Source: Gekko japonicus
Taxonomy: Eukaryota
Assembly: GCF_001447785.1 (NCBI RefSeq)
Contig: NW_015161961.1
Location: 1,059,833 to 1,123,832, forward strand
DNA length: 64,000 bases
Reading direction: 5' to 3'
Position 1 is the stretch's first letter; every line of letters starts with the position of its first letter. The translations under genes were made by a program, and so were the position numbers. A model generated the notes under the pieces. It was not told where the DNA came from, ran no database searches, and saw only the letters and a list, made by a program, of their open reading frames with translations. Shown here piece by piece: positions 1 through 64,000 of this stretch.

Positions 1-48
1 AGAGGAGAAAATGTGCTGTTGCAGCCATAGAGGCCAGGATATTAAGGC

Positions 49-361
49 CAGGGCTCTAGTCGGGGGGGAGCTCTCAGGTACGGAGCTCCGGAAGAGAACC
101 TCTAGGGGGCGGGGCGGTCACGTGGTGAAGCCCCGCCCCCTTCTTTACCCCACCCTCTGCTTCGATCCTCATTCCGTTTGGGAATGAGGATGAAGCAGGA
201 GGGTAAGTAGCCGGGCCTTCTGACACACTTCCGGTGATGTCAGGGGGTGTGGCCTTCTGTCACTTCCGGTGATGTCAGGGGGCGTGGCATATGCAAATAA
301 GTTATGCTAATGAGTTATGCTAATGAGCTCCGGCAGCTCTTTTTCTACAACAAGACCCCTG
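49..361. mobile_element. Non-autonomous hAT-type DNA transposon (MITE)
   Basis: Exact 8-bp TSD ATTAAGGC (41-48 and 362-369); imperfect TIRs CAGGGCTCT.../...AGACCCCTG; CpG-rich interior. Confidence 0.85.
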
Positions 362-2054
362 ATTAAGGCAATATTTTGCAAAGAGAAATGAGAACAGACA
401 CTGCCTAGGAAGAGCTGTTTATCTGAGAATTGCAAAGGGGATGGGGAAGAGAAAGAAATTGAATTGCTTTAAGATTGTAGTGCAAAGGTAGAAAACATGG
501 GTGAGAGTTAGGGATGTTGGAAACAAGAAGAACTACAGTTCCCAGCTAAATTTAGAATTTCAAGAATAATTTTAAAAATTGGTCTTGGCATTTTGAGAAT
601 AACTGGATTCCCACAAGAAATGGCATTCAGGAAGTGCTTACAGTGCAGGCTTAAACTGGTTTAATAGTCACTCCCTCTCCCCAGGGAATTCTGGGAACTC
701 TAATGTGGGGTGCTTGGGACCTCTCTGTATTCTGAATACACTGCACTTCCCAGGATCCTTTGGAGGAAGCAATGACTGTTAAACTGATGCCAAATCAATG
801 TCAGTGTGGTGTAGATATGCCCTAAATCTAACCTAAACTGCAGCTGCAGTAAATCACTGCTAGCCCGAGCCTCTGAAATTAACGAGCCCTAAACCATTAT
901 GCAAAGAGGGCTGATACATGTCTACATGTCAGTTAAAAACAACAATAGAACATAATACTGCCTAAAACCATTTCCAAATCCATCATTAGCTTGTACATGG
1001 CTAATGGCTAAACTACATTTGACAGTGGAAGTCGACGTGATTTAGCTGCAAAAAAACAGCCAATGAAGATGATATAGATTGGGGCTGTGGTCCTGAAGAA
1101 GAGGGTTACCCCCCCATGTCATTTCCCTGATAAAAATGTTCCTGCCCTGCAGAGAAAAGCTACTCCCACTTCCCCAGCTTCGTATTTCCAAGCCCTGTTA
1201 TGCTTCTCACCACTGTGTGTGTTTGCAGCTAGATTGTGTCAATTTGTCAAATCCTAACGAATGAGCAGACCAGTTAGTCAGCCAGTGAATTATAACCAAA
1301 CAATGTCTTTTCGAAGGACTTACTTTTTTCCTAAGGGAGGCCCTAGGGAGAGTCAATTTCACTTACTGTGCAGGTGTGAAAGCAGCCACGTGACAGAAGG
1401 GCTGACATTCCAACACAACCACTACAACAGCTGCAAAGCTGTTCAACAGCAGCTCAGTTCAGACAGTGGTGAGGAGTTCTGAGGCCCATCTCAGAAGTGA
1501 TCACAGCTGTTGAAAGTGGTATGTTGTTCAACATGAAGTTCCCAGTACTACTTTACAACCCTAGAGAGGCAAGTGAGCAAGACCAGGGAACTGTGCAGCA
1601 GGGGAAAGTATTCAAGAAAACTCAGTTGCTGATGTCAAGGGAGATGTTCATAAAGTAGGTACAACTGAAGAGTTAGGCTGCTTAGCTATATCAATTGTTT
1701 CCCCAAGATCACCCACTGGTTGTAGAATTTTGTTGTTGTTGTTGTTTCAGTTGCTCAGGTAAGCTTTTGAAGCCTGAGTGATGTCAGGAAAGGACAGCTG
1801 GATTTTTGTAACCCATAGGCATGTGAGTTGTTTTGTTGATATCTTAATGTATTTGGATTCTGGATGGTTGTGCTGTGATTTTAGACAATGATTTTAAAGG
1901 TTTTCAAGCTTGCTGTGTGGGAGTATGTTCACTGATGGATGAAGTTGACCTGGGAACTGAAATGGGATGTATATAATTTACAGACCAATATTCTCCATTC
2001 AAGTATCCTGTTTGGCAATTTCCATGTTACAAAATATCCCAAGGGTACGTACAT

Positions 2055-2225
2055 AAGTGCTGTCAAGTCACAACCAACCAAGAGGCTTTCAAGACAAGTG
2101 AGAATCAGAGGTGGTTTGCCGTTGCCTTCCTCTGCAGCTTTCCTTGGTGGCCTCCCATTCAAGTACCAACCCTGCTTATCTTCTGAGATCTGATAAGATG
2201 AGGGTATACCATGCTGCCTTCCCTT
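2055..2225 (-). mobile_element. 5S rRNA-derived SINE (degenerate)
   Basis: Reverse complement ATCTTATCAGATCTCAGAAGATAAGCAGGG..GTACTTGAATGGGAGGCCACC resembles 5S rRNA, followed by non-5S body GGCAACGGCAAACCACCTCT. Confidence 0.75.
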
Positions 2226-2286
2226 CCCTGTCTCAAGGGCAGGCAGGTTATACAAATGTGTCCCACAATGCAAAATACAAGTTTGT

Positions 2287-2332
2287 GGATGGATGGATGG
2301 AGGGAGGGAGGGAGGGAGGGAGGGAGGGAGGG
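2287..2332. repeat. (GGAT)n(GGAG)n microsatellite
   Basis: Direct inspection. Confidence 0.9.
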
Positions 2333-3525
2333 AATCTAGAAAGGAACTCTTCCTCATGAGCAGTAAATTCATCAAGAATTTCTCCAGGCAAACCAATTGA
2401 TTTCATGCATGCTAACCAGGCCACAACAAATCATGCATGAAGAATTGCACAAAATTTAATGTAACCCCTGTTGTTCAGTGATAAATTGTTTGGGAGGAAT
2501 TCTACAATTCCCAAACAGCAATGAGAGTATGTGTACGTGTCCTTCCTGGAAAAGAGGCACACATGCACACACAAATAAAAAACAACCAGTCTAGAATTCT
2601 TAAGGAAATCCGTTTTTCCTCTAAGCATTCTCCATTGATATTGTAATTGATGACTCTGTTAGAGAATGAACTTAATATCTTGCTTTATGGACTATATTTA
2701 TTGCTACACACAATGGACTGTGCACACACACACATAGGCTCAAAGAACTGTACACTTTAAGTCACCTGTTGTGATGTAACACATAGAAGGTGCCTGCACA
2801 AGCCTTACACATGAATAAGGTTTCAGCTACACAGTTGCCAGCCTGGTGAAGAAGCACACACCTCCATTATTGTGAGCAGTAAGAAACAACAACTTGAGCA
2901 GAGACAGCCCCCATTGCTGAACCATTTGTGTTCACTTACGACACATCACTGCTTTGTTCCTGCATTGGTATTTCCTGCCAAATGGACATTTGGTTCACAA
3001 TGAGAATGGCCAGCTTCATCAACACTACAATGGAGCATCCTGACGCCAAGGTTTTCACACCTGCCCAGATGCCCTCCTTTGAGTAAGGTTTTAGATTACA
3101 ATATTGGCCACTCCTTATAGGTAACCTCCCACTCCTATAGGCAACCAACAGGATTGTTTTTGGGACGGACTAATAGGAAGGTGGGCCAGGAGGTTGGCAC
3201 AGCCACCACCCACCTCCTGGATCCCCTGATAAAATGAGACAACCAGTCACATGGTCTCTCTCTCTCTCTACTTGATCAACTAACATCTCCCCTGCAACAA
3301 CCCCTGTCTGCTTTAACCCCTCTTAAGACCCACTTGCTATCCACAACCCTTGCCTCTACTGCCCACACGTTCTGGCTGGTTCTGGTCGTGTGTGAATTTC
3401 CTTAGTTTTCTATTTCTTCCCATCCATTCTTCATTGGAACAACCAACCTGCAAGACAGATAAATATTGCCCATCATCACCCCCACCTGCTAATGCAAACG
3501 TGTTTATTTTAATACTGTATTTCTA

Positions 3526-3855
3526 NNNNNNNNNNNNNNNNNNNNNNNNNNNNNNNNNNNNNNNNNNNNNNNNNNNNNNNNNNNNNNNNNNNNNNNNNNN
3601 NNNNNNNNNNNNNNNNNNNNNNNNNNNNNNNNNNNNNNNNNNNNNNNNNNNNNNNNNNNNNNNNNNNNNNNNNNNNNNNNNNNNNNNNNNNNNNNNNNNN
3701 NNNNNNNNNNNNNNNNNNNNNNNNNNNNNNNNNNNNNNNNNNNNNNNNNNNNNNNNNNNNNNNNNNNNNNNNNNNNNNNNNNNNNNNNNNNNNNNNNNNN
3801 NNNNNNNNNNNNNNNNNNNNNNNNNNNNNNNNNNNNNNNNNNNNNNNNNNNNNNN
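3526..3855. other. Assembly gap
   Basis: Run of N. Confidence 1.
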
Positions 3856-4362
3856 TCACCCGGCAGGTTATTCCATTTAATATATTTTGAGTATGATCAA
3901 TAGACCACCTCAATCTCTGCTTCCGCTTCTGCCGTTGAGCAACCTATCGCCGGTGCGATGAGCTCTGCCATCATCTTTTTCAAGTTTTCTCCTTGCGATT
4001 CACCTATCCCCTGAAACCTGAGTATCTTGTTTGCTTTTTCCATTTGAAGATTCAGCAATCTGCATTCCTGTAAGTCCTGTCTCTGTTCTAGCAGACCAAC
4101 TTTCTTTTTAACTTTCTTGGTATTGTGCACTGTCTCTTTAAGTTTTTTGTCTGTTTGAATCGACTTTTTAACCAGCTCGGCAATCTGCTGCTGTTGCTTT
4201 GCTAGGCTCTGGTTGGATGTGGTCATCCGTTGGTTAATACCATCGAGTTATTGGCTTGAGCAGCTCTGATAGCATAGAGAACAGATCTCCTGTCTCCTCA
4301 ATCCTCGGACTTTGACCGCCCCGCCCAACTTGTCTGCCTAGTTTTCCCCGCGCGCCGGCCAT
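3856..4362 (-). pseudogene. Disrupted L1 ORF1p (coiled coil plus start of RRM-like region)
   Basis: ATG at 4362 (MAGARGKLGRQ..), frameshift near 4245, ORF 3897-4226 (..LQMEKANKILRFQGIGE..), in-frame stop, then SYSKYIKWNNLPG. Confidence 0.65.
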
Positions 4363-4939
4363 TTTCCACTTTGTTTACCCTAGAAGACCTCTTTCACTCT
4401 TCTCCGAAAAAGCGCTCAACTTTTTCTGCAAACGCAGCTAAGTCTCTTGCACACTATAACGATCTTCTTCTCTCCTCCCCCCCTCTGTTTTTTTAACACA
4501 GTTCAGTTTGTTTACGCCTGGGGATCTTCCCCGGCGCCGCTTTCAGGAGGGTGTGGGGGGGGAGACTCACTTTAAACTCACTTTTTGAACTTTTTCGCTT
4601 GACTCTTTCTTCGGTTCATTGACGGTCTACATCCAGACTCCTTGTAGCTTCGAAAGATCGCTGACCCTCACTGCTTGTCCCGGCCGGCATCAGCTGAGCT
4701 TGGTAAAAACTGAGCCTCTCAGGGGGCGGACCGATTGGGGCAAAGGAGCGCCTCAATTCTTCGGCATTACGCCGTCGAAGACGTCGCCCCTTCCAGTGCC
4801 CCCGGCTTGGAGCCTTTCACTAAGGCTCACCTGGGGGTGTCACTTGAGGTGGCACCCCTCCAGCCCCACTGGAGCGCGGAATGCCTCCCCAGCAGTAGGG
4901 GAGAGCGTCCGCCATCGCTGAGCCACAGACCGGAAGTCC
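3856..4939 (-). mobile_element. L1-clade LINE 5' end (5'UTR plus ORF1), rest hidden by the gap
   Basis: Minus strand starts GGACTTCCGG..GCGATGGCGG (L1-type 5' end, YY1-like), CpG-rich UTR, coiled-coil ORF1. Confidence 0.75.
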
Positions 4940-6034
4940 GTCTCTACTTTGATCTCTTGATCTGCAGTCAAAAGACCCACACGTTCTGGCTGGTTCTGGT
5001 CATGTGTGAACTCCCTTTAGTTTACATTTCTCCCCATCCATTCTTCATTGGAACAACCAAGCTGCAAGACAGATAAGTATTGCCCATCCTCACCCCCACC
5101 TGCCAATGCAACTGTGTTTATTTTAATACTGTAATTCTAAGGAACTTGTTTGAATGTGTGAGTGCACCAGTATTGTTTGTATGAGAGATATTTTCAAGTA
5201 AAAGACATTTATTTTAACAACAACAGCCTCGTTATCCTTCTCTGGTAACCCTTGGTGGGAACAGGACCTTGGAATAGTTGGCAAGGACCAATTTATAAAT
5301 TGCCAATTGCTGTAAATAAAGCAATTCGGCTAACAACTCCTTTCTAAATCAGTATGAAAAGCGTTTGCCCATCACAAGGACTAAGACAAGGATATAGAAT
5401 GCAAACTGTTATTGTGACAGAAATAATTTATCGTTGTGAATACTGAAGTGCAATGAATCTTTCATATTTCATGTTAAGGTTTTGCTAAAAAAAGTGTATA
5501 ATCCTGTTTGGGTTTGAGAGAATTAAAACTGTGTACTTCCCCCCCCCAATGACTCTCCACTGTGTCTTTTTTATCAGACTGAGAAGTCTCTTTAGACCTA
5601 TCATAGCCATCTCTTTTTTAAAAAACATTGAAAGCACTGAAGCACAGAGAAGAAGCATCTTGCCTCAGTTTATGTAAGGAATCTGTGAGAAATCTAAGAA
5701 TATAAAACAGATATTTTTATAGCCAGTTCCTAAATTTACCTCTGAATATAACATGCTGTTAGGCATCATTTTTACTTTGTTTAACCATGGGGCAGATCTC
5801 CCGCATAGATATCTGGGGAAATTTCACAAGCATTGAGTTGTTGCTTCTCTTTCAGAATTCATATCAGGATAAAAAAACTAAGCTTGTCTCAAGTGAGTCT
5901 GTTCCTGAAACACGGAAGGGGGGGGAACCCTAAAAGCAAACAAACAGGCCTTGCAGTGGAAGGACAAATCATTCAATGCTTCCACCAAGAAAGCAGCATC
6001 CCCAAGCCCATTCATATAAAAATGCCATGCATCA

Positions 6035-6211
6035 AGTCAACTCAGTGGTCCAGCTTGTTCAGTCTGGACTAATCTGATTGGCAGCAGCTCTCCAGGGTCT
6101 TTCTCTCAGTATCTACAACCTGAGTTCCCCTAACTGGAGATGCCAGGAACCAAACCTGAGACTTTCTACATGCAAAGCATGGGCTTTACCACTGATCCAC
6201 GGTCCCTCCCC
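6035..6211 (-). mobile_element. tRNA-derived SINE (Squam2-like, degenerate)
   Basis: Minus-strand A/B-box-like head (GTGGATCAGTGG / GGTTTGGTTCC); similar to 15136-15761 and ~19060-19203. Confidence 0.55.
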
Positions 6212-7340
6212 CGGTGTTATGGAGCACCACACCCTGTCTTCTTAATCTGCTCAAAGAAGGCGGATAGTATTCATCCTTTCTTTCAGCCACAGGCTTAGTG
6301 GTGGTATTTGAATGAATGCATACTAATGATGTCATTTCAAAACAAAACATTGTAAATAATGACCAGAAGGCCCAGAAGTAAATGAAGTTGTTCAAGAAAA
6401 TAAAGTCGTCACAGAGAAAGAAGATGTGAGGTCTTGCCAAACTGTAGAAATCTACTTGTGCAACTTTTCAAATGATGCAAGAGCAGAGAATACCATTCTT
6501 TGGCCATCACTTCTGGTATTCATCCATAAAAATAGCCAGTCATATCTATATTCTTTTTATACTAATGAAATCGGGCCTGGTTCACACAAGCATGCCACTA
6601 TGAACTTCCTTTGCATTTAGTAACTAGGGATGTGCGCATCAAAATATTTTGGATTAATTTCAGATCTGTGTTTGGGGGGGGGCATGCTTTTCATTATCCT
6701 GAGGCAGTGGGGCTCGCCTTACCATTTGCGGACTTTTTCCCTCAGGGGTTTTGTTTAGAAGGGCGTCCAGAAAATTCAGGACCATTTTAGCACCATTTAT
6801 GAGGGGTTATTTTTTTGGGGGTAGGTCATGTTGGATATCCCCAAGCTGTCCCAGAACAACTAATTTCCGGTTAACTTTGGGCTCAGGTATATCAGAGTGT
6901 ATATCCCTATTGATTATTGTACCCTTGGATGGCAGGTAAATATGGAAAGCATAGAAAAGCATTGTGAAGTGATGTGGGGCGAAGTGGAAATCCAGTCAAT
7001 GGCCTGTTGTCAGCTCGGCCGCTGCCATAGCTGCTGGAGGAGGGGGGGGATGTATGGGTCTATTGCTGTACTGGAATCTTAACTTTCATTTTCCAGGCTC
7101 ATATCATCTGCTCGCCTAAGCTGGTGACCTTGGTACCTTGTTACTGCTTTCTCTGAGAATGTAGACCTGTTAGGTTAGGCAGGCTTTTGCTAGTACCCTG
7201 ATTGGCCCAGATCCATCAGGGGGACCCCCTTGAATTATGTAGAACTCCCCATTTAATGTACTTGCTATCAGTTCTAACACAGAATGTATGCACAGATGAC
7301 CTGCCTTTACTGTATTCAATAAACTTCACTCTTATGCCTG

Positions 7341-8385
7341 TGTTAGCCAAATTGACATGAATTATGGGGAATTATTATTTTACACAAGGCAATAGGCGAA
7401 TAAGGGAGCAAGCACCTATGTATACAGGGGTCCCGCGTCTTCCGGACACACCAAAAATAGATGCTGAGGCTGACACCAGTATAAAATGGTTTTGTTTACT
7501 AAAGGTATTTCAAACATACTACAACACAAGCACACAGACAGTTATACAGCGTCTAGGAAATATAGATAGAGGAGAATAGCACATTCGTATTAGCAGGATG
7601 TTCCATTGCGAGGCAATACTTTACCTCTCCTGGGCAAGATGGAATGAGCCTTAGGAAAAATGAGGGGACTATAGGGGGTTGGGGGTCATGTCCTGAATGG
7701 GCAGAGGCATGAGGAGACTCTGGCTGCGCAACCAAGTCAGAGGTTTCGGGTGAGGGTAGGAGGGGGTCAAGAGAGGGGAAGAAAATAGCGAGATGGTGCT
7801 GGGTTCCCTCTTTTGTAAGGGGGCTTGAGGAGTGGGCTAGGCTTAGCCACCTCTCTTGGCACACCTCCTGCTGGTCCATCCCCGAAACCATGCTGACTGG
7901 CACTGGGGTTGAAGGTCTAAGGGGGTGGACAATGTTGTGACCTAATGAAAAACTAGCTTGGACAGTGGCACCTGATCGGATTATGACTCATGCGACCAGA
8001 GCCATTGTTCCCTGGTTGTCTTATGGCTGTAGTTTCAACTAGGTGATATATTAGGTGGGGGAAGAGAATGTTGCCTACATGCAAGGAAGAGGATTCTTCA
8101 TGGAATTTGAGTCCCCTGTCTTCTGCCCTGGCATGGCAACTGCCTGGTTTTTCAGTGCTATACATGGCTAGGGAACTGGTCCATCTTACTGCAGGTAAGA
8201 GGGTTGGTAACATACAGGAACCATAGGCACATCATCTCACAGGAAGGCTTCCTTCTTCTGGGCATGTGTCTATAACTGGCATCACTTGGAGTACAGTTCA
8301 GCCCCTTTTGCACATAACTAGCAAAGTTCAGGTTTTTATCACTTATGAGTTCATAAGAGCACAATAGGCGCCTTGTAGGGCAACA
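7341..8385. mobile_element. Solo LTR (~1.05 kb)
   Basis: TGTTAGCC...GGGCAACA termini, 4-bp TSD CCTG (7337-7340, 8386-8389). Confidence 0.6.
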
Positions 8386-8511
8386 CCTGCAAGCCATGAC
8401 TTGATGATGGAGCCCTCAAGTGAATATGAGCCAGTCACTTCTGTGAACGTGGTATCTGTTGGGATCACTTGGAAATTTAAGTGTTTGCAGAACTAGTTCT
8501 GTAGCTGCAGG

Positions 8512-8777
8512 GGGAGGAGGAGGAGGAAGGAGAAGGAGAAGAAGAATTGGTTTTATACCCCACACTTTACTACCTGAAGAAGTCTTGGAGCAGCTTACAA
8601 TCACCTTCCCTTCCGCTCCCCACAACAGTCACCTTGTGAGGTAGGTGGGGTTGAGAGAGTTCCGAGAGAACTGCGACTGATCCAATGTTACCCAGCTGCC
8701 TTCATGTGGAGGAGTGGAGTATCAAACCAGATTCTCCAGATTTGAGTCCACCACTCTTAACAACTACACCAAACTGG
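8512..8777 (-). mobile_element. Squam3-like tRNA SINE
   Basis: Homologous to 11423-11697 in reverse orientation, with (AGG/AGA)n tail. Confidence 0.8.
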
Positions 8778-11271
8778 GAGATTCAGGTACAAGTCATAGA
8801 AGCCTGCTGGGTGACCTTGGGCCAGTCATACAAATGCATCCTAACCTATTTCACAGGGTTATTGAGAAGAGAAAGGGGAGAGATATTGTGAGGATAAAAT
8901 GGAAGAAAAAAGAAGAATGTAAGCTGCTTTGGGTCCCCATGAGGAGAAAGGTGGGGTATAAATGAAGGAAAAATAAAATCTAATAAAAATACAACCAAAC
9001 AACTGTTAAATCATGTGTATAATGGTTATCAATACACAAAATCAAGATGCCCTAGGAATACGATTGTGTATTTAGCTACTCTTTTGATGGGGATATAAGC
9101 AGTAGTTGTATCCACTAATTACTAGGCTGCCCTGCGATTTGCTGTGAAAACTAGAAAGAGCTGAATACAAAACAGCAATAGAATTGGGCTGTACTATCAA
9201 CCTCTTACACAAAACATAATTCATAAGGCCTAATACGGAACATGAAAGGGATTTCTGCTGGAATGTTGAACTAAAAAAAACCATTAGTTTGTTGATTGCT
9301 AACATCACATTTCCCGGTGTCCAAACCATCTGTCAGGTAGTGTTGCACTTAATCAGCACCAGCACCAAGATCACCTCTTTAAATGCTGCTAGCACATCTT
9401 CAAGGGAATGGCTGCTGGAGGTAATTGCATCTTGTAACAATGACCATGAATTTCATAGGAAGCTTCTGCCAATCTGTTGTGGGGGAAAGACATTGAGTAT
9501 TGTAATTTGCACTAAACTTGTAGAAAACTGGAAAACAAAGGCAAAGCACACTAACATACAGAAGGTTTTAAAAATGTTCTGTGACCTCATCATTAAAAGA
9601 CACACTCTGTATGGAAATTGCATGTACGCTCATCTGTTACATAAGGGGGGGAAATGAACTCAGATGGTTCACTGCTTCTGGCTCTGTAAACGTCATGCTT
9701 AAATGAAAGCTAATGTTCACAACCACCCCCCTCAAAACAGAAAACTTGAGTAATCATGCAGTAAGCTTGATTGTATACTCTAAAGGCAATTAGAACGCAA
9801 ACAAAGCAATCCTATGCAGAATCACTACTAGCAGCAACAGATTTCAGCGAGCTTCGGGCCAAACGACATGCTACATTTTGCAACAAGTTGGTTCTGAGTT
9901 TTCTGTCTCCACAGGCACAACGCTCCTGCCAAGAATGGCATTTTAAACATTGGAGCCTCACTCAGCTTGGTACCTTGGCATAAGAGAAGGAGGGGCTCCT
10001 ACCTTCCCTTCAGTGCCATTTTCCTGGGCCAAAATGGCTCAGTTTTAGAGCTCCATGCACACTATTCCAACATAAAACTTAATGGGTATAAAAATCAATA
10101 AATTATGTCCTTCAGTGTTCCCTCTACACTGTGTGTGTGTGAGCGACTGCTCACTAACACTGGAAGGCCTGATCAGCAGCAGTCTGGAGCCGCACAGGGT
10201 TTTGCACTCCCCATTGCCCATTTTAAGATTACAGCAGTTCTATTCTGTTCAAGATGTGAACATCTCCACTCAGGGGTGGGGGGGATAGAGGGACCATTGG
10301 ACCTAATCCAACCAAGTATGGTTTGTGCTTTCACTGGATTACAAACCATTATTAAACTACCCCTTGGAGTTCAAGTTTGCAGGAAAAGTTTAAACCATAG
10401 TCTGCCAGTTAAAACAAAGGAAAACCATGGTTTACCAAGAAACCAGGGAACTCTCTGTGGTCTGGTCCTCCTCAAACTGGGAGGCAGACCACAAAACAGC
10501 TAAAAATGTGGAAACCCTTATTTAAAACATTGATGACCCCCAGGTTCATCCAAGCATGGCAAAGCATTATTTGCTATCATGTCTGAACCTGTATCCTAGC
10601 AACAGCTGCCATTTTTTTGCATGTGTATATTTCCAGGTCAAGGTTCCACCAATGTGGCTGAACCAGCTCAGAATCAAAAGAGAGCACTTGCCTTGTAACA
10701 TAGCTAGAGAATGTCCCTTCACTACAAGCTTTGCTGAATCTCCAGGTTCCTATGAAAAGAATCTCCTGCTGATTTATCTCTAAACTTGCCCACAGAAACT
10801 ACGATTGCCACTTTTCTGGGAGGCAATACCTTTAATAGTTATGGATCAGGACAAAAATGGAACAGGTCCACTCTAAAAAATAGCATGGAGATACAATGAT
10901 GGATGCTATTTACCTGTTGAATTTCTGCCTGCTCCAAGCTCCTTAAAGAGCCATGAACCCTGACAGGCGTAAGGTGGCAAACAAGACTTAACCTATTTGT
11001 CTGGATGAGGTCTCTAATGCCTTTTTTTGGGAGGGGGGGTGTTGGCAGAGGCCACCAGAACCGAGCAGCTGTTTCTAATAGAATTCATTTAATTTAATGT
11101 ATTGACCAATTAGCATGCTTAAAACTAATGTAGAAAATGCTAAATTTAAACCAAGGTAAGGAAAATGTAGGAGAATAAATATTTCACCAGGAAGCATTTA
11201 ATGAGGACATCAGGTGTGTTCCTGTAGTTCCCATTTCCAAGAGTGAGGGCCTTGATTAAAAGTGAAAATTG

Positions 11272-11798
11272 TGTTTTAAGATACTATGATGTACCCAATA
11301 AGGCTAAATGGGCTTGACTTAGTTCTAGTGATATAAGATACTCAGTATTATTCTATTATATGCTTTATTCTAACAATAGTAGGAAGGACTAATAGGTAAC
11401 TTACATGTAACATGATCCAGAGACAGTTTGGTGTAGTGGTTAAGTGTGCGGACTCTAATCTGGGAGAACCGGGTTTGATTCCCCTCTCCTCCACTTGCAC
11501 CTGCTGATGTGACCTTGGGTCAGTCACAAGCTCTGGCACAGCTGTTCCTGAAAGAGCAGTTTGTGTCAGAGTTCTCTCAGCCCCACCCACCTCACAGGGT
11601 GTCTGTTGTGGGGAGGGGAAGGGAAAGGAGTTTGTAAGCCTCTGAGACTCCAAGTGAAGGGCGGGGTATAAATCCAATCTCTTCTTCTTCTTCTTCATCC
11701 TTGCTATATCTCTTGTTTTATTAGTATTAGTATCCCTTATGTCCATTCCCTATGTAGTTTGTAGTAAAAAAGCAATTAAAAATTTACAAAAAAAGAAG
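11272..11798 (+). mobile_element. Short L1-type retroposed 3' fragment, interrupted by a SINE
   Basis: 12-bp TSD AAGTGAAAATTG (11260-11271, 11799-11810) at a TT/AAAA site, A-rich tail. Confidence 0.6.
11423..11697 (+). mobile_element. Squam3-like tRNA-derived SINE
   Basis: A box TGGTGTAGTGG, B box GGTTTGATTCC, L2-like tail GGGCGGGGTATAAAT, (TTC)n end; other copies at 8512, 16937 and 43152. Confidence 0.85.
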
Positions 11799-12583
11799 AA
11801 GTGAAAATTGCTAGTTGAGAAGTGGAAGTTTCTGTGAAAGGTGGCCTGTTTTTGAAGGTCCTGGAATTTAGTGAGGAAATTATTTTAAGTTATTGGATAC
11901 AACTTGCAGGTTGGTTTAGCTGGGATGCATTGTGGCAGCCTTCCCAGAATGAAGATGCCATTCTCTCAGAATATGGGTTTATTTGAAAGATGATCCACAC
12001 CAAGTCAGTATGTCTACCCTTCTCCTTTATTGTGGCTTATCCTGCCTAAGGGCATGTCTAGGACACAGGTGTTTCCCTGGTCACACACAGTATCGTAGAA
12101 TGGTAGGAAATCCAGGAATGGCAGGAAATCCCCCTGGTAAAGTATAATTGAAGTTCTCCAAAATCAAAATAAATTCTGAACTAACTACAGCATTAAAGGG
12201 AAGCGAGGTTGCCAATTTATGAACCAGAATCTGTAGTTGTGCTTTTAACGAGGGATGCCGAGAACTCTGAAATGAATGTGACCTCAGCTGAACACAGTGA
12301 GGTCAGCACACCTCATTTTATTGAGAGATGAGCCCCCTTGCCAAAGTTCAGCTCAAAAGCTGGGTTAAACAGCTTTGTAACGGTGTGGTAGCCACTTGCA
12401 TTAAGTTGTCATGGCCAGGCTGTGTCTTGTACCCTGCTTTTGCACCTGTGCAGCTGGAGAACTGGATCTTCTCTATTAATGGAGAGGGAAGCGCATAACC
12501 CCAGGGTTGGGGTTAGATCATTAAAGCGACCTGCTTATCAAAGACAGATTCACTTGCAGTTCCTTCTTTGCACCTGCACAGAT

Positions 12584-12795
12584 TAGGGTTGCCAACTCTG
12601 GTTTAGAGCATTTGTGGAGGTCTGGGGTCACGGACGGAGGGGTTTGGGGAGGGGAGGAAGCTCAGTGGGGATCTGAGGCCACATAGTCCATCTTCTAAAG
12701 ATGCCATTTCCTCTAGCAGAACTGAACTTCATAGTCTCGGGATCAGTTATAATCCCAGAAGAACTCCAGGCCTCACCTGGAGGCTGGCAACCCTA
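12584..12795. mobile_element. MITE with TAGGGTTGCCA TIRs (hAT-type)
   Basis: TAGGGTTGCCA...TGGCAACCCTA; relatives at 53195 and 55284 have 8-bp TSDs. Confidence 0.7.
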
Positions 12796-13694
12796 ACATG
12801 GCTGGATATGTAATATTTTAAAAAAGAAAGAAAAATGAATTGTACAGTCATGGGGAGGGGGGAGGAAACAATAACCCCCCAAGAGGCAGTGTGAGAATGC
12901 AGAAGTGTGAATGTCTAGCTAGTTGACTTGAACATGGGAGTTTGTTTTGTTTCTTTCATTTTCGTCATTAATTACAAAAGAGACTGTTTTGTTATTGAGT
13001 TGTTTCATATGGTTTTGTTTCATGATTGCTTCTTTTGCTACTGTTTCGTATTCCTAATTCTATTTAGTTATAATTTCCCATTGGTTTCAATGGAAGACCT
13101 TCCCCATTTCTTGTGTTTATATCTTCAGGGCTTCCCCACCAAATTGGACAATGCTATGGGAGATTGTAGTACTCCCCTAGGACACCCACATTGTCTAATT
13201 TCATACACAAAGAATAAAGGGTGAAGCAATGAAAGTCTCTCATTTTAACATTAACATCTATGGGACAACTGGGAGGAAAGATTCCAAAGAGTAACTTAGA
13301 GTGATTCCGCACTAGACCTTGAATCCTGGTTCAGCCCTGTCCCTGAACTTACATTCTATGCTACACCTGAGTTGACCCCTGTAATTATCTCGGGGTATTT
13401 TTTGTTTCCACATTACATTGAGGTCACCCCGGTTTTTCCCCACACTTGTCCTGGGATAAACAGATGCTGTTATAACCAGGGATGAATGCAAGGTATTATG
13501 TTGCGAGTTGAACTCTGATAAAACCAGGGATGAGATCCAAGTGTGGAAAGGACCATAGACAGCACTGCAGCCACTAAGGAGACAAACAACAGCAGGAGGA
13601 CCTTGAGGTAGATTTGCTTGGATAAGGGCTGGACAAGGGCTGGAGAGCAGCAGGCAAGTTGGGGAGTGCAGACTGCAAGGGAAAGAAAAATAGC

Positions 13695-14130
13695 GGCCCC
13701 GGTCACACGGGAGGTTTTGGCCTGGAAGAAGGATGGATCGGGGGTGCAGCAAACGGGCGTGAGCACACTGCAACACCTGGGAATCGGCGCACACCAGTCC
13801 CTGATCTGTCCCTTCAGGCCTAAACCACGCAGTAAAAAAAGCCAACAAAAAGGTAGCACCAACCAGAAACAAGCGCGGCCATCGGATCGCCGGAGCGCCC
13901 ATCTTCAGGAGCATTCAAGGCTCCCAGCCGAACTGCGCATGCGCACACATGTGCAGCCGGCTGCCTCGCACTCCCTTCCGTGTCTTTCCCCCCGGCATCT
14001 GATCGTGCCAGGGAGCAACTGTGCGGCGGCTCATGGGATCTTTCTGATCCCGCCCCTGCGTGTCTCTTTTGGTGTGGCTTTAAAAAGCCGCACTTTGGCC
14101 GCATCAATTCCCCCCCATGTGGCAGGGGCC
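13695..14130. mobile_element. Non-autonomous DNA transposon, PIF/Harbinger-like, copy 1
   Basis: TIRs GGCCCCGGTCACACGGG / CCCATGTGGCAGGGGCC, 3-bp TSD AGC; second copy at 41171-41601. Confidence 0.7.
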
Positions 14131-14184
14131 AGCGGAAGGCATAGTCCCACCCCATACACTTCAGGACTGGGATACCTCTCACTA

Positions 14185-14574
14185 GGTGTTAGCAGGCAAG
14201 GCAGTGATAGCTCTGGGATGGAAAGATAATAGTAAATGGACAATAGATACCTGGACCACATTTGATTAGTTTAAATATTTGGTTGAATTTGTGCAGTCGG
14301 ACATCATCGAGAAGTTGTGCCAGAAGACCACATGGGAGGATAAAGCCGAAGTAATTAAAACTAGATGGAAGATCTATTTAAAGTGGATAACATCAGAAGG
14401 AAGACAGGACATTTGGTGGAAGATTCAGACTTTGTGCCCGTGGCTGTGAATGAAGGACCAACAAACAAGGGGTAGAGGGAGGGAGGGGGGAATTTAACGA
14501 TTATGTAAAGCAAGGAGACAAAAGATATGATGAAATATATAGAAAACTTACAAAAATAAACGTATTAAAAAAAA
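14185..14574 (+). mobile_element. 5'-truncated L1 3' end (ORF2 C-terminus, 3'UTR, polyA)
   Basis: 16-bp TSD GGGATACCTCTCACTA (14169-14184, 14575-14590); VLAGKAVIALGWK..KTRWKIYLKW resembles the L1 ORF2 end; AATAAA plus A tail. Confidence 0.8.
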
Positions 14575-15202
14575 GGGATACCTCTCACTAATATGTAATC
14601 CTAGTGATGACAGCTTGCAGGCAATCAAGAGAGCCCAGAGCCTTTCTCCTCCCCCTCAGGAACACTGTGTTCTCTCTATGCCCTTATTTAAAAACAAAAC
14701 AGAACACTGGCTGCCTTGTAAAACTGAAACCAATAGAGGGCAGAGACTGCAATAATGAAAGAAACCAGAACAAAACAAAAACAAAGCTTTTTTTAAAAAA
14801 ATGTAGGCTGTTTAGAAAGGGGAATTTGTTTCATTTCCATATTGTAAAAATTATGAAAAAAACAATTTTTCATAATTATTATATAAAAAAAGAAATGTGC
14901 AAATCCAGCTAGTAAGCCAGTTTGATCTCAATAAATTATTTTTTGGGGGGGGCTTTTACCCCAAGGAAGAGCAAGCCTCAGAGGCCATTGGGCCAGCTAG
15001 CTTGCCATGATGATCTCCAGTACTGCCATGCTGAATTCATTTGGGCACAAAAGCATCACCTCTGTATCAGGCCAAAGAAATGCCAAGAGACACAAAAAGC
15101 AGCTCCTTTATAGCTGAATAGAGCAGAAAAGTATTGGACACATGAAGCTGCCTTATATTGAGTCAGACCATTGGTCTATCAGGGTCAATATTGTTTACTC
15201 TG

Positions 15203-15620
15203 CCTTTACCTGCCTGATCTCATCAGATCACAGAAACTAAGCAGGGCAGACCCTGGCAAGTACTTGGATGGGAGACCTCCAAGGAATACCAGGGCTTGGA
15301 ACACAGAGGCAGACAATAGGAATCCACCTCTCTGAAATGTCCAAGCCCCACTAGGGGTCGCCAGAAGTCAACCATGACTTCCAGGCAGGGCTCTTTTTGT
15401 AGCAGGAACTCCTTTACATATTAGGCCACACCCCCTAATGTAGCCAATCCTCCAAGAGCTTACAGAGCTCTTCTTACAGGAGCTACTGTAAGCTCTTGGA
15501 GGATTGGCTACATTAGGGGGGTGTCGCTTAATATGCAAATGAGTACCTGCTACAAAAAGAGCCCTGCCAGGCACACGCGGAAGGACACACACACACACAA
15601 ATGCTCACTTTAAAAAAAAG
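15203..15620 (+). mobile_element. 5S rRNA-derived SINE
   Basis: CCTGATCTCATCAGATCACAGAAACTAAGCAGGG..AGTACTTGGATGGGAGACC..GGAATACC matches 5S rRNA; TSD TATTGTTTACTCTG (15189-15202, 15621-15634); (CA)n/A tail. Confidence 0.85.
15386..15566. mobile_element. Palindromic MITE (~180 bp)
   Basis: TIRs CAGGGCTCTTTTTGTAGCAGG / CCTGCTACAAAAAGAGCCCTG, hairpin over nearly its full length; second copy at 50935-51114. Confidence 0.85.
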
Positions 15621-16936
15621 TATTGTTTACTCTGATTGGCAGTGGCTTTCTAGGCTCTTTCAAGTGGTCTTTCACATCAATGGATCCTTTTTTAAAACTG
15701 AAGATGATGGGGATTGAACCTGGAACCTTCTGCATGCTTTACCACTGAGCCATGGCCCCTCCAGCAATCTGCACATCAGTCTTCACTGTAGTTTTGTGCA
15801 TAGGTATGCACATCGAAGCCCACTGGTATTCAGCATGTCTTAAATTCAATGGGTTTAAACTGGCACATTTTTAAGTGCTGGTTCACAGCTTTGACTCTTA
15901 CCATCTAAACCAGATGTGGGTTTAGAACTGATTTTTTAAAAATAAAATAAAATAAAGGCAATTAAACACAATTGGGAAGGTTCCAGGGCTTGCCTTTAAC
16001 TAATTGTGCAAAGGGGTGCATTTCCCTAACATGATAGCATATAAAATTTCCAAAGCCTTCCATTAAAAAAAAGTTATGTGGAGCTGTTTGTGGTGATATA
16101 TTGAACAGCAATTTGTCTCTCTATAGCTCCCCATTGAGATGATGTATCAAGCATCTGTCAGCTTTGCTCCGAGGGCAGCTGCAGCCGTCATGTTTTAACG
16201 CCAAATTATATTTGACATTTAATTCAATATCCAGAGGAGCATAATAGGAGGAAAAAAATCACTAACTGTAGGGGTGGTAAAGCAGCAGGATACTCCATTT
16301 GCAAGAGAGGATTCACCAGCCTGCCCCCGGGCTCTGCTAACTACAACAGCATTTAATGAGAAATGTGTTGAGCATAAGTGAGGTGGGAGTTCAAAGTGTT
16401 TTGGATGCGGGCAGATTTGGGGGGCTCACCTTCCCACCATTACTCCATGTCAGAAAGCTTATTCATGAGGGAAAGAAGGGGCAGGTTGGAATCCTAAACA
16501 AAAGCAGTAAAACTGCGGCATTAAAAAAAATCATTTCTTAAAATGTGGCTTGATATACACTCCTAATGTGAGGGCTTTTCATGTCATTACACGCAGACCC
16601 AGCATGGTGTAGTCATGGTTAGAATGTTAGATTAGGATCTGGGAGACCCAGGTTCAAATCCTTACTCTGCCATCGGAACTCACTGGGTGACATTGGGCCA
16701 GTCACTGTCTCTTACCCTAACCTAATTCGCAGGGTTGTCACTGTTAGAGAATGAACTTGATATTTTGCTTTCTGGACTTATATTTATTGCTACACACAAT
16801 GGACTGTGCACACACACACACATAGGCTCAGAGAACTGTACATTTTGGGACACCTGTTGTGATGCAACACATAGAAGGTGCCTGCACAAGCCTTACACGT
16901 GTAAATAAGGTTTCAGCTATACAGTTACCAGCCTGG

Positions 16937-17253
16937 AGAAGAAGGAGAAGAAGAAGAAGAAGAAGAAGAAGAAGAAGAAGAAGAAGAAGAAGAGATTGGA
17001 TTTATACCTCGCCCTTCACTACCGAAAGGTGTCTCAGAGCGGCTTACAAACTCCTTTCCCTTCCCCTCCCCACAACAGACACCCTGTGAGGTGGGTGGGG
17101 CTGAGAGAGCTCTTGACAGAAACTGCCCTTTTTCAAGAACAGCTCCTTATCAGAGCTACGGCTTGCCCAAGGCCATCCATCCAGGTGCAAGTGGAGGAGT
17201 GGGGAATCAAACCCGGTTCTCCCGCGCACTTAACCACTACACCAAACTGGCTC
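16937..17253 (-). mobile_element. Squam3-like SINE inserted in LTR copy B
   Basis: (AGA)n tail; absent at the equivalent site of copy A (~2845). Confidence 0.85.
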
Positions 17254-17415
17254 TGAAGAAGAACAAACCTCCATTATTGTGAGCAGTAAGAAACAGCAGC
17301 TTGAGCAGAGACAGCCCCCATTGCAGAATCATTTGTGGTCACGTATGACACATCACTGCTGTGTTCCTGCATTGGTATCTCCTGCCAAATGGACATTTGG
17401 TTTACAATAAGAATG

Positions 17416-17802
17416 CAGAACAACACAAGTGGACCCAGTAATTTGTAAAGTCAATGACACAGGAAAGAATTACTGTACAAGTTCAAACTGTTAAAGACAC
17501 ATTAACAAGTCATATAAATTTCTACTTGATTTTACTATCCGAATAAATTTGCTATCCGAATAAAATGCTGTAAAAATTTGGGAGCTGCTCTCAACCAGTT
17601 TAGATAACTTGTACCTTTAATGGAAACATGAAGTAAAGAATAGTACTACAAACTGATGGTTGAAAAAGACGTTCAGTCGAAACGTTCCATCTTTAACATC
17701 CTTGGCACTGTGACTGGGCTTCTGTCTTCGGATGAAGTTCACCTAGTAAAATCAAGTAGAAATTTATATGACTTGTTAATGTGTCTTTAACAGTTTGAAC
17801 TT
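17416..17802 (+). mobile_element. Non-coding Penelope-like element fragment (pLTR plus inverted partial copy)
   Basis: TSD TTACAATAAGAATG (17402-17415, 17801-17814), empty site in copy A (~2995), perfect 59-bp inverted repeat 17479-17537/17744-17802, hammerhead motif. Confidence 0.7.
17655..17691 (+). ncRNA. Putative minimal type I hammerhead ribozyme, U3-A8 core variant
   Basis: Stem I GAUGG/CCAUC; core UUGAAAA+A; stem II GAC-GUUCA-GUC; GAAA; palindromic AACGUU with GUU cleavage triplet. Confidence 0.6.
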
Positions 17803-20714
17803 ACAATAAGAATGGCCAGCTTCGTCAAGACTACAATGGAGCATCCTGAAGCCAAGGTTTTCACACCTGCCCAGATGCCCTTCTTTGAGTAAGGTATTAG
17901 ATTTCAATATTGGCCACTCCTTATAGGTAACCACCCCTCCCTACATGCAACCAATAGGACTGTTTTTGGGACGGACTAAAAGGTAGGTGGGTCCACAGGT
18001 TGGAACAGTTACCTCCCACCTAATGGACCCACTATAAAAGGTAAGGACCATTCACCTGGCCCTTCCTAGCTAGCAACCCCCGCAACAACCCCTGTCTGCT
18101 TTTTACTCCTCTTAAGTCCCACTTGCTATCCCCACACCCTTGTCTCTACTTTGATCTCTTGATCTGCAGTCAAGAGACCCACACGTTCTGGCTGGTTCTG
18201 GTCGTGTGTGAACTCCCTTTAGTTTACATTTCTCCCCATCCATTCTTCATTGGAACAACCAAGCTGCAAGACAGATAAGTATTGCCCATCATCACCCCAC
18301 CTGCTAATGCAACTATGCTTATTTTAATACTGTAATTCTAAGGAACTTGTTTGAATGTGTGAGTGTATCAGTATTGTTTGTATGAGATATATTTTCAAGT
18401 AAAAGACATTTATTTTAAGAACAACAGCCTCATTATCCTTCTCTGGTAACCCTTGATGGGAACAGGACTTTGGTATAGTTAGCAAGGACCCATTTATAAA
18501 TTGCCAATTGCTGTAAATAAAGCAATTCGGCTAACATCTTGAGGATAAAATGGAGGAGGGGAGAAGAAAGCAAGCTGCTTTATGTACATTTTGCCTCTCT
18601 CCCCAATGGAGACCCAGAGCAGGAGAATGATGTTGTAAGCCTCTTTTGAGGAGGTAAGCAGGGTATAAATATCTAAATAAATGTTGGCCTTCCCTCTTTC
18701 GTTCATGACAAGGAATTGTTTTTATTCCAGGCATTGTCATGAAAAGAAGAGATGCATCAGAGCTGCAGAAAGTAATTTATTAGAATTCATTGTAAGAAGC
18801 ATCTGTTATAATAAAATACATGGACTGTACTGACACACATTTTTACTTTGGTTTTCACACTGTGTCCCTCATTTTAAAACTTCTTGTGTGACAACCTTGG
18901 TTGCACATCAATTTCAATGGGCACTAGGCAGTCTTATATACTAGGGGAGCCACTAATATGGTAGACAGGTTAATCAGTCACAAAACTTGGAGGGTGACTT
19001 TGAGCAAGTCATTCTCTGTTCTGAAGCCATATCACGGGGTTCTTGAACAAATGAAGTGGTCTTCCACTGAATCAGACCATTGATCTACCAGTATTGTCTA
19101 CTCCTTCACTCCACCTATTACCAGATCCTTTCAACTGGAGACACTGGGGATTGAACCTAGGACCATCTTCCTGCAAAGCAGAAGCTCTGCCACTGAGTCA
19201 CAGATGAATTTTAGCAAGGATAAAAGGAGGAGGAATATGGATTTTGCTCTTTGGAGGAAGGTGGGACAAAAATGTCATAAATAATGTGAGTAGCTGTGAA
19301 TGTCCAGATGTGGCTTCAAAGAGATGAGTGCAATTTTAATGGCTTCCTCTTAACCACCAGAAACATCTAGAATGTTGCCTCCAAGCCCAAAGGTCTGTGT
19401 CTTTTAGTGTTTATGAATTAATAGCATTAAAAATGTTGAAGCAGCCTAAGAACAGCTAGTTTTACCTGCAGAAGTGTTTACCTATTTGTAATGAATGCCT
19501 TCCTTTAATAAAAGATAACTTCCTCCTCCTGGAAACTTCCCATGAGGTTCATAAAGGACTGAACTAGCTAGGGATACTGAAAACTTCATGGCAAACTTGA
19601 TTGGCAGGCAAATATACCACTTTTGACAGCTGCAATCGCTTGCGAGATGAACACCAGATCTCTGTCTCACAGCCATCTGATTTGAGCAGTATGCTGAAGA
19701 ATGTTATGGCTGAGCGGGAGCTGTGGCGGTGGAGTTTTATTTCTTTAGCCTTACATCTGCACGGTATTTGAAATTGATTTCCTCCCAGTGTTGTGGATGC
19801 TTGGGTCAGATGATTCTAGGGAATGGAAAAACTATGACATCAATGATGCTGTTGACATCGGCAGGCTGCTGAAGATGCAAATAGATTGGCATCCATTAAT
19901 GTTGATCAGATAGACATAATAACATTAAGTACTAAGACTTTCAAAATGCAGTGCTTATATATAACTATTTTTGGTCATTTTGGTTAATTTAAGCAATTGG
20001 TGGTGATACCTAGGGGGAGGGTTAAAGTGCCCTGTGTATGTGCAGGAAGTAGCCCATTGAGCAGGCTTGACTAGCTCTCACATAACTTAAATCACCCAAT
20101 GAACAATGAATTCCTTGCCTGCAGTGTGCAGAGAAGATGTCAAGCTAACTGGTGGGTGCTTATGTGCCCCATCTTGCCCTGCCTACAGCACTGTTTTGTC
20201 CCACCTCAGCATTTACAAGACGTTTTTAAGGCATGACAGTTTCCATTAAAGAATGAGACCTTTTTTTCAGAATAGCACCAAGTGGGGGACCAGCAAGGAC
20301 TTGCAGAGGGCATATCATTTTCTCCTCCTCCACTATTTTCTCTTTGGCTTTCCTGAAAGCCCCACATACCCTCTCCATTTTCCTGCTTCTTTGTTTCCTT
20401 CCCATCCACTGGCCAATCTACCTTTGTCTGTCCCCATGTCTTCAGTTTTCCCTCCTTCTGTGCCCCTGGCATCCAATACCTGGAAAAAACTATAGTCCAG
20501 TTGTGCAGTTCTGGTTGCCAGGTTGCCAGTTTTGCAGTAGGGAACCTGCAAGGATATGAAGGGGGCACTTCATTTTCCCAGGTGTCCCATTCCCCACACT
20601 ACCTCCTCTTTCCCTCCTCCTGGACACCCTCATATCCTCAACTTTCCCGGCTTCCTTTTCGTCTTCCTACCCATCAACCAACCAACCATTTATCTGCCCC
20701 TGCTTTCAGCTATA

Positions 20715-20942
20715 TTTATTGTTGATTTACTTCATTTATTCCCCACTTTTCTCCACAATGGGGACCCAAAGCAGTATACATAATTTCCCGCTTTTTCATT
20801 TTATCCTCACAACATCCATATGAGGTAGGCTAGACTGAGTGTGTGTGACTGGTCTTCCAGTGAGCTTCCACAGTGCAGTGGGGATTCGAACCTGGTGTCC
20901 CAGATCCTAGTCTGAAACTGTAAGCATTATACTGTACTGGCT
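20715..20942 (-). mobile_element. tRNA SINE (older Squam3/MIR-like)
   Basis: GGGATTCGAACC (reverse B box), ATCCTCACAAC body, TTTA tail; relatives at ~21190, 24270, 46527 and 51815. Confidence 0.65.
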
Positions 20943-21534
20943 ATTGTAGGGTGGCTGCCATTGAACAGCAGCAAGCAGTGGGGTCTGGGTGAGTCATGCA
21001 ACTTGGGTAGTAATAAGTTGCCCTGTGGTTACTGCTGGGCTAACCCTGGTGAGCCCTCCTCCAAAAACTAAAACAGCCCTAGAAACAACCCTTTCACTTA
21101 CATAAGCCAAGGCTTGAAGGCTGTTAATACTATTGCAGTCACCTAACAAGAGCCAACCAACCTTTAACCTGCCCCTCTTCTTCAGCAATATTTATTATTT
21201 ATTTTCTTCATTTATTTTCTTCATTTATAACCCACCTTTCTCCACAATGGAGACTCACAGCAGCCTTTCCATTTGATCCTCACAACTCTGTGAGGTATGT
21301 TGGCTGATAATGTGTAACTAGCTCATGGTAACACAGTGAGCTTCCATGGCAGAGTAGGGAGTTGAACCTTGGTCTCTCAGGTTTATTGTACAAAATTTAT
21401 ACCCCACCTTTCCCTCCTCATTAGAGCCACCAAGGTGGCTAATAAATTGAAACATCTTGTATCTAATAGTGAACTGTGGGCCCATCTGCAGATTCTTAAA
21501 TCTGTGGATTGGGTCCATTTGCACAGAAGAAAGA

Positions 21535-22111
21535 TGTACTGGCTTGCAGGCTCCAAGTATTAGGTACCAGAAGTAAGGCAAAGCAATGTTGTTCTGTCCA
21601 AGGTCAAGAGTCCAGAAGTCAGGCAAAGCAGAGTCATTCAGTAAGAGGTCCAGAAGTCAGGCAAGGCAGAATCAATGGCTTAGCTTCTATCATACACATT
21701 GCATCCATGCCTAAAGCCTTTCTTGGCTGGCTTTATAGCCCCATGCCTAAGGGACATGCTTGCAACCAGTTACACAGCAGCAATCCTGCAACTACTCATC
21801 TTCGTTATCAACAAGCAGCTGACATCAGGCCAGGAGATGCATACTTCGCCATCTTGTCTGTAGCTCTTTTCTCAGCCTTCATCTGTGGTGCTCTAAGGGT
21901 GTAGGTGATACTGGTGGGCTGGGAATGGCCAATTGAGGTTCACATGCTGGAGGGTGTCAGTGGCTCTGCAGCAGCTGTTGGCTGTGAATCTTGAGAAGTC
22001 TGCAGTTCATTTTCCTGCTGGTCAGCTTCAGTTAACTCAAGGCTGGCTACACAGGGCACCTCTTCTCCTGAGGAGTCCTTGCTATTGCTGACCCCTTGCT
22101 GGCACATGACA
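21535..22111 (-). mobile_element. Probable Gypsy-type LTR remnant
   Basis: TGT...TGACA ends, internal repeat GTCCAGAAGTCAGGCAA x2, minus-strand TATAAA; no clean TSD. Confidence 0.35.
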
Positions 22112-25100
22112 GAAGGTTTTTCTACAAACTTGGGGGACCCTCCCCCCCGGTTTGCAGAAAAATGTGATAACTGGGGGGAAATGGAGGAGCATTTTCTGTG
22201 CAAATAACTTCTTGCTTTCTGGTGGAGTGGTGAGAATGAGATGGGGTGAGGAAAACTCCCTCTGGAATCCAGCAAAGCTAGGGATTGAGGTGTGCCTTTG
22301 AGGTGACAAGGCTGGGGTTGGGTGGGATCAGGGGAGCTACCTCCGTTATTTCCACCACTGAGGCAGTGAGGATGGGGTCAAATAGGATGGGCTGCCTCTG
22401 TTGTCACCACAGATGGTGACAGGCAGGATGGGGAAACTGCCTCCATTGTTGTCCTGTGCTCTGTAGTCCAGCCCAGTCAGATACTGTCAGGAATAGTGTC
22501 CTTAGTTCTAGACAGTAAGGCTTGAGAACATCAGTAGGAGCCGAGAGCTGGAACTGGAGATAAAGAACTGGAACTGGCAACAAGGAGCTAGAACACAAGG
22601 CTTCACCTAGTGATGTTTTAAACACAAGAAATCCAGTGGGCTGCTGCACTAAACCTGTACAATTTTATTAGCAATCTCATAGAGGTACTAGGAAGAGGGA
22701 ACACCATTCGTAAACATAGCAGCAATAGCAGTTCTAAACACTGGAAGCTACAGAACAGAAATGAATAAAAGTTTCCTAACAGTGGGCAGTACCATCCACA
22801 TGCGGCAAGGGTAGTCCTCCTGTGTTCCTCTCCATTGCTGTAGTCCTTTTTGGCCCCTAGAGGGATTGATCCTGGGAACCATATGGAAGACAGCTGTACA
22901 GGTTGGAGGGAAGCAGCATGGGGAGGGACAAAGAGCTGAAATTGCTCCTCCTCCTTGTTCCACACATGATATTTCCAGGTCCAGGAAGCCCCCTCCCCAT
23001 TTCTGCAGCTCCCTTGGACCCTGGACATATCACTTCTGGGGGCTCAGGATCTGTACAGAGGAACAGAGGTGACGGTTGGCAGACTGGACCTATGAGGGAG
23101 AAAAATCTCACCTGCCCCCTCAGCAGAGCTGCGTGTGTAAAACAGGAAGGAGGAGCAACTCCAGCTCCTTGTCCCTCTCATTCTGGTACCCACAACTGCT
23201 CTTCCTTGGGTCCTGTATTCCCAGGAATAATCCTCCAGGGATCAAAAAGAGCCACAGCAATGGAGAGGAAAACAGAACTATACTTTCTGCACATGGAGCA
23301 GTAGGATTTTGCCCAGTTACTGTATCTTTTCCCCTATGGGTACAAAACCCACATGGAGTGGGTAATTTTTACTCCAATTGATTTAGAAGGGTTAACATTT
23401 TTAGGATGGTACAGTGAATGTATATAATAGACCTTTCCCTTTTACTTCTGAAGACCATCATTAATCTGCTAATAATAGCAGGAAAGCTCTCTCCGGAAAT
23501 TAATATGCACTAGACAAATGGCACTTTCTACACCTGCAGTAGACAGTACAATTTGGTGAGAGTGAAGCACCCAGCTAAGATCTTGTTTGATGAAGGAAAT
23601 TCTGCTGTTATTCTGAATATTAAAATTAATTAGCCTTCAAGAGAAGATGACTGTACAAGCCTCATGACTCAGAAGCAAATGTATTAATGATAGATTTTGG
23701 GAGAATGCAGACCCAAATTTAAATGGCAACATTAATTGATGGCGTAAAAGTCATTTAACAATTCTAAACTAATCTATTATATTTTTCTATATAAAAAACA
23801 TGGGCATTATTCCAGTAAATTCCAAAATAAAATGTTTATCAAGTGCTATGGCCTGATATGAATTTGGGGAATACACTCACACATTTTCTCTTATCTTGAA
23901 TTTGCTTGCAGAAATCCAGGTCTAGATACTCTTCCCATTAGCCTCTGGAATGTTGAACTTAATACCAAATATTGACCAACTTTTTAAAAACTTTCTGTGG
24001 TAGAATAATTTTACAAACAGTTTGCTGACAAAGGCCATGTTGCTGTGTTCCTTCAGGACTATTAGGGAGGGTCAAGTGGCCTACATTTTGCAATATTGCT
24101 AAGGGGCAGCTAACTGTCTTTTACTAACAGTCCAATTCTTAACAGGATTATTATATTTTTAGCACTATGTGGAGCTCAATTTAGAATTAATGTTAGGCTC
24201 CAAAATATCTTGGGAAGTTAACATCTTCTTTAGTTCCTTTGTCATTCCAGAATTTTACACTGTGCTCTGTTCTACTCAGCCTTTAACTACCTATGTGTTA
24301 CAATTTTCATCTTGTCCCTCCTCCAAGAAGCTCAGCATGGCTAACATCTTTTTTGCTTCCTCCACTTAATTCTTACAACAACCCCATGAGATAGGTTAGA
24401 TTAAAAGAGAGCGATTGGTCCAAGGTCACCCGGTAAGTTTCAGGAGGCTTAGTGGGGATCTGAATATAGACGTTTCAACTTAAGCAGTGTTACACCCTTC
24501 TTAGCCCATTGGCTCACCGCGTGAGTTTCAACAATTCATTCCAGAACTGAAGCCTGTGTCATGTGCCACTTTCAGCTCATTTGTATCCTTCTATATACTA
24601 TGATACTGATGAACATGTGCACACTAATAAAACACTGCGAAAAAGCAATCAGTGTGATTGTGCATATGATTTCATCAAGATTCTTTTTGTCTAATGCATT
24701 TCTGCAGTTGCAGAACTGAATTCCTCAATGTTCATTGGTAAAATATCAGAGAAAACAAATCTTAATACAACCATAAAAGCAATCTATGGCAGAGGCAGTG
24801 CTTCTGTAGGGTGTACAGACAGTTTTACAATCTGATCATTTTCTGTAACTTTGCCAGACAGTGGCGGGTCATTTCAGCTCTTTATCAGGGAGGCGCCAGG
24901 GCCCAGGCTGCCTGTGCAGCTGCTAAGCCTGCCCTGCCAGAGCTTGCTGGGGGAAGGAGTGGCAGGCTTGCAGGGGGAGGGAGAAGGAGGCTCCTCTGTG
25001 TGTGCTTGGGGCAGAGGAGGCAGCCCATGGTGTATCAGCTGATGCCAGCCTGAAGCTAGGGTAAGGAGCTACTCCTCCCTCCCCAGCTCCATTATTCAAT

Positions 25101-26695
25101 TTAATTTAATTTAATTAGTGCCCCCAGCGCCCCCTCCCAAAAAAATCCTGGCTACAGTCTTGGTGGGATGCTGCAATTTTTTTCAGTGGACATGTTTGAC
25201 ACTTGCAATCAGACTGTGAGCTGAACTTGGATATGTTCAGTTTGCACCAAATGATGTGAGTGGCTATCGAACAGGCTTGTTACCCTGTTGTTCAGAAGGC
25301 AAGATAATCTGGGAGGCATCTTTAGATTCCCAAGTGCACCAGGCAGAACAGACTTAAATGGGTTGCAAATAGTTGAACAGTCCACTGATAAATTGTCTGC
25401 CTGGTTGCATCTGGGAAACAGGAGATGAACTAAGGGGTCTGATTACATGATATATTAAATGTGAGTTCAGTTGGAAGAAATCCCAATACAACTCATGTTT
25501 AACATGTAATCCGGGGGGGGGGGGGGCTGGTTGTTTTTCAACCAAGCAACACCACAATTGCTGTGGAGTGAGTGCTGTCTACTAAAGAAGTATCAAGTTT
25601 CAAGCAAATTGAACCAGGGAGATGAATTCCATGGCCCCCTGAACAAGCTGTCCCAGCTCTCTGTTTTCCCAGTCATAGTACTTGTAAAGAACAAAAGGCT
25701 CTGCCCCCCACAAAAAAGGGAGGGAAAGATGGCTCTGTGGCTTGGCTCCAAAGGTGATTACTGGAAGCACACTGTGTTCCTCCATTACAAGGATTCAGTT
25801 GGAAGGGAGAAATACTATTGCTCTAGAAATCAGTAGAATCAAGGAAAAATAAAAGCACATGCTGTAGCCAGCTAGCAGCACCTGAACTTGAAAACAACAC
25901 AGATTTCTTCAGGAATTTCACTAAGAATCCCAGATTCCTAATACCATTCTGGAAAATCACTATAATAATCCCAAACAGCAATTTCTGTGTATATCTTTGG
26001 CTCAGGAATTCCTCAATGTTCATATTTAAGATTTTTGCTACATGAAACATGCCAAAATGGTCTCCATACCCGTTAAGTTGCACTTCAGTATTAAATAGGT
26101 TCTCCTGATCAATAACCTTTTTGAATAAAACTGGAAATTCATCCCAACAGATGGGATATTCTCATTCTCCAAATTGTGCAAAGCATTACAGGAAAAAACA
26201 AAACAAAAAACAAACAGTAAACTATTTCCCCATATGATGAATGTTCTCCCTTTTCCTTTATTTTTGCAAGTTGTTAAACAATTTAATGATTCCTCCTTCC
26301 CCATCTGTGCTACAATTTAAGTGATTTGCTGTACAGTTAATCAGTTATACAGTTAATCAGCATCTCAGTGGTTAGCCTATTTGATTTATTTATGTGGGAA
26401 TTGTGTCTTGCTTTCACTACAAGCCTAACCCACTCATTCACAGGTGTGTGTGTTTGTGTAATATATTATTCCTTGCCCCGGACACAAATATGTATTATTT
26501 TATGGTACTTAACCTGCCCTGTCTTATTAGGATGAGACAAAACAACAATATTTACACCCAAAGGAATGTAATAAAATGTCTTCACATATACTATGTTGTA
26601 TATTATAGCAGTGATTTTCATACTGTGGGTCGTGACCCAAAAGTGGGTAACAACTCTTTCACTGGTAGGTTGCAACAGTCAAAACTGTTGAGTTA

Positions 26696-28720
26696 GGAGA
26701 CTCTGGCTCCTTCTGTTCTCTGCAGGGAACACCCCACCCTAGCTCAAGCAATTGCAAATTCCAACAGTAAAGAAACATGGTAGGGGATCCAAGGAGCTGA
26801 TGTGGATGAACAGAGAATTCCATTATGTGCTAAGGGAGAAAAAGGAAATGTTCAAAAATGGAGGCAAGGACATACCGCTAAAGAAGAGTATCTGCGGGTT
26901 GCTAGGCACTGTAGGTCAGCCATCAGACAGGCCAAAACTCACAGTGAGCTAAAGCTGGCCAGGAAGGCTTGCTACAACAAGAAAATCTTCAGATATGTGA
27001 TGAGCAAGCACAAAATAAAAGAGGCGATGTGCCCACTGTTGGGTGAAAATGGTGAAACTTTGACAGAGGACAGAGAGAAAACAGAAAGCCTTAATGCCTA
27101 TGTTGCCTCAGGTTTTTTTCCCCTAAAGAAGAGAATAGGCTTATCTAGAGATGGTAGTAGGCAAGGCACGGCATTCGAGCTGCTGGTTGACATGGACAGA
27201 GAGGTAGTTGAGAAGCACCTGGCTGCACTGAATAAGTACAAATCCCCAGGGCCAGATGGTATGCCCCCAAGAATGCTCAAAGAACTTTATAGAGAGCTTG
27301 CAGAGCCTTTGTCTGTCATCTTCCAGACCTCTTGGAGGACGGGGATGTGCCACAAGACTGGAGGAGGGCAGATGCTATCCTAATTTTCAAAAAAGAGAAG
27401 AGAGATAACCCAGAAAACTACAGGCCAGTCAGTCTGACCTTTGTCCCAGGGAAGATACTGGGGCAGATTTTAAAGGGATTGATCTGCAAGCATCTAAAGG
27501 ACAGTTTAGTGATCCAGGAAGTCAGCACAGATTTGTCCCCAACAGGTCCTGCCAAACCAACCTCATTTCCTTCTTTGATCAAGGATTTCAGTAAAACCTT
27601 TGACAGGGTTCCCCATGATGTTCTGATGGGTAAACTAGAGGACTGTGGACTGGACTCTAGGATAGTTAGGTGGATAGGGAACTGGTTGGAGAACCACACT
27701 CAAAGAGCAGTTGTCAATGGCATTTCATCTGAATGGAGGGAGGTGTCCAGCGGGGTTCCACAGGGCTCAGTTCTGGGCTCAGTACTTTCAGTATTTTTAT
27801 AAATGATCTGGATGAGGGTGTGAAGGGGCTACTCATTAAATTTGTTGATGACACCAAATTGGGAAGAGCCGCAAACACACCAGAAGATAGAGATAGAATT
27901 CAAACAAGATCTGAACATGATGGAAAAGTGATGTGAAGAAGATGCAACTTAATAAGGAGAAGTGCCGAGTTCTACATCCAAGTAACAAAAATGAGAAACA
28001 CACATACTGGATGGGGGATACACTTCTGAGCAGCAGTGTGTGTGAACAAGATCTTGGGGTATGGGTGGACCGAAAGTTAAATATGAATAACCACTGTGAT
28101 GTGCTGACAAAAAAGGCTAATGTGATCTTGGGGTGTATCAACAGAGGCATAACATCCAAATAGCAAGATGTCATAGTCGCCCTGTACACTGCATTGGTCA
28201 GGCCACACCTGGAGTATTGTGTGCAGTTCTGGAGGCCTCACTTCCAAAAGAATGAGGACGGAATGGAGCGGGTGCAGAGGAGAACGACGAGGATGATCAG
28301 GGACCTACAGACCAAGCCCTGTGAGGAAAGGCCGAGGGACTTGGGGATGTTTAGTCTGGAGAAGAAGAGGTAGAGGGGGGACATGATTACTCTCTTTAAG
28401 TATTTGAAGGGCTGTCACATTGAGGAGGGCAGGGAGCTGTTTCTGTTGGCAGCAGAGGATAGGGCTCACAATAATGGGTTTAAATTAAGGGTGGGAAGGT
28501 ACCAGCTGGATATTAGGAAAAACTTTTTTACACTATGAGTTGTGCAACAGTGGAACCAGCTGCCTAGGGAGGTGGTGGCTCCCCTTCACTGGCAGTCTTT
28601 AAGCAGCAGCTGGACAAACACTTGTCAGAGATGCTCTAGGCTGATCCTGCATTGAGAAGGGGGATTGGACTAGGTGGCCTGTGCGGCCCCTTCCAACTCT
28701 GTGGTTCTATGATTCTAGGA
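26696..28720 (+). mobile_element. 5'-truncated CR1 LINE, degenerate RT
   Basis: KSPGPDGMPPRML, NYRPVSLT, DFSKTFD, SGVPQGSVLG and KFVDDTKL across frameshifted ORFs 26802-28163; CR1 tail TTCTATGATTCTAGG; TSD TTGAGTTA (26688-26695, 28721-28728). Confidence 0.92.
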
Positions 28721-30804
28721 TTGAGTTATCATATTCTGTCCTCCTCATCTCCTCTTTCACCTCGGGTATAGCTTACACCCACTGGCATCTGAACCCAAGC
28801 AGTGATAGGTCTTAAAAAGTAGAATACGTTTAGTAAGTGGATCCTGCTTCAAAACACTTGGTAACTGCTGGTCTATAGTGTTTTGACCTTGTCTACAAAA
28901 AGGTGGTCCTGATAGCAAAGTAGGGTGCTCTTTCATGTAGAACTGGACTTCAGCTGTGCAGTTGCCAAACTGTAAGACAAAAACAAAAGAAGGGAAAGAA
29001 TTATGGCCAGCATGATAAACATTTCAATAACTGGTTGCAGACTGAGGCATGAAGCAGGAATGTTGGTGCCTAGAAAGAAGGATTTGTTCCTTTTCATATC
29101 AGATCTATGGCTCACCAGATCTGCCATAACTTATCGTGAGTAGCAGTGGCTTTTCTGGGTCCCAGGCAGATGTCTTTCCTTATCTGAGAGAAACATGACC
29201 CCCTCTATTACTGAGGCCTCAATCATTTAGCAAATGTATGTAAAATAATGGTGGAACTATACTCTTTCAGTCTTTTGTCTTCAAACCTTAAACATGCACA
29301 CAAAGAATCATTTTTGTAAATCTGGGTGTAAACAAATTGCAAGGTGCTTTCACCCCCATGGTGACCATGGAATTGCTTCTGAAGTGCACGCCAGCAATTG
29401 AAATCAACGCAGACTATGAAGAAAAATGTTAGAAAGTATGGAATAATGCTTAAAACAAATCACGGGACGCTACTTTATTAGAAGTAAATTGTCGTACCAC
29501 AGCAGTGATTTATGGAAATAAAGACTAATGAATCACTGAAGCTAACCTAGAAAGGCACTACAGAGCAATATATTTTGGTCTGTATCAGAGCAATGGAAAA
29601 TCGTAAAACCATCCCTCTACCACCCATGCATAACTTCTAGGAATATGAAATGTGATTATACTTATACAAATGTAAGTTCTCTGGGAACTACTTGAGATTT
29701 AGGGTATGACAAGGAGTGACCCATAAGGATTTTTAGGGAGGAGGAATACCATTCAGCCCAGTTGTGCTTTCCCACCTTCATGCTGTCCTTTCATATGCTC
29801 TCAGTTTCTCACCACAACAGCCATTCTAGCTCCATGGGCTTTTCTTCCCCCTCTGCAGGCTGTCCTGTTTTTCTTTCCCTGTCCTCACTGCCTCTCCTTT
29901 CTCCATAGTCTTGTGACCCTTGGAAGCTCTCCTTTGCTTCCTGTAAGCTCCCGCCCCCCCAGCCCAACTCTCCTTTTAAAGCTTTCCATTATGGACTCTC
30001 CTTTCTCTATAGCTGCCTAGGTTTCCATAGAGTTTTTGGCTGAGTACTATGCCATCACTCCCAGTGCGATGGCATCACTTCTGGGTTATGCCAGAAGTTG
30101 TGTCATCATGTGGGTATGATTGTTCCCCCAGTAAGTTTCCCCCCCCCCCCCCCCCAATCTTCCTCCAGTAGCCAGGCCATGCCATACCTGGCAACCCTAA
30201 ATTTCTTTGAGAGGATTAGTATCACATCCAGGAAAAACCCAATTTCACCACAGAGCTTCCTGTGATTCCTACAGAGCCATGAAATCACTTCCAGGTCTCC
30301 CCAGAAGTGATGTCATGCCACTGTTGTTGCCTGCCCCCCACATCCCTGCCCCCAAGTCTCCCACTGGTTTCTCCCTTCCTGGCCCCAGCCTCCTCCTGTG
30401 GCCTCTCTCACTGTACTCATTTCCTTCTGCTTGTTACTGCCAGTGCTTGTGCACAATTTCAGATTGATAGCACCATAACTGCCTGTTCTCCTGATTACCT
30501 GATTGAGAAGAAAGAGGAAGAGTCATCCTTTCCACCAATGGTAGCACCATGGCATGCATGTCAAGGAACAGATTGAAGATGGGCAGACTAAATCTTCCTG
30601 CGGTGTCCAATAGTTCTACTGCCACCACCCAGAAAGAGAGGGTAGGATGCAATCACTGTTGGTGCCCAGTGGTAACTCTTCCTGAGACATTTGGGTCTGA
30701 GCAGTTGCCAGTGACGCCCAACCCTGAGGCTAGCCTTCTGGACCTTATACCTGTTTATGGCTGGTGTGTTGTCTAGATAGTTCCAGAAATCTTCCTTTGA
30801 GTGT

Positions 30805-30849
30805 NNNNNNNNNNNNNNNNNNNNNNNNNNNNNNNNNNNNNNNNNNNNN
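30805..30849. other. Assembly gap
   Basis: Run of N. Confidence 1.
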
Positions 30850-31668
30850 TGCAAAAGTATAAAAGCTAGGCTACTTCAATGCAACCAGCAGATGTAATTA
30901 CAAATGCATAGACCTTTTCCCAGGAGCCTGAAAGCATATGTAACTTAATTTAACATTTTCCAGGAGGCTTAACTGATTTGCCAGGCCAATAGTTGCTGTA
31001 TTTAGAAGGATACATGTTTAATTTATAAATTAGCAGATTACAATCTTGTGCGCTAGCTCCATATTAAATGAAGTGTTAATGTAATACAAGACAAATGACA
31101 CATGATAAACCATATGAGCATATATACAAACGTGCATTAATATGTTGGCTTCTGGTGCCCTCTGTCAGTGTGACTGCTTTCCCCCATAATCCATGTTTCT
31201 AATTATCTCTTGTATTCCTTGCATATAAATAGCTAATTACTTAGTGTCCCTGTCAACCATAAATTATGTAATATCTGAAAACATATTCCTTTAGAAATTT
31301 AATATAGGATAACTCAGTGAGCTCCCAAATGGAAGAAACAGATTTTTTGTTTGTTTAGTAAGATGACCAAGTCTTTAATTTTGGTTAGCTGCTCTTCTAC
31401 AGCCCCCAAACAGGAACCCTCTAATTTTTGAAAAAAGGGGTACTATCTTGGAACAAGATATTCTTAATATGTACAGCCTGTGCTTGATATCTAAATTAGG
31501 AGCTGAAAATACTTCCCACTTGATTCGTTTTTTGTTCTGTAAATTCACCCTTCCAGTTTAGCTAGAAGAACTCTAAACTCTTCCAGTTTAGTCCAAAAGA
31601 AGTCTGGCTGTCTGGCCACACATAAACTTTAATCTGTCTGAGAGATATTCTCCTCCATTATTTGTGCA

Positions 31669-32117
31669 AGGTAATAGGTGAAACTGTTATCAAACTCCAT
31701 GTGAATTGGGCAGCTTTTCCACTGAAGTGCAATTTTTCATACATTATCAAACTATTGGTTAGAAGAAGACGTCTGTCGAAACGGCACTGCATTCCGGAGA
31801 CTACCGTCCCGTTGTTGTCACCTTCTATCTTTATGTACCTGAATCTATAACTTGAATGTATTATTATTACTTTTTTACTTTCATATTCATAACTTCACGA
31901 GTTTTGTTACAGAAATATTGAGTGCACTGTGCACCAAGGGTGTAGACTTTCCAATTTCCCGGGGGGGGGGGCTGGGGCTGGGCCAGAGGCATTGCTTTGC
32001 TAGGAGCAAGGGTGGCTCCCGGGGGAGGCTGAGTACCTTCCTGAAAATTTCGGCGGGGGCTGAAGCCCCGCCGCCCCCACGAAGATTACGCCTATGCTGT
32101 GCACAGTTCTTGTGGAT
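31669..32117 (+). mobile_element. Probable Penelope-like pLTR fragment with decayed hammerhead
   Basis: Near-TSD TTATTT(G/T)TGCA (31658-31668, 32118-32128); TAGAAGAA-GAC-GTCT-GTC-GAAACGGC at ~31760. Confidence 0.45.
31935..32096. mobile_element. hAT-type MITE
   Basis: Exact 8-bp TSD CTGTGCAC (31927-31934, 32097-32104); ends CAAGGGTGTA / TACGCCTATG. Confidence 0.8.
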
Positions 32118-32461
32118 TTATTTTTGCATGTCCTTGACCAGAGCCAGGGCTTTTTCTGCCAAACTCTCTGTGGAACCTAATGCAGTCCCGCAGAGCTTGC
32201 AAGGCAGAGATGTTCTGGGAGACTCTTGGTTGAGGACAGTGACAGCTACCATCCTACTGGCACTCTCCCCTTTCTCCTCCTCTCCCTCTTCTCTTTTCCA
32301 CCTGCTTCCTTTCCATCTTGTGGGACAGGGACAAAACTAGAATTTGGTGTGTTAAATGCCATCAGAGAATGTTTTTATTTATGTATTATTTAAATTGTGC
32401 TATTATTTATGAGTATTTTTATCATTATGTTGTTCATTGCCCTGAGCTGTGTGTACTCAGG

Positions 32462-32660
32462 GGTAAGGTAAAGGTAAAGGTTTCCCTTGCTCAAAAGCCA
32501 GTCAAATCTGACTCTAGGGATGCGGTGCTCATCTCCATTTCCAAGCCAAAGAGCCAGCGCTGTCCGAAGACATTTCCATGGTCATGTGGCTGGCGTGACT
32601 AGATACCGAGGTGCATGGAACACTGTTACCTTCCCACCAAAGTGGTATCTATTTTCTACT
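32462..32660 (-). mobile_element. Sauria SINE (Squam1) 3' part
   Basis: (AAAGGT)n tail; homologous to 57393-57743. Confidence 0.8.
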
Positions 32661-34055
32661 TTCAATTTCTTGTTTTTGAACAGGGTGATCTATAAATTTG
32701 AATTATAAATAAATAAATAAAATTAATTCAGGAATTAGACCATGTGCAATTTCCTGGAAGTTCTTTCCCAGTTATTTGCACATTTCTTCCTCAACATCAC
32801 CAATGTGTACCAGCACATTGATAAAACACGGTGTTCTAAAAAGCAGTCTTGATGTTACAGGATATCTGACTGCAACAAGGTTCTTTTTGTGCAGTCTGAT
32901 AGATGTATACATGGATTCTTGTGCATTGATCAAGCAACACACACACACACACACACACACGACTCTTGATGCAATCATATGTGCAATAGCATCAACATTA
33001 GTTTTTGCTTGCGAGAAGGGCAAGCTATAAATATGAATGAATGAATGAATGAATGCTTTATTGATAATGTAAGAGGGACGGAGAACACATTTAGGAACTG
33101 AAAGCCATGGACAATTGTATGCGCTCTATACTGTGCAACATTTAGGAATTTAAAAACAGCATTGGTGGATTTCTAAGGCATCAGTTCCACTTGGGAAGCA
33201 AGACCAAATCTGGGTAACAAATGAGAAGTTTTGGAAGCAACATTTCTAAATTAAACTGATAGATGCACAGGCCTGCTTGAGAAACATGTTCTCTGAGCAC
33301 ATGTTAAGGTGCAGTTTACCATACATCAATGAAAAAGTAATGACAATTCCAGTACCAGAAACTGGGGCATTTAAATGCTCTTCCCACCATTTGGGATACT
33401 GTCTGAAGGTTATTCAGCCTTGCAAGGTGGCATTTTCTTGTCTGAACGTTTAAAGTTTTCAATTATTCTTTAATATGGGGTTCAAGCCAGACTGGAAGAA
33501 GGCTTGCCAAGTGCTGGCAAGCTCCCTTGCCTCCATGTCCCTGCTCTCCCACCGATAGCCTAGCTCAGCCTGGCAATCCTAATTAGAAGGCACATGCTCA
33601 TTGCCACATTGTGAGATGGTTCTGGTTGCTCACAATGAGAAAAAGGTATTTTGTGCATGCTTAGAGACACATATCATTGTTACTTCATGGTCCAGGAGCT
33701 ACACTCTGGCATTGGAAACAATTCCAGAAGACTTCATCGTATTCGATGGCAGGGGCACCACCCACCAAAGCCCTGGACCTGAGGATGTTTGACAGACGGC
33801 TGGACAGGTTCCATCCACAGTCAAGGGACACGGAGTGAACCATGCTCATAAGTAACAGTGTAGCCCCATAGCCAATTATGAAATGTACATTCTGAGCTGC
33901 CATTGTTGGACCCTTTTTCATCAGCGTGGGCACCCACCTTACCCTCTTTACCCTCAGGTTTTAGGAGAATATATTTATTTATTTTTCAGATTTTTACCCC
34001 GCCTTCCCGGCCGAAGCTGGCTCAGGGCAGCTCACAGCACTTAAAAACAAAAAAA

Positions 34056-36465
34056 GAAAAAAGCTCCAGGTCCAGATGGGTTTACGGCAGAATTCTACCA
34101 AAAATGCGAAGAGGAATTAACACCACTATATAAAGACCTGGTACAAAATATTGTGAAAACAGCAAAAACTCCACAAACATGGAATGAGGCACTAATAACT
34201 CTGATTCATAAACAGAATACAGAAGGATCTGAAATTAAAAACTACAGGCCAATCTCACTTCTGAATGTAGATTATAAAATCTACGCAACAATACTAGCTG
34301 ACAGAGTTAAGAAGGTAATGTCCCAGATAATCCATCAAGATCAATCAGGCTTTCTCCCAAAAAGACAAATTAAGCAAAATATAAGAACCATAATCGACAT
34401 TATAGAATACTATGAATACCAGCCAGGCAAAAAACTGGCACTGATGTTTCTTGATGCGGAGAAAGCCTTCGATAACGTCAACTGGGAGTTTATGAAACAA
34501 AAACTAGCTTTGTGGGACTGTGGGAACAACTTTAAGAACATGGTAGAAGCTGTATATAAAGAACAATGGGCAAAAGTAATAATCAATGGAGAATTTACTA
34601 GAAAGATCCCTATAGAAAAAGGAACGAGACAAGGATGCCCATTATCCCCACTGTTATTTATCTTCGGACTAGAGACATTAACAGAAATAGTAAGAAAGAC
34701 AGAGGAAGTTAAAGGTCTAAAGATTAAAGGAGAACAATTCAAATTGCAAGCGTTCGCGGACGATCTGGTCTTCATTTTGGAAGATCCAAACCCATCGATA
34801 AAAAACCTACTTAAAATAATACGGGACTATGGTGCGGTAGCGGGCCTCAAAATAAATATAAATAAGACAAAAATCTTAACAAAGAATTGCAACATGGAAG
34901 AAATAAAAGAACTACAGGAAAGCACAAGTGTAGAAATTGTCAAGAAAATTAAATATCTAGGTATAAGCATCTCAAATAACAACAACAACTTATACGAAAA
35001 CAATTATAAGGTAATGCTAGAAGAGACTCAAAAGGATCTATTAAGATGGCAAGACCTACAAATATCGTTCATGGGTAGAATATCAACAATAAAAATGAAC
35101 GTCTTGCCAAAAATATTATACTTAGCTCAATGTATTCCGATCCTAAAAAACAATAAATTTTTCGAAGAGTTAAACAAGATGACAAGAAAGTTTATATGGC
35201 AGGGGAAAAAAGCTAGAATTAAATTAAAAATTCTGAAAGACAAAAAAACCAAAGGGGGACTCAGTCTCCCGGACTGGAATATGTACTATCAAGCTGCGGC
35301 ATTGGGCTGGATCCGGGACTGGGTCCTACTGGAAGACAAAAGATTACTTAAGCTAGAAGGACATGATCTGCACATGGGCTGGCACGCCTATGTGTGGTAC
35401 GAGAAAGACAAAGTGCATAAAAATTTCTCGAATCATATAATAAGAGGTCCACTAATGAAGATATGGAATAAAATAAAAGAACAACATTATAAGAAAACAC
35501 CAAAATGGGTGGCACCCCTGGAGGCCTTCGTAATCCCAACTTTAACGAATGAGCATAACACAAGAACCTACCAAACTTTCTTGGACGAAGATAACCGATT
35601 GAAATCTTGGCAAGAACTACAAGCATTGAGTATAAAGCTAACAATATGGGAAAGGAACCAACTAAGCTCAAGATTCACAAAAGATAAAAAAAAAGACTTT
35701 TATAATACAGAAACGCAACTAGATAAGATATGGTTGAAAGGGAAAGATAAATTGATCCAAAAAATCTATAACTTCCTATTAGATGAAGAATTAAAAGAGG
35801 AGTTGAAAAAACCGACAGCGATTAGTTGGGAAAAAGATCTTGGTCGAAACATAGAGGGAGCGGAATGGATAAAAACCTGGAAATCAATTAAGCTATTGAG
35901 AGCAACCTCCTATAAAGAAAACATAATAAAAATGATACACAGGTGGCACTGGACCCCAGATAGATTGCAAAAATGGTATACAAATGTTTCGGGATCCTGT
36001 TGGAGATGCAAACACAATGTTGGAACGTATTTCCACATATGGTGGAAATGCGAAAAAATACAAAAATTCTGGAAAACTGTTAAACAGATGTTAAAAGAAA
36101 TCATTGGGAAAGATTTAGCGCTGATACCAGAGCTCTTTCTATTGAATGTTACACCTGACGGGCTAAAATTTAATGAGAAATGTATTGTGGTATATATTAT
36201 TACAATGTCCAGAATTTCTATTGCTAAAAATTGGAAATCTGATAAACTACCGAGTAAGGATGATCTGACCAACATCCTCTATGAAGTAATCGAGATGGAC
36301 AAGCTCAATATGTTTTTAGCGGGCAAAACAGAAGAACACTTTAACTTGAAATGGCAAAAAGCCATAAAATGGTACGAAGAAAGAGGTTGACTTAACCCCC
36401 AAATGTATGAAATTGTAACTTGATTATATGTAAAGTTGGAAAACTTAAAATAAATTTATTTTAAA
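34056..36465 (+). mobile_element. 5'-truncated L1-clade LINE, young
   Basis: 13-bp TSD AAAAACAAAAAAA (34043-34055, 36466-36478) at a TT/AAAA site; short 3'UTR with AATAAA. Confidence 0.9.
34057..36390 (+). CDS. L1 ORF2p fragment: Z motif, RT and C-terminal Cys-rich domain; endonuclease domain missing
   Basis: Uninterrupted frame KAPGPDGF..NYRPISLLNVDYKI..LDAEKAFD..GTRQGCPLSPLLF..AFADDL..YLGI..CWRC..HIWWKC; no native start codon. Confidence 0.9.
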   Translation, partial: KKAPGPDGFTAEFYQKCEEELTPLYKDLVQNIVKTAKTPQTWNEALITLIHKQNTEGSEIKNYRPISLLNVDYKIYATILADRVKKVMSQIIHQDQSGFLPKRQIKQNIRTIIDIIEYYEYQPGKKLALMFLDAEKAFDNVNWEFMKQKLALWDCGNNFKNMVEAVYKEQWAKVIINGEFTRKIPIEKGTRQGCPLSPLLFIFGLETLTEIVRKTEEVKGLKIKGEQFKLQAFADDLVFILEDPNPSIKNLLKIIRDYGAVAGLKININKTKILTKNCNMEEIKELQESTSVEIVKKIKYLGISISNNNNNLYENNYKVMLEETQKDLLRWQDLQISFMGRISTIKMNVLPKILYLAQCIPILKNNKFFEELNKMTRKFIWQGKKARIKLKILKDKKTKGGLSLPDWNMYYQAAALGWIRDWVLLEDKRLLKLEGHDLHMGWHAYVWYEKDKVHKNFSNHIIRGPLMKIWNKIKEQHYKKTPKWVAPLEAFVIPTLTNEHNTRTYQTFLDEDNRLKSWQELQALSIKLTIWERNQLSSRFTKDKKKDFYNTETQLDKIWLKGKDKLIQKIYNFLLDEELKEELKKPTAISWEKDLGRNIEGAEWIKTWKSIKLLRATSYKENIIKMIHRWHWTPDRLQKWYTNVSGSCWRCKHNVGTYFHIWWKCEKIQKFWKTVKQMLKEIIGKDLALIPELFLLNVTPDGLKFNEKCIVVYIITMSRISIAKNWKSDKLPSKDDLTNILYEVIEMDKLNMFLAGKTEEHFNLKWQKAIKWYEERG

Positions 36466-36744
36466 AAAAACAAAAAAACCAGATAATTACATTAAATTGT
36501 GGCAATGTAGTAATAGACCAGATTGTTATAAAAAATTGGGCCGGGTTTGAGCTTGCAGCCGCAATCGCAGCCACATAATATTCTCTTTTTGTGGATTTGA
36601 CTGCCATCTCATAGGATCTCATAAATGTCCTATGGGATGTTCTTGAAGCTTTGTCATGAGTATGCTGCCACTGTCTCTCTAACCGCCTTAGCTCTCGCTT
36701 CATCAGCCACAATTCCTGGGTAAGCCATGAGCCAGCCTAGATAA

Positions 36745-38320
36745 CCATCTAAGATATACTCTTGAACCTTACGTGAGAGGTGTATGCCAGGGACTTCTTG
36801 CCATTATTGTGCTTTGGAGGTGCTTGCACCCTGTAGGGCTGCTCAGCTCCCCAGACCATGCTTGGCCCAGGTTGCACAACCCCCATACTCCTAAGAGCCC
36901 GAGTCAGCAAGCATGGAACATAGGCCTCGGAATCCAATAATTACCCAATGCATGGGCCGAATCCTCCTCAGAGGATGACTCACCTGAGGAATGGTCACTG
37001 CTGAACATGTATATCCCAAGGACTTGTGCCATTTTGTGTGGCTCTTCCTCATGGGGGGAGGTTTTTGAAGGGTGCTTTCCCTAGAGCAGCTTGATTCATT
37101 GCTGTCTGCTGGTGAGTGCCACTGCCTATTGCTGTGAGGGTGTGGAGCTGCAGGTGCTTCAGCGGCTACCATGCAGGCACATAGCTGATCAAATTGCTCC
37201 AAGAGCTGTGGAATGGCTTCTGCAATCCCTTGCAAAACAGCAGTATGATCACGGGCCTGTGTGGCCAATGATGCTGCCGTAGTGGGCTGTTCCTGTACAG
37301 GCACTCTCCATGCATTGCCAGGGGGTGCACCTTGTTCAGCCCTGCCATGACGGGACCTACCTCGCATTCCATGAGGGGACTGTAGACTTAGCAGGGACAG
37401 ACTTGCTAGTGGTTGATGCCCTAGTAGAGGGTTGGGGCCAAGAAGCAGTTGCCTGCTTGTTCATAGCTATAATGTGTTTTGTTGGCATAGCCTGTATAAT
37501 AGTGTGCCAGATGTTTAAAAGATGCCACAGGCCAACCTGGTAGCTCAGGTGTGGCCATTAAATTATCAGGTCTGTTAAAACTTCACTACTTTTTTTTTTG
37601 GGGGGGGGGGGTTGTATGGGCTTAAGTATATGTTTTAAAAACCAGAATCGACTATACCACAATAAAAATGATATAATTATGCAGCTATTTATTTGGATTG
37701 GATTTATTTGCTTAATTAAAGACTTATTAATTTATCTACAAGCCTAACAATGAACAGAACCTATTAAACTACAAACCAATTAACATAACTTATAAAGCCT
37801 TAACCCTCTGTGGCTGTGACTAATCAAACATGAGCATACATGATGCAAAACCGGCTGACAAACATCCCATCCTTAATATAAGCCTATCTATCCCAGGCAC
37901 TAACACTCATATAATTGGTAAAAAAGAATACAAACTGTGTCCCAGTGGCTCTTTAATTAAGCCATTATTGAGAACTACTGTATCTATATGAAAAGACATG
38001 AAACCGCATTTAACAAGCCATCATGGATCCCACTTCCCACCTGGACCTGGATGGCCAAGCCCCAAGCATGAGTCCCCATCAGGCAATATCCCCAATTCCT
38101 GCAGCCTTGCCCAGCCTTTAAACCAAAGGGGTGGGTGGGGGTGATCTGAACAAAAGCAAAGGCAGGTGTGACCTTGTAATGCTGTGCATGGCCTCATAGT
38201 GATGCTACAGATGGCAGAGGGAGGGAGCTAGGGCACCACAGACACAAACCAACCTGAATGAGAAGCATCCCAGCAAGTAACCCTGAATTGGAATTGGTGT
38301 AGAAGGAGTTGGACCCCCAA
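36745..38320 (-). mobile_element. Possible DIRS/Ngaro-like retroelement remnant (gag-like region plus terminal sequence)
   Basis: Low-complexity gag-like peptides (EAYVPCLLTRA..PYRVQAPP); resemblance judged from memory only. Confidence 0.25.
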
Positions 38321-38332
38321 AAAGTGGTTTAA

Positions 38333-38537
38333 CAGGCCCATAGCTACAGTGGGGCATCTTGGGGCCTGCCCCCCCACTTACTACCAAGCCCTCCCAATTT
38401 CCCATCCAGCTCAGGCCCCCCAACTTCCAATTTTTATGTTATTTTTGGTGCTCCCTTGGGGGGGGTGTCTGTGCAGGGTGTCCCCTGACTTATTCAAAGG
38501 CCTCCAAATTTAAAAAAAAATCCTGGCTACAGGCCTG
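38333..38537. mobile_element. hAT-type MITE
   Basis: TIRs CAGGCCCATAGC / GCTACAGGCCTG; 8-bp TSD TGGTTTAA/TAGTTTAA. Confidence 0.75.
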
Positions 38538-41170
38538 TAGTTTAACCAACTGTTGCCTAAAACCCCAGTTAGCACCAGAGAACCCCAGCTGATGCTGGGG
38601 CCCAAACTCCTGAAGGTCCTCACAGGCGGAGAAGCCTCACTGCTACCAAGACAAGCTGCATCACAGTTAAGTGCACCACCAACCAGCTGTTTGATGGTAA
38701 GCAGGTGGCCCATGCTATAGCAAAACCTTGAGCCAGCTGGAAATGCTGTCAGTGGGGCCGCTGTAATCAGGCTATGCAGCAAGGCTACTGCTTGTTCTCA
38801 GGAAGAGGTTGCAGTAGACTCCACTGATCTGCAAAGGTCAAACATGTAATCTCAAAGGTGGAAAAAGTCCCAAAACCAACTGTGCCCCAAAGCTGCAAGA
38901 ACGCACTGAGGGTGAGAGCCCCACAGCAGTTGCTTAAATAGAGAGGGAGCCAGGAAGGAGGAGCTGTCAGGACCACCTGCCACTCCTCCCCCACTGACAC
39001 AAATCTGATGAGGTGGGTCATTCTCTGCCACCTGCTGGAGCAGCTCTTCCTCTAATGACCATGTGGCCAAAAGATAACATGGTCATTTCCTCCTTGCCCT
39101 CCAGCCACAAGGACACAAAGCTGTGGATGAGTCCTTGCTGCGTCTTCATTGCTGGAGTTGGTTTGTGTCAGATTTGGGTATTTTTGTGTGTGGATTCTTG
39201 TGCTTTACATTGAGATTCTTGCATTTTACACAGTTTCAGATTCTCAGGTTTTACACTGGTTGGGTTTAGCTATCACTTTCAGTGGGAAAGATTCTTGAGT
39301 TTTGTTTTTCACATTGTTCCCCACCATAGGAAACAATGGAGAATGTCTGGGGACACCTTGAATTGGACACTTTGGTCCAATTGACTTGGAATTGACTTGA
39401 GATCTGGGGGTTATTTAAAAGACAGGCACCAACAGCTCCCCTGCAATTTTGGTGCCAGTACTTTAAAAACACCCCACAAAACCCATACATATTCTCTGTA
39501 GCAAATAATGGAGCTGAAAAATATCAGAAGTGCTGGGGGGGGGGGGAACGAAATTGAAAAAAAATTTTAATTAGGGGGGGGGAACTGAATCTGAATACAA
39601 TATTGATATTTGGAACCTGGAAAATATATTTGCCAGTCCCTCTTGTCTTTTTTAAATTAATGAACATTAATGAAAAGTGGTTGTGGGTGTGAATTATATA
39701 TAGATAATAGTATTTCCAACTCTCAGAGTGTGAAGCCTTATCCAGGATTTTTCTTGTTACTGAATGGTGGTAGTGGTGGGCTACATACAGTTGATGAGTT
39801 GATGTTGTTAAAAGCTAAACACTCTAATATTTGTGAACGCAACAAGAAATGACTTTTGCTCCCTGGCCCTGGCTGCCATTAATGGTAACTTTCAGGGGGA
39901 TCAGATGAGCCAATAGGTTGCTTCAGGAAAAACTGGGCTCTGTCCAGGGGAAAATGCACTTAATTCTTGGTATATTGCCTTTTCTAAAGACTGTTTGTTG
40001 CAGCAGTGTGTTGTCCCCTCCCCCCCCCACACACACTTGTTGGACTGAAATGAGTGGAGCTTACTTCTGACAACTGCAGCTTAATGTTAACAGTCGTTAG
40101 AGCTGGTGAGCCTGTCTGCCTAAATGCTGGTTAATTATGACAAAGGAAGGGAGTTGGGCGAGCAGGGGGATGAATGAGCATCCCAGCAACCCAGATTGAG
40201 GGAAATGAGAGTTGGGTTTGGTAATCCAGGCATGACTTGTTAAAAAAAAAAGTTCTGTCTGGTTTGGCCATAAGGACCCCCCAGTGTACTGAGTGTTTTT
40301 TTTCTTTTACACCCACTCCACTTGATGGATTAAAGTCAGTGGGGGGTTACTTCTGAGTAAGCATATTCAGAATTGTGATATTAAGAATACTGCACTTAGC
40401 GGAACACAGCAGAAAAACTGAGGAAAGAAAATCTCTGTGGTCAAATAATGCACTAAGAATTGAATCATTTTTTGGATGATCAACAATACTGAATGGGATT
40501 TACTGCCAGGGAGAAGTGAGCTGATCTATTATTATGCTGTTATTAAACAGTTATTATTCATTTATTTATGTACAGCATGTACAGAGTGCCTTTACATGAC
40601 CAGAACTGATAATCTTTGATGATAGTACCCACGAGCTACAGTGCAAGCCAGGATATCAACCAGGGAAAATGGAAAGGTGTTGAAACAAGGATTTGTTGAA
40701 ACGAACCAGGATTGCATTATCATTTCTGTGAAGAATCTTGGTTTCACAAATTAACCATACCTAAATAATATAAACCATGGTTCTGTGTTATGTCTGAATA
40801 TATATACATCAACCCTCATCCATGAAAACATGCTGAATATCAACAAGACTGACACACAAAAGCATTGGGGGAAGGTGCTTTTAGTATTTATAGTGCAATC
40901 CTATATAGAGTTAAACTAGAGTGGTCTGTAGAAATGCCAAACTCCAGGCACATCCTGAAAACCTTCCAGAATTACAACTGGTCTCCGGATCTCAGAGGTC
41001 ATCTCCCCAGGAGAAAATGGCTGCTTTGAAGGGCCAACCCTATGGAATTATACCTTGCTTTGGTCCTCCTCTTACCCAAACCAGGTTGACCCCGGTCTCT
41101 AACCCCAATTATCCTGGAATTTTTCAATCCAGATCAGGCAATCCTAATGGGCTTAGACTGGTATAAGAGA

Positions 41171-41601
41171 GGCCCCGGTCACATGGGAGGCTTTGATCCA
41201 CAAGAAGGACGGATCGGGGGCGCATCAAGCGGGTGTGATCACACCATAACATCTGGGAAGCAACGCGCACCCGTCCCCAATCTGTCTCTTCTGGCCGAAT
41301 ATGCGGATCATAAAACCCCCTAGAAAACACTAGTAACTTATCAGAAAATCCGCTGCAGGGACGACAGTCTGATCGTCGGTGCGCCCGTCTCTCCCACAGC
41401 ATGCGAGGTCCTGCCGAACTGCGCATGCACACGCATGCGCAGCGGGCTTGCCTCGTTCTCTGGTCCGTGGCTTCCTCCCGGCATCTGATCGTGCTGGGGA
41501 GGACCTGTGCGGCAGCTGGGCGGATCTGTCTGATCCCGCCGCCGTGCTTCTCTTTTGATGCACACTTTAGCCATGCTTTCCCCCCCAGTGTGACCAGGGC
41601 C
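41171..41601. mobile_element. PIF/Harbinger-like non-autonomous element, copy 2
   Basis: Collinear with 13695-14130, same TIRs; TSD not retained. Confidence 0.7.
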
Positions 41602-42913
41602 AATGTATCCTACCACTCCATTGAGCAAAATTTGAAGTCTTCTTCCAATGAAAGGACCCGTTAAGTTGGAAGGTGTCTTTTTAGGGTGAAGGAAATTCCT
41701 TCAGCCTAAGGCAGGATACATGCCATTGTTAAAACACTGCAGCCTCTTTTTAAAATATATATTTAAAGAAACACAAGTAAGCCTGAAGAGCTCTTAATAA
41801 CCTTTCTTTTCATATCTCCCCCCCCCCCCCAATATGGAAACCTATTTGCAGTTCTTCAGTATAAAATTCTAATCAGGCTTGGATGGATTCCCTGTGTATC
41901 ACTTCTTATCTTCTAGGGCTGGTATTGAGAATGCCTGGCTCAAATTAAGCCCTGGATAATACCCAAATGCCAGCTCTTGCCTTCAGCCAAGTCTACATGC
42001 CGTGCAAATTAGAATCCCCACAGCTGCTCCTTCTCTTTGGGAACCTGACTTGGGTAAGGGGAGGGTTTCTGTTCTCAGCGGCTTCCCTCTGAGGAAGGGT
42101 AACATCTTCCCAGTGAGACATTGTCTGCTGAATCACAAATCCTTAATGAGAACTGGACTTGTTTTGCTACCAGGTGAGCAAGTTCTATCATGTCCTGGGC
42201 TGCAGCGGTGCTTGACTTGGATGCTCAGCAGTGATGCTCGGTGGAGAGGAAGGGAAAAGCCAGCAGGAAGGCCGCTTCCTCTGCCAGTGGCGTGTCAACT
42301 CTTGTCTGAGTCCAGGGGCTCCTCATCATACAGCCACAAGCCTCTTCCAGCATCCAGCATGGCTAACTGCGGGCTGTTGCAATGACTTCTTTTTAGCTCT
42401 TCCCCACTTCACCAAATGCCTCTCCTGAGTAGCTTTAAAAGGGAGGGAACGTTGAGAAAGAAAACCCCATTTTATTCCTGTGATTTGTGCTCCTGCTGTT
42501 GTTGTGACTGCAATTTTCTATTGAGAGAGTTGGGGAAAGCATTTTCGAGACTGAGAGTCCCCCCCCTTCTGACCTTTCAAGACAGATTTCAGATATGTCA
42601 TATGTCTCACAAATATACAGTATTATTCTACACAGAATAGACAGCTAACCTCCCTACAGGTTCCCATCCCCTCCTTTCTTCCCTGCCTGCCTGCCTGCAA
42701 ATCTGATAGAAGAACAAATGAATCCTCGTGCCTTGGCTCTCTTTTCCTCCCATCCCCTCCACTGCTCTTCAGTTAAACAATCCTCCCCAACTGGGAGATT
42801 GAACCAAAATTCCCAGCTAAACTTGACGGGGGCAAGTCGGTTCCCATTTTATAATAAATCCAAGCCCTGGAGCTGCTCTTCATTTTGACACCCACCTGAC
42901 TGACAGGTTGCTG

Positions 42914-42976
42914 NNNNNNNNNNNNNNNNNNNNNNNNNNNNNNNNNNNNNNNNNNNNNNNNNNNNNNNNNNNNNNN
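42914..42976. other. Assembly gap
   Basis: Run of N. Confidence 1.
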
Positions 42977-43151
42977 TAGGCATCCAGCAGTCTCAAAATC
43001 AAATGCAGTGATAACATGGATTCTGCCTAAGAACGCGTGCAGACCAGGAACAAACAGGACAAAATATTTGCCCCCTAGAGAAGAAGCAGGATTTCTTTGT
43101 ACCAGGGATAGACCTGTAACAGGACTGAAAATCAGGGCTGTTCCAGTGGAG

Positions 43152-43454
43152 CAGGAGGAGGAGAAGAAGAAGGGGAGGAGGAGGAGGAGGATGGGACTGG
43201 AGTTATACCCCGCCCTTCACTCGGAGTCTCAAGAGTGGCTTACAAACTCCTTCCCCTTCCCCTCCCCACAACAGACACCCTGTGAGGTAGGCGGGGCTGA
43301 GAGAACTCTTTTGAGAACTGCTCATGAGAGAACAGCTCTGAAAGAGCTTGTGACTGACCCAAGGTCACACCAGCAGCTGCATCTGAAGGCGTTTGGAATC
43401 AAACCTGGTTCTCCCAGATTAGAGTCTGTGCACTTAACCACTACACCAAACTGA
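43152..43454 (-). mobile_element. Squam3-like SINE
   Basis: Close reverse-complement match to 11423-11697. Confidence 0.85.
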
Positions 43455-46400
43455 CCATTGACGCACATGCAGATTGTGGGCTTCAGTGCAGATGTATGTA
43501 GGCCTTGCAACAACTGTCTGTGCACACTCCTAGGCCTCCAATGCAGCATGTAACAAATGAGGCCATTGGTTGTGCAGTATGCACCATGCCTCAGAGTGTG
43601 CTGGAGCATTTCTAGACATGCCAGATAGCAACATCAAGTCTATCTACCAACAGGATAGAGCAGAACTGCCTGGTACCATGTTATTTATTTTAGAGTATAT
43701 TCAAAGTGTGGTGGAATTACTAATAAATATTAAAACAAGAGAAGCCTTTGCTTCACTACTGTTCGTATCCGATCCCTGCTTGCAGGTCTTCAGTAAAACA
43801 ATCCTTCTCAGTGGTACTCTGCATCCATTAAATATTAGCCTATAGAGCAGTGATCTCCGTGGTGCCTGTCAGCCCCAGGGCCCCCGCCAATGTCTTTTCT
43901 CCAAAGCAAAGGGCCAACCCTAGCTTTCCTTCCCCTCATAGGAACAGGGGCTGCTTCAAAAGGGTCCTGGAGGCATAGCCTTTGGGTCTGCAGGGAGCAC
44001 CCATTTGGATACAGCTGCTGCCATCATAGTGAGACAGGTGGCTTGGAACCTCCCAACATTTTGTGATTGGCTCCAGCTCCTATGGCAGCCATTTTGTGGT
44101 TGGCTTCACCCACTCCCCAAAACAGCCATTTTGTGATGATTCCTATGAACCTACATATTCCAAAAGTGCCCACAGATTCAACAATGTTGGGGACTCCTGG
44201 TACTGACTGTACTCTTGTGGGCAGTATTTGTTCTTCTGAATATAGCCAGGGAACAGTGTCATGCTTTTGTGGTGCTGCCATAATAATCTCTTTACTTCAC
44301 TTTATTTCAAATTGGAACTGGCAGGCTCTGAGTGAGGGGAGGTTTGAACACTGGAAACATGCCTGACTGTGCAAATCTCCTTTGTGCACTCTTGGAGTTT
44401 CCCAGGTCCCTTCACTCAGTCTCTCCGCTTTCTCTGTCCTCTCTAGCTGATCAAGCATGTCCTAGAAACCTTTTAGCTCCTCTCTCACATTGACCTTGGC
44501 AGAGCATCAAACAAAGTCTCCAGGACTAGCAGATTCACCACTGATTCCAGATCTTGAGATCTGACTAACCACCTTCTCACCAATCTCTATGCTCAGATGG
44601 CAAAATGGCTCAATTCTTCATTTACGTCTCTTCTCATCCTCTACACAGTCTGCCGGCACATTGCTAGCAACAGCTCAAAGGATGTAGAAGTCCTGGTTCA
44701 GAACTGGTCAAAACGGCTCGTTTCTGCTCTTTTGGACCCCCTTGGTGCATATTATAGCTCTCCTCCCTGGGAAAGCAAGTGTCTGTCAGGGTCCCAGAAA
44801 CCTCCTGGTGAGCTTCAAAGCACCTTACATCTCAGCGATTATGACAGAGAGAAGCTCAGCAGGGAGGTGATGCCGTACGGTCTGCCCACCCCCCAAGCTT
44901 CCATTTCAACCAGGGAAACTTATCTCTGCATCAGTCTAGAGATCAGTTATCATTCTGGAAGAACTCCAGGTTTCACCTTTAGGTTGTCAACCCTAGAGCC
45001 AGATCACCCACCAACACACTGATGAAAAATGTATTTTCCATATTCTATGGGCAACGATGGAACATCTTTCAGAATTTACATTAAGCACGGGCTAATGTTC
45101 TCTTGACTTCTATCAGAACTTCAGGCTCTCCCTCCTTCGACTCTCACCCACCAGCCTTACATTTGATCTATATTACTAAACACTTTTGAATATAATCCAC
45201 ATTTCAGCATTTTGCTTTTATTCTGGTCACTTTAATCTCAGAGGCTACAAAGGAATATATTTTTTCCCATTGAACATTCCTTCACCACATTCTTGGCAAT
45301 TAAGATAAAAGGCGACCCACAAAGTTTGCAACAACAACAAAAAGTGGACTGCTTGAAGAAACCCAGAGTGCCTCGCAGCCCTCAGTACCTCGGCAAGTTA
45401 ATTTAGATCAGGAAGATAGCCTTTGCAAGAAGCCAGCTGCAAGTCAATGACAATTTGAAATTACTATGTAAATAGAGCAGAACAACCCCCCTCTTGCCCT
45501 TAAGTAGATTGTTCAGACTTAAAATATGGCAATTTGAAGATGCATGTTGCAATCGCTCTGAACATACAGTTAAGGACAGGGTCTTAATGAGAGCAGCTAT
45601 GAACCCATTCACTCTGAAGCTATGATTTCATGTCTTTATTAATTGCCCTAAGTCAAGTGAGCTGCTCTGCACCTAACCTTCCCTTTGTATTTGCTTGTTC
45701 AGTCTTTCCATGAAGACCTCCAGTGAAGGGGTTACCCTTGTTGACCAGAGGGCACTTGTCACCAACTGACTGCCACACTGAAGCTGCCTCTGCCTGGCAG
45801 CTGAGCCACACAGGGAGCTCTTTCATCTGTAGATGTCTGCCATCTGCTTTGTTTCCATGGTACCGCAATCTGTCACCAAGGAAGTCTGACAATGCCATTT
45901 GCTTCCCTGATAGGTGGCCATCATGGCCATGTAGCAACAGCTAGCCCTGCATCCCATCTGCATATGAGAGGGATGTGGCCAGCTCTGCTGATCTTTTTCC
46001 TAGGGTCTTTGGAAATTATTGTAATAATGGACAGTCCTTTAGGAACAGAGCTGAGAATTTTTTAAAAAATAAAAGCCCAGTCTGGAGTCAGTCAGTCAAA
46101 ACCAGACAATTTGTCAGTCACAGATCTAGTGACCTTTGGCCTTGGACTCAAGTTTAGCCTTTAGCCTTGGACTCAAGTTTCTCATAGTTTGAGATTTGGG
46201 GCTGTTTAGTTGAGAAGCTGCCTTTGGATTGGGTAAGTCCCTGGCCATCACTAAAAAACAGATTCTCTCTAGCATTTCATTAAAGTTTGATCTGTGACCA
46301 GTATTAAACCTGTTCAGGTGGCATATTCATGGAGAGGTCAATGTACACATAACAGAATGGGACTAAGCACATTGGCCTTGCCCTCCTCCCCAAACCAAAC

Positions 46401-48325
46401 ACGCTAAGCACTGTCTATGTGCATTCACTACACGTGGACACAGCACCTATACCTGTTCAAGTTGTACATTCTTTCCCCATCATTCTCAGTCATGGAGGTG
46501 GAGCGTACCTATATATATATCTGAGTATGTAGCCAGAGTGGGGTAGGGTCAGATTTAGGTTTGAATCCTCACTCTGCCATGGGAGTATGCTGGGTGACCT
46601 TGAGCCAGTCGCTTCAGACTAACCTACCTCGCAGGGTTGTTGTTATGGTAAAAATGGAGTAGAGAAGCATAATGTTTTAAGTGATATTGTGTCTCCATTG
46701 GGGAGAAAGATGTGGTGCAAGTAAAGCAAATCCAATATATAATAATTTAATCGATATAGCATAGGGAAGGCCAGTGTGCTCCGTCCTTCTCTTCTTTTGT
46801 ACATTTTGTCTTGTCCATTAATATGTCACACGTACAGGCTACTGATTCTTGTTCAGTGATGCAATACTAGGGTATACCTGAAAGCCTCCCTCTGCCCCCA
46901 AATATATCTTCAAGTGTCAATGCAGCAAAAATCCCATCTTGATTATTCTTTTTAGAGCAATGTTCATCTTCAGTGTCATGTCAAAAACCGTGCATTGCCT
47001 GCTAGATCGACTTCATAATTCCTGAAATAGGTGCTTAGGCAGAATATGAATTCTTATGAATGTTTAATCCCCCCCCATTCCTGATACTGTTGATGCAAAG
47101 TCAAATACATAGGCATGTATCTCACTTTAGGCTGAAGGAAGTTCCTCCAGGCTCCAGAGACTTCTTCCAATTTAAGTGGCTCCTCACTTGGAGGAAGTAT
47201 TCTTGGGCTTGAGAAGGCGTCAGACATTTTCCAGTGGGGTGGTAGACTCCATAGTCTGCATGGAGGTGCAACATAGCTCAGCAGCAGAGCACTTTCTTTG
47301 CCTGTAGGAGGTCTCTTTCAGTCCCTGGCATCTGCAGTTAAATGATGTCAGGTAACAAGTATTGGGACAGACCTCCCTCTGCCTGAGACTTGGGAGTGCT
47401 CATGGAAGACAACCATAGAAGTTACAGAAGATAATATTGGGATAAATCAATAGTCTAACTCTGTTCATGTATTCATACTTACGGCTTCATGTATTCATAC
47501 TTATGGCCTTCTGAAGTCTCTGCTCTGAAGTTTTACTTCTACATGCAAGCATTAATTTCTAACTCAGTATACAATATGCTTCACAGTTCTTCCTCCATTT
47601 ACACAAACCATTTGAGCCCATGACAAATTACATTTTGGCTTAGCCTATTTTGATTTGTGGCCACATATATATTTCCCGATGATGAATATCCACAATACAT
47701 GATTTTATAACTTGGTCGGGTTGCTTTGGTGCACAGCAGGGAGAAAACAAGGTGTGTGTGTTTGAAAGCACCCTGTGTAGTAAAGCATTCGTACACTCAC
47801 ACAATAAAAGCAGTAGTTATTCTGTGTTCTGGAACCTGTGACTGGACCAGGTTACTGGGTGCTTCTTCAGCTTGAAATGCAGGAGACTCTCAACAATGTG
47901 TATGCTTTGACTGGGAAGTGGTACTTGTGGACCGTAATGATGGTACCACAGCAGTATGGCAGGAGACGAAGAGTGGCCTCCAGTAGATTCCTTTTGTATG
48001 CAGAGGAAGTAGGGTTATGACCATAGTCTGTGTTGTATATTGTTTATTTTGGAAACACAGCTTATAAACCACACCGACCTGACCCCCGAAGCCCACATAT
48101 GCAAAGGGTTTCTGGTATCTCCCCCATTTATGGGGCTGATGGGGACAAATAAGGGACCAGTACAATCTCTGAAGTCAGTGTAGTTAGCTTAGTAGTGCAT
48201 TCAGCTCAGGGATATATTGTGAGAGAAGATACCACATTTGTTCCCAACCCTTCCAGTTACACATTGCTGTGGTGAGCTATAGCATGGGCAGCTGTTGTGA
48301 AAATGTCCCTTAATCGGTGTTGGTG

Positions 48326-48497
48326 GGAAGTGCCATCAAGTCACAGCTGATTTATGGTGACCTTGTTGAGTTTTCAAGGCCATAGATGTTCAGAGGTGGT
48401 TTGCCATTGCCTGCCTCCACATCTTGGCCCAACTATTCCTTGGTGGTGTCCCACATCCAAATACTAGCCAGGGCTGGCCCTGCTTAGCTTCCAAGAT
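48326..48497 (-). mobile_element. 5S rRNA-derived SINE (5'-truncated)
   Basis: Reverse complement ATCTTGGAAGCTAAGCAGGGCCAGCCCTGGCTAGTATTTGGATG; body matches the copy at 2055. Confidence 0.75.
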
Positions 48498-50750
48498 GTC
48501 CCTTAATTAGACCCAGGCAGTTTCACCAGCTAAGCCCTGAGGGCAATTCAGGATCATGCTGATGAGGAAAATTAGCATAACTTTCAGGGGGGGAAATAGC
48601 AAGGGAGGGAGCACAGAGAAAGTGTCTCATGAACAACTTGGATCAGCAGGTAATTACCATGCAGCAAGATACAGATGTCAGAAAGAGAGAGAGAGAGAGA
48701 GAGAAGAAACTTTCCAAAATTTCAGTGGAATCAGCAAAGCATTTCAGCAACAGGAGGTGACAGGTGTTACATTTCTGGGTGATTATAGCATACGCGGGTA
48801 ATGCTGTAAAATATCTTGGTAGCAGGCTCCACTGAGTCTCCTATCCCTTTTATATCCATCAGTCTCTAGTGTCTTTAATCACCTGAGAATGTAGAATTTG
48901 GTGTGGTTTATGAAAGAGTTTGGCTCGTGCAAGCCAAGGTAGAAAAAGCTGCCAATCAGAAGCCTTTTGTGGAGTATAAACTATAATATAATTAGCTCTT
49001 AGATTTTTTTTTTTAAAAGACTAGAGTGTTACAAACAAACCCTCCAGTAACCTTGGTCTTGGTTGGCTGTCCACATTGTTCCTCCAAATCAATGTCAGTG
49101 ATCTTTCACCTGCCGCTCAAGTAGGTGTCAGACTCTGAGGACAGAACCAGATTTTTAAAAAAGAAAAGGGAAAAAAGAACATGACATTTGCTGTAAGGAT
49201 CGAGCCTCCTCTTCTGCAGCATCATAGCTTTGATCTGAAACAGGACCTCACTTGGCTGCTATTTTGCTTTCAACATTACAAGGAAGATGTGTTCAGGATC
49301 TCCTAGCACCATATTTAGTTTGGCCTTCAGATGCCAACAAACATATCTCAAGCATGTATCCTTGCTGTGAACTTAAGTAGGTCTCACTCTGCCAAGGAAC
49401 CTCACAATGCAATCTTATGCAAAGTTACTCCAATCTAAGCTAATTGACATCAGTGAGATTGGACTGAAATAACTGCATAGAATTGTACTGTTACCTATAG
49501 ATGTAGCATATGGTTGGAAGGCACCTGATCTTGCTAAGCTAAGCAGGTGTGGATCTGGTCAGCAACAAGATGAGAGAACATGTAAAGCCCTATGTATGCC
49601 CTCTTGAGTCCCGTAGTTGAAAATAAATGGTAGTTCTGTTGAAGGAGGCCAGTGATCTCCGGCAGAAAGAATTCACAGCATGTCACTAAACTACATTTCC
49701 CAGAAGCAAAAACTGGCTGCTTGGCACAGACATTGCCCTTAAGTGCTCTGGACCACTATGGCAGAAATGCCCAGCCATAAAAATTGAGCCAGTGGGTACC
49801 CACCTGAGAGGAGTCTTGGTTGACATCCTTATTCTATGGAAGGGGTCCCCACTCTTGTTCAGCATGTAGTCCCTTTTAGAATTTTAAGAACATGGAATAG
49901 GCACCACCACAAAATGGCTGCCATAGTGTAGTGAGGCCCGTTACGAAATGCAGGGGGAAGTTGCAAGCCAAGCATCCTTCTACTGTGTTTCTATTTATTT
50001 ATTTATTACATTTATACCCCGCCCTCCCAGCCATGGCTGGTTCAGGGCAGCTTACAACAACATAAAAACAACAATAAATAGTATAATAATCACAAAACCT
50101 TATAACAATCACAACATTAAAACGTGCTAATAATAATAATAATCCAATGACCATTAAACAGATAACAATTTAAAATTACATCTGAGATGGCGCTCAGACT
50201 TCCATGACATCCTAGTGGTCGATCCCGATCTAATATTGTACGGGTGGCTCAGGCTGCTTTAAGAATTTCAGGAGACAGGGCATTCTCCCCAGGGGTGGCT
50301 CCTAATTGAACACCTGGCGGAACAGCTCCGTCTTGCAGGCCCTGCAGAATTGCATAAGATCCCACAGGGCTCTGATCTCCTCCGGGAGCTCATTCCACCA
50401 GAGCGGAGCCGCCACTGAGAAAGCCCTGGCCCTGGTTGTAGCTAGCCTGGCATCCTTTGGCCCGGGAAGGGTGAGTCAGTGTTGAGACCCTGATCGCAGT
50501 GCTCTCTGGGGAACATGTGGGGAAAGGCGGTCCCTCAGGTATGTAGGTCCCTGGCCATAAAGGGCTTTAAAGATAAGAGCCAGCACCTTAAAGCGAATTC
50601 GGTATGCTATCAGTAGCCAGTGCAATGTCTTCAGCACAGGCTGAATGTGCTCCCGTATTGGGAGGCCCATCAACAGCCTGGCTGCAGCATTTTGCACCAG
50701 CTGTAGTTTCCGAATTTGCGATAGGGGCAGCCTCATGTAGAGAGCATTAC

Positions 50751-51268
50751 TGTTAAGTATGCAACTCAACAACAAAGTAAGTAACAAGTGAATCAGCTTA
50801 TTTGAGAACGAGAACTTCCAAAGATCACACAGCAACAGACGACACACCACAAAACAACAGTGGAGCACAGATCCTTTCAAACTCTCCCGGGCTGGGGTAG
50901 CCACGCCCTTACACAGTTAACATCCAATGATTGGCAGGGCTCTTTTTGTAGCAGGAACTCCTTTGCATATTAGGCGACACACCTCTAATGTAGCCAGTCC
51001 GCCAAGAGTTTACAGTAGCCCCTGTAAGAAGAGCTCTGTAAACTCTTGGAGGATTGGCTACATTAGGGGTGTGTCGCCTAATATGCAAAGGAGTTCCTGC
51101 TACAAAAAGAGCCCCAATCACAATGCATGGATAACGTCCAATCATTAGTCTTCCCTCCAGCACAGACTCTTACATTTCATTGGTTACCGTACATGCTTCA
51201 GCCAATGGTGTTGTTAATCCGGCTGAGGTTTCAAGCTTTACATTACATGTCAATGGCAAGACACAACA
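50751..51268 (-). mobile_element. Solo LTR (Gypsy-like) in the L2
   Basis: TGTT...AACA termini, TSD ATTAC/GTTAC; splits the L2 motif DYCN-NAL. Confidence 0.75.
50935..51114. mobile_element. Palindromic MITE, copy 2
   Basis: Near-identical to 15386-15566. Confidence 0.85.
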
Positions 51269-53194
51269 GTTACAGTAGTCCAACCTCGAGGTGACCATCA
51301 CATAGATCACCGTTGCCAACTGGTTGCATTTAAGGAAGGGAACCAGCTGCCTAATCAGCCAAAGATGATAAAAGGCTGACCTGGCAGTGGCTGCTACCTG
51401 GGCCTCCATTGTCAAGGAGGCATCCAGGAGCACTCCCAAACTCCTAACCTCCGACGCAGAGCCCCATTGAAGGTCGGGAGTGGGATCCCTACCTTTGGTC
51501 CACCCTGACTCAGGCATCCAGAGATGGTTTTTTTAAGGAGGGGACGTACCACTGCTTCCTTAAGCGCTCCTGGGAACTATTTCCCTGAGGGCACCTTGGA
51601 ACCCCGTGCCATGATTCTGCAGTGATCAGATGGAGGAAACCTGGGATTGGCTCTTCACTTTGGGGAAGGAATTATTTGGGGAAGAAGCAAATAGGCACCA
51701 GGAAACTCATCCGTAGGTGCCACGATGCCCATGTGTGCCACACTGGGGATTGCTTTTTTATGGAATCTACTCCCCTTTGCACTGCATGTAGCCTCTTCAC
51801 TGAAAGCCTTAAAGAAGCATTTCTTTATTTCCCCCTTTCCCCCTCTAATGGCGATCCAAAGTGGCTTGTATCTTTCTCTTCTCCTCTGTTTTATCCTCAC
51901 AACAACCCTGTGGGGTAGTTTAGGCTGAGAGCGCGTGACTGGCCGAAGGTTACCCAGGAAACTTCCATGGCAGAGTGGCATTCGAACCTGGGTCACTAGA
52001 TGTTAGTCTTACACTCTAACCACTACATCATGCTGGCTCTTAAACCCTGTTCTGTTCCAAAGGTCCCCCCCCCCCCAATGAATTGGCCTATACTTTTAAA
52101 TGTTGTCGGGGTGCTGTTTATATATGGTTCTTAACTGGTTTTGATGTGTCAACTTTTTATACAGTACCATGATTATTTATTGTAAATAGAAAGATGAGAT
52201 ATGCATGTGAAGCAAGAAGGAAATATGGGGTTGTCAAGAGGTACCTTATAAAAGTATGAAAGACCCCAAAAGCAGTGATGGTTGTTTACATGACTCACTC
52301 TTGGATTTGTGCTAATTTAATTGCAAAATGTGGGAAAACAAACCAACACACACACCAAAGCATTAGCAAATTGCCTTTGACCATGTGTGCAGATGCTCAG
52401 ACATTCAGATTAAATGAGAATTGCAATTAACAAAAGTGGATCTGATAACAGGCAGCTCAATTTGAAGTGCCACTCAAAACTCTTTTGTGGGGAAAAGAAT
52501 CAAAGAAATCTTGCCGCCCTGGCAGCGTGCCCCCCCCCCCCCCCATGCAATGTGGGCTTTCTTTCTTTCTGTATGAAATTTAAAAGCCTTTACTATAACG
52601 CACAGAAAAGGAATAATGCTCTGCCACTCCCTAGGGAAAAAAAACACCTGGGATGTACCACTAAGACCAAGGGCACACCTGCTGAAGTTGTGATCCTGTG
52701 TTAACAGGAGTGTTGTGACTCTTGCATGAGGACTAACCAAGGAGAGGTTCCTACATTCTCACTTCTGGTTTCAAGACTATAAATAGGAGCATAATTTGCA
52801 CTGCCAGAAAAGAGGCGAGAGCACAGCGCCTATGCCTTCCCCTTCTCACTGGCATCATGACTGTCTCCCATCTGTAGTTCAGAAGGGGAAAGGGCCACAC
52901 AGGCTGCTTAGCAAGTGCTGAAGGCAATGATCCTTCTATCTCAAATGTCCTTAATAATACAATAGTGGATCATAGATATGGGGAGGTGTTAGGAAATGCA
53001 TTTCTCTTCGAAGGTTTGAACTGAGCAAAATCTTCACCTTGAGTTTGAAAACGTCTTTCTCTCTCTCGGCAGAGTACAGGCCGTGTGTGGGTGTGCGCGC
53101 ACATGTGTGCCGAGTCAATTGCTTGCCAGCTTCACCCACCAAGTATTTAGAGTATATAAACAGTAGGCCTGGCAAATACAATGAGATGGTCAAG

Positions 53195-53568
53195 TAGGGT
53201 TCTCAGGTGCCTATCTGCTGCCAGCAGGGGCTCCATGCCGCTGCCTGGGATCTTTTTATATGCATGCTGCAATGATGTCACCTGGAAGTGATGTCATCAT
53301 CCCGTGCATTTGTGCAGGGGACACTCTAGAATTTGGTCAAAAACACTATGGTCACCATAGAGTTTTTAGAGAAATGCTAGAGTGACCCCCACACAATGTG
53401 CCCAGCATGATGACATCACCTCCAGGTGATATCATCACTCTGGGCACATTGGGCACAGTGGTGTTCTTTGGGGGTGAGGCTTCCCCTGCCAGCCAGCTGA
53501 CCAGTGGTGGATTGGACCCCCCCAAAATTGGGGGAAAACCCGCCCCCATTGTGGGGATTGCAACCCTA
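53195..53568. mobile_element. hAT-type MITE (TAGGGTT..AACCCTA)
   Basis: Exact 8-bp TSD TGGTCAAG (53187-53194, 53569-53576). Confidence 0.85.
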
Positions 53569-55283
53569 TGGTCAAGTGACACACGCAAACCCCTCCAGCT
53601 AGACAGGTGATTTCTAGCAGGGAACACAGATTTGGAGGACTTAAGAGGCTATAAAGACTTCAGGAAAAATCTCCCAAAGATTTCAGGAAAAGCTTTTGAC
53701 CTGGTCTGATCAGCGGGAGAAGAAAAAGAGATGATAAAACTCCTGGGAGAAAGGGGCTTCATTTGTGCTGATTCCATCAAGGCAGGCAGAACTCTTACCT
53801 GAGGTTTGTGGGAGGCAGCCATTGCCACATGCTGTCCCACACATATGAGGAAAGGTTTCATGATAATGGGAACTCTGTAAAACATCTGTAACTTTCTAAG
53901 CTAAGGAGCCTGCTTTATATTTAACATATTATAGGGCATGCATAGAGGGAGGGACAGAGGAATTTCACTTTACTCTGTCTTTTGAATCTTTTGCTCAGTC
54001 TGGTGCTGTGCTGAGGGTTTGCTTGTGAACATTTACTTTTAAATAAATGCTTTATAAGTTTTGATGCTGGTAGTGGTTCTCTGTACCACATAGACTTCCA
54101 CCATCTTGGACATGCTATTATAAAAAGAGTGCCAGGGCAAAAAAGAGGGGTAGTCAGTGGGCAAATGGCTACTCCCCCAGTGATGCATAAGGCAGTGAGC
54201 CATCCCCATGATAACCAGATGCAGGATACAGCTGTGGAACATTGTGTAGGCTGCAAGCCTCTCAACTAGCTGTGATCAATAACACCAACAGAGCAACCTC
54301 AGTTTTCCAGAGGCATTATATTTGATCCATTCCCTTGTGTACCTTAAAACATAGCCCCCTTTCTGTTATTTATTTATTTACATATATGGGGTAATCATGA
54401 GTTCTGAGAGCTACTTTCCTCTGGCTTGTGGTCTAATAATACTGAGACAATGGTTCGTGGGACCTGATATACTGAAGTCTATGCCAGATATCTGCTTATG
54501 CCCATGTAAGAGTACATCTTGAGACCTAGCACAGGTACAGCAGCTGCCATTTTCACTGCAGGATCCATGCTCTTCTGTTCTACTGTGTCACAACTGAGCT
54601 CAGCCATTCCATGAACTCTTTGACAATGGAATGGGAGTGTATGTGGTGCTGCCAATGGCTCTGTAAATGCAAACCTACACTGCAGTCCTTTACTAACAAG
54701 GGTGTGTGTAATACTTCTAACCTACTTGCCAAATAAATCTTTATTTATTTGGTTTTGGGTGTAGGGTAGGCATTGTACAACATGGGACAATGGCACAGAG
54801 CCACTTCCAGGTGCATAACAAAAAGTGACATGGCAACAATGCTCTAGCATTCTCCCAAATCTCTATGGCTTTGCATGGACACTCCTCACCCCATTTTTCT
54901 TCCGCTGCTGCACTGGGCAGCAATGGGAACCTGGAGGCCAGGGTGTGAGGCTTCTTACATAGAAGGCCTACCAACTCAGGGTTTTCTGGAGAGATCTTCT
55001 CTGTTTGCCTCCTCCTTCAGAAGTGAAGAGGTGGGCTACATGGCATAGGGCCTTCTCTGTGCTGTCAGTCTGTGGAATTCCCTTTTCGTATACTTATGCT
55101 TGGCTTCCAGGCATGAAGTAAAAACCGTTCTAATTTTTTTTTTTTTGCAAGCTTTTAGTTGACTTTTCTTTAGGCGAGGGGCCTAACTTTCTTTCGGTAA
55201 TATGGCTATACTCACTTTTGATCTTTAGGAGGCAATTGAAGACAGTTTCATTTAGGATTGTATTTGATTAACTTACTGGCTGT

Positions 55284-55636
55284 TAGCACTGCCATTCCCC
55301 GACAGGGGCAGGGGTTTATCCGCTTTTGGGGGCCCCAATCTGCCACCGCCCAGGTGGTCGGTGGGGGAGCCCCACCCCCAAAGAGCCCCATCCACACCAA
55401 CATACCTGGTGTAATGGCATCACCCAGAAGTGACATCATCGCTCAGGGGACACTCTAGCATTTGAGAATAACTCTATGGTTACCATATAGTTTTTCTCAA
55501 ATGCTGGAGCATCCCCCCACAACATGCCCTGCACAATGATATCACTTCTGTGCGATGACATCAAAAAGTCCTGGGCATGGAGAGGGACCCCCCACACACA
55601 CACACACCGGCAGTCAGGTAAGACCTGGAAACCCTA
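55284..55636. mobile_element. hAT-type MITE, same family as 53195 in opposite orientation
   Basis: Exact 8-bp TSD CTGGCTGT (55276-55283, 55637-55644). Confidence 0.8.
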
Positions 55637-55994
55637 CTGGCTGTCCTAAATTACAATTTAAAATTTTGTTTTTAATGTTTTTAATGTATTCTGTGTTTTG
55701 TATCTTATCTACATTGTAAGGTGCTTTGAGTTCCATAAGTAGAAAGGCAGCTGATAAGTGTTTTAAATAAATTAAAAAATCTTATAACAACGATTGAGGA
55801 AGATGCCTATAAAGGGAAAGGGAATGTGGACTATATCACTGTGTGCGCCGTATGTATTTGTTTGCTTTATGCATTATCCTGCTCTCATTGCTATGTTTTT
55901 ATACTTATGTAACAATATTTTCTGCATTGTTTAACACATATTGTCTAATACGCTATGCTTTGTTTCTGTAACCCTAGTCCTAGTATGTTATGTT

Positions 55995-56290
55995 GCCAGA
56001 GGTTGTAGTGGTCACCAGAATAAACAGCTTTAAAAGTAAATTAGATAGCTTAATGGAAGATAGGTGTATCAGTGGCTACTAGCCATGGAGAGTGACTGAA
56101 GGGAACCTCCACATTCAGAGGCAGTCAACCTCTGAATCCCAGAGCCAGGAGGCAACTTCAGGGGAGCGTCTTGACCTCTATGCCCTGTTGTTGACCCACC
56201 AGAGTAACTGGTTGGGCATTGTGTGAGACAGGATGCTGGACTATATGGACCATTGGTCTGATCCAACAGGGCTCTTCTTATGTTCATACT
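55995..56290 (+). mobile_element. CR1 LINE 3' end
   Basis: GGATGCTGGACT..TGGTCTGATCCAACAGGGCTCTTCTTATGTTC, a CR1-type terminus. Confidence 0.7.
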
Positions 56291-57392
56291 TATTAGATCT
56301 CCTATTGATTACATCAATTTACTCTGTGTAATCCACTCTGAGTCTGAGAAAGGTGGACTATAAATATAGTAAATACGTAAGTAATTTCCAGTCTAGCACT
56401 GGTATTCTTACAATTGCAAAGAGAAACAGAAATCCCATAATGTATACACTAATGCTTTCTGTTGTATCTCCCTGCTGCCTATAAAAATACCTTTTAGAAG
56501 TACTCTGAAAAAAGCAACACACACCAGGGAAAAATTACTCTCAAGATTTCACTCTATTATTTTCCCTTTATTGCAACATGACACACCTTTGATAACAGAC
56601 AAATTGGTAAGATAGAGAAATATGCTCCCTGCGGCTCTGGCAAAGCTTTTTTTACGAAACTCCCGCAATAAAAATTGTTGAAGCAATGCCAGTGAGGTTT
56701 ATTATTGGAGTTGTCAGCTCCACCCCCAATGGCCAGACAGCTGCCTCCCTTGATTATTAAGAGACGACTTGGGGTTAAAGCTTTCTTCTGTGCATGTTGT
56801 CTCTCTGACCTTGACTCAACTCACTGTGACAACTACATGCATACAGTTCCAGCGTAATGTAAAATTATATTTAGACTGGCATTTCCATGTTTTCACTGTG
56901 TTATGATGAATAATAAGCCAGGATGTGTTGGTCAAGAGAAATGAGTATTGTGGCAGTGAGCTGGTACCCCATCAAAACCGATTGGCAGACATGAATGTCA
57001 ATAGGGATTATGACAAACACTGACGGGCAGGATTTTGGTAGGTGGTGGTAACAAATTCATGGATGAAATATAGGGATAGTTGCATGGGAAGGTGCTAAGT
57101 AAAATGATTGGAGTCTGGGGGCAGCCAATCAACATCAGCAGCCCATCTCCAATGGCTGGGCCTGCTGGTACAAGATCTCAGGAATGCCTGAGACAATCTA
57201 CAGGACTGTTCGGTAGCTACGCTGTGAAAAGATTTGAACCAGGGATCACAGATATGGCTAGCTTGCCCTGTACTGTACTGTTCTACAGCACAGTCTTTCC
57301 ATACGGGTTCTGTTGGCTGGTTTTGATACCAGAGCCAACAGACAATTCCAAGTGCCCATTTTCTTGTGCGTCTTGCTGGGTGTGTTGTTAGA

Positions 57393-57743
57393 GGGATGCG
57401 GTGGGTCAAAGGTTAAGGCGCTGAGCTGCAGACTGGAAGGTCTGTAGTTTGGCAGTTAGAGACCATAGTGCCACATGACGGAGTGAGCTCCCATCTCTGG
57501 CCCCAGCTCCTGCCAAACTAGCAGTTTGAAAGCAAGAAATTGCAAGTAGATAAATAGGTACCACTTTGGTGGGAAGGTAACAGCATTCTGTGTGCCTCGG
57601 CATTTAGTCATGCCAGCCACATGACCATGGAGAAGTCTTCAGACAGTGCTGGCTCTTCGGCTTGGAAATGGAGATGACCACTGCCCCCAAGAGTTGGATT
57701 CAACTGACTTTTGAGCAAGGGAAACCTTTACCTTTACCTTTTT
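57393..57743 (+). mobile_element. Sauria SINE (Squam1)
   Basis: GAGTGAGCTCCC..CCAGCTCCTGCCAA..GCAAGTAGATAAATAGGTACCAC..GGGAAGGTAAC, (ACCTTT)n tail. Confidence 0.9.
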
Positions 57744-57870
57744 ATGGTCCATTAAGTGAGGTATGGATTCTAGTCCTGCTGGCTCCTCCTATTTTGCTGC
57801 AGATCAGTTTGTTGTTGATCAAAAGGTGAGGTTTGTCTTATTCACAGCTTCCCACTTTGCGGGATTTGTT

Positions 57871-58226
57871 GGAATATACGGTGGCTCAAGTGGTTAAGAC
57901 CCTGAACTGCAGGCTGTGGAAGGTCAGTAGTTAAGCAGTTTGAGACCCGAGTGTGCTGCATGACGGAGTGAGCTCCCATCTCTAGTTCCAGCTCCTGCCA
58001 ACCTAGCAGTTCAAAAGCAAGAAATTGCAAGTAGATAAATAGGTATCACTTCAGTGGGAAGGTAACAGTGTTCCGTGCGCCTTGGTGTTTAGTCATGCTG
58101 GCCACATGACCATGGAAATGTCTTTAGACAGCGCTGGCTCTTCGGCTTTGAAACAGAGATGAGCACCACAACCCTAGAGTCGGATTCGACTGGCTTTCGA
58201 GCAAGGGAACCTTTACCTTTACCTTA
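57871..58226 (+). mobile_element. Sauria SINE (Squam1), second copy
   Basis: Same diagnostic motifs and tail. Confidence 0.9.
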
Positions 58227-59456
58227 CAAGGTCTATTGTGTAAGTACTTGAAGAAGATCAGAAGCCCAGCCTACAGGGGACAGCTGAAGGACCACTAGTT
58301 AGCATAGCTAGATTAGGGACTTCCCACAATTTCAAATTATGTCCTTCCTGTCTCCTGATTGGCTCTTTGGAGACTTCCTGCTCTGATTGAGCCCTCCCCC
58401 TTTGTTCCTCACAGCAGTTAGTCAGTTAAGCCTCTCTCCCTCTCCCCTGTTCTATCAGAGTTTATTTCTTCTTTACTAAACCAAGCTATTTTCTTTAAAC
58501 AGTTGATGCTCTGTTCTGCTGCTTGTTTCAACTTTGCCAATAGGATTCAGAGCCCTCTCACTCCTGGTAGTAATATGAGTGCTTTCCCCAGGTGAGCTAT
58601 TGGGGGAAAGCAGCAACAACAGTAAGACCAGAAAAAGGAAAGAAAAAAAAAGAACAGAAATCCTGAGTACTCTAACATACACACATACATGCTCAATGCA
58701 TGGATAAATCAAAATATTTTTACCTGGCACATAAAACTTAACAAAGGGCCAGGCAGATAAGTGGCAGGAAGGGTGTTCTCCAGTGAAGGACTGATATCAT
58801 TGTGGACATCATATTATGATTATGGGTGTTGGATTCCATCTATCATCTGCCCGGTAGGAATCCAATCTCCCTCTGCTCCATGGGATTTGATGTAACAAGA
58901 GTTACAGTCAAATTTTAAAGATTTTCATTGATTTTTGGTGTGCAAAACCCAAGGTGTAAAGGTAGACTGGTCCTTTCCCCTTTGTACCATTTTTATCCAG
59001 TATCAACAGAGGCTATAGGCAATGGGGAAAATGTTTTCTAAGTGCCATGGTCACATGCTTCTATGAGGTTGTGGAAGAAGCATCTCCAGTGGTTTACCTA
59101 TGGTTCTCTAGTGTACACCAAATATACCAAGCTTATTTTCTGATGTCCCTAGGTGCACATTTCCACAAGTCACAGATCATTGGAAAAGCATTTCCTAGTC
59201 TTCAAGTAAGAATTGCTAGTGTCAACATTTTAATATTTATACAGTCACTATCATTAGACTATCTAATGTAATATTAAAATCCATTATATTACAGAATCTC
59301 ATGTCTGCGCTTCCCTAATTATGTTAAATGAGTTTGTCAGTTTTGGTGACAAATACTTAGGAGAATGTTTCCTTTTGCTCTTGGATATGCTTGTGCTATT
59401 GTGTATATAGAGGCAAACTTTGTTTGTGTGTGTGTAAAACATCAAGTATGATTTCA

Positions 59457-59762
59457 TGTTTATACTGGGTTCAGATGCATTCAAGTGATCAACTCATAAT
59501 TTATTAGTGATTCAGCAGGCTCAGCAGGAGAAAGAAGACTGAGAAACCCCTGGTGGAAGTCGGGTATTTATGCCTGGAAAAGGTCATACCCAAAACACAC
59601 CCCGCTCCCAACTATAGGCTATTTACACTACATTGTTTCCCAACTGGGTTACTTTAGGATCCCTGTCACTCTACTGGTCGATTCTAGGATCCTAGCAAGC
59701 TATTGTTAAGCATCCAAAAGCTAAGTCTTTTTGCAAGTATAGTTCAGGCTCAATACATAACA
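59457..59762 (-). repeat. 3' LTR of the Gypsy element
   Basis: TG..CA termini, direct repeat of 63643-63940, adjacent to the PPT. Confidence 0.9.
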
Positions 59763-59869
59763 CCCCTCCCCCCAAAGTTCAAAGCCTCTTCAACTGACAA
59801 AGTCCTTTAAGTAGGCTGGCCTGTGTCCCTCATGGTTCGAGTGGTGCGGTTCTGACGATAGGGCCGAGG

Positions 59870-62660
59870 TCACTGGAACAAAGTTGGATGGACCCGCCGG
59901 GGAACTGGTGGGTGGCGGTGACATAGGTGATATCTCGGGGCTTCCTGTGATGGCTGACTACAGCGTTCCACCTGCTCGCTGGCTATTGGTTGCTCTCTGG
60001 CTATTGGTTGCTCACTGGCCGTAGGCAGGTCCCTCTCGGCTGCTGGTTCCAGGGGGCTTGGCAGCTCCTCCTTGCTGTTCTCTGGGAGTGTTGTGGGCAA
60101 ACTCAGTTCTGCTGGAAGGAGCCAGCGGTGGAGCTGATCAATGTGCCTCCAGAGCAGCTGGCCATCTGTGGACACCTCATATGAGAGGGGCCCTGTTACT
60201 CTGATAACCATGGCAGGAATCCATGCTGGGACTCTGGTGAAATTCTGGGCATAGACAGGGTTGCCGGGGAAGAAACAGGCCACTGTTTGACTCTCACAAG
60301 CCGGACTGTATTCCGGAGCACGGTCTGGGTGTAGAGGGTCTAGCCAGGTTGTGAGGCGTCGGCCCATGAGGAGTTCCACAGGGCTGTGGCTGGTGGTGGC
60401 ATTCGGGGTTGTCCAGTGGCTGAAGAGGAAGGCCACTAGACAGAGGTCCCAGTATCCTTGGACGATCCAGCAGAGGGACTCCTTCATTGTCCTCACCATC
60501 CACTCTGCCTGTCCATTGGTTGTGGGGTGGAAGGGAGCTGAGCGGATGTGCTGGATGGCATAGTAGCCCATGCACTCCTGGAACTTGGCCGAGGTGAAGG
60601 CCATCCCATTGTCCATTACGACAGTGTCGGGTATGCCATGGGTGCTAAAGATCCACAAGAGAGCATGAATGGCAGCCAGGGATGAGGTGGAGGGGACCGG
60701 TACCACTTCAAGCCATCTGGTATATGAGTCTACCACAATGAAGAAGATCTGTCCCTGGAAGGGTCCTCCAAAGTTGAGATGAAGCCAGACCCATGGCTTG
60801 TGGGAGGACTCCTACTGACGCACCGGGGCCCTGGGGGGATCCGGCCGGGACTCTTGGCATGGCTGGCAGCACTTTACACAGTCCTCTATCTCACTGTCCA
60901 TGCCTGGCCACAAGACGTAGCTGCGGGCCAGCACCTTTATCCACACAATTCCTAGGTGTGTTTTGTGTAGTGCGGCTGGTACTTGCTGGCGCAACAGTGC
61001 TGGCACCACCACCCTGCTCCCCCACAACAGGAAACCCTTGTGCTCAGACAGCTCATCCTGGCAGGAAGAGAATGCAGCAAATTCAGGGCCCACACGGCTG
61101 GTGGGCCATCCCCTCCCCACCCAGTCCAAAACAAGGGAGAGGACACGGTCTCTGGCAGTGCAGCATGCCACATCAGAGACCAGTAGGGGATGGTTGGGGA
61201 GGGCCTCAAGGAGCAGGATGTGATGCACTGGGGCCGGGTCCAGGTCGCAGGCAGGGAGTGGCAGCCTGCTTAGGGTGTCAGCATGGCCCATGGCCTTCCC
61301 GGGGTGGTAGATGAGTGAGTACTGGTAACCGGACAGGAAAATCGACCAGTGCAGCACCCTGGGGGACAGCATCTGTGGTGTCTGGTGGTCCGGGGCCAGC
61401 ATGCCCAGCAGTGGTTTGTGGTCAGTCGCAATGGTGAAGGGCCGCTGATAGAGGTAATCATGAAATTTCTTGACTCCCGCCACAATTACCAGAGCCTCTT
61501 TGTCAATCTGAGTGTAATTCTTCTCTGCTGAGGACAAAGTATGGGAATAATACACCACAGGAACCTCTCTGCCGTCAGGAAGCTAGTGGCCCAGGACCAT
61601 GCCGACCCCTTAAGGGGAAGCATCGCAAGCGAGGATGATGGGTAAAGTCTCATAGAAGTGCACCAGGACGGTGTTTGAAGTGAGCAGCTTCTTGACGGCC
61701 TGGAATGCATTGGCCTGTTGCTGGCCCCAGACCTAAGGGGCTCTTTTGTTGAGGAGCCGGTGCATCATCAAAGAAGGGCTGTACCCTGGGAATCCCTTTA
61801 AGGAGAGAGTCCATTAGATTCTGAAAAATTCCTGGGGCCACGCTAACTCCGAACTGCAGCCTCCGCTCCCGGAACACACCCCTGTGCATCACAATTGTCT
61901 GCGCTTCCACCATCACATCATCGACCAGGAGCTGTTGGTACGCCTGAGCTATGTCCAGCTTACCAAAGATCTTGGCGCCCGCCAGAGTGGCCAGGACATG
62001 GCTGACCACTGGGACCACATATGTGTGGTTTTGTAGAGCCTTATTTATTGCACATTTATAGTCCACGCAGATGCAGACATCCCAGTTGGGCTTTACTGGA
62101 GTCACAATTGGGGTTTCCCATGCGGCATGGGGTACGGGTTCCAAAACTCCTTGGACCACCAGCCTATCCAACTCCGCATCAATCTTAGGTTTAAGAGTGA
62201 ATGGTGCACGCCTGGCCTTCAGCCTTATGGGCCAAACTGCCAGGTTTAGTTGTAGAAAGACTGGGGGTCCGGTGTACCAGCCGAGCGTCCCATCAAATAC
62301 TGCCAGGAACTCATTGCACACTGCCTGGAAGTCTTTGGTGGCCACGTGGTGCACCCCAGTTACCCTGAACCCTAGTGGCGTGAACGATGCAAGTCCTATG
62401 AGGCTTGTATGACTGCCCCTCACTACCAGCAGGTCCAAACGTTCATCAAATTGCCTGTACTGCACTCGGTACCTTCCCTCCCCCCGGATGGACACCTCAT
62501 TTTTGGAAAAGTCCTGTAGGGTGAAACTGACAGGTCGCAGGGGAGGACCCCTATTTGGGCAGAGCCTGTGGAACGTGTCCTCTGAGATAATCGAGATGGA
62601 GGACCTGGTATCTAGCTCCATCAAGCAGGGCTTCCCTCGAGCAAGACGGTGACTATAATT
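59870..62660 (-). pseudogene. Gypsy pol (protease, RT, RNase H, integrase) with frameshifts, stops and an RT deletion
   Basis: ELDTRSSISIIS; LDIAQAYQQL; LQFGVSVAPGIFQ..FFDD; EKNYTQIDKEAL..TDHKPL; H..H..C..C; VDSYTRW..DNG..NGQAE. Confidence 0.9.
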
Positions 62661-62947
62661 TTGTTGGGGGTCTCCTGGGGCAAGTTTAATACCTGTTGCT
62701 GCTGGACAGAGGTGGTGTGTAGCTCCGCGGAGTGCATCGATGTTGGGGTAGCCAATGGTCGCCTCTCACTTCCCTTCAAGCAGCATGCATGGGTGATGTG
62801 ACCAACCTTCCCACAGGTCTAACACGTGGCATATCTGAAACGGCAGGATCTCCACTTGTGAGGGTCCCCACAGCTGGTGCATGGTGTTGCTGGTGTGCAT
62901 TTAGTGGTGTGGAGTGGAATGGAGTGGCGGGGTTTGCAGCGTCCTGG

Positions 62948-63556
62948 TCATGGTAGTTGAAGTACCTCTTCACTGTCAGAAGTGTCGGAGGTCAATGAAA
63001 CGGCGGCCTGGTGCACTGTTGTGGCCTGGCGGTTGGTCTTCTGGTGGCTGCCCTCCTTGGACTTCTTGAATGCTGCTGCCACTTGGAGTGCCTTTTGGAG
63101 GTCTACGTCCGCTTGGCCAGTGAGCTTGTGGTGGAGCTTCTTGTCCCTGAGACTGAACACAAAATGGTCTAGGAGTGCTTCCTCGAGTGTGGTGAACTCA
63201 CAGTGGAGGGCCAGTTTGCGCTGGGCAGACACGTAAGCTGAGGTTGGTTCACCGGGCCTTTGGTTCCTCTTGAAGAATTCCATGCGGCGAGTCATCCAGG
63301 TGGGCTTGGGTGCAAAGTGGTCTGTGAGCACCTTGATGAGACCGTCGAAGGTGACAAGCTGTAGTTTGGTCGACATGCTGCGGCTCTGGGCCAGCTCCAG
63401 GGTATCGATCCCACAGGAGCTGAGCAGGAGAGCCTTCTTTTTCTTGTGTCATCAATGCCTTGGAATTCCACGAAATAGGTTAGGCGTTCCACCCAGGATT
63501 CCCACTTTTCTGAGTGAGTGGGGTCGAATTCCAGGAGGACCTGGAGTGGCAAGCAT
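62948..63556 (-). pseudogene. Gypsy gag, frameshifted
   Basis: EFDPTHSEKWESWVERL..; FFKRNQRPGE..YVSAQRKLALHCEF..LLDHFVFSLRD. Confidence 0.8.
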
Positions 63557-63642
63557 TGTCTTCGGAGCGGTGCGATACTCTGTGTGCGCTGCTATGCTGG
63601 TTGAAGCCGGCTCGCTCATCAGGATCCCACCTTCATCACCAG

Positions 63643-63940
63643 TGAAATATACTGGGTTCAGACATGTTCAGGTGATCAGCTCATGGTTTATTAGTGACTC
63701 AGCAGGAGAAAGAAGACTGAGAAACCCCTGGCCGAAGCAGGGTATTTATGCCTGGAAAAGGTCACACCCAAAACACACCCCACTCCCAACTATAGGCTAT
63801 TTACACTACATTGTTTCCCAATTGGATTGCTCTAAGATCCCTGTCACCCTACTGGTCCATTCTAGGATCCTAGCAAGCTATTGTTACGCAACCCCAAGCT
63901 AAGTCCTTTTGCAAGTACAGTTCAGGCTCAATACATAGCA
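63643..63940 (-). repeat. 5' LTR of the Gypsy element
   Basis: TG..CA termini, adjacent to the PBS. Confidence 0.9.
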
Positions 63941-64000
63941 GTGGTCATAACCAAGGCCTCTGGGCTTTTTAACAATAGTATTTTCTGTTTCTAAGGGTTA

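What the first reader, a model, noticed from the sequence alone, without database searches (positions are those of the whole stretch)
17655..17691. Minimal hammerhead ribozyme with a compensatory U3-A8 core
Seen: GATGG-TTGAAAA-A-GAC GTTCA GTC-GAAA-CG-TT-CCATC, with stems I and II perfectly paired. The core reads UUGAAAA instead of CUGANGA. Established: C3 and G8 form a tertiary Watson-Crick pair, and minimal PLE hammerheads have a vestigial palindromic stem III thought to work as a dimer; here AACGUU is palindromic. Inference: two changes at exactly the paired positions suggest a selected, functional variant that CUGANGA-based searches would miss. Predicted cleavage is 3' of 17686.
Basis: partly seen in the sequence, partly recalled or inferred. 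Interest (0 to 1): 0.7.

Follow-up and report, generated by a model that had tools for sequence, protein, structure and literature searches.

The report
Spliced Neptune retroelement end with hammerhead
The self-cutting-RNA (hammerhead) motif is really there and its swapped U-A core pair is the normal form for the young jumping-gene family that left this short insert, but that swap is already published for related elements and this lone, promoterless copy is likely silent, so it is a new example of a known kind.

Summary
Observation confirmed base by base. The motif lies in a 385-nt insertion with a 14-nt target duplication: an intronless retrocopy of the pseudo-LTR of a young Neptune-clade Penelope-like element (PLE), plus an inverted arm. 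U3-A8 is the family consensus (93 of 93 matches), and the 27-nt core is invariant across six subfamily representatives whose 3' flank is 55% invariant, with one compensatory stem I change: the motif is under selection. But U3-A8 is not new: Cervera and De la Pena 2014 list a Schistosoma PLE motif with the same core, and Perreault 2011 reports natural U3-A8. It is also the likely ancestral state of a wide clade in which position 3 drifts without compensation at least four times. Efficient cutting is not supported: 63 of 64 genomic copies and the RNA-seq depth run across the predicted site. Less familiar: two GT-AG introns in a vertebrate pLTR, the second ending exactly at stem I, and origin of this minimal form by loss of a long palindrome-capped stem III. 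The scan noted the long-stem form earlier on other DNA of this genome. Verdict: new member of a known kind; this copy likely inert.

The parts
17402..17415 (.). Target-site duplication, left copy (14 nt; 2 nt at the inner edge are shared with the element end)
   Evidence: single copy at the empty paralogous site 2995-3008 (12 of 14 identical)
17416..17537 (-). Inverted arm: 3' end of the pseudo-LTR including the tail extension; carries no hammerhead
   Evidence: inverted repeat I8, 59 nt, 100%; same letters follow the hammerhead in other copies
17538..17546 (+). Short duplication of the start of exon 1 at the inversion junction
   Evidence: read directly
17547..17603 (+). pLTR exon 1, starting at about the inferred transcription start; the TATA-like box seen about 35 nt upstream in full pLTRs is absent from this copy
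   Evidence: RNA depth fades out at 17546-17571
17604..17654 (+). pLTR exon 2 (51 nt); intron 1 (100 nt in L034, GT-AG) is missing before it, intron 2 (148 nt in L034, GT-AG) after it
   Evidence: intron 1 joint in 38 reads of X18
17655..17691 (+). Minimal type I hammerhead motif, U3-A8 core; its first base is the first base after the intron 2 acceptor
17660..17666 (+). Core U3-A9 (U3 = 17660, A8 = 17665)
   Evidence: 93 of 93 family matches
17682..17686 (+). Vestigial helix III palindrome (15.1-16.1) and U17; predicted cut after 17686
   Evidence: layout as in PMC4209133
17692..17800 (+). Rest of pLTR exon 3, ending about 60 nt short of the tail; in a full element ORF1 starts about 230 nt after the core
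17801..17814 (.). Target-site duplication, right copy

Best explanation
The motif is the minimal hammerhead of the pseudo-LTR of a young Neptune-clade Penelope-like retrotransposon, with U3-A8 as the family's normal core, and this copy is an intronless, promoterless retrocopy that is likely silent; in the active element the hammerhead is predicted to cut only weakly, as a dimer or with help from the element's protein. Shown: the insertion and its target duplication, the link to RT-GIY-YIG ORFs, the two introns and their absence here, the family-wide U3-A8, the invariance of the core, and that most copied or sequenced RNA is uncut. Inferred: a pLTR promoter makes an RNA that is spliced twice; the element's RT copied such an RNA, uncut, into this site with an inverted arm; U3-A8 replaces C3-G8 as the tertiary pair while A8 keeps the 2'-OH (established hammerhead chemistry, recalled); the 4-nt palindrome supplies helix III between two copies; stem I is 7 bp and covers the acceptor AG when intron 2 is retained and 5 bp after splicing; cutting is a rare or late step, not one needed for insertion.
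For: Insertion with TSD and empty paralog. 76 DNA matches in the genome; the same pLTR follows RT/GIY-YIG ORFs in L044, L047, L051 (Pfam GIY-YIG E 4e-06) and flanks a two-ORF element in L169 (RVT_1 and GIY-YIG); Cys-rich linker as in Neptune-1_Ac (compared by eye). 93 of 93 U3/A7/A8. Core 27 of 27 columns invariant in six representatives versus 83 of 150 in the 3' flank, 37 of 56 and 39 of 51 in exons 1 and 2; stem I shows one two-sided change (U-A to C-G) and one G-C to G-U. N17 is never G in 41 of 41 distinct motifs although the descriptor left it free. 24 of 64 copies lack intron 2 and keep the whole motif. Window-private base 17594 is in 0 of 52, 0 of 2 and 0 of 4 reads. PAc of Anolis: hammerhead cuts only with protein, uncut RNA is the main template, no read ends at the site (PMC11167929). 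Min-HHRs cut weakly as dimers and not as monomers (PMC4209133).
Against: No cleavage is shown at all: no read ends pile up at 17686/17687 and depth is flat across the site in X18 (98.0 then 98.8), so 'weak cutter' and 'no cutter' are not told apart. The nearest-neighbour energy of the double hammerhead (-16.7) is worse than two monomers (-19.8) and a misfolded dimer (-23.1 kcal/mol; tertiary contacts ignored). In sister families the 3-8 pair is broken in 11 of 37 long-stem motifs and only 4 of 37 have 3 or more stem I pairs next to the core, which a strictly catalytic motif should not tolerate. Libraries look unstranded and come from other individuals, which may lack this insertion, so silence of this copy is not proven.
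Confidence: 0.72

Rival explanations
1. The motif descends from a hammerhead but is now kept as a non-cutting structure: a binding or dimerisation site for the element's protein, or a splice-acceptor regulator.
For: Uncompensated C3, G3 or A3 opposite A8 arose at least four times against one compensated change to C3-G8, including in families with open ORFs; proximal stem I mostly absent in long-stem families; RNA and copies uncut; hammerhead mutants do not affect PAc insertion in vitro.
Against: All broken pairs lie in long-stem families, none in the 13 minimal-form loci; the minimal clade has a full stem I with a compensatory change; G8 occurs only with C3; H17 holds in 41 of 41. U3-A8 hammerheads are reported active in vitro (PMC3088659).
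Confidence: 0.2
2. One reading: a selected, efficiently cutting ribozyme variant that processes the element's RNA at 17686.
For: Invariant core; one of 64 copies (L072) starts within 2 nt of the predicted site.
Against: 63 of 64 copies extend at least 10 nt upstream across the site; 7 copies end within about 25 nt upstream of it, so one at the site is unremarkable; no dip or read ends in RNA-seq; 3-bp stem II, U17 and an unfavourable dimer energy.
Confidence: 0.06
3. The letters are conserved because they encode a peptide from the AUG in stem I, or only because the family is young.
For: A 44-codon frame opens from the AUG at 17656 in the window, and a similar frame of about the same length in L169.
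Against: AUG is ACG in three of six representatives and the frame stops after 13 codons in L083; third codon positions are as invariant as the others; the real ORF1 starts about 230 nt further on; flanks have diverged while the core has not.
Confidence: 0.02

Closest known systems
U3-A8 min-HHR of Schistosoma mansoni Cercyon PLEs (Cervera and De la Pena 2014, PMC4209133; row Schistosoma_mansoni(4) of the supplementary alignment)
   Same: Same core letters at 3-9 plus the extra A, same ACGU palindrome and U17, in a pLTR; about 1,300 U3-A8 hits were reported there.
   Different: Here a vertebrate Neptune element (all nine vertebrate rows in that alignment are C3-G8); stem II is 3 bp instead of 6; stem I is 5-7 bp instead of 3.
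Penelope of Drosophila virilis (PMC4209133)
   Same: A spliceosomal intron in the pLTR ends at the 5' end of helix I, giving spliced and unspliced hammerheads.
   Different: Two introns rather than one; Neptune clade; U3-A8 core; no bulged helix II.
PAc / Poseidon_Ac of Anolis carolinensis (Frangieh et al. 2024, PMC11167929)
   Same: Lizard PLE with pLTR hammerhead and tail; uncut RNA is the main template; no RNA-seq ends at the site.
   Different: Poseidon clade, C3-G8, ORF starts inside the hammerhead; here the hammerhead is in the 5' leader of a two-ORF element with a predicted -1 frameshift.
Neptune-1_Ac (alignment rows in the supplement of PMC8557442)
   Same: Cys-rich linker before GIY-YIG and similar flanking motifs, compared by eye.
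   Different: No hammerhead or intron description for it was found in what I read.
Natural U3-A8 hammerheads (Perreault et al. 2011, PMC3088659)
   Same: Same covariation, stated to be active in vitro (passages).
   Different: Those passages describe full three-stem ribozymes; this one has no helix III as a monomer.

Membership tests
Minimal type I hammerhead of metazoan PLEs | Core U4 G5 A6 N7 A9, G12 A13 A14, A15.1, U16.1, H17 with a Watson-Crick 3-8 pair | tested here: met
   U3-A8 in 93 of 93
Minimal type I hammerhead of metazoan PLEs | Extra nucleotide between 9 and 10.1, G10.1-C11.1, palindromic 15.2-16.2 | tested here: met
   A17667; G17668-C17678; C17683/G17684 (features listed)
Minimal type I hammerhead of metazoan PLEs | Stems I and II with covariation | tested here: met
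   Stem I: one two-sided change and one wobble among six representatives; stem II invariant in them, so it gives no covariation. Stem II is 3 bp, shorter than in most published rows.
Minimal type I hammerhead of metazoan PLEs | Located in the pLTR of a PLE | tested here: met
Minimal type I hammerhead of metazoan PLEs | Self-cleavage after N17 (weak, as dimer) | not testable with these tools
   Indirect only: no read ends or dip at the site; 63 of 64 copies span it
Rfam hammerhead models | Match to a curated covariance model | tested here: not met
   No hammerhead family at E<=10 in 14000-22000
EN+ Penelope-like element, Neptune clade | RT followed by C-terminal GIY-YIG | tested here: met
   In linked copies, not in the window: RVT_1 2.9e-09 and GIY-YIG 3.6e-06 for L169
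EN+ Penelope-like element, Neptune clade | Cys-rich Zn-finger-like linker between RT and EN | tested here: met
   CxxCxxC before GIY-YIG; feature defined in PMC8557442; it is shared with Nematis
EN+ Penelope-like element, Neptune clade | Phylogenetic placement with named Neptune sequences | not tested
   Only compared by eye with Neptune-1_Ac rows; the tree holds genome copies only
EN+ Penelope-like element, Neptune clade | pLTR, inverted 5' arm, tail on one end, target duplication | tested here: met
   layout described
Non-LTR retrozyme (tandem units with a hammerhead) | Head-to-tail tandem units each holding a hammerhead | tested here: not met
   Single copy in the window and in contig C2251; one short two-unit tandem seen elsewhere (L029)

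The most novel reading that the evidence does not exclude
In lizard Neptune elements the hammerhead is a splicing-gated switch: stem I pairs across the acceptor of the second pLTR intron, so folding and splicing compete, and the family offers a natural series from a long stem III capped by a kissing palindrome (with stem I pairing onto the acceptor AG-G and a drifting 3-8 pair) to an obligate-dimer minimal ribozyme that regained a full stem I. That would tie the two oldest puzzles of Penelope-like elements, intron retention and near-silent hammerheads, to one RNA fold, testable in a vertebrate.
Probability: 0.2. Interest if true: 0.62.

Novelty: new member of a known kind. Interest (0 to 1): 0.3.

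Why it matters
As a ribozyme variant it adds little: the same core is in print for flatworm PLEs. It matters modestly because (1) a large vertebrate Neptune clade uses U3-A8 as its default (46 of 60 motif-bearing loci), which C3-G8 descriptors and Rfam miss; (2) the family is young, transcribed and present in both spliced and intron-retaining genomic copies, which makes it a handy system for the open questions of why PLEs keep introns and what their weak hammerheads do; (3) the tree shows how a minimal, dimer-type hammerhead can arise from a long stem III.

Tried and rejected
Rfam scan: no hammerhead model hit. Coding constraint from the AUG in stem I: rejected. Idea that U3 was chosen to weaken a core-to-loop II hairpin: that hairpin is worth only -0.4 kcal/mol against -9.9 for the hammerhead fold; the C3 version was not computed; not pursued. 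A C3-G8 sister of this exact layout: 0 matches. 5' ends at the cut site: 1 of 64, not beyond chance. No indexed holder was on record as RNA; three raw RNA runs of the same species label were laid instead. 27 of 87 ORF-linked loci gave no motif within 1,500 nt (truncation, N gaps or distant families) and were left out of the tree; one more (L131) lacked stem III and was left out of the 41 distinct motifs. The column tally was mis-indexed and redone. Lunse et al. on dimeric PLE hammerheads is not held, so it may already describe such variants; supplementary file 1 of PMC4209133 and the supplements of the bioRxiv preprint could not be seen. Searches for introns in vertebrate Neptune pLTRs gave no direct description, but the library lacks subscription journals and Repbase, and Fig. 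1 of PMC8557442 marks conserved introns in a picture I could not see. Look-up of earlier scan notes by sequence found nothing.

Full report
Observation. The 37 letters at 17655-17691 are as described: stem I of five pairs, core U3-A9 at 17660-17666, one extra A, a 3-bp stem II with a 5-nt loop, G12-A15.1, the palindrome ACGU and U17 at 17686. Alone they fold into stems I and II (z -1.8). A descriptor that allows C3-G8 or U3-A8 hits once in the window and 0.03 times per shuffled window (200 shuffles). Rfam gives no hammerhead hit at E<=10.

What it sits in. Alignment with a paralogous stretch near 2850-3200 shows a 385-nt insertion (17416-17800) between two copies of a 14-nt target. Its left 122 nt are the reverse complement of the family's 3' end, tail included. 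The own-genome search gave 76 matches (40 of 121 candidates scored). Many broke at exactly 17655. Those copies hold two extra segments with GT...AG ends, 100 and 148 nt in L034: introns. The window copy lacks both, and lacks the TATA-like box that lies about 35 nt before exon 1 in full copies. The acceptor of intron 2 is directly before the first base of stem I. The same pLTR follows RT + GIY-YIG ORFs and in L169 flanks a complete element: pLTR, a 245-aa ORF1 starting about 230 nt after the core, a T-run slippery site where a -1 shift would enter the 785-aa RT-EN frame (predicted), and a second pLTR. The Cys-rich linker and its neighbours resemble Neptune-1_Ac (by eye). The host is a squamate by its SINEs (recalled resemblance).

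Is U3-A8 the consensus? Yes. A pattern with positions 3, 7 and 8 left free gave 93 matches, all U3/A7/A8; the C3-G8 version gave none. RNA reads show no listed variant at 3 or 8. Across six subfamily representatives (78-99% protein identity to the query) all 27 core columns are invariant, against 83 of 150 in the 3' flank and 36 of 148 in intron 2; stem I changes once on both sides (U-A to C-G) and once to G-U. So the motif is under purifying selection in the replicating lineage.

Is it a compensatory innovation? I fetched 87 of the 101 ORF matches with 1,500 nt of flank; 60 carry the motif. States at 3:8 are U-A 46, C-G 2, C.A 5, G.A 3, A.A 4 loci (28, 2, 4, 3, 4 among 41 distinct motifs). 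On the quick, midpoint-rooted tree (the careful search did not finish) U3-A8 is spread throughout and is the likely ancestral state; C3-G8 arose once, uncompensated changes four or five times. The descriptor fixed positions 4-6, 9 and 12-15 and the end of stem III, so their invariance is circular; positions 3, 7, 8 and 17 were free, and N17 is never G (41 of 41). The minimal form is one nested clade (13 loci, support 88). All others have a 5-8 bp stem III capped by a loop with a palindrome or near-palindrome. In these only 4 of 37 have three or more stem I pairs next to the core, whereas 24 of the 33 with an acceptor within 16 nt can pair at least two bases after N17 with the acceptor's G-G (a weak criterion with no control). 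The minimal clade most simply lost the stem III hairpin, leaving ACGU, and gained a complete stem I (inference). The 3-8 pair is therefore favoured but not obligatory in this clade; it is unbroken in the minimal clade.

Does it cut? Of 64 genomic copies found from the 3' side (70 rows less 6 duplicates), 24 lack intron 2, 31 retain it, 9 are truncated, gapped or altered. 63 extend at least 10 nt upstream across the site; one starts within 2 nt of it. Intronless copies must come from sense RNA that was spliced and not cut. In run X18, intron 1 is skipped in 38 reads and has zero depth, intron 2 is seen both skipped (19 reads) and retained at its 3' end (42 reads); depth is 98.0 before and 98.8 after the site, and no ends pile up there in any of the three raw runs. 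Caveats: unstranded-looking libraries, low depth in X17 and X19, cut ends are poorly captured, and junction reads could partly come from intronless genomic copies. Base 17594, private to the window copy, appears in 0 of 58 reads, and no read runs into the window's flank. Folding: stem I is 7 bp and includes the acceptor AG with the intron (-11.4) and 5 bp without (-9.9); the double hammerhead is less stable than two monomers or a misfolded dimer in both contexts.

Mechanism. Most likely a weak, dimer- or protein-dependent hammerhead as in other animal PLEs: min-HHRs did not cut as monomers and cut weakly as dimers (PMC4209133), and the Anolis Poseidon hammerhead cuts only with the element's protein and is not needed for insertion (PMC11167929). 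This particular copy has no promoter, no partner nearby (one match in its contig) and no reads, so it is likely inert.

Comparison with what is known. PMC4209133 (parts 1-2 of 4 of the main text, part 2 of 3 of supplementary file 2) describes U3-A8 min-HHRs in Cercyon PLEs, about 1,300 hits, and lists a row with the same core, palindrome and U17; it also reports an intron ending at helix I in D. virilis. PMC3088659 (passages) reports natural U3-A8 and cites in-vitro activity. PMC8557442 (passages, supplement rows) defines the Neptune linker and mentions ORF1 frameshifts and conserved introns. PMC11167929: parts 1-2 of 4. PMC3846280, PMC6765202, PMC7151607 and bioRxiv 10.64898/2026.07.22.740005: passages only. 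Lunse et al.: not seen. Not found in my searches: U3-A8 in a vertebrate PLE, two introns in a vertebrate pLTR, or the long-to-minimal series; the library is incomplete. Earlier scan notes on this genome describe the long-stem form; I read them after the tree was made.

Verdict. A real, selected, family-wide U3-A8 minimal hammerhead motif of a known kind in a spliced Neptune pLTR retrocopy; cutting unproven and at best weak; interest 0.3.

Noticed in passing
L089, L092, L095-L165 (flanks 300-1100 nt after the ORF): Sister Neptune families carry the same core with a 5-8 bp stem III, a loop palindrome and mostly no stem I next to the core; 4-12 exon bases lie between the acceptor and position 3. 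Position 3 is C, G or A opposite A8 in 11 of 37 distinct long-stem motifs.
   Followed up: partly
L169 (- strand 7218 to 3728): Complete two-ORF element between pLTRs with a predicted -1 frameshift at a T-run between a 245-aa ORF1 and the RT-EN frame.
   Followed up: partly
L100: ORF followed by a pLTR that lacks both introns, whereas most ORF-linked pLTRs retain them.
   Followed up: no
L078, L075, L019, L032: Five copies have their 5' end or inversion junction 10-18 nt upstream of the predicted cut, at the short palindromes around G12; in L078 the fold-back is centred there.
   Followed up: partly
L002 and L136: A different, longer-stem-II hammerhead repeat of the C3-G8 type; the L002 insertion landed inside its core with a target duplication.
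   Followed up: no
L034, L036, L037, L039 (upstream of the pLTR): The 3' UTR of the youngest subfamily holds a variable array of roughly 120-nt tandem units; some copies also have a 16-nt duplication starting at the 3' arm of stem I.
   Followed up: no
window 16811-18539 versus 2723-5338: The target is itself a multi-copy repeat, transcribed in two of three raw runs, with reads showing the empty site.
   Followed up: partly
window 15199-15295; 15381-15571; 50932-51114: A 5S rRNA-derived piece (Rfam 54 bits) and two copies of a short fold-back element.
   Followed up: no
window 34045-36390 (+); 59870-62765 (-): A 781-aa LINE-type RT frame, and a broken LTR-retroelement pol in three frames (RT, RNase H, integrase).
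   Followed up: no
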